DNA from: Myxococcota bacterium
GTDB lineage: Bacteria; Myxococcota_A; UBA796; UBA2385
DNA length: 64,000 nt
Assembly: GCA_044344255.1 (NCBI GenBank)
Contig: JBIJDH010000001.1
Span: 288,001 to 352,000, forward strand
Direction: 5' to 3'
Shown here: piece by piece, positions 1-64,000 of the stretch
Layout of the letters: each line of letters starts with the position of its first letter
How positions within the stretch are numbered: position 1 is the first letter of the stretch
The notes under the pieces: model-generated
Databases searched by the model: none
What the model was told of the DNA's origin: nothing
Seen by the model: only the letters and a program-made list of their open reading frames with translations
Position numbers and translations under genes: made by a program

Positions 1-1
1 C

Positions 2-2122
2 TTGAATTTCATCACCCGGCTCAATGAGCAGCGGGAGCCCTTACGGAGACAGCTCGGTCGGCCGTTGGTGCTCGTGCTCCCCCTCGCGGAGCTGCCGCGG
101 ATTCGGAGCCTCGCGCCCGATCTCTGGGCCATCCGGGACTTCACGATCGAGGTGGGGGACTGGCTCAGACCAGAGCCTCCGGCGACAGAGCGCGCGGCGC
201 CGCCCGCGCCGGCTCGGTTTCCATTGGACGCGGAGGGTGAGGCGGCGGTGGCGGAGTGGCAGCGGATTCAGCGACGCGCTGCCAGCCAGCCTCCCGACAC
301 GTCCAGACCCATCGACCGCGGCGTGATCCTCGCCGGTTCTCGCGCCTTAGACGGCTTCCTCCGCGCCGCCTGGGTGGAGGAGGCCACCGCCCTCGCGGCC
401 CAGTTGCTGGAGCGCAATCGAGCCCGAGCCGCCGCCGAGGGCGAGACCCCCGAGGCCCTTCGCGACCTCTCCATCTCTCTGGACTATGTCGGCGGCGCGG
501 CGGAGATGCGGGGGGACGGGGAGGCCGCGACGGCGGCCTACACCGAGAGCCTGGAGCTCCGACGGACCCTCCTTCGCCGCCTCGGCGAGACTCCAGATGC
601 CCTCCGAGACCTCTCCATCTCGCTCAACAAGGTTGGCGGCGCGGCGGAGAGGCGGGGGGACGGGAAGGCCGCGGCGGCGGCATACGCCGAGAGCCTGGAG
701 CTCAGCCGGAACCTGCTGCGACGACTCGGTAAGACCCACGAGGCCCGCCGAGACCTAGCCGTCTCACTGGACAATGTCGGGGGGGCCGCGGCGAAGCGGG
801 GGGACTGGGAGGGGGCCGCCTCCGCCTACGCGGAGAGCCTGGAGATCAGCCGAACCCTCCTGCGCAGACTCGGCGAGACCCCCGAGACCCTCCGCGACCT
901 CTCCGTATCGCTCAACAAAGTCGGGCGGGCCGCGGCGAAGCGAGGGGACTGGGAGGGGGCCGCCTCCGCCTACGCGGAGAGCCTGGAGATCAGCCGAACC
1001 CTCCTGCGCAGACTCGGCGAGACCCCCGAGACCCTCCGCGACCTCTCCGTCTCTCTTGAAAAGGTCGGGGGGACCGCGGAGAGGCGGGGGGACTGGGAGG
1101 CGGCCGCTTCCGCCTACGGGGAGAGCCTGGCGCTCCGCCGCACCCTCCTTCGCAGACTCGGCGAGACCCCCGAGGCCCTGCGAGACCTCTCCGTCTCTCT
1201 TGAAAAGATAGGGGGGGCCGCGGAGAGGCGGGGGGACTGGGAGGGGGCCGCCTCCGCTCATGGGGAGAGCCTAGAGCTCAGCCGCACCCTCCTTCGGCGA
1301 CTCGGTGAGACCCCCGCGGCCCTGCGAGACCTCTCCGTCTCGCTTGAAAAGGTCGGGGGTGCCGCTGCGAAGCGAGGAGACTGGGAGGGTGCAGCCATCG
1401 CTTACGCGGAAAGCCTGGAGCTTAGCAGGACCCTCCTTCGCCGTTTCGGCGAGACCCCCGAGGCCCTGCGCGACCTCTCCGTTTCGCTCAACAAGGTCGG
1501 GGGAGCCGCGTTGACGCGGGCGGACTGGGAGGGGGCTGCCGCCTCCTATGGAGAGAGCCTGGAGATCAGCCGCACCCTCCTTTGCCGACTCGGCGAGACC
1601 CCCGAGGCCCTGCGAGACCTCTCCGTCTCGCTGAACCTTGTCGGGGGGGCCGCGGCGAAGCGGGGGGATTGGGAGGGGGCCGCCGCCGCCTACGGAGAGG
1701 GCCTGGAGCTCAGCCGCACCCTCTTTCGCCGACTCGGCGAGACCCCCGAGGCCCTGCGCGACCTCTCTGTCTCGCTGGACAAGGTCGGGGGGGCCGCGGA
1801 GAAGCGGGGGGACTGGGAGGGGGCCGCCTCCGCCTACAGGCAGAGCCTGGAGCTCAGCCGGACCCTCCTTCGCCGCCTCGGCGAGACCCCCGAGGCCCTG
1901 CGCGACCTCTCCATCTCGCTGCACAACATGGGTCGAGTATCCGCAGCGCGGGGGGCCACGGCGGAGGCGCGGGGGCGCTTTATGGAGGGGCTGGAGCTCG
2001 CCCGCACCCTCGCCCTACGCCTCCCGACGCTCCCCGCGTACACCGAGCTCCCCCCCTTCTTCGAGCGCTCCCTCGCCGGTCTCCCCGCGGAGGATTGCGG
2101 AGCAGCGGGGCCCCGGGGCTGA
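2..2122 (+). CDS. TPR-repeat protein (11 x 48-aa repeats), probably 5'-truncated by the window edge; N-terminus resembles an inactive STAND-like domain
   Basis: Repeats of ETPEALRDLSVSLxxVGGAAxxRGDWEGAASAYxESLELSRTLLRRLG; N-terminal LNEQRE...LVLVLP...APDLW motif; frame open at window start. Confidence 0.85.
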   Translation: MNFITRLNEQREPLRRQLGRPLVLVLPLAELPRIRSLAPDLWAIRDFTIEVGDWLRPEPPATERAAPPAPARFPLDAEGEAAVAEWQRIQRRAASQPPDTSRPIDRGVILAGSRALDGFLRAAWVEEATALAAQLLERNRARAAAEGETPEALRDLSISLDYVGGAAEMRGDGEAATAAYTESLELRRTLLRRLGETPDALRDLSISLNKVGGAAERRGDGKAAAAAYAESLELSRNLLRRLGKTHEARRDLAVSLDNVGGAAAKRGDWEGAASAYAESLEISRTLLRRLGETPETLRDLSVSLNKVGRAAAKRGDWEGAASAYAESLEISRTLLRRLGETPETLRDLSVSLEKVGGTAERRGDWEAAASAYGESLALRRTLLRRLGETPEALRDLSVSLEKIGGAAERRGDWEGAASAHGESLELSRTLLRRLGETPAALRDLSVSLEKVGGAAAKRGDWEGAAIAYAESLELSRTLLRRFGETPEALRDLSVSLNKVGGAALTRADWEGAAASYGESLEISRTLLCRLGETPEALRDLSVSLNLVGGAAAKRGDWEGAAAAYGEGLELSRTLFRRLGETPEALRDLSVSLDKVGGAAEKRGDWEGAASAYRQSLELSRTLLRRLGETPEALRDLSISLHNMGRVSAARGATAEARGRFMEGLELARTLALRLPTLPAYTELPPFFERSLAGLPAEDCGAAGPRG
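443..1935 (+). repeat. 144-bp intragenic tandem repeat, about 11 units
   Basis: gagacccccgaggccct-like anchor recurs every 144 nt from 443 to 1883. Confidence 0.95.
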
Positions 2123-2204
2123 GCGGCCCGCGCCCCGCCCTGCGGGGGGCCCGTGATACGGTCCCCTCCCCCCGCCGCTGCGGGGCCGGCCCCCGGAGCG
2201 CCCC

Positions 2205-3341
2205 ATGCGAAGGCTGATGACCCGCCGCCTCCCCGGAGACCCGCCCGGCGCCGAGCGGGTCTGCTGGTGGGACTTCCGATCGATCCCCGAGGGCTGGACG
2301 CTGGAGATCCCCTGGGTCGATCCCGGGGGGCCAGGCGCGCGGCCCTCGGTGCCGGCCCAGGCCGAGGCGCTGGCCGTGCGCGGCCTCACGGTCGACAGCT
2401 TCGGGCGGGTGGTGCTCGACCTGCCGGCCCACGCCGCGCTGCTGGCCGAGCTCGACTTCGAGGGCCCCCCCTGGGCCGCGCTGGACGCCCTCGACGCCAT
2501 GACCGCCCGACAGGCGGCGGGTGACCTCGCGGGGGCGCTCCAGGAGTCGGTCCTGCTGCGCGACCACGCGCCGGGCTGGGCGGAGGGGCGGCGGCGACGG
2601 CTCCACCTCCTCCTCCACGGCGCCCGCGACGCCGACGCCGCCGAGGCCGACCTCGACAGCATCCCCGGGGGCACCCTGCCGCCCGACGAGCTCCGCCGCG
2701 AGCGGCAGACCCTCTCCCTCCTCCGGGACGACTGGGTGGCCTACGCGGGGGCCCAGGCCGAGATGATCGCCGACGGGGCGCGGGAGCCCGCCTCCTTCGA
2801 GGTGCTGGGCCTCGCCTTTTGGGCGGCGGGGGAGCTCGACCGCGCGCTCCAGGCCCTCCACGACGGCCTCCAGGCGCACCCGGGCCACCGCGACCTCGCG
2901 CTGCGCGCCGCCGAGGTGCTCGAGGCCCAGGGCCGGCACGCAGACGCTCTCTCCACCCTCGACGGCCTCACCCAGGAGGGCCCGCCGCACAGCAAGACCC
3001 TCGCCCTCCGCGGCTGGCTGCGCCGGAACGACGACCCCACGGTCGCCGCCGCCGACTGGGCCGCCGCCCTCACGCTCGACCCCGAGCAGGCCGTCGCTCG
3101 GGTGGGCCGCGGGCTCCAGCGCCTCGCCGCCGGTGACCTCGAGGGCGCCCGCGCCGACCTCGCCCCCTTCACCCACTGCGGCTGGACCGAGGCCGCCGAC
3201 GCCTGGGCCCGCTACTGCGCCGCCGCGGGGGAGCCCGCGCCCGAGGTGCTGCCGGGGCACGGGCACGACCACAGTCACGACCATGAGCACGACCACGACC
3301 ACGACCCCGCGCACGACCCCGATCCCGGCGCCGGGCGCTGA
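2205..3341 (+). CDS. TPR-containing protein with His/Asp-rich C-terminal tail
   Basis: TPR-like helices in the C-terminal half; tail HGHDHSHDHEHDHDHD. Confidence 0.7.
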   Translation: MRRLMTRRLPGDPPGAERVCWWDFRSIPEGWTLEIPWVDPGGPGARPSVPAQAEALAVRGLTVDSFGRVVLDLPAHAALLAELDFEGPPWAALDALDAMTARQAAGDLAGALQESVLLRDHAPGWAEGRRRRLHLLLHGARDADAAEADLDSIPGGTLPPDELRRERQTLSLLRDDWVAYAGAQAEMIADGAREPASFEVLGLAFWAAGELDRALQALHDGLQAHPGHRDLALRAAEVLEAQGRHADALSTLDGLTQEGPPHSKTLALRGWLRRNDDPTVAAADWAAALTLDPEQAVARVGRGLQRLAAGDLEGARADLAPFTHCGWTEAADAWARYCAAAGEPAPEVLPGHGHDHSHDHEHDHDHDPAHDPDPGAGR

Positions 3342-3344
3342 GCC

Positions 3345-4028
3345 ATGTGGTCGCGACTCCCGAGCCCGGCCGAGCTCTGCTTCTTCCAAGAACACGGCTG
3401 GCTGGCGGTCGAGGACGCCGTCCCCCTGCCGCTGATCGAGGCCCTCGCCGCCCGGGCGGCGCGGGTGCACGACGAGCCCAGCCTCTCCATCCGCCAGCCG
3501 GGGACGCGCCCCGAGGATGAGCCGGGGGACTACGTGCTCCAGTCGATGCTCACGCTCGTCTGGCCGGGCTGGACGGCCGAGCCGCTCCAGGCCTGGACCA
3601 GGCGCTTCGCCGGCGCCCTGCTCGGCGGGCCGGCCCGCTTCTGGTACGAGCAGCTCCTCGAGAAGCCGCCCCGCCACGGCTCGGCCACCTGGTGGCACCA
3701 GGACGGCGCCTCGCTCCCGCCGGGGGCTGGCGAGCGGCTCCTCTCCTGCTGGTTGCCGCTCCAGGACGTCGACGAGGGCCGCGGCTGCATGCGCTTCCTC
3801 GACGGCGCCCACCGGGGCGGCCCGCTCCCCCATGAGCTCGAGGCCGACCTCATCGGCGGGGACGCCTGCGCCCGCGGGGCCTGCGCGGTCGACCCAGCGG
3901 CGGTGGTCACGGTGCCGCTCCGCCGCGGCGGCCTCAGCTTCCACCACGGCATGACCCCGCACGCGGCGACGGCCAACCGCTCGTCGGAGTGGCGCTCGGT
4001 GCTTATCCAGCGCTTCGTCCTCGACTGA
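3345..4028 (+). CDS. Phytanoyl-CoA dioxygenase (PhyH) family Fe(II)/2OG oxygenase
   Basis: FFQEHGW, WHQD (HxD), HHGMTPH, NRSSEWR motifs; 3 nt after upstream stop. Confidence 0.9.
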   Translation: MWSRLPSPAELCFFQEHGWLAVEDAVPLPLIEALAARAARVHDEPSLSIRQPGTRPEDEPGDYVLQSMLTLVWPGWTAEPLQAWTRRFAGALLGGPARFWYEQLLEKPPRHGSATWWHQDGASLPPGAGERLLSCWLPLQDVDEGRGCMRFLDGAHRGGPLPHELEADLIGGDACARGACAVDPAAVVTVPLRRGGLSFHHGMTPHAATANRSSEWRSVLIQRFVLD

Positions 4029-4084
4029 GGCCCCGCCCGCTCGTCGTCCCCGCTCGCTCGTCGCCCCCGCACCCGGATCCCCGC

Positions 4085-5161
4085 ATGAAGCCCTGCACCC
4101 CCGCGGCCGAGGCCTCCGCCGAGCGCGCGGCCCGCCGCACGTCGCGTAAGGAGGCGAACCCCCTCTGGAAGGGCGGGCGCTTCGCCAACCCCTCCGGGAA
4201 GGGGCCGAACATGGACCTCATCGGCGGGGTGGGCGTGGCCTCCGAGATGATGAAGTCGAAGGCCCAGCGGCGGCCCCCCTTCACCCTGCCGCTGGTCTCA
4301 CCGCTCGACGACTGGCGGCGGCAACCCTCCACCGGCCTCCGCTCCACCTGGCTCGGTCACTCCACGGTGCTGCTCGAGGTAGACGGGGCGCGCATCCTCA
4401 CCGATCCCGTCTGGTCGCAGCGGGCGAGCCCCTCGCAGCTCGTCGGGCCGCGGCGCTTCCACCCGCCCCCGGTGGCGATCGAGGCGCTGCCGCCCCTGCA
4501 CGCCATCCTCGTCAGCCACGACCACTACGACCACCTCGACGCCGAGGCCGTCGGCCGCCTCGCCGCCACCCAGTCCTGCCCCTTCTTCACGGCGCTGGGC
4601 GTGGGGGCGCACCTCGAGCGCTTCGGCGTGCCCCCCGAGCGCATCGTCGAGCTCGAGTGGTGGCAGGACGCCGAGATCCCCGGCACCGACGTGGGCATCA
4701 CCGCCGCGCCAGCCCAGCACTTCTCCGGCCGCGGCCCGCTCGACCGTAACGCCACCCTCTGGGCCAGCTACGCCTTCATCGGCCCGCGCCACCGGGTCTT
4801 CTTCTCCGGCGACACCGGCCTCGAGCCCGCCTTCGAGGAGGTGGCCCGCCGCCTCGGGCCCTTTGACCTCACGCTCCTCGAGATCGGCGCCTTCCACACC
4901 GCCTGGGGCGACATCCACCTCGGCCCCTGGCAGGCCCAGGAGGCGCTCAAGGCCCTCGGCGGGAGCCCGCTGCTGCCCGTACACTGGAGCACCTTCGACC
5001 TCGCGATCCACGCCTGGGACGAGCCCATCCAGGTGCTCGCGGAGGCCGCGGGGGCCGGCAAGCTCGCCCTCATCGCCCCCCGCATCGGCGAGGTGCGCGA
5101 CCTCGGCGACGAGGCGATGGCCCGGCGGCAGCTCGACCCCTGGTGGCGGGCCGCCGGCTGA
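4085..5161 (+). CDS. MBL-fold metallo-hydrolase (NAPE-PLD/RomA-like)
   Basis: TWLGHST, ILTDPVWS, SHDHYDHLD, AQHFSGR, FSGDTG, PVHWSTF; start at ATG 4085 is my choice. Confidence 0.9.
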   Translation: MKPCTPAAEASAERAARRTSRKEANPLWKGGRFANPSGKGPNMDLIGGVGVASEMMKSKAQRRPPFTLPLVSPLDDWRRQPSTGLRSTWLGHSTVLLEVDGARILTDPVWSQRASPSQLVGPRRFHPPPVAIEALPPLHAILVSHDHYDHLDAEAVGRLAATQSCPFFTALGVGAHLERFGVPPERIVELEWWQDAEIPGTDVGITAAPAQHFSGRGPLDRNATLWASYAFIGPRHRVFFSGDTGLEPAFEEVARRLGPFDLTLLEIGAFHTAWGDIHLGPWQAQEALKALGGSPLLPVHWSTFDLAIHAWDEPIQVLAEAAGAGKLALIAPRIGEVRDLGDEAMARRQLDPWWRAAG

Positions 5162-5173
5162 TCCGTCGGGGCG

Positions 5174-6706
5174 CTACCGCCGGCGCCGAGCCCCGAGGAG
5201 GCCGACGAGCAGGAGCCCCGCCCCGAGGGGCGCCGCGCCGCGGGTGCCCGAGGCGCCGCAGCCGCAGCCCGCCTTGCCGGAGGCCGCCTCGCCGCCCCCC
5301 GCGGCCTCGGCGGGGGCGTCGCGGAGGTAGCGGTAGCCCGTGACCACCCGGGGCTCCCCCTCGACGAGCCACTGCGCCCGCACCCGCAGGCCCGCCGCGG
5401 GCGCGTCAAAGCGGCGCGCGCTCTCGAAGGGATCGGCGTCCACGTCGAGCTCCTCGACCACGGCGCCGTCTACGATCCACTGGAGGCGCCCCCCCGGGCC
5501 ACCGGTGACGGTGGCGGTGAGCCCGCTGGAGTCGGGGATGTCCTCCCCTGCGGCGGGCTCGGCGTCGGCGGAGAGGTCAAGGAAGGGGTCGCCCGGGCCC
5601 TGGAGCTGGATGACGGTGCGCCCGGCGCGGAGGCCCTCGAGGATGCCCGCCTCATCGAGCTGCTCGGCCCAGACCCAGGTGGTGGGGCTGCCGATGGGGC
5701 TGCCGGTGGCCCCCTCATCCTCGCCGGCCTTGTGGTCGTCGCTGCCGCCCACGGGCGTCACCCGGTGGCCGAGGTCGAGCCAGGACTCCCAGAGCGCCAC
5801 GTTGTCCTCGAAGAAGAGCTTGCCGACCGGGGCCCAGCCCCCGGTGATGAGCTCGATGCCCCCCACGGCGGCGGGGTCCAGGGGCTGCTCCCAGGCGCAG
5901 CCGATACAGAGCTCCCCGAGGTCGAGGCTCGGGTGGTTGACCACCAGGAAGGCCCCCTGGGCCGAGATCGCCGCCGCCGCCGCCTCGATGGTGGCGCCGT
6001 CGAGCCCGACGCGGTGGTTGACCCACTCGGTCGCCCCCACGGCACCGGCGTGCCCGTCGTAGGTGGTGAACTCGATGCCGGGGAGGAAGAGGAGCTCCGG
6101 CCAGCGGGCCTGGGCGGCCACGAGCAGGGCGTCCTGGGAGACGGTGTTGTGGTCGCTGATCACCACGAAGTCGAGGCCGTTCTCCACGGCCTCGGCGCCG
6201 ATCTCGTCGAGGGTGGGGCTGGCGTCGCCGCTGTCGCGGGAGTGGACGTGCAGGTCACCCGCGAACCAGCCGGGCCCGCTCTGGAGGGGGGCCGCCGCGA
6301 CGTAGGGCTCCCGGCCGGCCTCGGGGGCGAGGGTGGCGGCGGTGCGGAGCGTCACGGTGACGGCGTAGGTCGCCGGTCGCTCGGTCACCTTCGCCTTGCC
6401 GACGACCACATTCCAGGTGCCCGCGGGCATGGGGCCCGGCAGGTAGCTCCGCGAGGCCGCCTCGAGGCCCACCACGGCGGGCTCGCTGTTGCCGCCGCCC
6501 CAGCCCCGGAAGCCGTCGGGGTCATCGAGGCCCCAGTCGAGGATGTTCTCGCTCGAGAGGTCATCATGGGCGACCTCGATCTCCACCACCCCCGAGGGCA
6601 CCTCGAAGGGCAGGAGGAAGTGGTCGGGCCCGCCCTCGGGGACCTCGCCCTCGAGGGTGAGCACGGTGTCGTCAGCGCGGGCGAAGGAGCAGAGGAGGAG
6701 CCACAT
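5174..6706 (-). CDS. CehA/McbA-like PHP metallohydrolase with MYXO-CTERM-like anchor
   Basis: GDLHVHSRDSGD, SDHN, NHP, GGSDDH; C-terminal GCGC-linker-hydrophobic-RRRR; signal peptide. Confidence 0.85.
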   Translation of the reverse strand: MWLLLCSFARADDTVLTLEGEVPEGGPDHFLLPFEVPSGVVEIEVAHDDLSSENILDWGLDDPDGFRGWGGGNSEPAVVGLEAASRSYLPGPMPAGTWNVVVGKAKVTERPATYAVTVTLRTAATLAPEAGREPYVAAAPLQSGPGWFAGDLHVHSRDSGDASPTLDEIGAEAVENGLDFVVISDHNTVSQDALLVAAQARWPELLFLPGIEFTTYDGHAGAVGATEWVNHRVGLDGATIEAAAAAISAQGAFLVVNHPSLDLGELCIGCAWEQPLDPAAVGGIELITGGWAPVGKLFFEDNVALWESWLDLGHRVTPVGGSDDHKAGEDEGATGSPIGSPTTWVWAEQLDEAGILEGLRAGRTVIQLQGPGDPFLDLSADAEPAAGEDIPDSSGLTATVTGGPGGRLQWIVDGAVVEELDVDADPFESARRFDAPAAGLRVRAQWLVEGEPRVVTGYRYLRDAPAEAAGGGEAASGKAGCGCGASGTRGAAPLGAGLLLVGLLGARRRR

Positions 6707-6738
6707 GGCGCCAGCCTAACCGGCGGTGGGAGGGGGTC

Positions 6739-7374
6739 TCAGGCCCCGCCTTCAGACCCGTCCGGGCCGGCTCCGGTGCCGCCGCGGGCGCTGGGGCTCT
6801 CGTCGTCCTCGACGTCATCGAAGAGGTCCGCGATGAGCAGCTCGATGGCCTCAAAGGGCTCGGCGCGGACCAGGGCCTCCCGACCGCGGTCAAGCACGAC
6901 GCGGTAGCCGAGCTCCGCCCAGCGGTGCACCCGCAGCGCCTCGCGAGCGGAGTCGAGGATCCAATAGTGGGGGATCGCGGCCTCGTGGTAGATGCGCACC
7001 TTGTCGAGGAGATCGACCACCGCGTTCGACCGGGAGAGGACCTCACAGACCCAGTCGGGCCGCACCCGGCACGGGAACGTGTCGGGGAGGCGGGGGAGCC
7101 GCTCGCGGCGCCACCCGGCGACGTCGGAGCGGACGATGGTGTCGGGTCCAAGCTGGATCTCGCACTCGCTGGCGAAGCGCCAGCCCCCCGGGCCCCGCGG
7201 CCCGCCTGGGCGCCGACGAAAGGGCCCGAGCGCCTCGCCCACCGCGAGCTGGCTGGCGCCGTGTCGCGCCACCGGGAGCGCCTTCCGCACGAGCTCGCCC
7301 GCGAGGAGCTCGTGGTGACGCTCCCCCTCGGGGATGGCGAAGAGGTCGGCCGGCGTGGCGTAGGGGGTCTTCAA
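6739..7374 (-). CDS. Uma2 (DUF820) family endonuclease
   Basis: ELLAGEL, SDVAGWRRER, PDWVCEVLSRS, DKVRIY, PHYWILD. Confidence 0.9.
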   Translation of the reverse strand: MKTPYATPADLFAIPEGERHHELLAGELVRKALPVARHGASQLAVGEALGPFRRRPGGPRGPGGWRFASECEIQLGPDTIVRSDVAGWRRERLPRLPDTFPCRVRPDWVCEVLSRSNAVVDLLDKVRIYHEAAIPHYWILDSAREALRVHRWAELGYRVVLDRGREALVRAEPFEAIELLIADLFDDVEDDESPSARGGTGAGPDGSEGGA

Positions 7375-7401
7375 GGCAGTGCTGGACCTGCCCGCAGGCT
7401 A

Positions 7402-8508
7402 TCACCCGCCCAGGCCAGGACCCAGCGACCCGCGCCGCCCCCCGGGGGCTCCGCCCTTCACCGCCTCGAGGGCGTGGCAGCGGTAGACGTGGCTGCTCCG
7501 CAGGTGGCGGTGTAGGACCCACTCGAGCCCGTCCACGTCCTGTTCGAGCGAGAAGGCGAGCTCGGGGGCGAAGGCGGGCAGCTCACCGCGGAGGAGGGCG
7601 CGCAGCGCGGCGGCGGGATCGAGATCCTCCGCCGTGGCGCGCACCGCCTCCCCGAGGCGGGCCCCCGGCGGTGTGCAGCGCGGTGACCAGTCGTAGGGGC
7701 TCGACAGGGCGAGGCGCCCCCCGGGCCTCAGCACGGCGTTCATCTGCCGGAGGAAGGTGACCGGCGCGCCGAGGTTGTCGAGCACGTGGTAGGCCATCAC
7801 CCCGTCAAAGGTCTCGGCGGCGAAGGGCGGGTCCAAGAGGTCGGCGGCGAGGATCAAGGCGCGGGCGGGGTCCAGCCCCAGAGGCCGCTCGATCTCCATC
7901 GGCACGAAGTCCCCTCCCCCGTTCCGCCAGCCCGGCACCGTCACCCGGCCCTCCCGGAGCAGGCGGGAGAGGCCGCGGAGCGCCCCGAGGTCGGTGTCGA
8001 CCGCGATGACCCGCGCGCCGAGCGACAGGGCCGAGAGCGTGGCCGGCCCGAAGCCGCAGCCGGCGTCGAGCAGGAGGGGGTCCTGCGCGCGGTCGATCCA
8101 GGCGGCCCGGCGCGCGGCATAGTGCCGCTCGGCGGGGCAGGCGGGGCCCTCCGAGAGGCTGCGGCCATAGATGGCGAGCATCTGCCGGTGCCAGTTCGGG
8201 TCCTCCTCCTCGGTCCAGGCGCCGCGCAGCCAGTGCTCGAGGGCGGGGTGGAGGTCAGCCCGCCACAGGAGGGGGCGCTCCTGCTGGCGGAGATAGCTGG
8301 CGGTGTCCTTCAAGATCACGGCCACCCCGTCGACCACCGGGTAGCGGGCGCCGCAGGCGGGGCAGCGGAGCAGGGCCTCGGTGATGACGCCGCCCTGCTC
8401 GGCGAAGACGGCGTCGAGCCCGAGGGGGGCGCTGTGGTAGACGCCGCTCCGGGGGCCGCGGCAGGCGGGGCAGCAGAGGAGGGACTGAGAGAGGGCGGCC
8501 GAGAGCAT
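7402..8508 (-). CDS. Class I SAM methyltransferase with N-terminal Trm112-like Zn ribbon
   Basis: CPAC...CPACGARYPVVDGV; LLDAGCGFG; VLRPGGRL; start at ATG 8508 is my choice (alternative 8544). Confidence 0.8.
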   Translation of the reverse strand: MLSAALSQSLLCCPACRGPRSGVYHSAPLGLDAVFAEQGGVITEALLRCPACGARYPVVDGVAVILKDTASYLRQQERPLLWRADLHPALEHWLRGAWTEEEDPNWHRQMLAIYGRSLSEGPACPAERHYAARRAAWIDRAQDPLLLDAGCGFGPATLSALSLGARVIAVDTDLGALRGLSRLLREGRVTVPGWRNGGGDFVPMEIERPLGLDPARALILAADLLDPPFAAETFDGVMAYHVLDNLGAPVTFLRQMNAVLRPGGRLALSSPYDWSPRCTPPGARLGEAVRATAEDLDPAAALRALLRGELPAFAPELAFSLEQDVDGLEWVLHRHLRSSHVYRCHALEAVKGGAPGGRRGSLGPGLGG

Positions 8509-8526
8509 GGGGGGAGTGTAGCGGGT
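8494..8526 (+). repeat. 33-bp direct repeat, copy 1 (copy 2 at 9203-9235)
   Basis: ggcggccgagagcatg[gg/ac]gggagtgtagcgggt, 31/33 identical; covers the methyltransferase start codon. Confidence 0.85.
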
Positions 8527-8557
8527 CGGCGTGGAGGTCGGCATCGACCTACGGGGC

Positions 8558-8579
8558 CGTCGGTTCGCCCTTCGGGGCC
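8558..8579 (+). repeat. 22-bp direct repeat, copy 1 (copy 2 at 14376-14397)
   Basis: cgtcg[g/t]ttcgcccttcggggcc, 21/22 identical. Confidence 0.8.
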
Positions 8580-8652
8580 GGCCGCCCGGGCAGGGAGCGC
8601 CATCTCCCCCATCGGAGAAGGGAGGTCAACGTAGGAGCTAACGCGGCTTCAG

Positions 8653-8701
8653 CCTCCCCCATCCTATGGGGGAGGTGCCGCCGCATCGGCGGCGGAGGGG
8701 G
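8653..8701. repeat. Palindromic REP-like element; 8668-8701 is an inverted repeat of 14293-14326
   Basis: Hairpin cctccccc-atcctat-gggggagg; 31/34 match to the reverse complement of 14293-14326. Confidence 0.75.
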
Positions 8702-8773
8702 ACGCTGGAGCGTCGTCGAGGGTGTCGGGCAGGTTGGCATGAGCGACTCGCTCCATGCGAGCGCCACACCCCC

Positions 8774-8923
8774 TCAGCCTCGAGCGGCTTGGGCGTGGTT
8801 GCGGGCGGCGAGGCGCCGAAGGTACTCGACGCCCTCGCTCCAATGGTCCGCACGGAGCCGTGTCGTGACCGTCGTCTTTCCCGCGCCGTTCGGCCCTGCG
8901 ATGACGAGCAGGGCCGGGTTCAC
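8774..8923 (-). pseudogene. Truncated zeta-toxin-like P-loop ATPase/kinase (49 codons)
   Basis: Hand translation VNPALLVIAGPNGAGKTTVTTRLRADHWSEGVEYL.. has Walker A, then stops; GTGA overlap with the upstream gene; not in the ORF track. Confidence 0.75.
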
Positions 8924-9120
8924 GAGACCGGGCTCGCCAGCCACTCGGCGGCGAAGCGCGCCCGTGCTTCCACCTGGAGCCGCTCGATCCGGACCCGCAT
9001 CTCCCGAAGGCTCTCTTCGCGCGCATCGCGGAGCCCCGCGAAGGCGTCGTGCATCAAGCGAGCCAGATCGTCGTCAGACGGCTCGTAGTCGGGGTCTGCG
9101 AGGTTGGTGCGGGCGGACAT
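8920..9120 (-). CDS. 66-aa helical protein, putative antitoxin partner
   Basis: MSARTNLADPDYEPSDDDLARLMHDAF...; translationally coupled to the P-loop ORF. Confidence 0.65.
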   Translation of the reverse strand: MSARTNLADPDYEPSDDDLARLMHDAFAGLRDAREESLREMRVRIERLQVEARARFAAEWLASPVS

Positions 9121-9202
9121 CGCTCGGCCATCGCGCAAGGAGCCTTCCATCGCCACGAGGGCGGGGTGGAGAGGAGGGACTGCGGGGAACGGACCGGGGG
9201 AA

Positions 9203-9235
9203 GGCGGCCGAGAGCATGACGGGAGTGTAGCGGGT
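9203..9235 (+). repeat. 33-bp direct repeat, copy 2
   Basis: Matches 8494-8526; gaggagggactg also recurs just upstream of both copies. Confidence 0.85.
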
Positions 9236-9280
9236 GGGGATTGTCGCAGGTCGGCGGGGGCCGGCGGAGGGGACCTGCGG

Positions 9281-12200
9281 TCAGGCGTCTTCCAATCCAT
9301 GCAGGAGGGTGAGCGCCCAGGCGGTGTCGATGAACCGGGTGGAAGTCTCCCCAGCACCTTCCAGGTAACGGACCCGGTTCACCCGAGGCTCGTCAAGAAT
9401 GCCGGGCCGCGTGGCCAAGTCGTCTTTCGCGACAAGTACCCAAGCGAGGTCCACGAGCGAGATGGTGCGTTCCTTGAATCCTCCAGCTCCGCCGTCGATG
9501 CGCAGCCCACCTCGTGGTGCCCGGCCAATGACCCGACACCGTCGGCCACGAGACTCAATGATGCGGCCAGCCCCCTCGGCGAGCACACGAGCGACCGCAC
9601 TGTCAGCCCGCGCGAGATCCTCCTTCCGGAGCGTGCGCGAGACCCCGCGTGCGGAGGAGAGCGACCGCCAGCTCTCCAGGTTGAGCGCGGGGAAAGCCCA
9701 GCGCCCTTCGGCAAGGAGCCAACGCCCCACCCCGGCGTATCGCCAGCTCCCAACACTCTCCGGTGCCGGGGAGGCGACCGCGGTGAAGACGAAGGCGGTC
9801 TCGGCCGGGTGGCGCACTTCCCCGATCGGCAGGGCCCGATCGGGAGCGGCGAGCTGGCCGGGCTCGGAGAGGAGGATGAAGAGGTGGCCGTCTACCCGGG
9901 AGGCACCAGGGCGGGGGGTGGAGGACAGGCCGAAGGCCTCGACCAGCGCCGCCTCATCCATGACCTTGCCCTCTTCGGGCGCGAGAGACTCGGGAGTGAA
10001 GACCTGGACGAGGCGGGCCAGCGGCTCCGCACCCTCCGCCGGGCGGTCGGCCACCGCCGGATTGTCCGACCGCAGCACCCAGCCTCCATCCACGTTCACG
10101 AGACGCTTGAGATAGTATTCATGGGCCTCGTCGCCGGCCTCGCCGACCGCCACCAGGGCTACCTGCCCCTCCAGCGCCGAGAGACCCTGGCCACGGGCCC
10201 AACGGAGCAGCACCCAGTCGCCATCCCGAATGGGGCGCTTGCCGCCGTCCATCGAGTCGCCGAAGGCACGCACCGCTAAGAGCTCGGGGTCGGGCCGGAC
10301 GCCCGGCAGGCTCACCCACTCGGCCTCGAGCGCGGCCTGCCAGTCGTTCTGTCGCCCCGCCGCCGCCCGTAGGGAGGGCCAGGCCACCACGCGCCCGCGG
10401 GCGGGCAGCTCGACCACCTGGCCCTCGACCGGCTCCATCCACCAGCCGTCGGGAGAGGGGCGGAAACGAACCCGAAAGCCCGTGCCCGAGTTGCCGGCCA
10501 CATCGCCGAACCAGCTCCGAAGCAGGCCGGGGAGGAGGTTCTGGTCGCGCCCGGGGCGGCGGGCCACGTTCACTGCGATCTTGACGAAATTGAGGTGCCA
10601 GACCTCGCCATCGGGGAGCCGTACGTCGGTCCAGCCCACCGGCAGGGCCTCCCGCGCCTGCCCGTCGGGGAGCTTCAGCATGGGCCCCTGGTAGTTATGA
10701 ATGACCTTGACCTCGACGGCCCCTGAGCCGGGATCGACCACGAGGCGGCGTCGGAGCTGGGCGAGGCGCAGATCGACCAGCTCCCGCACCATTTCGGTGA
10801 AGGCCAACCCGAACGAAGTGCCCTCCACGTCCGCCGGCAGGCGAACCTTCGCCGCCACTTGCCCGGCCTCCACCCGGAGGCCGCTGTTCCACTCCGAGCG
10901 GGGTCGCTGCTCCCAGGCCGCCCGCCACGCTTCGGGGTGGTCGAGGGCCGCCCGGTCGGCCTCCGCCAACAGTCCGTGCAGGCGGGCGTCCAAACGGAGG
11001 CGCTGCCGCAGCCCTTCGGCCAGCGCCGAGAGCGACAGGCCGGAGAGCAGGTGCCCGCCATCGAGGAGCAATTCGAGCACGAGGGGCCGATAGGGACCGC
11101 GGAGGGGGGCGGCCTCGAGATCGGTGAGCCAAGGGCCAACAGCGGTGAGCACAGCCCTCTCGGAGTCGGTCAGGTCGCCCATCCGGTCTACGAAGTGGAA
11201 CCAGCCCCCATGCCCGCGGCGCACCGTGGCGGGGTTGAGCCCCCGCCGGAGGAGCTCTCCCGCGGTGGGTCGCTCGCCGCGGGCCGCCCGCAGCTCCCGA
11301 TAGACCCGCTCCACCTCGTCGGAGCCCACGCGGGGCAGGAAGTGACGGAGGAGGTCTATGGCCTCCGTCTCGATGTGCAGGGAGCAGCCAGGAGGGAGGG
11401 TGGCGGCCCCATCGTCGTACAGGAAGGCATGGAGGGGTGTAGACGGGCCCCCCGCCCCCTCCCCCGCTCCACCGCCGAGGCCGAGCAGCGTGCGCAGGCG
11501 GTTGAGGAAGACATGGTGGTTGCCCACGAAGTCGATGACCGTGAGGATGGACTTGCCGGCGAGGGTGCGAAGGCCGCGGCCGAGCTGCTGGAGGAAGACC
11601 ACCGGTGACTCGGTGGGCCGGAGCAGCACCACGCGGTCAATGCTGGGGCAGTCGATGCCTTCATTGAACAGGTCGACCGCACAAAGGGCGTCGAGCCGCC
11701 CCGCCGCGAGCGCCTCCAGGCCGGCCCCGCGGTCATGGGAGCCGGCGCCGCTGTGTACCGCCTCGGCGCGCACGCCCCGGGCCTTTAACCAGTCGCGCGT
11801 GAAGTCCGCGTGGGCGATCGAGACGCAGAAGACGAGGCTTCGCTGGCCGGCCTGGGCAGGGTCGGTCCAGGCGCGCCAGAGGGTCTCCATTCGGGCCTGG
11901 GTCTCCACCCGCCGACTGAGCTCGACCACGTCGAAGCGGCCGTTCTTCCACGGGAGGTTGGCGTAGTCTACCGTGTCTTTCAGGCCGAAGTACCGAAAGG
12001 GCACAAGCAGCCCGCGGGCGATGCCCAGGCCGAGGTCACAACGATAGACGAGGTTATCGTCGAAGAGGGCCGCCACATCCCCATCATCGGCGCGCTCCGG
12101 CGTGGCGGTGAGGCCGAGGAGGAAACGCGGCCGCAAGTGGTCGAGGATACGCCGATAGGAACGGGCGGCGGCGTGGTGTACTTCGTCGACCACCACGCAG

Positions 12201-13525
12201 TCGAAGTCGTCGGGCCGGAAGCCCTGGAGGTGTTCGGGGCGGGACAGGGTCTGCACCGACGCGAAGAGCAGACGCCAGTCCCCCGTCGGTCGTTTCCCGT
12301 CACCGAGCCAGGCCACCCCCGCATCAAAGCCGCAGGCCCGAAAGGTGCCCGCAGCCTGCTCCAGAAGCTCTCGCAGGTGAGCGAGCACGAGCACCCGCAG
12401 CGGGCGGCCGAGCTCCTTCTCGATGGCCTGGAGGTCGAAGGCGGCGAGCCAGGTCTTTCCGAGCCCCGTCGCCAGAACCACGAGTGCATGGCCCACCCCG
12501 GCGGCACGGCTCCGCGCCAGGGCGGCGAGGGCCTCCACCTGCACCGCGTTCGGGGTGACCGGCGCGCGGGTGAGCGGCAGCGGTTCCTCGTCCAGGTCGG
12601 CCCCCGGCGCCATTCCGTCCGGGCCCCTCCCGAGCGTGGGTCGGGGCCGGAGCGCATAGGCGGCGATCCAGGCCTCGTCGATGGGGTGGGCCTGCGCCCA
12701 GAGCGCTTCGAACGAGGCCCCGATACGGGCCCAGGCCTGTGGGTCACGCGCGCGGTCTACGCGCAGGTTCCACTCGACACCGTCAAGCAGGGCCGAACGC
12801 GACAGGTTGCTACTGCCCACGTAGGCCACCCCGAAGCCGGGGCCCTCGACCACCCAGGCCTTCGGGTGAAAGGCACGACGGATCTTCGCCGCCTCGACCA
12901 CCCGGGTCTCCAGCACACCGGGCACCCGCTCCCCACCGGCTTCGTCCTCCTCCTCGTCGGCCCCCGCCGCGAGAGCTCGGGACTGGTTGAGCAGCCCCTG
13001 GAGGGCGAATGGCGAGGTGATGTTGAGGTAGTCCCCCGTGAGCAGGCGCACCTGCCCGCCCCGCCGGAACAGGCCACGGAAGGGCCCGAGCACGAGGTCG
13101 AGGCCACTGATCTGGGTGAAGGCGGCGAGCACGTCTACCCGCGTGGCCTGCACCAAGGCCGGGAGCAGAGCGGGGAAAAGCGCATTCGGCGGTTGACCGT
13201 CGGTGAGCGGCTCCGGCAGGGCGTTCCAGCGCGGGATGACGTGCACACAGAGGCGCAGGGGATCGGGACTTGCATGTGGATCGAGTTCGAGGGCCACCGT
13301 GCAGCCTTCGGCGCCGAGATCCTCCCGGAACCGCCGCCGAAGCGCCGCAGCCAGCTCCCCCATCGCCTCCTCCTCCTCTCCGGTCGCGTCCTCCAGGAGC
13401 CTGAAGGCTCGCCGCGGAAGGATGAGGCAATGCCCCGCAGCGACCGGCATGTGCGCAGGGATGGCGAAGGCGAGATCGTTCGAGAGCAGCGGCTGGGCGG
13501 CGAAGGCGGAGGATGAAAGGGGCAA
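9281..13525 (-). CDS. HIT-like + PLD nuclease + SF2 (DExH) helicase + S24 peptidase fusion, SauUSI-like core
   Basis: PVAAGHCLILPRR/VHVIPRW (HIT); FHPKAW..GSSNLS..EWN (PLD); ATGLGKT, DEVHH, TATP, QQLGRGLR (helicase); AAAG, GDSM, YLKRL (S24); TTG start at 13525 inferred. Confidence 0.85.
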   Translation of the reverse strand: MPLSSSAFAAQPLLSNDLAFAIPAHMPVAAGHCLILPRRAFRLLEDATGEEEEAMGELAAALRRRFREDLGAEGCTVALELDPHASPDPLRLCVHVIPRWNALPEPLTDGQPPNALFPALLPALVQATRVDVLAAFTQISGLDLVLGPFRGLFRRGGQVRLLTGDYLNITSPFALQGLLNQSRALAAGADEEEDEAGGERVPGVLETRVVEAAKIRRAFHPKAWVVEGPGFGVAYVGSSNLSRSALLDGVEWNLRVDRARDPQAWARIGASFEALWAQAHPIDEAWIAAYALRPRPTLGRGPDGMAPGADLDEEPLPLTRAPVTPNAVQVEALAALARSRAAGVGHALVVLATGLGKTWLAAFDLQAIEKELGRPLRVLVLAHLRELLEQAAGTFRACGFDAGVAWLGDGKRPTGDWRLLFASVQTLSRPEHLQGFRPDDFDCVVVDEVHHAAARSYRRILDHLRPRFLLGLTATPERADDGDVAALFDDNLVYRCDLGLGIARGLLVPFRYFGLKDTVDYANLPWKNGRFDVVELSRRVETQARMETLWRAWTDPAQAGQRSLVFCVSIAHADFTRDWLKARGVRAEAVHSGAGSHDRGAGLEALAAGRLDALCAVDLFNEGIDCPSIDRVVLLRPTESPVVFLQQLGRGLRTLAGKSILTVIDFVGNHHVFLNRLRTLLGLGGGAGEGAGGPSTPLHAFLYDDGAATLPPGCSLHIETEAIDLLRHFLPRVGSDEVERVYRELRAARGERPTAGELLRRGLNPATVRRGHGGWFHFVDRMGDLTDSERAVLTAVGPWLTDLEAAPLRGPYRPLVLELLLDGGHLLSGLSLSALAEGLRQRLRLDARLHGLLAEADRAALDHPEAWRAAWEQRPRSEWNSGLRVEAGQVAAKVRLPADVEGTSFGLAFTEMVRELVDLRLAQLRRRLVVDPGSGAVEVKVIHNYQGPMLKLPDGQAREALPVGWTDVRLPDGEVWHLNFVKIAVNVARRPGRDQNLLPGLLRSWFGDVAGNSGTGFRVRFRPSPDGWWMEPVEGQVVELPARGRVVAWPSLRAAAGRQNDWQAALEAEWVSLPGVRPDPELLAVRAFGDSMDGGKRPIRDGDWVLLRWARGQGLSALEGQVALVAVGEAGDEAHEYYLKRLVNVDGGWVLRSDNPAVADRPAEGAEPLARLVQVFTPESLAPEEGKVMDEAALVEAFGLSSTPRPGASRVDGHLFILLSEPGQLAAPDRALPIGEVRHPAETAFVFTAVASPAPESVGSWRYAGVGRWLLAEGRWAFPALNLESWRSLSSARGVSRTLRKEDLARADSAVARVLAEGAGRIIESRGRRCRVIGRAPRGGLRIDGGAGGFKERTISLVDLAWVLVAKDDLATRPGILDEPRVNRVRYLEGAGETSTRFIDTAWALTLLHGLEDA

Positions 13526-13598
13526 TGGGGCCTCAGTCGGAGAGAGGGAGAATAGACTGGGCGGCCCGAGGGCCCCGCGAAGCCGGGCATCCGCCCGA

Positions 13599-13805
13599 CT
13601 ACGCAGGCCCTTCAGCGACACTTGGCTCCGCCTGGGAGTGCAGGCGCACAAAGAGGCCGGCACACCAATTCCCCTGCTCATCCTCCAGCACACGGCGGGC
13701 GGTCAAGAACGCGCGAGGGCCCACCACCGTGCCGCTCCCGAGGATCTTGCAGGTGCCATCGTCCAGCACCCGCCCGACCATCACCGCGTCTCTGTGCGGC
13801 GCCAT
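13599..13805 (-). pseudogene. Truncated trypsin-like serine protease N-terminus
   Basis: GSGTVVGPRAFLTARRVL resembles GSG..LTAxHV with His replaced by Arg (CGT); stops at 68 aa; 3 nt downstream of Trypco2. Confidence 0.7.
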
Positions 13806-13808
13806 GCT

Positions 13809-14135
13809 TTACCGGCTCACCTTGAAGGTCTTCGGATCGATCGGCGCCTTCGGGTCGTGGCGGACCGGCTTCAGCTTGAGCTTGACCTTCTGGGTGGACA
13901 CATCCGAGTAGGTTCCCTTGGCGCCGATCTCGAAGACGTGCAGCGACAGCTTGCCACCGAGCTCGCCAGAACGTTGAACGGCGACCTGCAGCTCGACTTC
14001 GACTTCTTCGACGGTGAAGGCGGTGTCGTGGTTGCTGAGTGCGAGCTTCACGCTCATCGCGCCGAGCTCGTCGCGGAGGCGATCGATCACTTCGTCAAAC
14101 GAGACGAGCTTGTCGGGCACTTCCTGCGTGGACAT
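13809..14135 (-). CDS. Trypsin co-occurring domain protein (Trypco2-like)
   Basis: VIDRLRDEL...FTVEEVEVELQVAV..GGKLSLHVFEIGAKG..TQKVKLKLKP; trypsin-like gene follows. Confidence 0.8.
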   Translation of the reverse strand: MSTQEVPDKLVSFDEVIDRLRDELGAMSVKLALSNHDTAFTVEEVEVELQVAVQRSGELGGKLSLHVFEIGAKGTYSDVSTQKVKLKLKPVRHDPKAPIDPKTFKVSR

Positions 14136-14230
14136 TCCGGCTTCCTTCGAGGCGGCGCCATCGTACACCAAGGGCGTGTGCGGTGGGTCGGTCGGCGGAA
14201 GGGCTTCGGGGACCGGTGGAGATGGTGCGG

Positions 14231-14326
14231 GGTCGTTCCGATGCGCGGCCCCCCTCCGGCGCCGCCGCAGGGAGGTCGCTCCGATGCGCGGCCCCCCTCC
14301 GGCGCCGCTGCGGCGCCACCTCCCCC
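14231..14326 (+). repeat. 43-bp period duplication overlapping the second REP-like element
   Basis: ggtcg[t/c]tccgatgcgcggcccccctccggcgccgc at 14231 and 14274. Confidence 0.85.
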
Positions 14327-14384
14327 CGCGGGGCGCGGGAGGAGGAGAGGCACCCTCCCCGCGGCCTCGCCTCGTCGTCGTTTC

Positions 14385-14586
14385 GCCCTTCGGGGCCATC
14401 CGATCGCCCTTTGGGGCCATGCCACTGCCCTTCGGGGCCATGCCACTGCCCTTCGGGGCCATCGCACTGCCCTTCGGGGCCATCGCACTGCCCTTCGGGG
14501 CCATCGCACTGCCCTTCGGGGCCATCGCACTGCCCTTCGGGGCCATCGCACTGCCCTTCGGGGCCATCGCACCGCCCTTCGGGGCC
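14385..14586 (+). repeat. 21-bp tandem repeat, 10 hairpin cores
   Basis: Consensus gcccttcggggccatcgcact; cores start at 14385 and every 21 nt to 14574. Confidence 0.97.
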
Positions 14587-14588
14587 CC

Positions 14589-14663
14589 CTGACGGACGTC
14601 CCTGACGGATGTCCGGCACCCCTGTCCGAAAACCTGACACTTTTCACCGCTAAGTGCCTGATC
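14589..14663 (+). promoter_or_regulatory. Putative enhancer-binding-protein sites and IHF-like site
   Basis: ctgacgga[c/t]gtcc x2 (14589-14614); TGTC-N9-GACA (14623-14639); TAAgtgcCTGATc (14651-14663) resembles YAANNNNTTGATW. Confidence 0.45.
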
Positions 14664-14669
14664 TTACGA

Positions 14670-14685
14670 TGGCACACCGCTTGCT
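14670..14685 (+). promoter_or_regulatory. Sigma-54 (-24/-12) promoter
   Basis: TGGCAC-ACCGC-TTGCT matches TGGCAC-N5-TTGCW exactly, 53 nt before ATG 14739. Confidence 0.8.
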
Positions 14686-14738
14686 CAAGGCCTCTGCGCA
14701 GCCGGCCCATCCAGGGTGGGGCTGTACAGGGAGTCACC

Positions 14739-15221
14739 ATGTCCGTCACGCTCGACGTCATCCAGCAGGCCACCGCGCAGATCGAGGGGGTCGACGATCA
14801 GGTCGCCGCGCTCGTGGGGGGCCTCACCGATGAGCGCCGCCGCACCGTCACCCGCCCGCCGGCCGCCTTCCCCACACGCGCCCGCGCCGTGCTCCATGAG
14901 GCCCGCCGCCTGAGCGACACCAGCGCCTTCGCGGGGGTGGACCCGGCGGAGATCGAGGCCTGCCTCGACCGCGTCGAGGCGCTCGACCCGGCCATCAACG
15001 CGGTCGAGCGCCTGCTCCGCCGGCTTCAGGACGCGCGCCTCGAGGCCATGCACGACTCCTGGACCGCCACGCTCGACCTCTACGCCGTCGCTCAGGCCCG
15101 CTCGCGCAACAACCAGAGCTGCCGCAGCATCGTCGAGATCATGGCGCCCCTCTTCGCCCGCAGCAGCCGCAGCCGCGCCGCAGCCGAGAAGACCAGCGCG
15201 GGGGCCGAGCCCGCCAAGTAG
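14739..15221 (+). CDS. Hypothetical all-helical protein (160 aa)
   Basis: AGGGAG RBS; strong GC3 codon bias; LTDERRR...LDLYAVAQ pattern. Confidence 0.75.
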   Translation: MSVTLDVIQQATAQIEGVDDQVAALVGGLTDERRRTVTRPPAAFPTRARAVLHEARRLSDTSAFAGVDPAEIEACLDRVEALDPAINAVERLLRRLQDARLEAMHDSWTATLDLYAVAQARSRNNQSCRSIVEIMAPLFARSSRSRAAAEKTSAGAEPAK

Positions 15222-15309
15222 TTGGACCGACCGGCGCCGCCTCCCTGCCCAGGGGGGCGGCGACCTGGGGCTCGTCCCCGCCCGCCCGAGGGCGTGGTAG
15301 GGCGCCCCG

Positions 15310-16290
15310 ATGCACACGCCCCTCTCGATCCTCGACCTCGCCTTCGTCGCCCGCGGCGAGACCGCCGCGGAGGCCCTCGGCGGCTCCTTGGCCCTCGCCC
15401 AGCTCGCCGAGGCCCGCGGCTACCGCCGGGTCTGGTACGCCGAGCACCACAACATGCGCAGCATCGCCTCCTCGGCCCCGGCGGTGCTCATCGCCCACGT
15501 CGCGGCACACACGCGGTCCATCCGCCTGGGCGCGGGCGGCGTGATGCTGCCGAACCACTCGCCCCTCTCGATCGCCGAGCAGTTCGGCACGCTGGCCTGC
15601 CTCCACCCCGGGCGCATCGAGCTCGGCCTCGGGCGGGCGCCGGGCGGGGACGCGGCCGTGTTCCGCGCCCTGCGGCGAGACCCCGCCGCCTCGGAGGCCT
15701 TCCCCGACGACGTGCGCGAGCTCCAGGCCTACCTCGCCGGAGAGGCGCCCGTGGGCGGCGTCACGGCCACCCCGGGGGCCGGCACCCGCGTGCCGCTCTA
15801 CATCCTCGGCTCCTCGCTCTTCGGGGCCAGCCTCGCCGCCGCCTTCGGCCTGCCCTACGCCTTCGCCTCCCACTTCGCCCCCGCCGCGCTGCAGCAGGCG
15901 GTGGCGCTGTACCGGAGCCGCTTTCAGCCCTCCGCCGCCCTCGACCGCCCCTACGTCATCGCCGGCGTGAACGTGCTCGCCGCTGACAGCGAGGCCGAGG
16001 CGCGGGCGGGGCTCCAGGTGGTGCAGCGCCAGCGCGCCGAGCTCCTGCTGGCCCGCGGCCGCCGCCTCAGCGACGCCGAGGCCGACGCCCTCCTCGCCTC
16101 GCCCCAGGGGCAGTTCCTGCGCGAGATGATGCACTACGCGGTCGTCGGTGAGCGGGACGCCGTCCGAGACGGCCTCGAGCGCTTCCGGGCCCACGCCGAC
16201 GCCGACGAGCTCATCCTCGCCCACGCCGGCCCCACCCAAGCGGCGCGCCTCGGCTCGGTGGCGCGGGTGGCGGACGCCTACGGCCTCTGA
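15310..16290 (+). CDS. LLM-class flavin-dependent oxidoreductase (luciferase-like)
   Basis: LSILDL, WYAEHHN, GAGGVMLPNHSPL, GLGRAPGGD, ILGSS, FASHFAP. Confidence 0.93.
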   Translation: MHTPLSILDLAFVARGETAAEALGGSLALAQLAEARGYRRVWYAEHHNMRSIASSAPAVLIAHVAAHTRSIRLGAGGVMLPNHSPLSIAEQFGTLACLHPGRIELGLGRAPGGDAAVFRALRRDPAASEAFPDDVRELQAYLAGEAPVGGVTATPGAGTRVPLYILGSSLFGASLAAAFGLPYAFASHFAPAALQQAVALYRSRFQPSAALDRPYVIAGVNVLAADSEAEARAGLQVVQRQRAELLLARGRRLSDAEADALLASPQGQFLREMMHYAVVGERDAVRDGLERFRAHADADELILAHAGPTQAARLGSVARVADAYGL

Positions 16291-16296
16291 GCGCGC

Positions 16297-17166
16297 TCAG
16301 GCCGGCCCGAGCCCGCGCAGGGCCCACTCGAGGGGCTTGAGCGCGAGGAAGACGGCGTCGGCCACGAGCGGGTGGCCCATCCGGCGGGCGACGAGGGGCC
16401 CGACGTAGCCATAGACCCACCGGACCGCCCGGTGGCTGCGGGGGGCGGCGGCGGCCCAGCGGTCTTCGAAGGCCCAGAAGGTGCGGAGCTGCGCGTTGGC
16501 GAGGCGCGTGCGCCCGCCGCGCCGATAGGGGGCCCTGGCGCCGACGACGGAGCGGTGGCCGCGGCTCGCGGCGGTGACCACGAAGCAGTCGGGCGGCTCG
16601 TCGGGCAGGGCCTGATAGGCGTGGTGCGACCAGAGGAGCGAGGTGACGAGCAGGCCCGAGAAGGCCCCGCCCACGCCCACAAGCGCCCCGGTGGAGGGCG
16701 GGCGGGCCCGCAGGAGCTGCACGGCGCGCCCGCCATAGACCAGGGCCGTCCAGAGGGGGACAGACATATAGGCGAGGATGGTCGGCTCGCGGGGGACGAT
16801 GAGGGCGCCGAGGAGCAGGCAGGTGGCGCTCGAGAGCGCCCCGGCGAGGTAGCCGAGCACGATCCAGGGCCGAGCCTCCCCGCCCCAGACCTCGCGGACC
16901 CAGGAGGCCGCCACCGCCCAGAGGACGAGGGGCGACAGGGCCAGCTTCCCCTCGTGGAAGCCGTCGAGCCAGCCCATCAGGGCGGCGCCCTTCCAGTCGG
17001 GGATGAGGAAGGTGGAGAAGCCGAAGAAGATGAGCGGCAGCAGGTGGACGAAGAAGACCCAGGCCAGCGCGCGGAGGTAGGCCGGCAGCTTGCGCTCGGC
17101 GCGCAGGGCGGGCGTCGCGAGGGCGAAGGCCAGCAAGAGAGGATGGATGAGCGAGAAGATCGCCAT
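16297..17166 (-). CDS. Membrane protein with C-terminal CFI-box-like domain (DUF6688-like)
   Basis: About 6 TM segments then CFVVTAASRGH...YGYVGPLVA...LKPLEW. Confidence 0.7.
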   Translation of the reverse strand: MAIFSLIHPLLLAFALATPALRAERKLPAYLRALAWVFFVHLLPLIFFGFSTFLIPDWKGAALMGWLDGFHEGKLALSPLVLWAVAASWVREVWGGEARPWIVLGYLAGALSSATCLLLGALIVPREPTILAYMSVPLWTALVYGGRAVQLLRARPPSTGALVGVGGAFSGLLVTSLLWSHHAYQALPDEPPDCFVVTAASRGHRSVVGARAPYRRGGRTRLANAQLRTFWAFEDRWAAAAPRSHRAVRWVYGYVGPLVARRMGHPLVADAVFLALKPLEWALRGLGPA

Positions 17167-17347
17167 GGTGCCCTGGGGAGCGGGGAGGCCAGGGCGACGC
17201 CCGAGTCGGGCGGTGTGGCCTGTGCCGCTCCCCCACAAGAAACACGAGCCGGCGAATTGGGCAAGAACAAAGGCTGTGTGCGGTTCGTGCAGGCGGCGTG
17301 CAGACGCGGGGCGGGCCCGAGGGCGGCACGATCCGTTAGACCACCTC

Positions 17348-17599
17348 ATGCCACCCGCCGACACCCACCCCGAAGCTCACCGAGTCCAGGTCGAGGTCTG
17401 GCGCCGAATGGGGCCCGCGGGCAGGAGCAGGGCTGCGGCCGCGATGTCCGAGGCCCTGTTCGACACCGTGCGCGCCCAGATCACCGCGCTCCGCCCGGAG
17501 TGGGGCCCGCGGGAGGTGACGCTCGCGCTGATCCGTCGCCTCCACGGCCCCGAGATCGCGGCCCGCGTCAATGGCGGCCGACCGGTCCCGACACCGTGA
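17348..17599 (+). CDS. 83-aa helical protein of a type usually paired with a nucleotidyltransferase
   Basis: DTHPEAHRVQVEVWRRMGPAGR...RPEW...LIRRLHG; family recalled from memory. Confidence 0.65.
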   Translation: MPPADTHPEAHRVQVEVWRRMGPAGRSRAAAAMSEALFDTVRAQITALRPEWGPREVTLALIRRLHGPEIAARVNGGRPVPTP

Positions 17600-17699
17600 G
17601 CCTCGGCGCGGTCCTCGCCACCATTGGAGCGCACTCTGGTCCAACCGCCTTGAGCCTCCGGCCCTCCCTTCCTTCGTGTGCACCCTACCCGCCGCCCCC

Positions 17700-18641
17700 T
17701 CAGGGCCACGCCCCCTCGAAGGGCCCCGAGGCCCGCTCCCAGCGCTGCTCCTGGGTGGGGTAGAGCGAGCCGGCCCGGAGGAGGGCCTGGTTGTCGGGGT
17801 GGACGTCGAGCTCGAAGGCGTCCAACACGGGGAGCGAGACGCGGGCGGTGAGCCAGCAGGCGCCGAGGCCCTCCCCCACGGTCACCCGCAGGTCGCCGCG
17901 GAGGCTGCTCGGCGCGTAGCCGTCGCGGCTGGCGAGGCTCAGGCAGGGGCGCTCGGGCTCGCAGTCGGCCTGCAGGGCGGGGAGCAGGCGGCCGGCGGCC
18001 TCTACGCGGGCGTCGGCAGACCAGGCGGCGACGGCGGCCTCGGAGGGCGGGCGAACGGTGGGATCGACCGGCTGGAAGGCGGAGCTGGTGATGCTGCCCT
18101 TCTTGAGCGGGTTCTTGCCGCTCATCAGGTCCATGATCGGCAGGATGCCGGTGATCGTGCCGAGGAGGCCGCCGAGCTTCTTGATGCCCGTGAGGCTCTC
18201 GTGGGACTCGATGGTGGCCTCCGGCGCCGCGGGCAAGGCGAGGCCGGCGGCGGCGAGCATGCCGCGGGCGGTGTCGACGGCGCCGGGCGGGTAGGGCGGC
18301 CGGAGGGGGCCCCCGCGATAGACCGTGGCGCCGGTCACGACCACCTCCCAGAGGTCGGCCTCGGTGACGCCGTCGTGGAGCGTGAGGCCGAAGCGCCGCT
18401 CGATCTCCGCCGGGGGGAGGCGCCGGCCCGAGACGTGGGCGCCCCGGGCGGAGAGGACCCGCAGGGTGGCGGAGACCTCGTCGTCATCCCACTGTGGGCG
18501 GTAGCGCACCCGGCCGTGGGCGACGGCGCAGGCCCCGGCCACGTCTCCGCGGGCGAGGCGGCGGCGCACGGGCGAGCAGCCGACGGCGAGCGAGAGCGCG
18601 GCGGCCAGGGCGAGGAGCGGGCAGGCGGCGGCGGGCTTCAC
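17700..18641 (-). CDS. Hypothetical lipoprotein
   Basis: Signal peptide with AVGC lipobox; codon bias. Confidence 0.6.
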   Translation of the reverse strand: MKPAAACPLLALAAALSLAVGCSPVRRRLARGDVAGACAVAHGRVRYRPQWDDDEVSATLRVLSARGAHVSGRRLPPAEIERRFGLTLHDGVTEADLWEVVVTGATVYRGGPLRPPYPPGAVDTARGMLAAAGLALPAAPEATIESHESLTGIKKLGGLLGTITGILPIMDLMSGKNPLKKGSITSSAFQPVDPTVRPPSEAAVAAWSADARVEAAGRLLPALQADCEPERPCLSLASRDGYAPSSLRGDLRVTVGEGLGACWLTARVSLPVLDAFELDVHPDNQALLRAGSLYPTQEQRWERASGPFEGAWP

Positions 18642-18755
18642 CGCGGCAGCCTACCCCGCCCGGCCGGCCGCCGCGGGGAGGTGGAGCGGGGGACGCGGCT
18701 TGTGAGGCGGGGGTCGATCTGCTACCTTGCAGGGGCACCCCTCCCCGAGGTCCCG

Positions 18756-19094
18756 ATGCCTCCCGCCGCGCGTATCACCGACAACAGCCAGGGCATCCCC
18801 CACTGCCACTCGGTGCACCCCTGGAGCCCCATCCCGCACCCGGTGATCGGCCCCATCATCGTCGGCTCGGCGAACGTGATCATCGAGAAGCAGCCCGCGG
18901 CGCGCCTCAATGACACCGGCGTGCACAGCTCGGCGGTGTGCTGCGGGCCGAACACCTACATGATCACCCAGGGCTCGGGCACGGTCTTCACCAACAACCT
19001 GCCGCAGGCCCGGCTGGGAGACCAGACGCTGCACTGCTCGATGGCCTCGGGCGCCATCATCATGGGCGCGGGCACCGTCATCGTCGGCGGATGA
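18756..19094 (+). CDS. PAAR-repeat spike-tip protein
   Basis: PAARITD, PAARLND, PQARLGD; GS..V.I repeats; His/Cys ligands; ends VIVGG. Confidence 0.9.
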   Translation: MPPAARITDNSQGIPHCHSVHPWSPIPHPVIGPIIVGSANVIIEKQPAARLNDTGVHSSAVCCGPNTYMITQGSGTVFTNNLPQARLGDQTLHCSMASGAIIMGAGTVIVGG

Positions 19095-20020
19095 ACCTCT
19101 TCCTCACCCGGGGTTGTAACGAGCGCTGCGCCTTCTGCTACGCGGGCGACTTCTTCGACAAGGCCCCGGCCGGCGACGACGCGCAGCTCTTCCGCTCCCT
19201 CGCCCACTACGCCAGCCTCGTCGCGAAGGCCCCGCCGCTCCCGGCTTGGGACCCTGACGCCCCCGAGCTGGCGATGACCTACTACGCCTCCCGCTCGGTG
19301 GGCCTGCTCGGCGGCGAGCCCACGCTCTCTCCGCGCTTCGAGGCGATCGTCGAGGCCATCGCCGGGCACGGCCTCGGCCCGATCCTGTTCACGAACGGGA
19401 GCCGCCCCGACCGGGTGGCCGCGGTGGCGCACCGGCTGTGGAGCGTGACCATCAACGGCCACTTCGCGGCGCGGGCGCCCACCCTCGGCTTTGACATCAA
19501 GCGTATCTTCGCCAACCTGCCCGTCCGCCCGGGCGACGACGTGGTGGCCGCGCTCGAGGTCATTCGAGACGCAGGGATCCGCGGCGTCTTCCTCGCCTTC
19601 GCCACCCCCGTGGGCGGGGCGGACCCTCACTGTTTCACGCCGAATGACCAGGACGAGATGCGCCGGGTGCACGCGCTCGCCCTCGAGTTCTGCGAGCAGA
19701 GCGGCATCTACCTCGGCTACGACTGCTCCTTCCCCCTCTGCGTAGACGAGCGGGTGAAGCAGACGAAGTGTACGAGCGTGCCGGTGATGAACACGAGCGG
19801 CGAGGTCACCATCTGCGGGGGCGAGTACGCCTACGCCGACGGGCTCCGCCCCATCCAGGAATTCGACAGCCTCGAGGCCCTGCACACCTACACCTACGGC
19901 CTCATCACCGGGCTCCGCACCCTGCCCTCGCGCTTCGATATCTGCAATTCCTGTCCGGAATTCAACCAGCGCTGCCACGGGATGTGCCTCGCCTATCGGG
20001 ACCGCGGAGAGGCCGCGTAG
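19091..20020 (+). CDS. Radical SAM protein with SPASM-like domain
   Basis: CNERCAFC, GGEP, FTNG, Cx9Gx4C, CxxCx6Cx3C; ATGA overlap with PAAR stop. Confidence 0.9.
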   Translation: MNLFLTRGCNERCAFCYAGDFFDKAPAGDDAQLFRSLAHYASLVAKAPPLPAWDPDAPELAMTYYASRSVGLLGGEPTLSPRFEAIVEAIAGHGLGPILFTNGSRPDRVAAVAHRLWSVTINGHFAARAPTLGFDIKRIFANLPVRPGDDVVAALEVIRDAGIRGVFLAFATPVGGADPHCFTPNDQDEMRRVHALALEFCEQSGIYLGYDCSFPLCVDERVKQTKCTSVPVMNTSGEVTICGGEYAYADGLRPIQEFDSLEALHTYTYGLITGLRTLPSRFDICNSCPEFNQRCHGMCLAYRDRGEAA

Positions 20021-20048
20021 GCGCGATCCGTGGAGGGCTGGACGCCCC

Positions 20049-22628
20049 TCAGCCGCTCGCCCCCGCCCCGCTCCCGAGCGAGGGCGGCGCCGCCCGACCG
20101 CGCACGTGGCGGTCCTGCACGTCCAACATGCGCAGCAGGTCGAGGTAGATCTGCTCCGCCGAGTACCCTTGGAGCTGCGCCACCGGGCGGTTGGTGCGCC
20201 GCCAGAGGCTCCAGTCGCGGGTCAGGATCTCGAGGCCGTGCCTTTCGGGCGCGTTGAAGTAGGGCGTGCCCGGATAGGGCGAGAAGGTGGACAGATCGAG
20301 CCACTGGAGCAGCCCGTCGGCGAAGAGGCGGTCCACCACCCCCCGGCTGACGGCGCCCTCCTCGGGGCTGTCGCCGGGGTGGCCGATGATGAGGAAGCCC
20401 GAGGCCGACAGGCCGCCCGCCTGGGCGAGGCGGAGGCCCGCCTCGATCTGCGGCACGGTGATGGCCTTGTTCATCGTGTCGAGGACCCGCTGGGAGCCGC
20501 TCTCGACGCCCACGCAGACCCAGCGCATCCCCGCCTCGCGCATCTGTCGCGCGCCCTCCTCGGTGAGCGTGTCGAGGCGGGAGAGGAGGCCGAAGTTCGG
20601 GTGGAGGTGCGGGCTCCGGCCGAGCGCGGAGACGAGCTCCTGGAAGAAGGGCGTGCGCATGTCGAGCATGCTGTCATCGATGCCCTGGAGGTGGTTGCCG
20701 TAGGCGGCGAGGCGGTCCATCTCCGCCACCACCCGCGCCACCGGGTGCTCCCGCACAACCCCGCCCCAGTAGCGAAACTCATGACAGAAGCGGCAGCGAT
20801 AGGCGCAGCCTCGGCTCGTCAGCGCCGTGATGTCCATCACCTCGACGAAGCGCCGCGGGAGGAGGCCGAAGTCCTCGGCGGGCAGCGTGAGCACGTCGCC
20901 GAGCGGGCGCTTGGGGTTCACTCGGATCGAGCCGTCGGGGGCGCGGTAGGTGATCCCGGCCACGGTCGAGAGGTCATCGCCGGCGTCGAGGGCCCGGATG
21001 AGCGCGAGGGCGGTCCACTCCCCCTCTCCCCGCACCACGACGTCAATGGCCGGGGTCTCCCGGAGGCAGGCCTCGTCTTGATAGGTGACGTGCGGCCCGC
21101 CGATGAGGATGGGCACCTGGGCGTCGAGGGCCCGCACCGCCGCCGCCACCGACTGACCGGCTGGATAGAGGTAGGAGAAGGTGACCGAGACGCCCACCGC
21201 CCGCGGCGACAGGCTCTCCACCGCGTCGCGAATGGCCCGCGACACCCGTTCGGCCGCCTCTCCCGGCGACAAGTGCGGCTCCGCCACGTGCGCGAGCGGC
21301 AGCACGACCGCCGGGACGCCGTGGGCCTGGAGGAAGGAGGCCACGCTCACCGCCCCCCGCGGGAAGAGCGGCCCGGTCGCGCCGTGGGCGGCCGGCACGA
21401 TGAAGAGCACGGGGCCGCTGCGGCTGCCGCGGCGGCGGCGGAGGGCGGCGGTGGAGATGTTGAGCGAGCGGTCCTCGACGGGGGTGTACATCATCCCCGC
21501 CTCGCGCACCCGCAGCCCGTGGGTCTCTTCGAGAGCCACGACCGCGCCCTGCAGCAAGATGGCCTCGGGGAGGGCGCCGGCGAAGCGGAGGACATCGACC
21601 CTCGCCCCCTGCACCTGCATGAGGGCGTCCGTGTCTCCGAGCGCCTGGGCGAGCTGGGCGGCGCGGTCGAGCTCCACCGTGGCCTCCGGCAGGCGCCCAA
21701 CGGCGATGAGGGCGAGGCCGCGGTTCTGACGGAGGCGCTGCTCGACCGCGCCGCCCGAGAGGCTCTGCGGGAAGACACCGGCCGCCTCGTCGAGGAGGAC
21801 CACGGCGCGGGCTGGATCGCGGCCCTGGTACTGGAGGCCGCCGAGGTTGACGAGGGTGGTGGCGAGGTCCTCCGGCGAGGCGGCCACCCGCAGCACCGGC
21901 AGCGCCGCCTCATAGGCCGCCGCGGCCCCCGGGCCGTCCCCCGCCGCGTGCCGGGCGCCGGCGAGGCCGAGGCAGGCCCGGGCGTGGTCCGTCACCGCGA
22001 GGTCGGGCAGGGCGGCCTCGAAGGCCTGTGCGGCCTCGGCCCAGCGACCGGCCCCCGCCTCGAGCTCCCCCTCGGCGAGCGAGGCGAGGCCCGCCGCCGA
22101 GGGGCGCCCCTGGGCCTGGGCGGCGACGCGGGCCGCCGAGAGGGCCTCCCGCGCGGCGTCGCGCTCCCCGCCCTTGTGCAGGGCCCGCCCGAGGTTGCAG
22201 AGGGTGAGCGGCTCGGGGGGCAGCTCCGCCGCGGCGAGGCGGGCGAGGGCCGAGCGCGCGTGGCGGGCCGCCGCGCCGGCCGCGCCGCGGTGGAGGGCGG
22301 CGGCGGCGAGGTTGCCCTCGGCCCAGGCGGCGCCCGCGGGGTCGCCCTCCACGAGCAGCCGGTCGCGCGCGGCCTCGAGGTGCCGCTCCGCGCCGGGATC
22401 GCCGGTGACCAGCGCCACGACGCCGGCGCCGAGGCTCGCCCGACCGGAGGGGCCGGCGGCGAGGGCGCCCGCGTAGGCCTCGGCGGAGAGCGCGTACTCG
22501 CCGCGCTCCCGGTGCAGGTCTCCCAGGCGGACGAGGGCCAGCCCCCAGTCGGAGGGGCCTGCGAGGGCGGTGCCGAGGCGGGAGTAGAGCCCCCCGTCGG
22601 AGGGTCGGTCAGCGTGCGCGGCGGTCAT
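20049..22628 (-). CDS. TPR + cobalamin-binding radical SAM protein
   Basis: About 370 aa of TPRs; GGPHVT, VVRGEGE, TSRGCAYRCRFC, GVESGS, PYPGTP. Confidence 0.9.
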   Translation of the reverse strand: MTAAHADRPSDGGLYSRLGTALAGPSDWGLALVRLGDLHRERGEYALSAEAYAGALAAGPSGRASLGAGVVALVTGDPGAERHLEAARDRLLVEGDPAGAAWAEGNLAAAALHRGAAGAAARHARSALARLAAAELPPEPLTLCNLGRALHKGGERDAAREALSAARVAAQAQGRPSAAGLASLAEGELEAGAGRWAEAAQAFEAALPDLAVTDHARACLGLAGARHAAGDGPGAAAAYEAALPVLRVAASPEDLATTLVNLGGLQYQGRDPARAVVLLDEAAGVFPQSLSGGAVEQRLRQNRGLALIAVGRLPEATVELDRAAQLAQALGDTDALMQVQGARVDVLRFAGALPEAILLQGAVVALEETHGLRVREAGMMYTPVEDRSLNISTAALRRRRGSRSGPVLFIVPAAHGATGPLFPRGAVSVASFLQAHGVPAVVLPLAHVAEPHLSPGEAAERVSRAIRDAVESLSPRAVGVSVTFSYLYPAGQSVAAAVRALDAQVPILIGGPHVTYQDEACLRETPAIDVVVRGEGEWTALALIRALDAGDDLSTVAGITYRAPDGSIRVNPKRPLGDVLTLPAEDFGLLPRRFVEVMDITALTSRGCAYRCRFCHEFRYWGGVVREHPVARVVAEMDRLAAYGNHLQGIDDSMLDMRTPFFQELVSALGRSPHLHPNFGLLSRLDTLTEEGARQMREAGMRWVCVGVESGSQRVLDTMNKAITVPQIEAGLRLAQAGGLSASGFLIIGHPGDSPEEGAVSRGVVDRLFADGLLQWLDLSTFSPYPGTPYFNAPERHGLEILTRDWSLWRRTNRPVAQLQGYSAEQIYLDLLRMLDVQDRHVRGRAAPPSLGSGAGASG

Positions 22629-22704
22629 CGGGGGAGCCTACCCCACGTCGCCTCCCCCGCCCGTCCCCTCCCCCGCCCGGCTCCTCGCAGGCTAAGGCAG
22701 CTCC

Positions 22705-23559
22705 ATGCTGCTGCTCACCCTCTCTTCCACCGTCATCGCGGCCCTGGCCGCCGAGCCCGCGCCGACCGCCTACCCCGTGACCTTCCCGGCGGTGGTCGAG
22801 CCCATCGACGCCGAGACGGTCCGCCTGCGCTGGCGAGACACCTGGCAGCAGCTCCGCTGGTCCGACGGCGCCATCCTCGCCAGCGGGCCCGATCCCCTCG
22901 GCGGCTTCGAGCCCCAAGGGGAGGCTTGGATGCAGCACCTCGGCGCCCCCGGCGGCGTGTGGACCGTCGGCCCCCGCTGGAGCGCGATCTGGGAGGCGCC
23001 CGGGAAGGAGCCCGTCTACATCCACCTGGGCGACGAGGCCGAGCCGATGATGGTGGGCGTGGTGGTGACCGACGCCGCCGGTGAGCCGCGCCTCGTCGTC
23101 GAGACCAACGACCGGCTGCTGCTCGTGAGCAAAGACGGCCAGCTCCGGCGCATCGGCGGGGCCGGGGCCCAGGGGCCGGCGCCGGTCCTCGGCGGCTTCG
23201 CCTGGCTCGACGACAAGACCCTGCACATCGCCGATCCCAAGGCCGCTGACCGCTGCAAGGCCCGGCTCTCGAACGGCCCGCGCGGCGGGGCGGTGGGCAA
23301 CCCCGAGGCGCCCTGGGTGGGCCTCTGGTCGGCCGGCGGCCTCGAGGTGTGGGACGCCCGCACCTGCGCCCGCATCGGAGAGGTGCCGGCCGTCCGCCTC
23401 GACGCCGTGGGCTTCCGCGGCGACGGGCTGGTCGTGGCCCACGAGGGCGGCGGCTCCGAGCGTTACGCCCTGCCCTCCCTCACCCCGCTGCCGCCTGTGC
23501 CTGCGCCGCCCGCTCCCGCCCCTGCGGCGCCGCCCGCGCCCGTCTCGCCCGCGCCCTGA
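22705..23559 (+). CDS. Hypothetical secreted beta-rich protein
   Basis: Signal peptide; Trp-rich strands; Pro-rich tail. Confidence 0.6.
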   Translation: MLLLTLSSTVIAALAAEPAPTAYPVTFPAVVEPIDAETVRLRWRDTWQQLRWSDGAILASGPDPLGGFEPQGEAWMQHLGAPGGVWTVGPRWSAIWEAPGKEPVYIHLGDEAEPMMVGVVVTDAAGEPRLVVETNDRLLLVSKDGQLRRIGGAGAQGPAPVLGGFAWLDDKTLHIADPKAADRCKARLSNGPRGGAVGNPEAPWVGLWSAGGLEVWDARTCARIGEVPAVRLDAVGFRGDGLVVAHEGGGSERYALPSLTPLPPVPAPPAPAPAAPPAPVSPAP

Positions 23560-23646
23560 GCGGCCGGGGGGCCCCGCGCGGCCCCCGTGGTGTAGCATCC
23601 CCCGCGAAGGCCGGATCTCCCGCCGGCCCTCCCCGGGACCAGAGCC

Positions 23647-24945
23647 ATGACCGACAGCGGGCGCCGCTTCCTCGACATGAACGCCTACCAGTGGACCGTG
23701 CTCGGGGCGGCCTGGCTCGGCTGGGGCTTCGATGTCTTCGACGGCCTCCTCTTCAACTACGTGGCGCCCAACTGCGTGCCCACGCTGCTCGGCATCCCGC
23801 TCGGCACGCCGGAGGCGAAGAGCGCGGCCCTCTTCTGGACGGGCACCCTCACCTCCGTCCTGCTGGTCGGCTGGGCCATCGGGGGCATCGTCTTCGCCCG
23901 CGTCGCCGACCGCATCGGCCGCGCCCGCACCCTCCTCATCACGATGCTGCTCTACGCCCTCGGCACGGCCGCCTGCGCCTTCGCCCCGAACATGGCCTTC
24001 CTCGTGGTCTGTCGCTTCATCGCCAGCCTGGGCATCGGCGGCGAGTGGGCGGCCGGCGCAGCGATGGTGGCGGAGGTCGTGCCCGAGAAGCGGCGGGTGG
24101 AGGCCGGGGCGCTGCTCTACACCTCGGCCCCGCTCGGCCTCTTCCTCGCCACCTTCACGACCTACCAGATCCAGGGTGTCTTCTTCAAGGACAGCCCCGA
24201 GACGGCCTGGCGCTACGTCTTCCTCTGCGGCCTCATCCCGGCCGCGGTGGCCTTCGTGGTGCGCATCTTCGTCAAGGAGCCCGAGCGCTGGAAGGCCGTG
24301 GCCGGCGCGGTGCCCCGGATGTCGGAGATCTTCGGCCCCGCCCTCCGCCGGCGCACCGCGAGCGGCCTCGTGATGGCCCTGGTCGCGCTGCTCATGTGGT
24401 GGAGCTGCAACGCCTTCATCCCGCTCATCTCCTCAGGGCTGGCCGTCGCGAGCGGCCACCCCGCCGAGGCCGAGGCCTGGAAGGCCACCGCCACCAACAT
24501 GTTCAACATCGGCGGCCTGCTCGGCACCCTGCTCACCGTGCCGATCTCCAAGCTGCTCGGCCGCCGCTCGATGTTCGGGCTGTACTTCGCGGGGTCGGCT
24601 TTGGCGATCGCCGCCGCCTTCGGCCTCGACATCGACGCCCACAGCCGCCTCTACCTCTACTTCCCGATCGGGCTCACGGTCTTCGGCGTCTTCGGGAGCT
24701 TCACCTACTACCTGCCCGAGCTCTTCCCCACCCGCCTGCGCGGGACCGGCGCCGGCTTCTGTTACAACGCCGGTCGCGTGATCACCGCCGCCGGCCCCTT
24801 CCTCGTGGGCAGCATCGCCAGCCGGGGCGCCAACGCGCTCGAGACGGCGATGGATCTCCTCTTCTGGGTGAGCGTGGTCCCGCTGGTGGGCCTGCTCGCC
24901 TTGCCCCTCGTGGTCGAGACCAAGGGGCAGGTCCTCGCCGACTGA
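23647..24945 (+). CDS. MFS transporter
   Basis: DRIGR loop, GIGGEW, PELFPTRLRGTG, about 12 TM. Confidence 0.95.
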   Translation: MTDSGRRFLDMNAYQWTVLGAAWLGWGFDVFDGLLFNYVAPNCVPTLLGIPLGTPEAKSAALFWTGTLTSVLLVGWAIGGIVFARVADRIGRARTLLITMLLYALGTAACAFAPNMAFLVVCRFIASLGIGGEWAAGAAMVAEVVPEKRRVEAGALLYTSAPLGLFLATFTTYQIQGVFFKDSPETAWRYVFLCGLIPAAVAFVVRIFVKEPERWKAVAGAVPRMSEIFGPALRRRTASGLVMALVALLMWWSCNAFIPLISSGLAVASGHPAEAEAWKATATNMFNIGGLLGTLLTVPISKLLGRRSMFGLYFAGSALAIAAAFGLDIDAHSRLYLYFPIGLTVFGVFGSFTYYLPELFPTRLRGTGAGFCYNAGRVITAAGPFLVGSIASRGANALETAMDLLFWVSVVPLVGLLALPLVVETKGQVLAD

Positions 24946-24992
24946 GGCCCGACTCGACTGAGCCCCGCCCAGGCGGATCACCCCGGAGCGCC

Positions 24993-25484
24993 ATGCGTCG
25001 CCGCCTCCCCCTCCTCGCCGCCCTCCTGCTCCTCCTCGGCGGCGTGGCGGGGTTCCTCCTGCTCCGGACCCCCTCCGAGGAGGAGCGGGTGCGGCGGGTC
25101 ATCCAGGACATCGCCGCCGCCGCCGAGGAGGCCGATCTCAGCGGCGTCATCGACCACGTCGACCGCGGCTACCGGGATGAGGACGGCCTCGACCGCGACA
25201 TCATCAAGCTGTTCCTCTTCGACCAGTTCCGCAAGCGCGGCCCCCTGCGCGTCCTCATCGGGCCGATCGCCGTGACGATCGAGGGCGAGGCCCGCGCGAG
25301 CGCCTCCTTCGACGCCGTGCTCACCGAGGGCAGCGAGGCCTCCTTCTGGCCCAAGGACGCCGACGCCCAGCACTTCGAGGTGGAGCTCGTCAACCGGGAG
25401 GGGGACTGGCTGGTGCTGTCGCAGACCCACGAGCCCGCCCTCGCCCTCCCAGCCCCGCCGGTCGCCCCGCCGGTCGCCCCCTGA
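24993..25484 (+). CDS. Membrane-anchored NTF2/SnoaL-like protein
   Basis: N-terminal TM; EEERVRRVI...Y.D...GDWLV pattern. Confidence 0.65.
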   Translation: MRRRLPLLAALLLLLGGVAGFLLLRTPSEEERVRRVIQDIAAAAEEADLSGVIDHVDRGYRDEDGLDRDIIKLFLFDQFRKRGPLRVLIGPIAVTIEGEARASASFDAVLTEGSEASFWPKDADAQHFEVELVNREGDWLVLSQTHEPALALPAPPVAPPVAP

Positions 25485-26779
25485 TCGTCGCCCCCGCGCG
25501 CCCGGGCGGACGGTGGCTCCGGAGCGGGCTGGCGGTCGCCCTGCTGCTGGTCTCGGCCGCCGCGCTCACCCGCTCCCACCACGCGGCCCTCACGCTCCGC
25601 TCCCCCGCCGCCCGGGCCGAGGCCGCCCTCCCCGCGCTCCGCTTCCTCGACCACAGCGTGCGCAGCGGCGGCGCCGACGAGATGCAGGGCCTCTTCCCCG
25701 AAGGCTACCTGTTCACGGTCGTGCTCGACGGCCTCGGCTGGGTCGATCAGGGGCTCGCCGCGCCCGCCCGCGCCCCCGAGGCCGGGGAGCGCGCGCGGGC
25801 CCTGCTCGCCCAGGCCGAGTCCGCGAAGGGCACCGACCCCTTCAACCCTGAGCTCGACCCTCCCTTCGGCGTCTTCTACCAGGGCTGGGTGCTCCGCCTA
25901 CAGGTGGGGGTGGCCCTGCTCGGGGAGGCGCCGCTCGGGGAGGCGCGCGCGGCCGAGCGGGAGGCCCTCCGCGCCCGATGCGCCGCCGTCGCCGCCGCCT
26001 TCGACCGCTCGCCCACCCCCTTCCTGCCCTCCTACGCCGGGATGAGCTGGCCGGTAGACGCCGTCGTCGCTGCCGCCAACCTCCCCGCCTGTGACCGCCT
26101 CGCCGGCACCGACACCCGCGCCACCCAGGCCCGCTGGCTCCGCCTCGCCCAGGCCCGGGTTGATCCCGCCACCGGCCTCCTGCCCCACACCGCCGATCCC
26201 CTCACCGGCGCCCCCACCTCCAAGCCGCGGGGGAGCTCCCTCTCGATCATCGCCCGCACCCTCCACGAGCTCGATCCAGCCTGGGGGCTCACCCACTACG
26301 AGGGCCTGCAGCGGCGCTTCTTCGTCACCCGCCTGGGTGTGCCGGGCGTGACCGAGCACGAGGGCGGCGGCGGCGACGGCGACATCGACGCAGGGCCCTT
26401 GGTCTTCGGGGTCAGCCTGTCGGCCACCGTCGTCAGCGCCGGGGCGGCCCGGCTCTACGAGGACGACGCCTTCGCCGACGCCGTGCTGGACGTCGGCGAG
26501 ATCGTGGGCCTGCCCCTCACCCTCGGCGGGGAGAAGCGCTATGCAGCGGGGCTCCTGCCGGTGGGGGACGCCTTCGGCGCCTGGTCCACCGCGCCGGTCG
26601 AGCGGGGCGGGCCGCGGCCCGCCGCCCGCGGCGCTGTCCCCGGCCCGCTCTGGCGGCTCCCCTGGGAGCTCGGCTGGGGCTCGCTCTTCCTCTTCCTCTC
26701 CCGGCTCCTCTCCCTGCACCTGGCCCGCGCCGCCCGCGGGCTCTCCCGGTCGCTCCGATCCCCGCCGCCCCCACCATGA
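25481..26779 (+). CDS. Hypothetical membrane-anchored helical protein, possibly distant linalool dehydratase-like; start uncertain (CTG 25481 or GTG 25658)
   Basis: SYAGMSWPVD, PRGSS, GDIDAGP motifs; the in-frame upstream extension encodes a hydrophobic helix. Confidence 0.6.
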   Translation: MIVAPARPGGRWLRSGLAVALLLVSAAALTRSHHAALTLRSPAARAEAALPALRFLDHSVRSGGADEMQGLFPEGYLFTVVLDGLGWVDQGLAAPARAPEAGERARALLAQAESAKGTDPFNPELDPPFGVFYQGWVLRLQVGVALLGEAPLGEARAAEREALRARCAAVAAAFDRSPTPFLPSYAGMSWPVDAVVAAANLPACDRLAGTDTRATQARWLRLAQARVDPATGLLPHTADPLTGAPTSKPRGSSLSIIARTLHELDPAWGLTHYEGLQRRFFVTRLGVPGVTEHEGGGGDGDIDAGPLVFGVSLSATVVSAGAARLYEDDAFADAVLDVGEIVGLPLTLGGEKRYAAGLLPVGDAFGAWSTAPVERGGPRPAARGAVPGPLWRLPWELGWGSLFLFLSRLLSLHLARAARGLSRSLRSPPPPP

Positions 26780-27501
26780 CCCTGCGCACCCTCCGCCCCC
26801 TGCGCGACGGCCTGCCCCTGCTGACGCTGTTCGTCGTGCTCAACCTGCACTTCGAGCTCCGCGAGGATGAGCTGTGGGTCGTGCTCCCCACCGTGGGGCG
26901 GGCCATGGTGTCCACGCTCGGCCTGCTCGGCCTCGCCGCCCCCCTCGGCTGGATCAGCGGGGCGCTCCTGGCCTCGGTCCTCCCCACCCTCCGCGGCCTC
27001 GACGGGCCGCTCCAGGCCCTCGGCGCGGCGCTGCGGGCCCTGCCCGTCTTCACGGCCGGCCTGCTGTTGATGCGCGGCGAGGTCGCGGAGGGCGCCTCCC
27101 ACGCCCTCCTCCTCCCCGCCCTCGCGCTGTCCATACCGGTCGCAGGCGGGGTCCTCCGCCGCAGCCGCGCCGGGCTGCGCGAGCTCACCGACACGGGGCG
27201 CTGCCTGTCGGCCACCCTGCGCCCCTTGCGGATCGGCCTGCCGCGCCTGCTGCCCCGCCTCTGGTCCCAGACGAGCCTGCTCACCTTCCTCGGAGAGGCC
27301 CTGATCATCGAGGTCGTCTTCGGGCGGGCCGGGCTCGGTCGCCTCACGGTGGCCGCCGCCTTCGGCGAGGACGCGCCGATGCTCGCAGGGGCCGCCCTCG
27401 GCTTCGCGCTGCTGGTCGCCCTCGGCCAGGCGGCGCGGGCCCTGCTGCGGGCCCTGCTCAGCCCCTCCTTCAGCCCATTGTTCAGCCGCCCGCGCCCTTG
27501 A
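26776..27501 (+). CDS. Divergent ABC permease (DppB/OppB-like)
   Basis: IIEVVFGRAGLGRL...D.PM motif; ATGA overlap with the upstream gene. Confidence 0.65.
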   Translation: MTLRTLRPLRDGLPLLTLFVVLNLHFELREDELWVVLPTVGRAMVSTLGLLGLAAPLGWISGALLASVLPTLRGLDGPLQALGAALRALPVFTAGLLLMRGEVAEGASHALLLPALALSIPVAGGVLRRSRAGLRELTDTGRCLSATLRPLRIGLPRLLPRLWSQTSLLTFLGEALIIEVVFGRAGLGRLTVAAAFGEDAPMLAGAALGFALLVALGQAARALLRALLSPSFSPLFSRPRP

Positions 27502-27889
27502 AGTAGTCCACCTCGTCGCGGAAGAGGAAGTTGAAGGTGGTGAGCGAGCCGTAGGACCGCGTGACGTAGCCCTGGAGCTCCGCCTTGTCGGACTCGGAGA
27601 GCCCGGGGTGGTTGTTGAGCTTCTGCTCCAACACCCGCAGCTTCTCGCGGATCGCCGTCACCTTGCGGAAGACGGTGTCGATCGGCACCTGCTTGACCGT
27701 GCGCCCCTCGCCGTCCACAAAGTCGACCCGCCCCTCGACGAGCCGCTTGTGCATGCGGATGCGGTCACCCCCCGCCTCTTCGGCGAGGGCCTGCTTCACG
27801 GCGTCGGTGACGAGGTCGTACAGCTCGTCGTGCTCGATGGACTCGTGCTCGATGGACTCGTGCTCGATGGACTCGTGCTCGACCGACAT
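27482..27889 (-). CDS. Conserved hypothetical protein with N-terminal EHESI repeats
   Basis: KLRVLEQKLNNHP...YGSLTTFNFLF; 2 nt downstream of the phosphatase. Confidence 0.75.
   Translation of the reverse strand: MSVEHESIEHESIEHESIEHDELYDLVTDAVKQALAEEAGGDRIRMHKRLVEGRVDFVDGEGRTVKQVPIDTVFRKVTAIREKLRVLEQKLNNHPGLSESDKAELQGYVTRSYGSLTTFNFLFRDEVDYFKGAGG
27828..27882 (+). repeat. 15-bp tandem repeat x3.7
   Basis: tcgtgctcgatggac. Confidence 0.9.
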
Positions 27890-27891
27890 CG

Positions 27892-28653
27892 TCAGTCCAC
27901 CCGGACGCGGACGACGATGACGGTGACGTTGTCCTCGGTGCCGTCGGCGATCGAGCGCTGCACCAGCTCTTCGGCGAGGTCGTCGGCCGGCGTGTCGCGG
28001 CAGATGCGGGCGAGGGCGGCGTCGTCGAGGGAGTCGGTGAGGCCGTCCGAGCAGAGCACGAAGAGGTCACCGGGCTGCACGGGGCGGGTGGCGGTGTCGG
28101 GCTCGACCGGCCCGTGGTAGCCCACCGACTGGGTGAGGATGTTCTTGTGCGGCACGATGCGGGCGAGCTCGGGCGTGAGGCGCCCAGCGTCGATCTCCTG
28201 CTGCACCACCGTGTGATCGCGGGTGAGGCGCTGGATCCGCCCGCCCCGGTACAGGTAGATGCGGCTGTCGCCGACGTGGCCGAGGTGGGCGACGTCGTTC
28301 TCGATGAGGAGGACGGCGAGGGTGGTGCCCATGCCGGCGTGGATCGGGTTCGACATCGCCGCCTTGCGGATGCGCAGGCTGGCCTGGTTCATCGCGTAGC
28401 GGAGCCGCTCCCGGATGGCGTCGTCGTTCTCGACCGTGGCGCGCTCGAGGCGGGTCTCGTCGGGGTCCTGGCTGTCCAGGAGGACGTCGCGGATGGCCTC
28501 GACCGCGAGGGCGCTCGCCACCTCGCCGCTGGCGTGCCCCCCCATGCCATCGGCGACCACGAAGAGTCCGGCGTCGACGTCTACGAGGAAGGCGTCCTCG
28601 TTGTTCTCGCGCACGGGACCCGGATCGGTGCGTGCGTGGGCTTCCAAGCGCAT
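27892..28653 (-). CDS. PP2C-family Ser/Thr phosphatase (PrpC/Stp1-like)
   Basis: RENNED, VADGMGGH, MGTT, HVGDSR, LCSDGL, EDNVT. Confidence 0.95.
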   Translation of the reverse strand: MRLEAHARTDPGPVRENNEDAFLVDVDAGLFVVADGMGGHASGEVASALAVEAIRDVLLDSQDPDETRLERATVENDDAIRERLRYAMNQASLRIRKAAMSNPIHAGMGTTLAVLLIENDVAHLGHVGDSRIYLYRGGRIQRLTRDHTVVQQEIDAGRLTPELARIVPHKNILTQSVGYHGPVEPDTATRPVQPGDLFVLCSDGLTDSLDDAALARICRDTPADDLAEELVQRSIADGTEDNVTVIVVRVRVD

Positions 28654-28827
28654 GAGAGATTCACCTACCCAAGCTCACGCGGCGGCGAGCTCAGCAGCGG
28701 ACGGCGTTGGTTCAGGGGGCGCTCGGGGAGGGTCGCTGGTGCGGCCCCGAACGGCGGATCGGGAGGGGTAGGATAAGCGGGACAGGCGTGGCAGTATAGA
28801 TCAGATGATGCAAGGCGCGCGGCACCC

Positions 28828-31800
28828 ATGATCGGAATCCCCTCGGCTGGAGAGTACGTCGGGCGCTGGTGCGTCCAGGGCGAGCTCGGTCGCGGCGGGA
28901 TGGCCGTCGTGCTCGACGTCATCGACGAGGCCAACGGAGAGACCGCGGCGCTCAAGCTGATGCTCCCCGGGGCGCCGAACGAGGAGATCACGCGGCGGTT
29001 TCGGCGCGAGTTCCGGGCGCTGCACCGGCTCGATCACCCGAACGTGCTCCACGTCTTCGAGACCGGCACCTACGACGACCGGCCCTACTTCGTCATGGAG
29101 CGCGTGGGTGGGCAGTGCCTCCGCGACCAGGTCGAGGAGTGGCGAGAGCTCGCCCCCGCAGAGCGCTTCCGCCGCGCCGAGAGCGTGCTCATCCAGGTGG
29201 CGCGCGCGCTCGAGTATGTGCACGCCCACGGCCTCGTTCACCGCGACGTCACGCCGGCGAACGTGATGCTCGAGCCCGACGGTCGGGCCCGCCTGATGGA
29301 CTTCGGGGTGGTCAAGGAGCCCGGCTGCGAGCTCACGAGCGTGGGTGAGGTGGTGGGCACCGTCGCCTACATCGCCCCCGAGCAGATCCAAGGCGGCAAG
29401 GTCGACGCCCGGGCTGACCTCTACTCCCTCGGCGCCGTCCTCTACCTGATGCTCACCGGGCGCCGGCCCTTCAACGCGCGCACGCTCGCCGGCTACATGG
29501 AGAAGCACCTCCACCGCCCCGTCCGGCCGCCCCGCGAGCTCACCCCCACCGTCCCGCCCGAGCTCGACGAGATCTGCGTCCGCCTGCTCGCGAAGGACCC
29601 CGCGGACCGCTTCGCCAGCGCCACCCACCTGCTCCACGCCCTCGGCGCGGCCGGCGACGAGGGCCCACCCCTGGGCCACCCCGCCTGGGCCCCGCCCCTG
29701 GTCGGGCGCACGGCCGAGCTGGCGCAGATCCACGAGGCCATCGCCCGGGTCACGGGCCAGGGCGCCGAGGAGGAGCCGGGCCGCGATCGCCGCGCCGGGG
29801 GCTTGCTCATCATCGAGGGCAACCCCGGCACCGGCGGCGCCCGCCTCACCGATGAGCTCGCCGCCGAAGCGCGCACGCAGGGCACCCCGCTCTCCCGCTC
29901 CCACAACCAGACCCCCACCCAGCTCGCCTTCTCGGGCTACCGCCCCCTCTACGAAGACCTCGTCCGCGGCGGCGTCGCGCAGCCGGCCTTGCTGCTCCAG
30001 GGGGTCTTCGGCGCGCCAGGGGCGATCCCCAAGCCGGAGCGCGCCGAGCGCTGGGCGGTGATGGCCGCGATGGCCGAGCTCATCCGCGAGGGCGGGCCCA
30101 GGGTCATCATCCTCGAGGCCCTCGATCGCGCCGACCGCGGCACCGTCGAGCTCACCGAGTACCTCGTCCGCAACCTCGTGGGCATCGGCGGCGCGCCGCT
30201 CCTCTTCGCCATCACGCGGCAGGAGCCCGCAGACTTCGATCCCCTGCGCGGCCTCGTCTCCGGCGAGTCCACCGGGGTCATCCCCGAGCGCATCGTGCTC
30301 GGCCCGCTCTCCCCCTCCGCCACCGAGGAGCTGGTGTTGCACGTCGTCGCCGACGGCGCCGCCGCCCGGGCCCTGGCGAAGCGCCTCCACAAGGAGGGCG
30401 AAGGGAGCCCCTTCTTCATCGTCGAGATGCTGCGGGCCCTCCACCAGGAGGGGGTGATCGGGCCTCGGCCCGTTCGCGGTCCGGCCGAGCTCACGGTGGA
30501 CGAGGACGAGGTCGATCACCTCACCCTGCCCGTGCCCTCCTCCTTGAAGGCGGCGATCGTCGAGCGGCTGCTGCCCCTCCGCGCGGAGGCTCGCCAGGTG
30601 GCAGAGGTGCTGGCGATCTCCCGCCAGGAGCTCGACCTCACGAGCTTGATGACCATCACCCACCTCTCCGAGGAAGAGGCCCTCACCGCCATCGACGCCC
30701 TCCTGGCCGCTGAGCTGGCCCTCGAGCGCGTGGTCGGCTCCACCGAGTGTTACGAGCTCGCCCGAAACCGCGTGCGGGACGTGCTCGTCGCCGAGATGGC
30801 CCCTGCCCTCCGGGCCGACCTCCACCGCCGGGTGGGGTCCCACCTCGAGCGCCAGTTCCGCCACAACCCGACCGCCATCGTCGAGACCCTGGCCTGGCAC
30901 TTCGAGCAGGGTGACCGCCCGGCCAAGGCCTACCCCTACCTCGTGCGGGCCGCCGAGAAGCTCGCCACCCGCACCTTCGTCGCCGAGGCCCTCGCCTGCC
31001 TCGACCGCGCCCAGGGCATCGAGCCCGAGGCCCGCGAGTACCTCACCCTCGACGACGCCGACCGCCGCCTCGCCGAGCTCAAGCTCCAGCGCGCCCAAGC
31101 CCTCGTGCACCTCGGCGCCTGGGCGGAGGGGGAGGCCGAGGCCCAGGCCGCGCACGCGCTCGCCGTCGAGCTGCAAGACGAGCGCGTCCAGACCCGCACC
31201 TTCACCGAGCTCGCCCTGCTGGCCCGCCGCCTCCGCCGCCTCGACGAGGCCGAGGGGCTGCTCCGCAAGGCGATCGCGCTCGCCGAGGGCATCGGCGACA
31301 AGCGGCTCCAGGTGGTGCCGCTCTACGAGCTCGGCGCCGTCCAGTGGGCCCGCGGCGACCTCGAGGCCGCGCGTGACTTCTTTGTCCAGGCCCTCGCCAG
31401 CGCCGAGGCCTACCAGGAAGAGCGCAGCCTCGCCCTCGGCTACAACGGCCTCGGCCTCGTCGCCCTCTGCAAGGGCCAGAGCGCCGAGGCCCGCCGCTAC
31501 TTCGAGCAGGCGATCGAGGTCTCGGAGAAGCACGGCCTGATGGACCGCCTCACGGTGGCCCGCACCAACCTCGCCGAGGTCTTCCACCTCACCGGCAACA
31601 TCCGCAAGGGCCTCGAGCTGGCCGACCACGCCATCACCCACGCCCGCGAGGTCGATCACCTCTACGGCATGGGCCTCGGCCTCCGCTATCGGGCCATGCT
31701 GCTCACCGACCTCGGCCGCCTGCCAGAGGCGATCGAGAACGCCGAGGAGGCGGTGCGCATCCAGCGCCAGCTCGACAACCCCGAGGACACGCTCACCGCC

Positions 31801-32310
31801 CTCGTGATGCTGCTCCGGGCCGTGCTCTCGGCCGGCGAGGTCGATCGGGCCTTGCAGCTCATGGACGAGGCCGCCCCGCTCCTCGCCGCCTTCGACTCCG
31901 AGGGCTTCGCCCCGCTGGTGCACGCCTGGCGGGCGCGCATCGCCGCCGCCACCGGCAACCCCGTCGGCGCCCGCGAGGCCCTGGCCCGCGCCACCGCGGC
32001 GATCGGCCGGAGCTGGCCCTACCAGCAGTGCCGACTGCTGCTCAACCTCTCCCGGGTCCACGCCCTGCTCGGCGAGCCCAGCGTGGCCCTGTCACAAGCC
32101 GAGGAGGCCCTCCGCCTCGCGGACGCCAGCGGCTACCGCCTCTACGCGATGCGCGCCCGCCTCGCCGCCGCCCAGCTCTCCCCGGACGAGGCCAGCGCCG
32201 CCCGGCACGCCCGGGTGGCCGACGCGCTCGTCAAGTCGTTGGCCGCCAACCTCCCCCGCGAGGACGCCGAGCTCTTCATCAGCACCCACAGCCCGGCCCC
32301 GCGGGACTAA
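28828..32310 (+). CDS. Ser/Thr kinase + degenerate STAND/AAA + TPR protein
   Basis: GRGGMA, ALK, HRDVTPAN, DFG, APE; LVGR..E, GNPGTGGA, GSPFF; C-terminal TPRs. Confidence 0.92.
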   Translation: MIGIPSAGEYVGRWCVQGELGRGGMAVVLDVIDEANGETAALKLMLPGAPNEEITRRFRREFRALHRLDHPNVLHVFETGTYDDRPYFVMERVGGQCLRDQVEEWRELAPAERFRRAESVLIQVARALEYVHAHGLVHRDVTPANVMLEPDGRARLMDFGVVKEPGCELTSVGEVVGTVAYIAPEQIQGGKVDARADLYSLGAVLYLMLTGRRPFNARTLAGYMEKHLHRPVRPPRELTPTVPPELDEICVRLLAKDPADRFASATHLLHALGAAGDEGPPLGHPAWAPPLVGRTAELAQIHEAIARVTGQGAEEEPGRDRRAGGLLIIEGNPGTGGARLTDELAAEARTQGTPLSRSHNQTPTQLAFSGYRPLYEDLVRGGVAQPALLLQGVFGAPGAIPKPERAERWAVMAAMAELIREGGPRVIILEALDRADRGTVELTEYLVRNLVGIGGAPLLFAITRQEPADFDPLRGLVSGESTGVIPERIVLGPLSPSATEELVLHVVADGAAARALAKRLHKEGEGSPFFIVEMLRALHQEGVIGPRPVRGPAELTVDEDEVDHLTLPVPSSLKAAIVERLLPLRAEARQVAEVLAISRQELDLTSLMTITHLSEEEALTAIDALLAAELALERVVGSTECYELARNRVRDVLVAEMAPALRADLHRRVGSHLERQFRHNPTAIVETLAWHFEQGDRPAKAYPYLVRAAEKLATRTFVAEALACLDRAQGIEPEAREYLTLDDADRRLAELKLQRAQALVHLGAWAEGEAEAQAAHALAVELQDERVQTRTFTELALLARRLRRLDEAEGLLRKAIALAEGIGDKRLQVVPLYELGAVQWARGDLEAARDFFVQALASAEAYQEERSLALGYNGLGLVALCKGQSAEARRYFEQAIEVSEKHGLMDRLTVARTNLAEVFHLTGNIRKGLELADHAITHAREVDHLYGMGLGLRYRAMLLTDLGRLPEAIENAEEAVRIQRQLDNPEDTLTALVMLLRAVLSAGEVDRALQLMDEAAPLLAAFDSEGFAPLVHAWRARIAAATGNPVGAREALARATAAIGRSWPYQQCRLLLNLSRVHALLGEPSVALSQAEEALRLADASGYRLYAMRARLAAAQLSPDEASAARHARVADALVKSLAANLPREDAELFISTHSPAPRD

Positions 32311-32380
32311 TCTGCGCCGCACCCCGCCCTGCGCCATCGAAGCGTCGACGCCCGGGCGGGTCAGCGGCTAAGCTCCCACG

Positions 32381-33400
32381 ATGGCCCCAGTCCCCTCGCC
32401 CGCCTCCCCTCGCCTCCCCCGCCCCGCGCTCCCCTGGCTGCTCGCCGCGCTCTTCGCTTGCAGTGGCGGAGACAAGGGCGACGGCAGCGACGGGGCCGGC
32501 GCCGATGGCACGGACGGCACCGATGGCGCCGACGGAGGGGCGGACACCGGCCCCGCCCCCTCCATCGAGGGCGCCTGCCCGATGGAGACCCACCAGGGTG
32601 GCTTCATCATCGAGGCCTACGACGACTACTCGATCGTCGACGGCGCCTTCCGCGACGGCGTCATCCCCAACACCGTGCTGCAGCCCATCGGCCAGGAGGG
32701 TGACTGTACGCTGCTCCAGCGGATCAACCCCTTCTGCGATCCGCCCTGCGCCGCGAGCGAGACCTGCTCCGTCGAGGCCGAGTGCATCCCCTTCCCGTCG
32801 GGCCAGGATCTCGGCACGGTGATGGTGACGGGGCTCGCCGTGCAGGTGGAGATGGCGCCCGTCCAGCCGGGCTACCACTACTTCTCCCTCTCGCTGCCCT
32901 ACCCGGGCTTCGAGCCCGGGGCCCCCATCCGCCTCCAGAGCACCGGCGGCAGCTACGAGCCCGTGCTGCTCGACAGCGTGGGGGTCGAGCCGCTCACGCT
33001 CGGCGAGCTCCAGTGGACCGTCACCGCCGGGCAGGCGCTGCCGATCACCTGGGGGGCCCCGACGGTCTCCACCCCGGCGACGGTGGAGCTCGAGATCACC
33101 ATCGATCAGCACGGCACATCGCCCTTCGTGCTCCAATGCAGCTTCGCCGACGATGGGGCGGGGGAGGTGCCCGCCGCCCTGCTCGACACCCTCGTCTCCC
33201 ACGGCGTCTCGGGCTTCCCCAACGGCTCGCTCGAGCGTCGTGTCGCCGACTCCGCCTCGATCGGCGGCGGCTGCATCGACCTGCGCCTCGCCACCCCCCG
33301 ACTCCCCGACGTGCGGGTGGCCGGCTTCACCGCTTGCGACGAAGACACCGACTGCCCCGAGGGCCTCGAGTGTAACGAAGCCATCGAGCTGTGCGAGTGA
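32381..33400 (+). CDS. Cys-rich lipoprotein
   Basis: LFAC lipobox, DG-rich linker, Cys clusters. Confidence 0.7.
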   Translation: MAPVPSPASPRLPRPALPWLLAALFACSGGDKGDGSDGAGADGTDGTDGADGGADTGPAPSIEGACPMETHQGGFIIEAYDDYSIVDGAFRDGVIPNTVLQPIGQEGDCTLLQRINPFCDPPCAASETCSVEAECIPFPSGQDLGTVMVTGLAVQVEMAPVQPGYHYFSLSLPYPGFEPGAPIRLQSTGGSYEPVLLDSVGVEPLTLGELQWTVTAGQALPITWGAPTVSTPATVELEITIDQHGTSPFVLQCSFADDGAGEVPAALLDTLVSHGVSGFPNGSLERRVADSASIGGGCIDLRLATPRLPDVRVAGFTACDEDTDCPEGLECNEAIELCE

Positions 33401-33447
33401 GCGCCGCGATGGACACCCCCCAAAGACCCCGCTTCGAGGGACCTCAG

Positions 33448-35025
33448 ATGACACGCTCCACCTCGCACATCTCCCTCCTCTCGCTCCTCGGCCTGGCCCT
33501 GCTCGGAGGCAGCCAGGGCTGCGGCGGGAAGGACGGAGGCGGAGGGCGCAACGGGCAGCTCGACGGCGGGGGCGGAGACTCCGGTGAGCCGAACACCGAC
33601 AGCGGCGGCGCCGACGGCACAGACGGCGGAGACTCCGGCGGGGCCGACACCGGCGGCAGCGACGGCGGCGACACCGGCGACACCGGCGTGCCGCTCGACT
33701 GCTCCGAGCTCCCTGCTGTGCCGATGGACTTCACCGCCATCGAGTCCATGCCCCAGTCCGAAGACTTCGCCTTCGACCTCGAGGGGCGGATGGTCAACGC
33801 CGACCCCCACGGCAACCTCATCGCCACCACGCTGGACGGCACCAAGACCATCCTCGTGCCGGGCATCGGCTACTCGGCGGGCATCGCCTTCCTGCCCGAC
33901 GGCGACGTCGTGATGAACGCGGTCGATGAGGGGGCGCTCAAGCGCATCTCGATCACCGCCGGCTCGGAGACCTTGCTCACCGGCGGCCTCGCCTATCCAA
34001 ACGGCCTCGGCGTCGACCTCGACGGCTTCGCCTACGTCGCCGAGAACGCCGGCAACCGGGTGCGGCGGATCGACACCACGACCGGCGAGTACCAGATCAT
34101 CTCCGACGACGTGATGTACCCGAACGGGGTCAGCTTCAGCCCCGACTACAGCTCCGTCTACATCGGCAGCTTCGGCGGCGGCGTGGTCTACGAGCTCAAG
34201 CAGGACGACGAGGGCTCCTGGCGCACCCGTATCAAGGCCCACGTCCCTCCCACCTCCGTGCCCGACACCTGCGAAGGCCGCGCCGAGGAGGAGGACTGCT
34301 TCCTCTCGACCGGCGGCCTCGGGACCTGCGAAGACGATGGGACGGGCGTCGTCACCTGCCAGCCCGGCCTCCGCGACACGCTGGCCTGCGACGGGAGCGA
34401 GGTCAACGACCCCTGCACCACCGATCGACTCGGCACCACCCACGAGAGCGTCTGCACCGTCCGCTCCTCCACAGGGGAGCTGTTCTGCCCGGCCCAGGAG
34501 GCCGACGACCTCCTCGCTTGTGAGGGGATGATCGACTACGCCGCCTGCAACACGGGCGGCGTGGCCGGCACCTGCTACCCCACCTGGGAGGGCGTGCTCA
34601 CCTGCGTCACGAACGAGGACATGACCGACGCGGCGCTCACCTGCGAGGGGATGGAGGCCGGTGACGAGTGTCTGTACGCCCTCAACTACAGCCCGATGCA
34701 GGGGGTCTGCGCCGACGCCGGGCCCCGCCTCATCTGCCAGCCAAGCTACGGCGGCGGCGGCGGGCTCGACGGCATCAACACCGATGGCTGCGGCAGCATC
34801 TACGTCACCGAGTACACGGCGGGCAACATCTGGCGTATCCCGGCCGACGGCGGTGAGGTCGATCTCGCCGCGCATGTGCCTGCGAGCTGGATCCCCAACA
34901 TGCACTTCGGCTACGGCGTAGGCGGCTTCGAGCGCGACGTGCTCTATGTGATGAACTACGACCGCGGCGGCCTCTTCGCCCTCGAGACGACGGTCGCCGG
35001 CAAGCCCGAGCCCTACATGCCCTGA
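33448..35025 (+). CDS. SMP-30/gluconolactonase-like beta-propeller lipoprotein with Cys-rich insert
   Basis: SEDFAFD, YPNG x2, LDGINTDGCG, WIPNMHFG; SQGC lipobox. Confidence 0.8.
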   Translation: MTRSTSHISLLSLLGLALLGGSQGCGGKDGGGGRNGQLDGGGGDSGEPNTDSGGADGTDGGDSGGADTGGSDGGDTGDTGVPLDCSELPAVPMDFTAIESMPQSEDFAFDLEGRMVNADPHGNLIATTLDGTKTILVPGIGYSAGIAFLPDGDVVMNAVDEGALKRISITAGSETLLTGGLAYPNGLGVDLDGFAYVAENAGNRVRRIDTTTGEYQIISDDVMYPNGVSFSPDYSSVYIGSFGGGVVYELKQDDEGSWRTRIKAHVPPTSVPDTCEGRAEEEDCFLSTGGLGTCEDDGTGVVTCQPGLRDTLACDGSEVNDPCTTDRLGTTHESVCTVRSSTGELFCPAQEADDLLACEGMIDYAACNTGGVAGTCYPTWEGVLTCVTNEDMTDAALTCEGMEAGDECLYALNYSPMQGVCADAGPRLICQPSYGGGGGLDGINTDGCGSIYVTEYTAGNIWRIPADGGEVDLAAHVPASWIPNMHFGYGVGGFERDVLYVMNYDRGGLFALETTVAGKPEPYMP

Positions 35026-35048
35026 GCGCGCGCAGGGGCGCCGACCCG

Positions 35049-37709
35049 TCAGTCCTCGATGGACAGAGAGGGAGAGGGAGAGCTCCAGCCATCCCCGGCC
35101 CGATCGACCCGGATCGCGGCCGTCATCGCCCAGGGCGCGGTCCCCGGGTAGACCGGCGCCATCGGCGTGGCCCCCCGGGCGACGACGACGTAGGCGGCGT
35201 CCACGGCTCCGTCGAGGGCGAAGCGGAGGTCATCGGTGGGGGCGCGGGTGTCGACCACGACCCCGTCCTTGTAGAGGTCCACGGCGTCGATCACCACGAA
35301 GCTCGGGTGATGGAGCGCCACCGTGAGGGTGGGCTCCCCCGTGAACAGACCGCCCGGCGCCCAGGATCCGTCTATGGTGGCGTCGATGTAGGGGCCGCGG
35401 CTGACGACCGTGGCGTGGGCGGCCATCGAGGAGACCAGCAGCGTGTCGGTCAGCAGGCTCGGATCGTCGACCCCGGCGCGGAGGTAGGTGACGCTGTCGC
35501 CCTGGCCATCGGTGTAGTCGTGGCTGTCGCTCACGCCCACCGGCGTGGGCAGCAGGCCGCGGTTGACGAGGTCGAGGTAGGCCGCGAAGTAGGCCTCGTA
35601 GCTCCCGGAGTTGAGCACCTCCATGGCGTCGAAGTCTGCAGACCAGTGGTCGGCCTTCTTCACCGTGCCCGTCTCCGTGTCATAGGCCGCCTGCCCGAGC
35701 ATGCCGGAGTTGCCGACAGGGTGATTGATCTGGATGATCCCCGGCTCGCCGTAGAGGCGGTCCCGCATGACCTCGAAGAGCTCGGGCGTGGTCCAGGCGT
35801 TCTCCCACCACAAGGGGGCCCCGTTGTTCGGCCCGTCGTCGCTCAACGTGAGCGGGTAGAGGTTGAAGTGGCCGCGCAGAACGGGGCTCACCTCGTCGGC
35901 GACGATGGTGTGGAGCGTCCCCTCGAGGCCGAGCGGGCCGAGGAGCGGCCGGTAGTCGGCGACGTGGTCGTGGTCGGTGCCGAAGTGCACCTCCACACCG
36001 ACGGCCGCGGTCATCACGAGGCGCTCCTCCATCGGCACGCTGGCGTCGCTCGAGGGGGAGGCGTGGATGTGGGGGTCGAGCACGAGCACCCCCTCGGGGG
36101 CCACGACCTGCGCGAGCTCTGCCATCAGCCACTGCTGCTCCCCGCTCCCGATCGTGACCGCCGCGGTGAAGGGCTCGTACCGGAGGCCTCGGTGGACGGT
36201 CACCGTGTAGTCGCCGGGCTCGAGTGAGATCGCGCCCTGGCCGCTGCGCACATAGCAGAGGGCCGCGCTCCCCCCGGGCCGCCCCGGCACGATTCGAGGA
36301 TCGACGGCGGCCGGGTCCCCCGCGGCGAAGTCGACCCGCACCACCGCGGGCAGGCCGTCCCCCACCTCCACGACGAGGGCGCCCGGCGCGGTGAGGGAGA
36401 GGGCGGTGCTGGCCGAGGCGGGGGCGGACGCGCCCACGCCGAAGCCCTCCGCAAAGTCGATGGGCAGCGCCCCGTCTTGGATGGCCGCGAGGGCCTCGGC
36501 CTTCACCCCCGCCGCGGCGTAGGGGCCGAACCAGGGCGCGCCCGCGGGGAGCTCGACCGAGATCCCGGTGCCGCGGCCGCTCGGCGCCGCCGTGAAGCTG
36601 CGTCCGGCCGGGACCTGGGCCGACCAGCCCCCGAGGGCGTCAGTCCGGGCTTGGGTCCACGGCTGGCCCTCCTCGTCGAAGAGCGTGACCCGCGCGCCGG
36701 AGACCGCCTGCCCGCCTCCATCGGTGACGGTGCCGCCCGCCGCCGTCCCCGCCTCCCCGCGGGCCGCGAGCCAGGCGTCGCTGAGGGTGGCGAGGTCGGG
36801 GCCCACCCCGAAGGCGCGCCGAAAGGTGAAGGGCGCGCCGGCGGTGAGGGGGATCCCGCTTTGCAAGCCGGTGATCACGGGGCCGATCGCGCCGAGGAGG
36901 TCTTGGACCACCGAGCCCGTCCACGGCTCGTCCAGCGACATCAGCGCGAAGGCCCCCTCGCCGTGGTTGCCCACCACCCCGATCCAGGTGCCGGCCGCCG
37001 CCGCGTCTTCGTCGTAGCCCTGCCCGGGCGCCCAGCGGGCCGCGCCGTCGAGCGACATGAGACCGATGTCGCCGACGTCGGCGACGGTGTCCTCGTCCGC
37101 CCAGTCCACCGTCGTCTCGACGAGCAGGAGCGGGCTCCCCGGCGCGAGGGTGTAGGTCGTGGTGACGGTCATCTCCCGCTCGGCCACCATCTCCGGCGCC
37201 TCGAGCGCCCCCGTGACCAGCGCCATCGGCGCGGCGTGGCCCACCACCTCGACGATCGCGGCGCCGCCGTCGGTGCCGTCGCCGAGCACGGTGATCGCGT
37301 CCGGCGCCACGATGCGGCCGAGGCCCACCATCACCGCCAGCTCATCGACGACGTCCCGGCCGGGCTGGCCCTCGGGGCGCACGACGTCGGCGTCAATGAG
37401 GCCGCCCCCCTGGCGGATGTAGTAGTCCCCGTCGCGCAGGCCCTGTACGACGAAGGCCGCGCGGTCGTTGTAGAGCTTGACGTCGCCGGCCCGCCCCTCG
37501 GCGGCGATGCCCCCAAAGAGGGCCGCCTCGTCGGTCACGAAGCCCGCCCGCGCGGTGAGCGCGTCGAGCCGCTCGGTGAGGTCAGGCGCCTCTGGCTCGG
37601 GCGCGGGAGCGCCCTTCGACGGCTCCTCCGAGCGGCACGCGAGGCCGAGGAGGCCGAAGAGGCCGAGGAGCGACAGCGAGCGAGGGCGGACAGCAGAGGG
37701 GGCGCGCAT
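35049..37709 (-). CDS. CehA/McbA-like PHP metallohydrolase lipoprotein
   Basis: GLAC lipobox; DPHIHA, TDHD, GHFN, INHP, SDSH. Confidence 0.85.
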   Translation of the reverse strand: MRAPSAVRPRSLSLLGLFGLLGLACRSEEPSKGAPAPEPEAPDLTERLDALTARAGFVTDEAALFGGIAAEGRAGDVKLYNDRAAFVVQGLRDGDYYIRQGGGLIDADVVRPEGQPGRDVVDELAVMVGLGRIVAPDAITVLGDGTDGGAAIVEVVGHAAPMALVTGALEAPEMVAEREMTVTTTYTLAPGSPLLLVETTVDWADEDTVADVGDIGLMSLDGAARWAPGQGYDEDAAAAGTWIGVVGNHGEGAFALMSLDEPWTGSVVQDLLGAIGPVITGLQSGIPLTAGAPFTFRRAFGVGPDLATLSDAWLAARGEAGTAAGGTVTDGGGQAVSGARVTLFDEEGQPWTQARTDALGGWSAQVPAGRSFTAAPSGRGTGISVELPAGAPWFGPYAAAGVKAEALAAIQDGALPIDFAEGFGVGASAPASASTALSLTAPGALVVEVGDGLPAVVRVDFAAGDPAAVDPRIVPGRPGGSAALCYVRSGQGAISLEPGDYTVTVHRGLRYEPFTAAVTIGSGEQQWLMAELAQVVAPEGVLVLDPHIHASPSSDASVPMEERLVMTAAVGVEVHFGTDHDHVADYRPLLGPLGLEGTLHTIVADEVSPVLRGHFNLYPLTLSDDGPNNGAPLWWENAWTTPELFEVMRDRLYGEPGIIQINHPVGNSGMLGQAAYDTETGTVKKADHWSADFDAMEVLNSGSYEAYFAAYLDLVNRGLLPTPVGVSDSHDYTDGQGDSVTYLRAGVDDPSLLTDTLLVSSMAAHATVVSRGPYIDATIDGSWAPGGLFTGEPTLTVALHHPSFVVIDAVDLYKDGVVVDTRAPTDDLRFALDGAVDAAYVVVARGATPMAPVYPGTAPWAMTAAIRVDRAGDGWSSPSPSLSIED

Positions 37710-37770
37710 CCGGCGAGGATACGCCGAGTCGGGGCGGCCCGCCGGGATAGGGGCGCCGCCGGAGGTTCAA

Positions 37771-39126
37771 ATGGCCAAGTGGAAGGCGCCCTGCACGGTC
37801 CGCATCGACGGGCTCGACGAGCGCGCCTCGACCGGCGTGGACGCAGAAGGTCGGCGGTGGAAGGTGCGGAACGGCCCCGTCGGCGCCGACCTGCACGTGG
37901 CCCCCGGGCGCAACCAGACCGCCCGCCGCCTCGCCGTCGAGCGCCCCGCGCCCGACGCCGTCGATCCCCGCTGCCCCGTCTTCGGCGTCTGCGGGGGCTG
38001 CCAGCTCCAGGAGATGCCGCTCGACGCGCAGCGACAGGCCAAGCAGGCCCTGGTCACCCGCCTCGTCGGCGCGGAGGGCGTAGTAGTGCACCCGATCCGC
38101 GGCGCGCCGGCGGCCTACCACTACCGGAACAAGCTCGAGCTCAGCTTCTCGCCGCGCCGCTTCGTGCCCGAGGGGGAGCCCGCGCCGCCCCCCGGCGGGA
38201 GCTGGCTCGGCTTCCACCCCCCGGGCTGGTTCGCCAAGGTGGTGCCCATCCCGGGCTGCCCCCTCGGCACCCCCACGATGAACCGGCTCATCGCCGAGGT
38301 CGCCGCCGCAGCCCCCGAGCCCGCCTGGGACACCCTCGCGGGCGCCGGGGGTTGGCGCCACCTCGTGCTCCGCGAAGACACTGACGGGCGCTTGCTCGTC
38401 ACCCTGGTCACCTCGGCGACGGTCACGGGCGAGCAGGTGGAGGCCCTCGCGGCGCGCTTCATCGAGTGGCCCGAGGTCCGGACGGTGCTCCACGTCGCCA
38501 ACGACGGCGTGGCCGAGGTCGCCACCGGGCGGATCGCGGCGGTGCTCAAGGGCGCCCCCACCCTCGAGATGACGATCGGGGCGCCGGCCGGGCCGCTCCA
38601 TCTCTCGCTCCCGCACGACGGCTTCTTCCAAGTCAACACGGCGGGCTCCGAGCGGCTCTTCGCGGTGATCGACGAGGCGCTGGGCGACACGAAGGGCACG
38701 CTCCTCGACCTCTACTGCGGGGTCGGCGTCATCGGCCTCAGCCTCGCCCACCGCTACGCCCGCCTGATCGGCGTCGAGCTGCACGCGGGCGCAATCGAGA
38801 TCGCCCGCGAGAACGCGCGCAGGAACCACATCCAAGGCGAATGGACCGCCGGCACCGTCGAGGCCGTCCTGCCCACGCTCCGCCTGGAGGGTCCGCTGGC
38901 GGTGGTCGTCGATCCCCCGCGGGCCGGCCTCCACCCCTCCGCCGCCCGCTTCCTCGCCGGGCTCCCGGCCGAGGTGCTGGTCTACGTCGCCTGCAACCCC
39001 GCCTCGCTCGGCCGGGACCGAGCGGTGCTGGCGGAGGGCGGCTGGCGGCTCGAGGCCCTGTGGTCGGTCGACCTCTTCCCGCAGACTCCGCACGTCGAGG
39101 CGATCGGGCGCTTCGTCCGCGGCTGA
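37771..39126 (+). CDS. rlmD: 23S rRNA (uracil-C5)-methyltransferase
   Basis: CPVFGVCGGCQLQ, YRNK, FFQVN, DLYCGVG, DPPRAG, YVACNP, DLFPQTPHVE. Confidence 0.88.
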   Translation: MAKWKAPCTVRIDGLDERASTGVDAEGRRWKVRNGPVGADLHVAPGRNQTARRLAVERPAPDAVDPRCPVFGVCGGCQLQEMPLDAQRQAKQALVTRLVGAEGVVVHPIRGAPAAYHYRNKLELSFSPRRFVPEGEPAPPPGGSWLGFHPPGWFAKVVPIPGCPLGTPTMNRLIAEVAAAAPEPAWDTLAGAGGWRHLVLREDTDGRLLVTLVTSATVTGEQVEALAARFIEWPEVRTVLHVANDGVAEVATGRIAAVLKGAPTLEMTIGAPAGPLHLSLPHDGFFQVNTAGSERLFAVIDEALGDTKGTLLDLYCGVGVIGLSLAHRYARLIGVELHAGAIEIARENARRNHIQGEWTAGTVEAVLPTLRLEGPLAVVVDPPRAGLHPSAARFLAGLPAEVLVYVACNPASLGRDRAVLAEGGWRLEALWSVDLFPQTPHVEAIGRFVRG

Positions 39127-39159
39127 GGCTCCCCGCGGCCCCGGAGAGGCCAGGGCCGC

Positions 39160-41379
39160 TCAGTTCCGGAGGCGGGCCTGGTAGCCGGCGATGGCCGCGA
39201 GCACCTCGTCGAGCTCGGCCTCCGAGAGGCCCGCCGCGGCAGACGACAACGCCCGCTCGATGAGATCCATCAGCCCGCGGTCGAGCAGGCTGCGACGCTC
39301 TGCGTCTGGGCGGCGGCCGAGGTTTCGCATCGCCGCTTCGAGGTCAAAGCGCCCGTTGCGGGCGACCTCGACGCCATGAAAGAGCGGCGCGAACGCCAAG
39401 GGGGCGCCATCGAGCAAGAGCTGCACGCTGACCTGACCGGAGCCCGGCCCTGCGTGACGGTCGAGCGACATAGCCACCTGACCCACGACCTCGTTGGCCA
39501 CCGCCAGCTTCTGACGGGCCTCGCCGTCCTCGAGGCGCGGCGCCCCGAAGTTGAGGGCGACCACCTTCTCGTCCACGTCGATCGGCGCGTCCTCGACCTC
39601 GCCCATCTCGACCAGATCGGGGTCCCCTGCGATGTCCGGGAGGAGCGAGTCGTTCTCGGCGCCAGACCGCACCACCCGCTCACTGCGGAGGTCAACGACG
39701 TCGAGGTGGCGGTCCTCCAAGAGGAAGCCCCCAGCGCCCAGCCCGCGGTCCTGGTCGTAGTCCCCGAAGAAGGCGAGCTCATCTTCATTGATGACCGAGT
39801 GCGCCTGCTGCCGGAAGAGGCTCGCCCGAAACCGCAAGGCCTCCGCCGAGAGGCCCTCGGCAGGTGGGCGATCGAGGTCGAGGTCGATCACCGAGTCCCC
39901 GTCGCCCACCCCCACGAGGTCGGCCTCGGCCCCCGAGGCGGCCTCGCTCGGCCGCTCGCCATCGGGCTCCGCGGCGGGGGCATCGGCTCGAGGCTCCTCG
40001 GCTGCCGGATCGGCGACGACCTCGGCGACGACCTCGGCGCTAGGCTCGGAGGTGGGCTCGGCGCTGGGCTCGGAGGTGGGCTCGGAGGTGGGCTCGGAGG
40101 TGGGCTCGGCGACGACCTCGGCCTCGAGCTCCGCGACGGCGACAGGCTCGTCGGCGTCCACCGCCGCCGCGCCGAGCGCAGTCACCGGCTCCGCCTCGTC
40201 GTCAATGCTCAGGCCATCTCCGCTCCCCACCGAGAGCAGGCCATCCATCGGGAAGGACGAGAGCTCGCTCAAGGGCGAGTACGAAGGCGGCTCGTCCTCG
40301 CTCGGCGGCGGACGCGGGTCATCCTCGGAGGTGGGGAAGATGTCGTGGAAGGCGTCGAGGGTGGCGGGGTCGGCGACCACCTCGAGGGCGTCAGGGTCCT
40401 CGTCGGAGGCGAGGTCATCGGTGGCCGCGGGGACGACGGGCTCGTCGCCACGCGGAGCGCCGAGGTCGTAGAAGCCGTCGGAGAAGAGATCCAGCTCGCC
40501 TCCGCGGGCGTCCTCCTCACCCGGCATCTCGCCGAACTCGTCCATCGGCGTGCCCATGAGCGAGTCTTCAGGCCGGAGCGTGAAGGCCTCCGTGTTCTGA
40601 ACCGGGCTCGGGCTGAGCTGCTCGTCGATCGCGAACAGCTCCTCGGTGGCGTACTCCGGCGCCGGGGCCGGGGCAGTGCGACCGCCACGGCGGCTCCCAA
40701 AGCGGATGCCCTGGTCCGAGACTAGCGAGCCGTTCTCCAGCATCGAGCGCACCGCGAGGAGCGTGGGGCCCTCCTCGTAGGGGCTGAAGACCACAAGATC
40801 GGAGAGGGTGATGGAGGGATCGCAGAGATCGAGGAGGCGGAGCTCCTCGGGACGCCGCGCCATCGATGGCCCCGGCCGGACGGTGAGCTGCGCCCGGCGC
40901 TCGCGGAGGGAGGCGATGCGCTCCCTCAGCTCGACCAGATCGTCGAGCAGCGCGAAGGACTCGTGCACCACCTGGACGTTGTCCACAAAGACGGCGTCGA
41001 GGGGCTCGAAGCGCACCTTGCCGAACAGGCAGATGAAGTCGAGGAGGTCCTGCTTGAAGCGCTCGGCGAGCACGTCCATCAGCAGCGTGTCCGGCACGTG
41101 CCCGAGCAGGATCTCCTCGTACCGGGCCCCTCGCTCGATGGCGCGGGTGAAGGACACGCCCTGACGCTCCGTGATCACCCCGTTGTTCACGAGGCGACAG
41201 ACCACCCAGATGCCGTCGTCGGGGCCGTGCGCCGCCAGGACCGCGCCCTGCATCACGAAGACCTTGTGCGCGTCGAAGCTCACCACGGACAAGCAGCCCG
41301 TCAGTCCGCGCTCCAGCACGTCCCTCAAGGCCAGCGCGGCGTCCTGATTTTCGAAGCTCGGCGAGGTCGCGACGGTCAC
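39160..41379 (-). CDS. DUF4388/PATAN-like protein with long acidic linker
   Basis: LTGCL...VFVMQGAVLAA N-domain; D/E/P-rich middle; helical C-terminus. Confidence 0.65.
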   Translation of the reverse strand: MTVATSPSFENQDAALALRDVLERGLTGCLSVVSFDAHKVFVMQGAVLAAHGPDDGIWVVCRLVNNGVITERQGVSFTRAIERGARYEEILLGHVPDTLLMDVLAERFKQDLLDFICLFGKVRFEPLDAVFVDNVQVVHESFALLDDLVELRERIASLRERRAQLTVRPGPSMARRPEELRLLDLCDPSITLSDLVVFSPYEEGPTLLAVRSMLENGSLVSDQGIRFGSRRGGRTAPAPAPEYATEELFAIDEQLSPSPVQNTEAFTLRPEDSLMGTPMDEFGEMPGEEDARGGELDLFSDGFYDLGAPRGDEPVVPAATDDLASDEDPDALEVVADPATLDAFHDIFPTSEDDPRPPPSEDEPPSYSPLSELSSFPMDGLLSVGSGDGLSIDDEAEPVTALGAAAVDADEPVAVAELEAEVVAEPTSEPTSEPTSEPSAEPTSEPSAEVVAEVVADPAAEEPRADAPAAEPDGERPSEAASGAEADLVGVGDGDSVIDLDLDRPPAEGLSAEALRFRASLFRQQAHSVINEDELAFFGDYDQDRGLGAGGFLLEDRHLDVVDLRSERVVRSGAENDSLLPDIAGDPDLVEMGEVEDAPIDVDEKVVALNFGAPRLEDGEARQKLAVANEVVGQVAMSLDRHAGPGSGQVSVQLLLDGAPLAFAPLFHGVEVARNGRFDLEAAMRNLGRRPDAERRSLLDRGLMDLIERALSSAAAGLSEAELDEVLAAIAGYQARLRN
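40010..40122 (+). repeat. 12-bp imperfect tandem repeat encoding SEPT/AEVV
   Basis: ggctcggaggtg and ctcggcgacgac units. Confidence 0.8.
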
Positions 41380-41593
41380 ACGCTCTTCCCGGATCGTCGC
41401 TCCGGTGCCGCGGCCGATCGGGCTTCACCCGAACAGCCTCTCCGGTCGACGGCGCTCCCTAGCATCGTAGCGGCCGACCCGCCGCCGGGTCAACGTCTCC
41501 CAAGGGTGCAAATTCTCAGCCCGGCGCAGGATGGGAGATCGAGGCCGCTTCCGCAGGCGCTCCGCGCGCCCTTCACCACACGGACCTCCGCCA

Positions 41594-42730
41594 TCAACGC
41601 GGCATTCCACCTGGGTTTAACGTGAGCTGCAGCGCCGCCTCTCGCTGGAGGTCCGGCGGCACCTGACCCGGGCGCGCCGGGAAGACGAGATCCAGCGGCT
41701 CCACGACGATGTCCGGGATCACGCCGGCCCCACCCCAGCTCCGTCCGCTCGGCCCGAGCAGCGTGGTCTCGGCGAGGCGGAGCACGAGGTCGCGGCTGAT
41801 CGGGTGCAGCGCCGTCAGCGAGGCCTGTCCCGCCGTGCGGGTGCCGACGATGCGCCCCCGACGGTTGTCATGGAGCGCCATCAAGAAGGCCTCCGCAGGG
41901 CCAGCGGTCTCTCGATCGACGATCACCACCACCCGACCCGGCCAAAGCTGAGGCCCCTTCGCCACCGTCGATCGGGTATCGCCGGAGGGGTCGAGCTCTT
42001 TGACCACGATCGAGCCCGGCTCGAGGAAGAGCTCCGCCGCCGCGACGGCCTCGGCGAGCAGCCCGCCCTCCGTGTGGCGGAGGTCCAAGATGAGGGCGTC
42101 GTGCTCATCGGCGCCCTTGAGGAGGGTCGCGAGGGCGGCAGCGCTGCCCTGTCCGAAGAAGGGGACCCGCACGAGGGTGATGTCAGGGACCTCCTGCGGC
42201 ACGAGGCGCACCCCGCCGACACGATACCGCCCCCGATCCACCGAGATGCGCCGCAGCTCGGCGTCATCCCGGCGAAAGTCGAGGGTGACCTTCCCCCCCA
42301 CGATGTGCGTCAGGGTCTCGTGGAGCACGCGTCCGGGCATGCCCGTGAGCGGCTGGCCGTTGACGCCCACCACGAAGTCCCCGGGGCGAAGGCCTGCTCG
42401 CTCGCCCGGGCCGCCCGGGTAAACGTCGGTCAACACCACGCCGCGCTGGCTGATGACGCTGAACTCAACCCCGATGCCGTAGCGCTCTCCTCGCCGATCC
42501 GCCTGCTCCTCCGCGGCCTCTTGGCTGGTCAGCAGCGCGTTTCCCTCGGTCCCGAGCATCTCGTCGAGGTGGACCGCCATGCCGGCCACGGCGGCCCGGT
42601 AGAGCTGACGCGAGTCGACCTTATCGCCGAACCGATCCTCGACGACCTCGACCGCGGCCTCCAGCGTGCCCGCGTCATCGGCCAACAGCGGCAGGGAGAG
42701 GCCCAATAGGGCAACAGCGATCGGGATCAT
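41594..42730 (-). CDS. S41/CtpA-like protein with PDZ domain, catalytic residues apparently substituted
   Basis: YGIGV (PDZ), LILDLR..GG, TAGPAE, GTRTAGQA, GVIPDI. Confidence 0.82.
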   Translation of the reverse strand: MIPIAVALLGLSLPLLADDAGTLEAAVEVVEDRFGDKVDSRQLYRAAVAGMAVHLDEMLGTEGNALLTSQEAAEEQADRRGERYGIGVEFSVISQRGVVLTDVYPGGPGERAGLRPGDFVVGVNGQPLTGMPGRVLHETLTHIVGGKVTLDFRRDDAELRRISVDRGRYRVGGVRLVPQEVPDITLVRVPFFGQGSAAALATLLKGADEHDALILDLRHTEGGLLAEAVAAAELFLEPGSIVVKELDPSGDTRSTVAKGPQLWPGRVVVIVDRETAGPAEAFLMALHDNRRGRIVGTRTAGQASLTALHPISRDLVLRLAETTLLGPSGRSWGGAGVIPDIVVEPLDLVFPARPGQVPPDLQREAALQLTLNPGGMPR

Positions 42731-42766
42731 CCCTTCTCTCCTGGGGCTCCTGCGCGGCGCGGGCGT

Positions 42767-43300
42767 TCAGAAGGAGCCGCGGCTCGGCGTGTAGTCGACC
42801 GGCCGGAAGCTGTCGCCCTGTTGGAGGGGCGAGGGATCGTCGGAGAGCCGCTGCTCCCGCTCGAGCGCGAGGTTGAGCTGCTTCGAGCTCTCCACCGCGT
42901 GGTCCAGCTGGACATGGGCTCGCCAGCCCCAGAGCAGGCTCAGCACGAGGATCGCCGCGTAGGCGATGGCGGCTCGGCCCGTGATGCGCAGCTCGCGCAC
43001 CAGGAAGGGGGCGCGGTTGGCGACCGGCTCCGCCACCGCCCGCTCCTCACGCTCCAGCGCTTCGGCGAGGCAGTGGTCCATGCGGTCCCACACGCCGGGC
43101 ATCCTGAGCTCCACCGGGCGCTCGGGGGGGCGGAGGGCCCGCAGCGCGTCTTGCTGCTCCGCGAGCTCCGCGGCGCGCTCCGCACAGCGGGCACATTGTT
43201 CGACGTGTCGTTCGAGCTGGTCGCGCTCGCCGGGCGAGAGCTCGCCGTCAAGCCACGGCACCATCCGCTCGCGAGCGGTCAGGCAATCCATTCGGGGCAC
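42767..43300 (-). CDS. Zn-finger (zf-HC2) anti-sigma factor
   Basis: LDGEL...HVEQCARC; single TM; follows the ECF sigma. Confidence 0.88.
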   Translation of the reverse strand: MPRMDCLTARERMVPWLDGELSPGERDQLERHVEQCARCAERAAELAEQQDALRALRPPERPVELRMPGVWDRMDHCLAEALEREERAVAEPVANRAPFLVRELRITGRAAIAYAAILVLSLLWGWRAHVQLDHAVESSKQLNLALEREQRLSDDPSPLQQGDSFRPVDYTPSRGSF

Positions 43301-43407
43301 CTGTTCGGGGGTTGGCGATTGTCCACCAGCCTATCGGCTGCGGCGCAACTCCAACACCCCGGCCCCGCTCGCTTCTTCCCGCCGCGCCGCCCGCGGAGGA
43401 CTGACGA

Positions 43408-44004
43408 TCAACCTTCGACTGCGACCGTGGCCCCGTCTCCGACCAGCTCGAGGAGGCGGGCGCGGGCGCGGGAGAGCCGAGACATCACGGTGCCCAGCTT
43501 GATGTCGAGGGCGTCGGCGATCTCGGCGTACGAGAGATCGCTGTAGTAGCGAAGCAGCAAGATCTCCTGGTGATCCTCGGTCATCTGGTGAATCGCGGCG
43601 AGCAGCTCGCCCCGACGCTGGCCGTTAAAGACCTGATCGAGCTGATCGCCGTGCACGGCCTCCGACATCGGGTTCGCGTCGAGGATCGCGCCGCGGCGGC
43701 GCTTGTCGCGGACCAGGTTGAAGCAGAGGTTGCTCGTCACGCGGAAGAGCCAAGCCTTCTCCCGAAAGTCCACGTCGAAGAACCGGGGCTCCCGGATCGC
43801 CCGAATGAAGACCTCCTGCACCACATCATAAGCTTCTTCGTGGTCTTTCACGATGCCGATGGCGTGGTAGTAGAGTCGATCGCGATACTTGCGGACCACC
43901 ATGTCCATCGCGAGGCGTCGGTTCTGACCTGCGAGAGACTTGATGTCCTCGTCGTTCCAACGGTTGGCCTGAGCGGGGTCGATGAGGCGGAGCGTGGCGG
44001 TCAT
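43408..44004 (-). CDS. ECF RNA polymerase sigma factor
   Basis: DVVQEVF, WLFRVTSN, LSYAEIA, GTVMSRLSRAR. Confidence 0.95.
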   Translation of the reverse strand: MTATLRLIDPAQANRWNDEDIKSLAGQNRRLAMDMVVRKYRDRLYYHAIGIVKDHEEAYDVVQEVFIRAIREPRFFDVDFREKAWLFRVTSNLCFNLVRDKRRRGAILDANPMSEAVHGDQLDQVFNGQRRGELLAAIHQMTEDHQEILLLRYYSDLSYAEIADALDIKLGTVMSRLSRARARLLELVGDGATVAVEG

Positions 44005-44433
44005 GCGCGATCCTGAGGAGGGCCCGGTGGTGGCCCGGACGTGGACCCAAGTGAACCCGGCACCCTCGGTGAGACTTCCCTCTCACGCGACGATGTCGAG
44101 GCCGACCAGGGGAACATGCGCGCCGGATGGGCGATCGGGAAGTGGATTCTTCGATCTTTCCGGCACAGCTCTTGTACGCACCAACCGGTGAGGACATTTC
44201 GACGCCGGAAGGCCACGGAGCCGATGCGGGTTCCCCGCCGGGGTGATCTGTGTGGGCTCGGGTACGGATGTTCCCCAGCATTTCGGGATTCAGCGGCCTG
44301 TTGCACGTCGACCCGTTGACGGAGGCCTCCTCCGCGACGAATTCTACACAGCGCAGGGTGGACCCCACCCGGGTGGGCGCTTCGACCATCCCGCAGCAGA
44401 AGCTGAATCACGCAGAACAGAGGAGGGCTTGGG

Positions 44434-44679
44434 ATGGAAGTGCGGGTCCTGGTCGAAGAGATCGTCAAGGCGATCGTGGACAAGCCCGATGAGGTGGTCT
44501 GCACCGAGGTCGAGGGCGCGCACTCCTGTGTGCTCGAGCTCGTGGTGGCCCCCGAGGACGTCGGTAAGGTGATCGGCAAGAAGGGCGTACACGCCGACGC
44601 CATCCGCCGGATCGTGCACGCGATCGGCGGAAAGAAGAAGATGCGCTATGTCCTCGAGATTATCGAAAACCGTGGCTGA
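44434..44679 (+). CDS. khpA: KH-domain RNA-binding protein (KhpA/YlqC)
   Basis: IVKAIVDKPDEV...DVGKVIGKKG; GAGGAGG upstream. Confidence 0.88.
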   Translation: MEVRVLVEEIVKAIVDKPDEVVCTEVEGAHSCVLELVVAPEDVGKVIGKKGVHADAIRRIVHAIGGKKKMRYVLEIIENRG

Positions 44680-44696
44680 CCCTACGGGGCCCCGGC

Positions 44697-46349
44697 CTAC
44701 TCCGTGATTCCCGGGATCCGAACGCCACGCTCATGGGCGACCTCGATCGCGCGCGGATAGCCCGCGTCCGCGTGGCGCAGCACGCCCATCGCCGGATCGC
44801 TGGTGAGGACCCGCTCCAAGCGCCTCGCCGCGGCCTCCGTGCCATCGGCCACGATCACCTGACCGGCGTGGAGGCTGTACCCCATCCCGACCCCGCCCCC
44901 GTGGTGGAAGCTCACCCAGGAGGCGCCGTTGACCGCGTTGACGAGGGCGTTCAAGATCGGCCAGTCGGCGACCGCGTCTGAGCCGTCCAACATCGCCTCG
45001 GTCTCGCGGTTTGGGCTGGCGACGCTGCCGCAGTCGAGGTGATCGCGACCGATGACGATCGGCGCCTTCACCCGACCGCTGCGCACAAGCTCATTGAAGG
45101 CGAGGCCGGCCTTCGCGCGTTGGCCGTAGCCGAGCCAGCAGATGCGCGCCGGGAGGCCTTGAAACTGTACCTTCTCACCGGCCAGCAGGAGCCAGCGGGC
45201 CAGGCCCTTGTCGTCCGGGAAGAGGTCGCGGATGACCTGATCGGTGACGTAGATGTCCTGCGGATCGCCCGAGAGGGCGACCCAGCGGAAGGGCCCCTTC
45301 CCTTCGCAGAAGAGGGGGCGAATGTAGGCGGGCACGAAGCCGGGGAAGTCGTAGGCGTCTGACACCCCGGCCTCGAGGGCCCCGGCGCGGAGGTTGTTGC
45401 CGTAGTCGAAGGTGTGCGCGCCCGCCGCCTGGAGCTTCAGCATCGCCCGCACATGGTCGCCCATGGTGGAGATGGACCGCCGCCCGTACTCGGACGGGTC
45501 GGTCACACGCAGCGCGGCGGCCTCCGCCAGGCTCAGCCCGCGGGGGACGTAGCCGTTGAGGGGGTCGTGGGCAGAGGTCTGGTCGGTGAGGAGGTCGGGC
45601 ACCACCCCACGAGCGAGCAGCCCCTCCAGGCCGTCCGCGGCGTTCATCACCACGCCGATCGAGAGCGGGATGCCGAGGGCCTGGTGATGTCGGGCGCGCG
45701 CGACGGCCACGTCGAGGTCGGGGGCCACCTCATCGAGGTAACGGGTCTCGACACGACGGTGGACGCGGCTGCCATCGACGTCGAAGGCGATGCAGACACC
45801 GTTGTTCATCGTCGCGGCGAGCGGCTGGGCGCCGCCCATTCCCCCGAGGCCGGCGGTGACCACGAGGCGGCCGCTGAGGTCGGCGCCGAAGTGTTGGCGG
45901 GCCGCTTCGGCGAAGGTCTCGTAGGTACCTTGGAGGATGCCCTGGGTGCCGATGTAGATCCAGGAGCCAGCCGTCATCTGGCCGTACATCATCAGGCCCT
46001 TGCGCTCGAGCTCCCGGAAGTGCTCCCAGTTGGCCCACTTGCCGACGAGGTTCGAGTTGGCGATGAGCACGCGGGGCGCGTCTTCGTGCGTGCGCAGGAC
46101 ACCGACGGCCTTGCCGGACTGGACGAGGAGGGTCTCATCTGCCTCGAGGGCCTGGAGGCTGCGGACGATGCGCTCGAAGGCGGGCCAGTCTCGGGCGGCC
46201 TTGCCGGTCCCGCCGTAGACGACGAGGTCTTCCGGGCGCTCCGCCACGTCGGGGTCGAGGTTGTTCATGAGCATGCGGAGGGCGGCCTCTTGCACCCAGC
46301 CCTTACAGCTCAGCTCCGAGCCCCTCGCCGCGCGGATCACCCGTCCCAT
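44697..46349 (-). CDS. hutU: Urocanate hydratase
   Basis: [38 protein letters not shown]. Confidence 0.98.
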
Positions 46350-46500
46350 CGCGCACCCCCTTCGATGGCTTGGGCTCTACCCCGTCCGCTTCGACGGGGC
46401 CCGGCGGCGGGCGGGCAGGCCGACCAACCGCGACGCCGGTCAGGTTATGCCCCGCCGCCCGCTGGACCATCCAGTGAACTACAGCGCCGGAGACCCCGAG

Positions 46501-48216
46501 ATGGCACGCGATCCCTCCCCTCACGCCCGCCCGCCCACCGATGCCCCGAGCCGCGGCCCCGGCAAGGGGAAGCAAGGGACGGACTGGGTCAGCCGCGTCG
46601 CCGATGAGGTGGAGGCCCGGGTCGCCCTCACCAAGGGCCCCGGCGCCCCGATCGTCTGCGCCTCGGGCATCAGCCCCTCGGGCAGCGTTCACCTCGGGAA
46701 CATGCGCGAGCTGATGACCACGCACCTCGTCGCTGAGGAGCTCAAGTCACGGGGGCGGGAGGTCACGCACTTGCACTCCTGGGACGACTTCGACCGCCTC
46801 CGGAAGGTGCCGCTGGGCCTCCCCCAGGAGCTCTCGCCCTACGTGGGGTGCCCGCTCTCCGAGATCCCTGACCCCAAGGGCGAGCTCGACTCCTGGGCCA
46901 CCCGCTTCATCGGGCCCGTCGAGGCCGCCGCGGCCCGGCTCGGGATCTCCTGCCGCTGGGTGCGCCAGTCGCAAAACTACCGGAGCGGAGTCTACCGAGA
47001 CGGCATCCGCCGCGCCCTCCGCGCCCGCACCGAGATCTTCGACATCCTCGAGCAGTACCGCACGGCCAAGCTCCAGGAGCGCCCCGTCGAAGAGCGCCGC
47101 GCCGCGGCCTGGCCGCTCCAGGTCTACTGCCAGACCTGCAACCACGACTCTACGGAGGTCCTCGGCTGGGACGAGCAGAGCGACGTGGTCACCTACACCT
47201 GCAAGCGCTGCGGCCCGGCCCACTTCCGCATCTCCGACGAGCGGCTCCCCTGCAAGCTACCATGGAAGGCGGACTGGCCGATGCGCTGGGCCTTCGAGGG
47301 CGTCGACTTCGAGCCGGGGGGCGAAGATCACAGCACCCCGGGCGGCAGCTTCACGGTCGGCACCGAGGTGGTGCGCCGCATCTTCGGCGGCGCCGCGCCG
47401 CACTACGTCGGCTACGGCTTCGTGGGCATGGCGGGTCGCACCAAGATCTCGAGCTCAGCGGGCACCGACGCCACGCCCGAATTCGCGCTCCGCTTCATCG
47501 AGCCGGCGCTGCTGCGCTTCCTCTACATCCGGCGTACGCCCGGCACCGCCTTCACCATCGACTTCGGACAGGACATCTGGCGGCAGTACGACGAGTGGGA
47601 CGCCCTCCAGAAGAAGGCCGCCGCCGGCGCCGCCTCCCCCGCCGACGCGCGCTGGGTGGAGCGCTGCCTCCGCACCTCGGCCGGCGAGGTGGCCGCCCCC
47701 ACCTTGCTCGTGCCCTTCCGGCTCATCTCGACCTCCGCCGACATGACCTCGGCCAACACCGAGCAGATCCTCCGCATCGTCGCCGCGCACCTTGAGTCCC
47801 CGCCGGAGGCGGCCGCGCTCCAGGCCGCGATCGAGCCCCGGCTCACCTGCGCCGCTGGCTGGATCGAACACTGCCTGCCGGACGACGAGCGCCTGCACGT
47901 CCGCTCCGAGCTCGACCCGGCCACCCTCACCGCCTTGGACGAACAGACCCGCCGCGGCCTCTCCTTGTTGGTCGCGTCGCTCGCCGCCCACTGGTCGCTC
48001 GCCGGCCTCTCTGACCTCGTCTACGGCGTTCCGAAGACGCTGCTCGGCCTGCCCCAGGACACCGAGCCCACCGCGGAGCTCAAGGCCCTACAACGCGCCT
48101 TCTTCGTGGCGATCTACCAGCTCATCCTGGGATCCGACACCGGCCCGCGCCTGCCGACGCTCTTCCTCTCCCTCGGCCAGGACCGCCTGCGCGCCCTGCT
48201 GGGCGGCGACGCCTGA
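46501..48216 (+). CDS. lysS: Lysine--tRNA ligase, class I
   Basis: ASGISPSGSVHLGN, DDFDRLRKVP, DWPMRW, EPGGEDH, KISSS, GPRLPT. Confidence 0.93.
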   Translation: MARDPSPHARPPTDAPSRGPGKGKQGTDWVSRVADEVEARVALTKGPGAPIVCASGISPSGSVHLGNMRELMTTHLVAEELKSRGREVTHLHSWDDFDRLRKVPLGLPQELSPYVGCPLSEIPDPKGELDSWATRFIGPVEAAAARLGISCRWVRQSQNYRSGVYRDGIRRALRARTEIFDILEQYRTAKLQERPVEERRAAAWPLQVYCQTCNHDSTEVLGWDEQSDVVTYTCKRCGPAHFRISDERLPCKLPWKADWPMRWAFEGVDFEPGGEDHSTPGGSFTVGTEVVRRIFGGAAPHYVGYGFVGMAGRTKISSSAGTDATPEFALRFIEPALLRFLYIRRTPGTAFTIDFGQDIWRQYDEWDALQKKAAAGAASPADARWVERCLRTSAGEVAAPTLLVPFRLISTSADMTSANTEQILRIVAAHLESPPEAAALQAAIEPRLTCAAGWIEHCLPDDERLHVRSELDPATLTALDEQTRRGLSLLVASLAAHWSLAGLSDLVYGVPKTLLGLPQDTEPTAELKALQRAFFVAIYQLILGSDTGPRLPTLFLSLGQDRLRALLGGDA

Positions 48217-48226
48217 TCGCAGGGGG

Positions 48227-48345
48227 CCTCTCGCCCTCTCGCCCTCTCGCCCTCTCGCCAACAGAAATGAGAGAGCCCCGCTTCGAGGCTCCCGCCCACC
48301 GCAAGGCCGAGGCCTCGAAGGAGGGGGAGCCCCGAGCGGGGCTCC
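48227..48345. terminator. Convergent intergenic region with 8-bp repeat and hairpins, possible terminator
   Basis: cctctcgc x4 (48227-48258); cttcgaggc/gcctcgaag IR; ggagcccc-gagc-ggggctcc; no U-tract. Confidence 0.35.
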
Positions 48346-48368
48346 GCGACGAGCCGCCGACGAGGCGG

Positions 48369-50222
48369 CTACTCTTCTTCGGGCGGCGGCGCGGGGGGCG
48401 CGACCTGCTCGACGATGAAGAACTCGACGCGGCGGTTCTTCTCGTAGGCAGCCGGGTTCTTGGCGGGATCGATCGGCTTGTCGGGGCCGTAACCGACGGC
48501 CTCCATACGCGAGGCCTCGACGCCCTTGGCCTGCAGGTAGGCGAGCACGGCGTTGGCGCGGTCCTGCGAGAGCTTGCGGTTCGACTTGGCGTTGCCGACG
48601 CTGTCGGTGTGGCCCTCGATCCGGATCTTCTTGACCTCGGGGTGATCCTTCAGGATGTCGGCGACGTCGTCGAGGAGGCCGTTGCTGGCGGCCTGAACGG
48701 TGGCCTTGCCGGTGTCAAAGAAGACCTTCTCGCGGATATCGATCTTCTCGGCGGTCATGACGGCCTTGGCCGGCTCGAGGACGACCGTGACCTGAGAGGT
48801 GCCGGCCTTCTTGACCTCCACCGGGAGCTTGGCAGCCTTGTAGCCATTGGCGCGGACGATGAGCTCGTGCGTACCCGGATCGAGGTCCTTGGTGCCCGCG
48901 CCGTCGTCGTACTTTCCGGCCTGCTTCTTCTCGGTGGCGTTGTCGACCACGAAGACGCCGGAGAGCTTCTTGCCGTCCTTGTCGGTGACGATGATCTTGA
49001 CGGTGCCGAAGGTGGCGCCCATCGCGAGCACGATCTCCTGACCGGCGCTGACAGCGACCGTCTCCTCGCGGGTGAGGGTGTCGTACCGCTTCGACGAGGC
49101 GGTGATCTTCCACACGCCGGGGTGCAGCTCGCGCTCGAAGTCGGCGTCTCCCTTCTTCTCGCCGTCGGGGCCCGTCATCACGACCTCGGCACCCTTGATC
49201 TTGTTCCCGTTGCCATCGACCACGCGGACATGCACCTTCGTGCTGGGATCGGGACAGCCGTCCTCGTCCATGAAGTTGTCCTTGTCCTCCGGCTCGAGCT
49301 TACAGGCGTCCTTCTTGTTGGGGATGCCGTCGTTGTCCTTGTCCTTCGAGACCGGCGGCTCGTAGCCGAGCAGGAAGACCCCGCGGAAGTCCGGAGAGCC
49401 GATGCCGGAGCTGAGCCCGGTGCCGACGCCGAGGCGGCCGACGACGTTCTCGGATGCGCGGAGCCAACCGCCGGCCATCACTTCGAGGGGGTGGCTCGCG
49501 GCGTTGGAGAGGGGCTCGCCGTAGGTGAGGCTGCCCGCGAGGTCACCGGAGAGGCCGACCTTCTCCTTCTCACCGAAGCCGTGGCCCACGCCGAGGCGGT
49601 ACACGAACTGGTCGTCCCAGGCCACGTTCTGGAGCGTGACATCGGGGACACCGCGGGTGCCGGCGTTCGCGGCGAAGAGGGTGCTGCCCACCTTGTAGTC
49701 GGCGATGAGGCCGAGGGTCCAGCCGAGCCCGGGCGAGGCGAGGGGCACCTCGGGGCCGAAGGTGGCGGTGGGGAGGTCAACCCGGCCGTCGATCGCGAAG
49801 CCGAGGCCGTCATCCTCACGCTTGACCACCGAGGCCTTGACATCCAGGCCGACGTCGCCCAGCCCAGCGGCCGAGAGCGCGGTGACGTTGTCGTCTTGAT
49901 CGATGCCGTTGGCCCACAGCATCACCGGCACGTCCACGCCGAAGCGGAAGCGGGAGAGCGTGAACGCCCCGAGGAGGTTGGCCTGGAGCTCGTTGGCGAG
50001 CAGGCGGTTCTCGGCGTCGTCGGCGAAGCGGTAGACCAGCGGGTTCTTCATGTACGAGAGGCCGAGGCGGGCGCTCCAGTACAGGTTCGGCTTGAGCGCT
50101 GCGTCGTTCGTCCACATCGTCGCGTCGGCGTCGATGGGAGGCGAGTAGGCCTGCGCGTTGATCTCGGGGGTCTCCTGAGCGGAGGCGCCGCGGGTCAGAC
50201 TCAGCAAGAGGAAGGTCAGCAA
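48369..50222 (-). CDS. OmpA-family protein with beta-barrel, TSP3-like repeat and Ig-like domains (TraB-like)
   Basis: GLGDV..., DKDNDGIP..DAC..DEDGCPD, IEGHTD, LSQDRA, NRRVEF. Confidence 0.88.
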   Translation of the reverse strand: MLTFLLLSLTRGASAQETPEINAQAYSPPIDADATMWTNDAALKPNLYWSARLGLSYMKNPLVYRFADDAENRLLANELQANLLGAFTLSRFRFGVDVPVMLWANGIDQDDNVTALSAAGLGDVGLDVKASVVKREDDGLGFAIDGRVDLPTATFGPEVPLASPGLGWTLGLIADYKVGSTLFAANAGTRGVPDVTLQNVAWDDQFVYRLGVGHGFGEKEKVGLSGDLAGSLTYGEPLSNAASHPLEVMAGGWLRASENVVGRLGVGTGLSSGIGSPDFRGVFLLGYEPPVSKDKDNDGIPNKKDACKLEPEDKDNFMDEDGCPDPSTKVHVRVVDGNGNKIKGAEVVMTGPDGEKKGDADFERELHPGVWKITASSKRYDTLTREETVAVSAGQEIVLAMGATFGTVKIIVTDKDGKKLSGVFVVDNATEKKQAGKYDDGAGTKDLDPGTHELIVRANGYKAAKLPVEVKKAGTSQVTVVLEPAKAVMTAEKIDIREKVFFDTGKATVQAASNGLLDDVADILKDHPEVKKIRIEGHTDSVGNAKSNRKLSQDRANAVLAYLQAKGVEASRMEAVGYGPDKPIDPAKNPAAYEKNRRVEFFIVEQVAPPAPPPEEE

Positions 50223-50376
50223 GGGGGCCTCCAGGACCAGAACAGGTTCAGGGTGACGGCCCCTTTACCGGGTGGGCGAAGGGAGCGCCACGGGCGGGGT
50301 CGGGCCACCGCCTTCGAAGCGCGCCCAGGGTAACGTCAGGCGGTTGAAAAGAAAACAGCGGGGGCACCGATTGGGC

Positions 50377-51519
50377 TCAGGAAACTCGACCCCGCTTTCG
50401 TTCGAGGATGCCCCGCAGCACCGTCACTCCCGCCGCGACCACCTCGGGGGGCGCCGACGTGAAGCACAGTCGAACGTAAGTGGGGTAGTCCGCCCCGCAC
50501 GAGGGGCCCGGCGCGAGGACCAGCCCCTCTTCCACGCAGTCCGAGAGCAGACCATCGAGGCCCCGCTCGTCGAGGACATCGGCCACGTCGATGAACAGGA
50601 AGGTTCCGCCCTCGGGGGCGGGCTGGCCGAGGGCCACCGCCGCGGCTCGGCCCGCCGCCTCATAGGCCGCGCGGGCCTGCCTGACCCAATCGGCGCCGGA
50701 CTCCAGGGCCCGGGCCGCCGCGACCTGCGAGGCGGTGGGCGCGGCGTAGAAGCTGTGGGTGGCAACCTTTCGGAGCTCCGCCATCACGCCCCCCTCGGCG
50801 GGGCCCACCACCCACCCGCAGCGGTTCCCGGCCATCCCGTACGCCTTCGAGGCGCTGCCCACCGTGAAGGTGCGCTCGGGCGCGTGCTCGGCGAGCGAGC
50901 GGTGGGGTCGCGCGTAGGCGAAGGGGGCGTAGACCTCATCGGACCAGATCCAGAGCCCGTTCTCCCGCGCCACCGCGGCGAGCTCAGCACACTCGGCCTC
51001 CGTGAAGACCCTCCCCGTCGGGTTGTGCGGGCTGTTGACGTAGAGGGCCGCCGTCGCGCCGGAGATCCGCGCCTCGAGGCGGGCCCGCAAGGACGCGGTG
51101 CCCCCGAGCAGAGGGACCTCCACGGGGCAAGCGCGGGCGGCGCGCACCACGCCAGGGATGAGCGGCCAGTACGGAGAGAGGATCAGGACCTCATCCCCCG
51201 GAGACAGCGTGCTGGACGCGATCGAGGAGAGGGCGCCGGTCGCCCCTGCGGTGACGAGCACCCGCTCGATGTCGACGCCGTGCCGCTCCGCGAGCGCCCG
51301 GAGCAGCGCCGGGTGGCCGTGGGGAGCGGAGTAGCGGTGCACACCGGGAAGATCGCGCAGGTCCTCCATCCGCGCCCCATGGACCGGCTCCATCCAAGTG
51401 TCGCCGACATGGAGCGGGTAGCCGCCCCCCTGAAGCGCGGCGATGCGGTGGGCGAGGCGAGAGAAGACGCCACCACGCATGGCCGCGATCTGAGGATCCA
51501 CCTGAGGAAACCGAGGCAT
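50377..51519 (-). CDS. PLP-dependent aminotransferase class I/II
   Basis: NSPHNPTG, SDEVY, SASKAYGMAGNRCG. Confidence 0.93.
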   Translation of the reverse strand: MPRFPQVDPQIAAMRGGVFSRLAHRIAALQGGGYPLHVGDTWMEPVHGARMEDLRDLPGVHRYSAPHGHPALLRALAERHGVDIERVLVTAGATGALSSIASSTLSPGDEVLILSPYWPLIPGVVRAARACPVEVPLLGGTASLRARLEARISGATAALYVNSPHNPTGRVFTEAECAELAAVARENGLWIWSDEVYAPFAYARPHRSLAEHAPERTFTVGSASKAYGMAGNRCGWVVGPAEGGVMAELRKVATHSFYAAPTASQVAAARALESGADWVRQARAAYEAAGRAAAVALGQPAPEGGTFLFIDVADVLDERGLDGLLSDCVEEGLVLAPGPSCGADYPTYVRLCFTSAPPEVVAAGVTVLRGILERKRGRVS

Positions 51520-51665
51520 CGTGCACCCCCCTTCCCGGCGCCCGGGCGCCGACGCGCCGGGAGCCCCCGTCGCAGCCCGCGAGGATGCACCAAAAAAGGT
51601 GTCGGAGCGGGTCCAGGATCGCCTCGCGCCCGCGTTGAACCCGTGAACGTAAACCCGAGGCCACG

Positions 51666-52739
51666 ATGCGGACGCTGATCCTCACCCTCCCCTCACTGGT
51701 CATCGGGATCGGCTGCCGCTCGGGCAGCGCCTCGAAGGCTGGTGATGACACTTCTTCGAGCGCCGCCGGCGGCGACTCGGCGGCGGCAGACGACTGTCCC
51801 GATGAAGACTTCCAGGACGTCTCCACCTACGATCAGGCCGATCCCTACGCCGATCCCACCCTGAGCGTGAGCTGCGAGGCAGACACGCTCGTCGTCGAGA
51901 CCAACGGCATCCCGAACTTCGAATTCGTCGCCGTCACCCCAAATGATCTCTCCGAGGTCCCCCTCACCTACCGGATCCCGCTGTCCCCGGTGGAGGCCGA
52001 CGTCGAGTCCGAGCTCGGCTTCGGCGTCGTCGGTCTGGCGGTCAACGGGCTGCCGATCTACGGCGCCTTCGAGGCTGCCCCCACCTACGGTGATCCCCTG
52101 CTGGACGGAATCGTAGACTTCTGCAACGGCCACGTCGCACCGGGGGGCCAGTACCACTTCCACGGCCGCCCCGACTGCCTCTTCGATGAGGTCGACGGCC
52201 AGACCTCGCTCGTCATCGGCTACGGCCTCGATGGGTACCCGATCCTCGCCCCCTTCGAGTGTGCCGACGCGGACTGCACCGAGGTGATCGAGCTCGAGAG
52301 CTCCTGGGCCTACATCGGCGGCTCGGAGGCGGCGCTGGAGGCCAACGAGTACCAGGAGGGGACGGGGGATCTCGACCGTTGTAACGGGAAGACCCGCTCC
52401 GATGGTAGTTATGCCTACTACGCCACGACCACCTTCCCCTACCTCCTCGGCTGTCACCACGGCGTGGTGGCCGACGACGCGGTGACCGCGACGGGCGGCG
52501 GTGACGGCGGTGGCGGCACCGACGGCGGCGGCGGTCCCACCGCCTGCTCCGACGACGGGGACTGCGAGGGGGTCTGCCCCGAGGGCTCCATCGACTGCGT
52601 GTGCGTGGACGATCCGCGGGCCGGCCAGATCTGCGCCGCCACCTGCGAGCGCGATGAAGACTGCCTCGACACCGACGGCATGCCCTTTATCTGCGATGAA
52701 GCCCAAGGTGTCTGTGTGCCGGAAGGAGGTGCCCCTTGA
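51666..52739 (+). CDS. YHYH-domain lipoprotein
   Basis: NGLPIY, DFCNGH, YHFH, GYGLDGYPI, DLDRCNG, FPY..GC; GIGC lipobox. Confidence 0.85.
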   Translation: MRTLILTLPSLVIGIGCRSGSASKAGDDTSSSAAGGDSAAADDCPDEDFQDVSTYDQADPYADPTLSVSCEADTLVVETNGIPNFEFVAVTPNDLSEVPLTYRIPLSPVEADVESELGFGVVGLAVNGLPIYGAFEAAPTYGDPLLDGIVDFCNGHVAPGGQYHFHGRPDCLFDEVDGQTSLVIGYGLDGYPILAPFECADADCTEVIELESSWAYIGGSEAALEANEYQEGTGDLDRCNGKTRSDGSYAYYATTTFPYLLGCHHGVVADDAVTATGGGDGGGGTDGGGGPTACSDDGDCEGVCPEGSIDCVCVDDPRAGQICAATCERDEDCLDTDGMPFICDEAQGVCVPEGGAP

Positions 52740-53539
52740 TCCTGCTCCTCAGCCTCCTCTTCGCCTGCGGCGGGGAGCCCCCGACGGTCGCCAGCGCGGA
52801 GCCCACCGTAAAAATAGATAACGACCGTGTAACGAGCCGTAACACCCCAACGCTGCTCAGCGGCGCGCGCTACCGGCTGAGCTGGGACACGAGCGGCGCC
52901 GTCCGCCAGGACGACGGGGCCTGGACCATCGACACCGACCTCGGCTACCGGGTGCTGCTCCGCGACGGTCACCTCGCGACGCGGGCGGTCTCCCTCGTCA
53001 CCTGCACGCCGGCCCTGCAGGGCGCATCCTCGGGCGCGCTGGGCCTGCTTCACCTGATCAACCTCTTGGTCCCTCCTGCCTTCGCTTGCGAAGGGGAAGA
53101 GGACCCCTCCACCGTCGCAGGGGTGGTGGAGTGGCTGATGCAGCCGGCGGCGGTGGAGCTCGGCAGCGCCTCGTTCAAGGCGGCCCGCTACTGCAAGCTG
53201 CACCACCAGAACGCGCGGGCCCACAGCGACAGCCGCGGCCTGCGCCCAGATCAGGGGATGGAGGAGCGCACCCTGCACCTCGAGGGCAGCTTCCAGCGCG
53301 GAGACGCCGCGCCGGTGGCCTTCTCGGTGCGCTCCGACCTCGCCTGGGGAGAGCTCCGCCCGCTGGAGGTGGAGGCAGCGCAGGGCACCGGCTTCGTCGA
53401 GGCCGAGCTCAGCCGGGATCTGGGCGGCCTCTTCGACGGGATCGAGCTCAAATCCGCGGACGAGGAGACCCTGGCCCGCGGGGTGCTGCGCAACCTCAAC
53501 CGCGGGATGAGCCTCACGGTGCGGTCCGCCGCGCCCTGA
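52736..53539 (+). CDS. Hypothetical lipoprotein
   Basis: LFAC lipobox; TTGA overlap with the YHYH gene. Confidence 0.7.
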   Translation: MILLLSLLFACGGEPPTVASAEPTVKIDNDRVTSRNTPTLLSGARYRLSWDTSGAVRQDDGAWTIDTDLGYRVLLRDGHLATRAVSLVTCTPALQGASSGALGLLHLINLLVPPAFACEGEEDPSTVAGVVEWLMQPAAVELGSASFKAARYCKLHHQNARAHSDSRGLRPDQGMEERTLHLEGSFQRGDAAPVAFSVRSDLAWGELRPLEVEAAQGTGFVEAELSRDLGGLFDGIELKSADEETLARGVLRNLNRGMSLTVRSAAP

Positions 53540-53573
53540 GCGGAGGTGTGCGAGGGGGGCCGCGCGGCCTCCC

Positions 53574-54077
53574 TCAATCCACCCGCACGGTCTTCAGGCC
53601 GTCGTCGTGCTCCCCGCCGCGGGCCTCTGAGCCCTCCCGGCGCCGGGGCCCCACCCAGATGAAGCCCCGCGCGGCCCGCACCGCGTAGCTCGCGAGGGGA
53701 CGGGTGGGGTCGGTGAGACAATCGCCGGTTCTAACGTCATACTTCCAGTCGTGGTATGGACAGGTGACGATGCAGCCGATCAACTTGCCCTCCCCCACGG
53801 GGCCGTCTTCATGGCGGCAGGCGTCGTCTACGGCGTACAGGCCGCCCTCGACTCGGAAGAGGGCGACGTTGCGGGCCCCGAGCCGCACCGTGCGCCCCAC
53901 CCCGTCCCGGAGCTGGCCCTCGGCGCAGACGGCGCGGTAGCCGTCCGCGTCCGGCTCCGGGGGGAGGAGCTGGGGGATGGACGAGGGCGCCCCCGCGGCG
54001 GGCTGCGCGGTCTTATCGGCCTTCCCCCTCCCTGGGAGCTCCTTCTTCAGGCCACGGAGCATATCGCGCAGTCCCAC
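53574..54077 (-). CDS. Rieske [2Fe-2S] ferredoxin
   Basis: CRH...CPYH. Confidence 0.9.
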   Translation of the reverse strand: MGLRDMLRGLKKELPGRGKADKTAQPAAGAPSSIPQLLPPEPDADGYRAVCAEGQLRDGVGRTVRLGARNVALFRVEGGLYAVDDACRHEDGPVGEGKLIGCIVTCPYHDWKYDVRTGDCLTDPTRPLASYAVRAARGFIWVGPRRREGSEARGGEHDDGLKTVRVD

Positions 54078-54101
54078 CTTGCCTCCCAGCGGACAGAGCC
54101 C

Positions 54102-54776
54102 CTAACCGGCTCCGCGGGCCGGCTCGACCGTCGCGCCGAGACCCTCGTGCAGACGCGCGTACCAGCTCCGCGCCGCCTCCGTTCGCCCCGGGAGCGCGGT
54201 GGTGCCCCAGATGATGGTCAGCGTCCGCCGAGTCTCCTCATGGGTCTTGCTGCGCTGTGCGTCCTTGACCGGCCCCGCGCTCGGACCCAGCACATCGAAG
54301 AGGCCGAAGAGCCCCCCGACGTCGATCACCTGCCCGGCGGGGTTGAAGGCGTAGCTCGTCCCCTTCGGGAGGAGTCCGATTCGAAGGGGCGCCTCGAGCC
54401 GGGCCGCATCGACCACCGAGATCGGGAGACCGCTGTGCAGGCTCACGGCGTTGCAGACGTCAACCGCAGCGTTGATGCCCTTCTCCGGGCTGAACCAGCC
54501 CTCGTCAACCGCCTTCCACAGGTACTCGCTGGCCGGCTTGCCGCGACCCGTTGGCTTGAAGCCCCCCAGCCGGAGCAGCTCACGGACCGCGCCCCGGACC
54601 GCCTCGTCCGTGGCGAGGGGCGCCCGAGCCTCCCGCGAAAACAGCGCCAGCAGAGAGGGGGGGCTCGAGATGGCGCCGATCGCGCGCGGCCAATCGCTCC
54701 AGAAGCAGGCGACGTCGAGCAGAGGGTGCGGTTCGACGACGATAGGCGGGCTCGCCGCTGAGCTGGCCGTGTTCAT
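54102..54776 (-). CDS. Stand-alone B3/4 domain protein (PheRS beta editing-like)
   Basis: GFKPTGRGKPASEYL, INAAVDVCN, GLPISVVD. Confidence 0.85.
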   Translation of the reverse strand: MNTASSAASPPIVVEPHPLLDVACFWSDWPRAIGAISSPPSLLALFSREARAPLATDEAVRGAVRELLRLGGFKPTGRGKPASEYLWKAVDEGWFSPEKGINAAVDVCNAVSLHSGLPISVVDAARLEAPLRIGLLPKGTSYAFNPAGQVIDVGGLFGLFDVLGPSAGPVKDAQRSKTHEETRRTLTIIWGTTALPGRTEAARSWYARLHEGLGATVEPARGAG

Positions 54777-54904
54777 AGGCGCTCCGGAGGCCAACCCCTA
54801 ACCAGCCAGCGCCGCGCCGCGCCCGGCCGACGCTCGACGGGGCGACGCGGGCTCCTGGTTGTCTCCCTCTGAATTGGGACTAAACTGGCGCCCCCGGAGC
54901 TCCC

Positions 54905-55387
54905 ATGACGAAGCGGTACATGACGGTGGAGGGCCACACGGCCATCCAAGCAGAGATTGACTTCCTTTGGTCCAAGGAGCGGCCCGAGATCGTCAATCAG
55001 GTGACCGCGGCCGCCGAGCTCGGGGATCGCTCCGAGAACGCCGAGTACATCTACGGCAAGAAGCGCCTCCGAGAGATCGACAGCCGCCTGCGCTATCTGC
55101 AGAAGAAGATAGACGGCGTGACGGTGGTCGAGCTCTCCTCGATGCCGGCCCACAAGGACGTGCGCTTCGGAGCGATCGTGACCGTCGAGGATGACGACGG
55201 TCAGCGAACCTTTCGCCTCGTGGACCAGGACGAGTCCGACCCCTCCCGTCGGCGAATCAGCATCCAATCTCCGATCGGACGCGCTTTGCTGGGCAAGAAG
55301 GTGGGCGACCACGTCGAGGTGGAGCTCCCGAAGGATCGCATCAGCCTCGAGATCGTGGAGATCCGCTACGGCGGCGGCGAGCCCTGA
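54905..55387 (+). CDS. greB: Transcription elongation factor GreB
   Basis: GDRSENAEYIYGKKRLREID, SPIGRALLGK. Confidence 0.88.
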   Translation: MTKRYMTVEGHTAIQAEIDFLWSKERPEIVNQVTAAAELGDRSENAEYIYGKKRLREIDSRLRYLQKKIDGVTVVELSSMPAHKDVRFGAIVTVEDDDGQRTFRLVDQDESDPSRRRISIQSPIGRALLGKKVGDHVEVELPKDRISLEIVEIRYGGGEP

Positions 55388-55540
55388 CGCGGCCCCGATC
55401 ATGGCTTTTCCCACGCAGACTTCGACCGCGCGTGGCAATGTGGGGATCGAGGGCCGCGCCGGTCTGGCGACCCCGTCCGGCCGAAGTGGCCGCGGGCCCT
55501 TCGGGTCGAGGGCACCACCTGTTCGTTGTTCGAGGGAAAC

Positions 55541-55936
55541 ATGGCGGTACGGCTGAGCACCCCAGCACGACTCTCCGCGGAGCTGCACCCCACCCGCAGC
55601 CCCGGGCAACGCGCCCCGGAGGCGACGGCCGTCGCCCACTCGGCCTTCACCCGCCGCCGTGATGTCACCCACCAAGGGCTCTCCTTCTGCGGCGGCCCGC
55701 GGCGGGAGATCGCCTACCGGCTCGAGCTCGGCGCCACCCGCCCGCCCGAGCGCCTGGATCAGCCGGACGAGGAGCTGGAGGCGGAGTCGATCCGGCTCCG
55801 CGAGGCCGTCGGGAGGCCCCCGAGCCGCGCCGACCGCGACCGCGCCTGGGTGGGAGACCGCTTGGAGCGGCTCGAGGACGAGCTGGCGATCCGCGCAGCC
55901 CTGGCCGGGCGCCCCCGGAGGAGCACCCGCGGATGA
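55541..55936 (+). CDS. Hypothetical protein
   Basis: GAGGG RBS; ATGA overlap with the next gene. Confidence 0.45.
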   Translation: MAVRLSTPARLSAELHPTRSPGQRAPEATAVAHSAFTRRRDVTHQGLSFCGGPRREIAYRLELGATRPPERLDQPDEELEAESIRLREAVGRPPSRADRDRAWVGDRLERLEDELAIRAALAGRPRRSTRG

Positions 55937-56796
55937 GCGGCATGGCGCCCGAGGTGCTGCGCAGCCGCCTCCAGTCCCCGCGCGCCGCGGACCGCCTCGC
56001 CGCGGTAGAGCGGGTCGCCGAGGACTGCCTGCTCGAGCTCGAAGGTGAGCTGCGCTCCCTGCTCAGCGACGACTCCCCCTACCTCTTCCTCCGCGGCGAC
56101 GAGGAGCTCGTGGCGGAGCTTCGATACGCCGCCCTCACCGCGCTGCAGCGCCTCTGCCGCCTCGCCGACCGGCCGCTCGCGGTCGGCACCCTGCGCGTGC
56201 GGGCCGCCACCCCCGCCGCCCTGCTCGAGCCGATGGCCGACCTCGCGCTGCGGGGCCTCAACAGCCCGCAGCGCCGGGCCGTGCTCGGACAGGTGGACGC
56301 CCTGCTCGACGCCCGCGTCCGCCCAGACCCTGACCACCACACCCTCCTGCGCAGCTACCTCATCCTCCGGGAGCTCGGTCAGATCAGCTACCGCCTGGAG
56401 CGCCCCGATCCCCTGACGGGGCTCCTCCCCCTCCAGCGAGAGGTGGAGGCCAGCCAGGTCGAAGGCGACCGTCCGCGGCCCCACCTCCGCGTTCATGGCG
56501 CGCAGGGCCACCTCCTCGGCCATGTGTACCGGAGCCGCGTCGGCTGGGTCCTCGACTTCGCCGAGTCGGAAGAGGCTGCCCGCGCCGAGCGCTTCGCCGC
56601 GACCGTGATGGCGCTGCGGGAGGGTGGGATCCCCCAGCTCCTCTTCGAGGGAGAGGGCCCCTCCGGCCCAGGGGCCGGGCTCGACGACCCCACCGTCCCC
56701 GCCGACAGTGAGGAGCCGGCTCTGTACCTTCAAAACCTCGGCGCCTTCCTCGGGGCCCGCTTTCGGGTCGAGCTCGTGCTCGACAGCGGCGAATAG
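55933..56796 (+). CDS. Hypothetical protein
   Basis: Operon-like spacing and codon bias. Confidence 0.65.
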   Translation: MSGMAPEVLRSRLQSPRAADRLAAVERVAEDCLLELEGELRSLLSDDSPYLFLRGDEELVAELRYAALTALQRLCRLADRPLAVGTLRVRAATPAALLEPMADLALRGLNSPQRRAVLGQVDALLDARVRPDPDHHTLLRSYLILRELGQISYRLERPDPLTGLLPLQREVEASQVEGDRPRPHLRVHGAQGHLLGHVYRSRVGWVLDFAESEEAARAERFAATVMALREGGIPQLLFEGEGPSGPGAGLDDPTVPADSEEPALYLQNLGAFLGARFRVELVLDSGE

Positions 56797-56798
56797 CC

Positions 56799-58202
56799 GT
56801 GCTCCTGATGCTGCTCACCCTCTGTAGGCCGGGGGAGGCCGCGGCCCTCGACACCCTGGACGTCGGCGGGCCCTGGGGCTCCCCCACCACCGACGAGCCG
56901 ACGGCCCTCTGGTGGAACCCGGCGGGCATCGCCGCGGGGGGAGGTCACCAGCTCTTCGTGGAGGGTGCGCCGGTCTTCGCCAGTTTTCACCTGGACCGTG
57001 CCCAGCCGCATCGCGGGGTGGACGAGTACGGGCTCACGGGGGTGATCCCCTACCTCGGGCTCACGAGCGACCTCGGGGTGGATGGCCTCGGCCTCGGCCT
57101 CGGGCTCGCGGCCCCCTATGTGCGGGGGGCGAAGGCGCGCGGGGAGGGCGGCGCAGGGTCCTTCGCGCTGCGGGAGGGCTCCACCCAGACGCTCCACCTC
57201 CTCTTCGCCGGCGCCTACGAGTACCGCGACCTCGTGGCGGTCGGCGCCGCCTTCCACCTCGTGGACAGCCGCTGGGAGGCCACCCTCGACAATGACACGA
57301 TGGTGCAGCTCTCCGACGCCCTCCAGGCCGAGGGAGAGGAGCCCGGCTACACCGACGAGGGCCTCGAAGACCCGCGTTACGCGACCACCCTCGACTACGA
57401 CACGCTCCACGCCCGCACCCACACCTGGGCCCTCGGTCTGCGGGCCCGGCCCCACCCACGGGTGGTGATCGGCCTCTCCCATCAGCGCCCCTACCGCCTC
57501 GACCACCAGGGAGAGGTCTCGCTGCAGACGAGCTGCCCGCCCACCTCGGACGCCGCGGGTCGCCTCGGGGCCGAGCTCTATGGCATCTGCGACGCCACCC
57601 TGCGCGCGAACGCCGGCCTCGCCTACGATATGCCCGCGCGCTGGCACATGGGGGTGGCCTACACCCCCATCGATCCCCTCAAGGTCGAGCTCCTCGGAGG
57701 CTTCGTCACCTGGAGCCGCTTCAGCGACTACGAGATCCAGATCTCGGACACGGCGGAGAAGAACACCTTTGAGACCGACAAGGCCAAGGAGGAGACCCCC
57801 GCCCTCATCGATCAGGACCGCCTCTGGGCCCGCGACGCGATGGACTCCTGGTTCGCCGGCCTCGACCTCAAGCAGGAGGTGGCCGGCGGTCGGGTGATCC
57901 TCGGCGGGCGCGCCCTCTACGATCGAGCGGCCATCCCCACCTACGCCCTCTCCGCCAACAACTGGGACGCCGACGACCTCGCCCTCTCCGCCCTCGTCGC
58001 CTTCCGGCCCTTGCCCCAGGTGCGGATCGGCGCCACCTTCACCCACCACATCCTCGCCGAGCGGGAGACGACCGACAGCGAGTTCGGCATGACGCTTGAC
58101 CCCGCCACCCGGAAGGAGGACCGCTGGTTTTACCCGCACGGGAATGGACGTTACACCGGCGGGATCGAGCGAATCGGCCTCAGTGGCAGCCTCCACTTCT
58201 GA
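56799..58202 (+). CDS. FadL/OmpP1/TodX-family outer membrane transporter
   Basis: DEPTALWWNPAGI motif; beta strands; C-terminal Phe. Confidence 0.85.
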   Translation: MLLMLLTLCRPGEAAALDTLDVGGPWGSPTTDEPTALWWNPAGIAAGGGHQLFVEGAPVFASFHLDRAQPHRGVDEYGLTGVIPYLGLTSDLGVDGLGLGLGLAAPYVRGAKARGEGGAGSFALREGSTQTLHLLFAGAYEYRDLVAVGAAFHLVDSRWEATLDNDTMVQLSDALQAEGEEPGYTDEGLEDPRYATTLDYDTLHARTHTWALGLRARPHPRVVIGLSHQRPYRLDHQGEVSLQTSCPPTSDAAGRLGAELYGICDATLRANAGLAYDMPARWHMGVAYTPIDPLKVELLGGFVTWSRFSDYEIQISDTAEKNTFETDKAKEETPALIDQDRLWARDAMDSWFAGLDLKQEVAGGRVILGGRALYDRAAIPTYALSANNWDADDLALSALVAFRPLPQVRIGATFTHHILAERETTDSEFGMTLDPATRKEDRWFYPHGNGRYTGGIERIGLSGSLHF

Positions 58203-59031
58203 GCGCCCGGACGCCGCGAGGAGCCCATGATCGCCGAGTGGTGGACCGCCCGAAACACGCCGGCCTCTCCCCTCGCCCGCCGGCTCGGCTATGTCGATGA
58301 GCTCGTCGCCATCGAGGCTCGCGCCGCCCGCCAGGCCGAGGCCTGGGCCCCTCACCTCGCGCGCTGCCGCTCCTTCATCGAGGCCGGGCGAGCCCCCGAG
58401 GCCCGCGGCCGAGCGGTGCTGCTCGGCGCGGGCCGCCTGGCCGACCTGCCGATCCTGGACCTGCTCGAACGGTACGCGGCCCTCGACCTCGTCGACCTCG
58501 TGTTCACGGCCGCCACCCGGGCGGCGGCGGCGCAGCACCCCCGACTGTCGCTGGTGGAGCAAGACATCAGCGGCGTCCTCGCTACGCTCCCCGCGCTCTC
58601 CACCCCGCCCGCGGCCTTGGCGGGCTGCGCGGGGGCCGACCTCGTCTGCTCGATCAACCTCGCCTCCCAGCTCCCCATCCGCCCCCTCGCCGCCCTGGCG
58701 CGGTCGGATCACCCCGAGGAGGCCCTCCAGGGCTGGGCCGGCGCCCTCATCCAGGCCCACCTCGACGCGCTCGCCGCCCTGCCCTGCGCTGTGGTGCTGA
58801 TCACCGACACGGAGCAGCGCTGGATCGATCCCGCCGGCGTCCCCGTCGAGGCCACTGACACGCTCTATGGGGCCCGCCTCCCGTCCGGAGCGGGGCCATG
58901 GACCCGCGAGGAGTGGACCTGGAGCATCGCGCCGCGGGGGGAGGCGCACCGGCGCTGGCGAGACGAGCGTCGGGTGGTGGCCCTCCGCCGCCCGGCCCGC
59001 GCCGCGAGCGCGGGCCCCAGCGCGGCGAGGG

Positions 59032-61311
<2,280 letters not shown>

Positions 61312-61427
61312 GGGGCTTCCTTGGGAGGGCCGCTCCCTTAGCACGGACCCCGGGGGCCGGCCCCGAACCCAGGCGGCGCGGCCGCGGCGCGGCTCGTCGG
61401 GCGGGCGGGAGCGGTTACCCTCGACCG

Positions 61428-63983
61428 ATGGCCTCCCCCTTCGCCGCCCTCACCAGCCGCCTCGGCGCCCGCCTCACGAGCGGCCTCGGCCGCCTCGCGC
61501 CCGGCGTCGAGCGCCTCGGGGAGCGGGTCGGCCCCGCCGCCCGCCTCGCGCGGATCGACCTCCCGTTGATGCGGGCCTGGATGAAGAACGCGGGCGCCGT
61601 CGAGGCCGCGCTCGGCCGGGCCGAGGCCGCGGCCTACACCGAGCTCGTCCTGCGCTGCGCCGAGCTCGACCCCGCCCTGGCGCGGCACATCGCCCACATG
61701 CTGCCCGACCACCTCGCGCGGGTGCCCGCCGCCGAGCGCCCCCGGTACCGCAGCCTCCTCAAGGCCGTGCTCGCTGACCGGCCGGCCGCCCTCGGCCTCG
61801 TCACCCGCACCCTCCCTGACCTCCTCTCCCGCCTCGACGATGAGAGCCTCAGCCGCTTCCTCGCCCAGGCCCTCGCCCTGCATCACCAGTCGGCGCGGAA
61901 GGCCGAGAGCTTCCTGCGCATGGAGAGCGGGGAGGCACAGCAGGAGGCCAGCCGCCTCCAAAGGGGCCTCACCCTCGCCGAGGTGCGCCGCACCCTCACC
62001 CACTACGCCCGCGCGCACTGCGGCGAGGACGTGCAGGTCCGGCCCGGCTCCGCCGGCTTCACCGACGGGCGGCACATCTACCTGCCCGAGCGGATGGACC
62101 GCTTCGGGGACGCCCGCGACTTCCTAATCTACCGCGTACTCACAGCTCGTAACGCTGGTTATATCGAGTTCGGCACGCTCGACCTCGAGCTCGACTTCAC
62201 CCCCGGCGACTGGCCGGAGCGAAGGGCGGGCGAGGTCGAGGTCGAGCGCCTCCTGCGGGGGTTCCAGAACGGCTCCATCGCCCGCGATCTGTTCACCTTG
62301 ATGGAGAACACCCGCATCGAGGCGCGGGTGCGGGCGGAGTACCCCGGCGTGGCCCGCGACATGGACACCCTCGCCCAGGCCTGGCGCCCCGAGCGCCCCG
62401 ACTGGGAGGGGCTGGCCCCGGCGGAGCAGGCCATCGAGGGCCTCGCTCGCCTCGCGATCGGCCTCTCCCTGCCCGAGGCGCTCCCCCCCGCCGTTGAAGC
62501 GGCGATCCGCGCCGGCGCCGCGGCCCTCGACCGCCTGCGCGACGAGACCGCCACCGTCGAGACCACCGTGGAAGCCCTGAGCCTCACCTACCCCTGGATG
62601 GACGCGCTGCTCGTGCGGGTAGACGAGGCCTCGCTCCGCCCTCCCCGCGCAGAAGGCGGGACCAGCGGCGAGGGGGCGAGAGGGCCGGAGGGTCGGCCAG
62701 ACCCGGAGGCCGAGCCCACGCCACCCCGCCCCAACCGCGACCCCACCGAGGACGACCCCGCCGCCTACCGGCCGATGGCCCGCGACCCCTTCGGCGCCGA
62801 GCTCCGCACCGAGACGATGGCCGAAGAGGACCGCAGCATCGAGGACCGCGCGCGAGACCTCCTCAGCGCCCTGAAGCAGCGTGACAGCGAGGCGACCCTC
62901 CGCGAGGCCCGCGACCAGGCCCGCCGAGAGGGGTCCTCCTACGCCGAGATGGACGCCTTCCTCGAGCGTAATCAGGCCCCCGCCGGCCCCATGCGCGACC
63001 CCACGATGGACCACGAGGCCCTCCAGCGCGACCCGCGGCCCCAGGCTGCGCTCGCCCAAGACCCCGACGTTCAGCACACGGGCAAGGTGGTCCTCTACCC
63101 CGAGTGGGACGCCACCATCGAAGATTACAAGCCCAACTGGGTGCGGCTCACCGAGTACAACCTCCAGCCCGGCGGCTCGGGCTTCGTCGAGGCCGTCCGC
63201 GAGGAGCACGGCGCGCTGATCGGACAGATCCGCCGCGCCTTCGAGGCCCTCCGCCCAGAGACGGCGCGCCGCCACCGCGGGCTCACCGACGGCGACGAGA
63301 TCGACATCGACCGCGCGGTGGCCGAGCGGGTGGAGAAGAAGAGCGGGGGCTCGCCAGACGGACGGGTCTACATGCGCAACCACCGCGAGGAGCGCGACGT
63401 GGCGGTCGCCTTCCTCATCGACATGAGCTCGAGCACGAACGAGGTGGTCAACAGCGAGGCCAAGCGCATCATCGACGTCGAGAAACAAGCGCTGGTGCTC
63501 ATCAGCGAGGCGGTGGACGCCATCGGGGACGAGGCGGCGATCTACGGCTTCTCTGGCTACGGCCGCGATCAGGTGGCCTTCTACATCGCCAAGGAGTTCA
63601 CGGACCCCTGGAATGACTCTGTGCGGGAGCGCATCGGCCGCATCTCCTGGAAGATGGAGAACCGCGACGGCGCCGCCATCCGCCACGCCACGAAGAAGCT
63701 GCTGGCCCGCCCTGCGCGTGTGCGCCTGCTCATCCTCCTCTCGGATGGCAAGCCCCTCGACTGTGGCTGCGACCACTACTCTGACCGTTACGCCCAGGAG
63801 GACACGCGGGTAGCCCTGACGGAGGCCCGCAAGCGCGGCGTCCACCCCTTCTGCATCACCGTCGATCCGCAGGGCCACCACTACCTCGCCCGCATGTACG
63901 GCGAGATCGGCTACACGGTCATCGACCGCATCGAGAAGCTGCCCCAGCGCCTGCCACAGATCTATCGGAGGCTGACCCGCTGA
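61428..63983 (+). CDS. NorD/CbbO-like VWA domain protein
   Basis: YPEWD, GDEIDID, DMSSST (MIDAS), NRDGAAIRHA, LSDGKP, PFCITVD. Confidence 0.9.
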   Translation: MASPFAALTSRLGARLTSGLGRLAPGVERLGERVGPAARLARIDLPLMRAWMKNAGAVEAALGRAEAAAYTELVLRCAELDPALARHIAHMLPDHLARVPAAERPRYRSLLKAVLADRPAALGLVTRTLPDLLSRLDDESLSRFLAQALALHHQSARKAESFLRMESGEAQQEASRLQRGLTLAEVRRTLTHYARAHCGEDVQVRPGSAGFTDGRHIYLPERMDRFGDARDFLIYRVLTARNAGYIEFGTLDLELDFTPGDWPERRAGEVEVERLLRGFQNGSIARDLFTLMENTRIEARVRAEYPGVARDMDTLAQAWRPERPDWEGLAPAEQAIEGLARLAIGLSLPEALPPAVEAAIRAGAAALDRLRDETATVETTVEALSLTYPWMDALLVRVDEASLRPPRAEGGTSGEGARGPEGRPDPEAEPTPPRPNRDPTEDDPAAYRPMARDPFGAELRTETMAEEDRSIEDRARDLLSALKQRDSEATLREARDQARREGSSYAEMDAFLERNQAPAGPMRDPTMDHEALQRDPRPQAALAQDPDVQHTGKVVLYPEWDATIEDYKPNWVRLTEYNLQPGGSGFVEAVREEHGALIGQIRRAFEALRPETARRHRGLTDGDEIDIDRAVAERVEKKSGGSPDGRVYMRNHREERDVAVAFLIDMSSSTNEVVNSEAKRIIDVEKQALVLISEAVDAIGDEAAIYGFSGYGRDQVAFYIAKEFTDPWNDSVRERIGRISWKMENRDGAAIRHATKKLLARPARVRLLILLSDGKPLDCGCDHYSDRYAQEDTRVALTEARKRGVHPFCITVDPQGHHYLARMYGEIGYTVIDRIEKLPQRLPQIYRRLTR

Positions 63984-64000
63984 GACATAACATTCACGTA

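Follow-up and report, generated by a model that had tools for sequence, protein, structure and literature searches.

A predicted SauUSI-type restriction enzyme with a LexA-type autoprotease module between motor and reader

Analysis of a 64,000-nucleotide stretch of DNA from a Myxococcota bacterium (the window) revealed an open reading frame on the minus strand spanning 9281-13693, in which a TTG codon at 13525, also the start called in the close relative P0003, gives a protein of 1414 amino acids (aa). The initial annotation had placed a gene here, and the frame was confirmed as real and intact, with the domains and motifs that had been named. The features are as follows.

9281..13525, minus strand, whole gene (1414 aa; order HIT-PLD-SF2-coupler-B3-S24-reduced SRA-C-terminal domain)
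13217..13504, minus strand, HIT domain, decayed in the window lineage (aa 8-103; PF01230, E 2e-6)
12641..13213, minus strand, PLD (HKD-type) nuclease (aa 105-295; H220, K222, G237-S-S-N240, E251)
11501..12562, minus strand, SF2 helicase-like ATPase (aa 322-675; Walker A K357, DEVH 447-450)
10742..11383, minus strand, SauUSI-like helical coupler (aa ~715-928, from a structural model)
10418..10726, minus strand, B3-like DNA-binding barrel (aa 934-1036, from structural matches)
9992..10396, minus strand, LexA-type S24 autoprotease (aa 1044-1178)
10360-10355, minus strand, S24 scissile pair A1056-G1057
10255-10253, minus strand, S24 serine S1091
10108-10106, minus strand, S24 lysine K1140
9650..9988, minus strand, reduced SRA-fold domain (aa 1180-1292)
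9284..9640, minus strand, C-terminal 120-aa domain (helix, four-strand sheet, three helices)

A Pfam search of the protein matched HIT (13-99), PLDc_2 (154-276), ResIII (324-478), Helicase_C (558-653) and Peptidase_S24 (1065-1165). The previously quoted motifs were all located: LRLCVHVIPR at 90, HPK at 220-222, GSSN at 237-240, E251, GLGKT at 354, DEVHH at 447, LRAAAG at 1052, GDSM at 1089 and YLKR at 1138. For comparison, four runs, each set belonging to four studies in all, supplied contigs of which none was flagged as a possible source; the pieces covering the HIT and S24 stretches show zero letter differences, and no single piece spans the full gene.

Search of the PDB found SauUSI (7clg), the ATP-dependent type IV enzyme of Staphylococcus aureus, as the best match (E 2e-70), followed by RadD, and PADLOC matched the protein to mREase_IV (E 1e-90). 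Family alignment showed that H220, K222, GSSN and E251 are each invariant in the rows having residues there (111/111), and that the PLD motif agrees with the HxK(x)4E of SauUSI; the PLD and SF2 motifs are intact, with all catalytic residues present. The modelled coupler superposed on 7clg 619-797 with Z 7.8 (rmsd 2.5, 87 residues), and 7clg was the first structural match of both the coupler and the SRA fold, which bears out the proposed SauUSI core. The PLD nuclease, SF2 DExH ATPase, coupler and C-terminal SRA fold follow one another in the same order as in SauUSI. Also as in SauUSI, the enzyme is encoded by a single gene. No methyltransferase model was among the matches listed for 111 neighbours at 33 family loci (PADLOC, best five families per gene), and Pfam found no methyltransferase in the genes adjacent to the window gene. 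A further likeness is the tie to a nucleotide hydrolase, which is a linked Nudix gene in SauUSI and a fused HIT domain here. The protein differs from SauUSI in this fusion, in the B3 and S24 domains inserted between coupler and SRA, in a shortened SRA without the M829/Y831/D858/W868 pocket, and in its extra 120-aa C-terminal domain. The sequence thus predicts a large SauUSI-type nuclease for defence, in which the module that the SOS repressor LexA uses to cut itself upon DNA damage lies between the motor and the reader at the end of the chain. DNA damage may therefore be able to switch the enzyme directly.

The HIT domain had been proposed to be a degenerate sensor, a proposal that the family does not support. 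The triad of the window copy reads R91-C93-H95 instead of HxHxH, and the nucleotide-contact motifs are also gone; but among 121 family rows the triad was HHH in 105, RCH in 3, other in 2 and a gap in 11, so that, once the gaps are set aside, 105 of 110 HIT domains keep HxHxH. The R-C-H form is restricted to P0001-P0003, and some family members have no HIT domain at all. An evolved nucleotide sensor was rejected on these grounds, as was an assembly error, because the contigs from the four other runs carry the same letters.

The family is patchily distributed, being present in 42 of 401 genomes of the phylum and 5 of 40 relatives; the search for related loci returned at least four. The tree of the family core is a quick one. 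None of the neighbouring genes is conserved among the loci, and a second, canonical type IV enzyme lies at most two genes away at 4 of 33 loci (a raw count without background control). A defence role would fit each of these observations. We consider it very unlikely that, in a family working as proposed below, the window copy is decaying or acts outside defence as an SOS-controlled helicase-nuclease of DNA repair or processing. The dead HIT domain, the relic genes on its flanks and the RadD match would agree with this, but every nuclease, motor and protease residue is preserved, the reading frame is uninterrupted and shows no change in the pieces available from the four other runs, and the patchy distribution and the mREase_IV match suit defence, not core repair.

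Structural comparison of residues 934-1036 revealed a B3-like barrel, a domain absent from the initial annotation, with matches to FUS3 (Z 7.5, rmsd 2.6, 87 aa), R.NgoAVII (Z 7.5, rmsd 3.8, 100 aa), ARF1 (Z 7.1) and, by Foldseek, the B3 domain of VAL1 (prob 0.93). The combination of PLD nuclease and B3 barrel resembles NgoAVII/BfiI-type enzymes, the SF2 ATPase being shared with NgoAVII; unlike these, the window protein is one chain, adds S24 and SRA folds, and has no cognate methyltransferase among the matches listed for the neighbours.

The C-terminus, previously described as of unknown nature, was found to be an SRA fold in its first half, with the 120-aa domain after it. The best match of the SRA model was the SauUSI reader (7clg 803-953; a middling Z of 7.4, rmsd 2.9, 90 aa), and the first 15 structural matches were all SRA-domain proteins; hhalign against canonical DUF3427 tails gave E 3e-5 at a probability of 47%, and Pfam found no DUF3427 match in the protein. 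The 5mC/5hmC pocket is not present: on the low-probability profile alignment by which it was mapped, 91 of the 121 rows have Gly and 18 have Asp at the D858 position, W868 is absent and the loop is deleted. The domain has invariant residues of its own, R1210 and E1242 (121/121 each). The reader of a sister subfamily is a canonical DUF3427 domain that retains the 5mC pocket, with equivalents of D858 in 76/81 and of W868 in 81/81, and 5mC DNA is its expected substrate. The 120-aa domain is conserved and was modelled with pLDDT >90 across most of its length; searched as modelled within the larger chain, it had no Pfam match, a best structural match of Z 4.1 (VIA), and no Foldseek match at E 0.001 in the PDB or viral libraries. 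The ESM Atlas gave no usable match for residues 1179-1414. Both domains are under selection and, as the 5mC pocket is missing, may read another DNA mark.

Alignment of the S24 domain showed that the scissile Ala and Gly, S1091 and K1140 are each present in 121/121 relatives, with AAA at P3-P1 in 115 of the 121 rows. Ser and Lys were found in 26/26 more divergent loci and an A/C-G site in 24/26, while the sister subfamily has Ser in 81/81, Lys in 78/81 and A-C-G, giving a Cys-Gly scissile site, in 81/81. The earlier reading of an intact LexA-type domain therefore holds, and its dyad is conserved in both subfamilies. The S24 profile finds LexA, CI and UmuD, the alignment beginning at LexA residue 81; by motif register with LexA, the F111/L113 pocket positions hold F in 120/121 and V in 111/121. 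An ESM Atlas search with residues 930-1180 returned S24 clusters only, all below 0.9.

As in LexA, lambda CI and UmuD (MEROPS S24, PF00717), the Ser-Lys dyad is accompanied by an in-register Ala-Gly, a DNA-binding domain lies right before the site, and Ala-Ala precedes the cut. Unlike in these proteins, the S24 domain is internal to a 150-kDa nuclease with more domains after it, B3 replaces the helix-turn-helix, the S24 domains of the family form their own branch apart from host LexA, and no operator was found in 21 upstream stretches. The one enriched dyad, TCG-N7-CGA, occurred in 10 of these 21 versus 1.6 in shuffles, and was rejected as an operator because most matches fall at the start of the coding sequence.

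The S24 domain is an optional cassette between DNA-binding domains: 15 of 40 representatives with B3 and the reduced SRA/C-terminal domains go without it (including four short pieces), and it is thus dispensable. Some variants end at S24, and in L065, L071, L072, L074 and L075 B3 is the last domain, S24 and SRA both being absent. A CDD entry for PLD-helicase fusions reportedly mentions an occasional C-terminal S24-like domain.

Judged by the domain anatomy, an off switch is more likely than an opening gate. The best reading, to which we give slightly less than an even chance, is a RecA-triggered off switch, that is, restriction alleviation at the protein level. The enzyme would be a restriction-type nuclease that works alone, is driven by ATP and is built like SauUSI: engagement of the target by the C-terminal reader would start the SF2 motor, and a PLD dimer would cleave the DNA. 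The formation of RecA-ssDNA filaments would induce the S24 self-cut at A1056/G1057, which would remove the S24 dimer contact beside B3 and disconnect the terminal reader from the nuclease-motor, whose new end, ...LRAAA, is a putative LexA-like ClpXP signal. The net outcome would be a fast shut-off during DNA damage. Two RecA and two ClpX are encoded in the host genome, as is LexA.

Passages of PMC7913695 describe how the SRA domain of SauUSI, on binding its target, switches on the ATPase via the coupler; an enzyme that loses its reader should therefore fall silent. LexA-like proteins bear ClpXP degrons adjoining the cut, according to passages of PMC5742171. In the variants that end at S24, the sole common effect of a cut would be the loss of S24 beside B3, as in LexA; and a degron cannot be the purpose throughout, because the cut in the sister subfamily would leave -VAC, not -AA. 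The likeness to EcoKI restriction alleviation lies in the proposed purpose only, the proteolytic shut-off of a translocating nuclease upon host DNA damage, because alleviation there is ClpXP-dependent and needs no LexA cleavage (passages of PMC11109961). HsdR is degraded during translocation, whereas the trigger of the window enzyme would be in-chain. An off switch would be costly, since phage infection can itself raise ssDNA. Other points against it are the dispensable cassette, the pocket-less reader of the window protein, and the precedent of IrvR, in which an intact S24 domain can cleave without RecA (section 5 of PMC7101444).

The main rival, which we regard as somewhat unlikely, is an activating, UmuD-like switch, in line with the initial proposal. 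S24 and the terminal domains would keep the enzyme shut or tied to modified DNA, and the RecA-triggered cut would release a nuclease-motor guided by B3, which would break down the DNA of infected or damaged cells, as abortive infection. The N-terminal fragment would retain PLD, motor and B3, and the B3 barrels of NgoAVII-type enzymes read unmodified sequences; with no methyltransferase among the matches listed for the 111 neighbours, B3-guided cutting would hit the host. UmuD has a Cys-Gly scissile site, like that of the sister subfamily, and its cleavage is activating. However, the chains ending after B3 look like what the cut would leave, and they persist intact with no methyltransferase among the matches listed for their neighbours, and the -AAA end in the window subfamily would invite ClpXP.

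We judge it unlikely that the S24 domain cuts without RecA (in constitutive maturation or turnover, or triggered by the state of the enzyme's motor) or mainly dimerises two B3/reader arms. Besides the IrvR precedent, the separate S24 branch would agree with this, and the bulky flanking domains may not fit the RecA groove, in which LexA contacts three RecA units (passages of 10.1101/2023.10.30.564768). When the S24 domain was modelled with three RecA of the host and two ATP, the predicted complex scored 0.11 against a mark of 0.32, which speaks for neither view. The retained F111/L113 pocket positions argue against RecA independence, and a purely structural role would leave the invariance of Ser, Lys and scissile pair in two subfamilies unexplained.

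Literature search, with supplements and most subscription papers outside its scope, found no paper on the HIT-PLD-SF2-coupler-B3-S24-SRA architecture or on fusions of S24 with restriction enzymes. The matches to "S24" in Millman 2022 were table numbers, not S24 domains, and LexA, S24 and peptidase are all absent from the main text of the ARMADA preprint. We see an even chance for the wider proposal that a restriction nuclease is here a direct RecA substrate, cut in the SOS response between motor and reader and so turned off or retargeted without a transcription step. S24 would then represent a damage switch portable among defence translocases, in this case of a distinct lineage and placed within the chain, and the reduced SRA and C-terminal domain a reader of a DNA mark other than 5mC. 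This bears on how modification-dependent nucleases spare their own damaged chromosome, alleviation being framed as known for type I enzymes in passages of PMC11109961. For the switch question the family offers built-in controls, since some natural variants carry S24 and others do not, and their readers are either canonical or reduced.

The genes flanking the window gene are relics, namely truncated trypsin-like and P-loop ORFs. Inverted arms of 34 nt at 8668 and 14293 were considered as element ends and rejected, because 23 copies (≤4 mismatches) occur genome-wide, which identifies them as a dispersed repeat.

A single open frame occupies 13693 to 9281 on the minus strand, and the TTG at 13525 gives a product of 1414 aa, in agreement with the start annotated in the close relative P0003. 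The ATG start of relative P0002 was also found at 13590, shifted one base out of frame in this copy (window 13590-13525); therefore, translation must begin either with the TTG at 13525 or upstream of it. Pfam matched, in order, HIT, PLDc_2, ResIII/DEAD, Helicase_C and Peptidase_S24, which is the domain order read in the initial annotation. The top PADLOC model was mREase_IV (E 1e-90), covering residues 123-672 only, and the closest solved structure was SauUSI of Staphylococcus aureus (7CLG, E 2e-70). The HIT and S24 pieces were found letter-identical in contigs of four runs without a possible-source flag, drawn from four studies.

AlphaFold2 models were built on 102-row alignments for residues 680-1045 (pLDDT 86) and 1179-1414 (pLDDT 94). 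Residues 734-928 matched the SauUSI coupler best (Z 7.8), residues 934-1036 B3 barrels, with FUS3 and R.NgoAVII both at Z 7.5, and residues 1183-1291 the SauUSI SRA first (Z 7.4), with SRA proteins in all top 15 rows. The Z values are middling, yet each match heads a coherent family. Together, these matches place B3 and S24 within a SauUSI scaffold, after the coupler and before the reader. Part of what had been called an unknown C-terminus is thus an SRA fold (1183-1291), while structural comparison of the final 120 aa gave no convincing match.

The SauUSI pocket consists of M829, Y831, F841, I842, D858 and W868 (PMC7913695) and was mapped via a canonical DUF3427 relative and a profile alignment (E 3e-5). 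In this alignment, of probability 47%, the D858 position of the reduced SRA is Gly in 91/121 rows and Asp in 18/121, and W868 is missing, with the loop before it deleted. Other residues of the reduced SRA, R1210 and E1242, are invariant. When 1.84 billion representatives were searched with a profile of the reduced SRA and C-terminal domain, 255 clusters matched at E 0.001, and the long proteins among 147 newly listed clusters were all members of the same family. Although this copy appears to share the working plan of SauUSI, we do not class it by sequence as a SauUSI-family 5mC enzyme, because the 5mC pocket, a defining feature, is not kept.

Of 7999 candidates scored in a search seeded with residues 930-1414, 262 proteins were matches, and the best 120 of the 262 were aligned with this copy. 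Nearly all of these 120 are about 1400 aa long with an identical Pfam set; their named hosts are mostly Myxococcota (Pyxidicoccus, Archangium, Sorangium, Anaeromyxobacter), with one Planctomycetes and two Pseudomonadota. PLD residues H220, K222, GSSN and E251 do not vary in the 111 rows where a residue is aligned, 112/112 such rows keep Walker A K357, and S24 residues A1056, G1057, S1091 and K1140 are each found in 121/121; rows were picked on the C-terminal half, so that the alignment is biased toward intact copies. A decay or repair role is improbable. Ser and Lys were invariant in a set of 26 S24 domains taken from genome loci (29-82% identity to this copy), of which 24 have the A/C-G site; a profile of the set matched LexA, CI and UmuD structures from E. 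coli LexA residue 81 onwards. By every sequence test, S24 fits a LexA-type autoprotease. A split family member at locus L046 (G011:C191) has the reduced SRA-CTD part twice on its contig and the site A-E instead of A-G.

The HIT domain proved different. Its triad is HHH in 105 of the 121 rows, R-C-H in three (P0001-P0003, the small lineage of this copy), other in two and a gap in 11; this copy has also lost conserved residues beside the triad (Asp, Asn and AGQTV), and HIT is weak or absent in members of other branches as well. Given the HHH majority and this sporadic weakening, the family HIT reads as an ordinary hydrolase with occasional decay, not the dedicated degenerate sensor first proposed. 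A MutT/Nudix gene is linked to SauUSI in at least 60 cases (PMC3141236), to which the HIT fusion is a plausible parallel. In P0361 and P0362 (PLD-SF2-S24-DUF3427), a SAM-dependent methyltransferase domain stands at the N-terminus in place of HIT.

The C-terminal half was matched in 42/401 genomes of the phylum and 5/40 relatives, and S24 was present at 25 of the 42 family loci examined. Six variants were seen: the full form; B3-S24 followed by the end or a short tail; B3-S24-canonical DUF3427; B3-DUF3427 without S24; B3-end; and reduced SRA-CTD without HIT or S24. B3 shares a chain with the reduced SRA or CTD in 40 representatives; S24 is present in 25 of them and missing from 15. When the canonical-reader variant was used as a second query, S24 with DUF3427 was found in 81 of the best 120 of 174 matches. 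In this sister subfamily the S24 Ser (81/81) and Lys (78/81) are kept, the site is A-C-G (81/81), and, unlike in this copy, the 5mC pocket is retained (D858-equivalent 76/81, W868-equivalent 81/81). A quick tree computed from 46 PLD-SF2 cores, excluding truncated and split loci, requires four S24 gains or losses, at least three forced by well-supported branches. Among 63 S24 domains placed in a quick tree, 40 of SauUSI type lie on one side of a branch with SH-aLRT 92 (below the 95 mark), opposite five LexA and 18 S24 tails at the C-termini of other long proteins.

SauUSI is a PLD-joined dimer in which SRA target binding turns the ATPase on (PMC7913695). Self-cleavage at 1056/1057 would split HIT-PLD-motor-coupler-B3 from S24-SRA-CTD; it would take the canonical 5mC reader away from members of the sister subfamily, and from S24-terminal variants S24 alone, adjoining B3. 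The last would equal the loss by LexA of its dimer domain, which cleavage parts from the DNA-binding domain (10.1101/2023.10.30.564768). The residues before the cut, the would-be new end, are AAA in 115/121 rows, and LexA-like proteins hide ClpXP degrons beside the cut (PMC5742171). With reader and S24 severed from the motor, an AAA end and such degrons, we tentatively favour a RecA-triggered off switch, although the sister end is VAC and EcoKI alleviation is independent of LexA cleavage (PMC11109961). IrvR self-cleaves without RecA (PMC7101444), which also speaks against that reading; a RecA-independent or structural role of S24 is quite unlikely. That cleavage instead activates the enzyme would fit the retained B3 and the absence of a methyltransferase among PADLOC matches listed for 111 near neighbours at 33 family loci, but some natural members already stop after B3, which speaks for tolerance of such a fragment, and we consider activation unlikely.

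No description of the architecture was found in the literature searched, and PMC12839542 and PMC12458937 do not cover it; the nearest idea is a caspase-fused SRA-HNH enzyme (PMC6765204). The domain string is already present in automatic database names. This analysis adds that S24 lies inside the chain, where it separates two readers, that HIT is intact in the family background, and that a sister group has a Cys-Gly site.

The PADLOC run revealed no conserved partner gene among the 111 neighbours. By raw count, a canonical SauUSI-like DUF3427 type IV enzyme lies at most two genes from the S24-bearing gene at 4/33 loci (L043, L051, L060 and L062); the two are tail to tail in L043, L051 and L062, and their ends overlap in L043 and L051. 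Strong defence-model matches occurred at six further loci (raw counts: SoFic twice, PDC-M41B, PDC-M51A, PDC-S60 and PDC-S11). In the window, the gene is flanked by a Trypco2 gene and a truncated trypsin-like ORF on one side and a truncated P-loop ORF on the other:

13809-14168, minus strand: Trypco2 gene, directly upstream with the next ORF
13602-13805, minus strand: 68-aa ORF
8923-9120, minus strand: 66-aa ORF, coupled to the next
8777-8923, minus strand: 49-aa truncated P-loop ORF with weak zeta-toxin/AAA matches

The 68-aa ORF has no Pfam match and resembles the start of a trypsin-like protease with an early stop; with Trypco2 it looks like a relic conflict module. The 66-aa/49-aa pair is a possible toxin-antitoxin relic. 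It is bracketed by a 67-nt direct repeat (8463-8529 and 9172-9238, 79%), whose core has just two copies genome-wide. At 14385-14586, a 21-nt unit is repeated 9.6 times in tandem (95% matches), and 28 copies of the unit are spread across several contigs of the host genome.

The host genome encodes LexA, two RecA and two ClpX. A second S24 fusion was found there (G000:C56:13748-19717; L082:8752-14718, minus strand), a 1989-aa DEAD/MZB helicase that carries an MrfA Zn-binding domain and ends in an intact S24 (RIAAG, GDSM, KRL), neighboured by IetA-like, MkoA-like and Orf5/HEC-06-like genes. Relatives of its S24 tail were found in 18/151 phylum genomes (L101-L118), on open frames between 308 and 2279 aa long.
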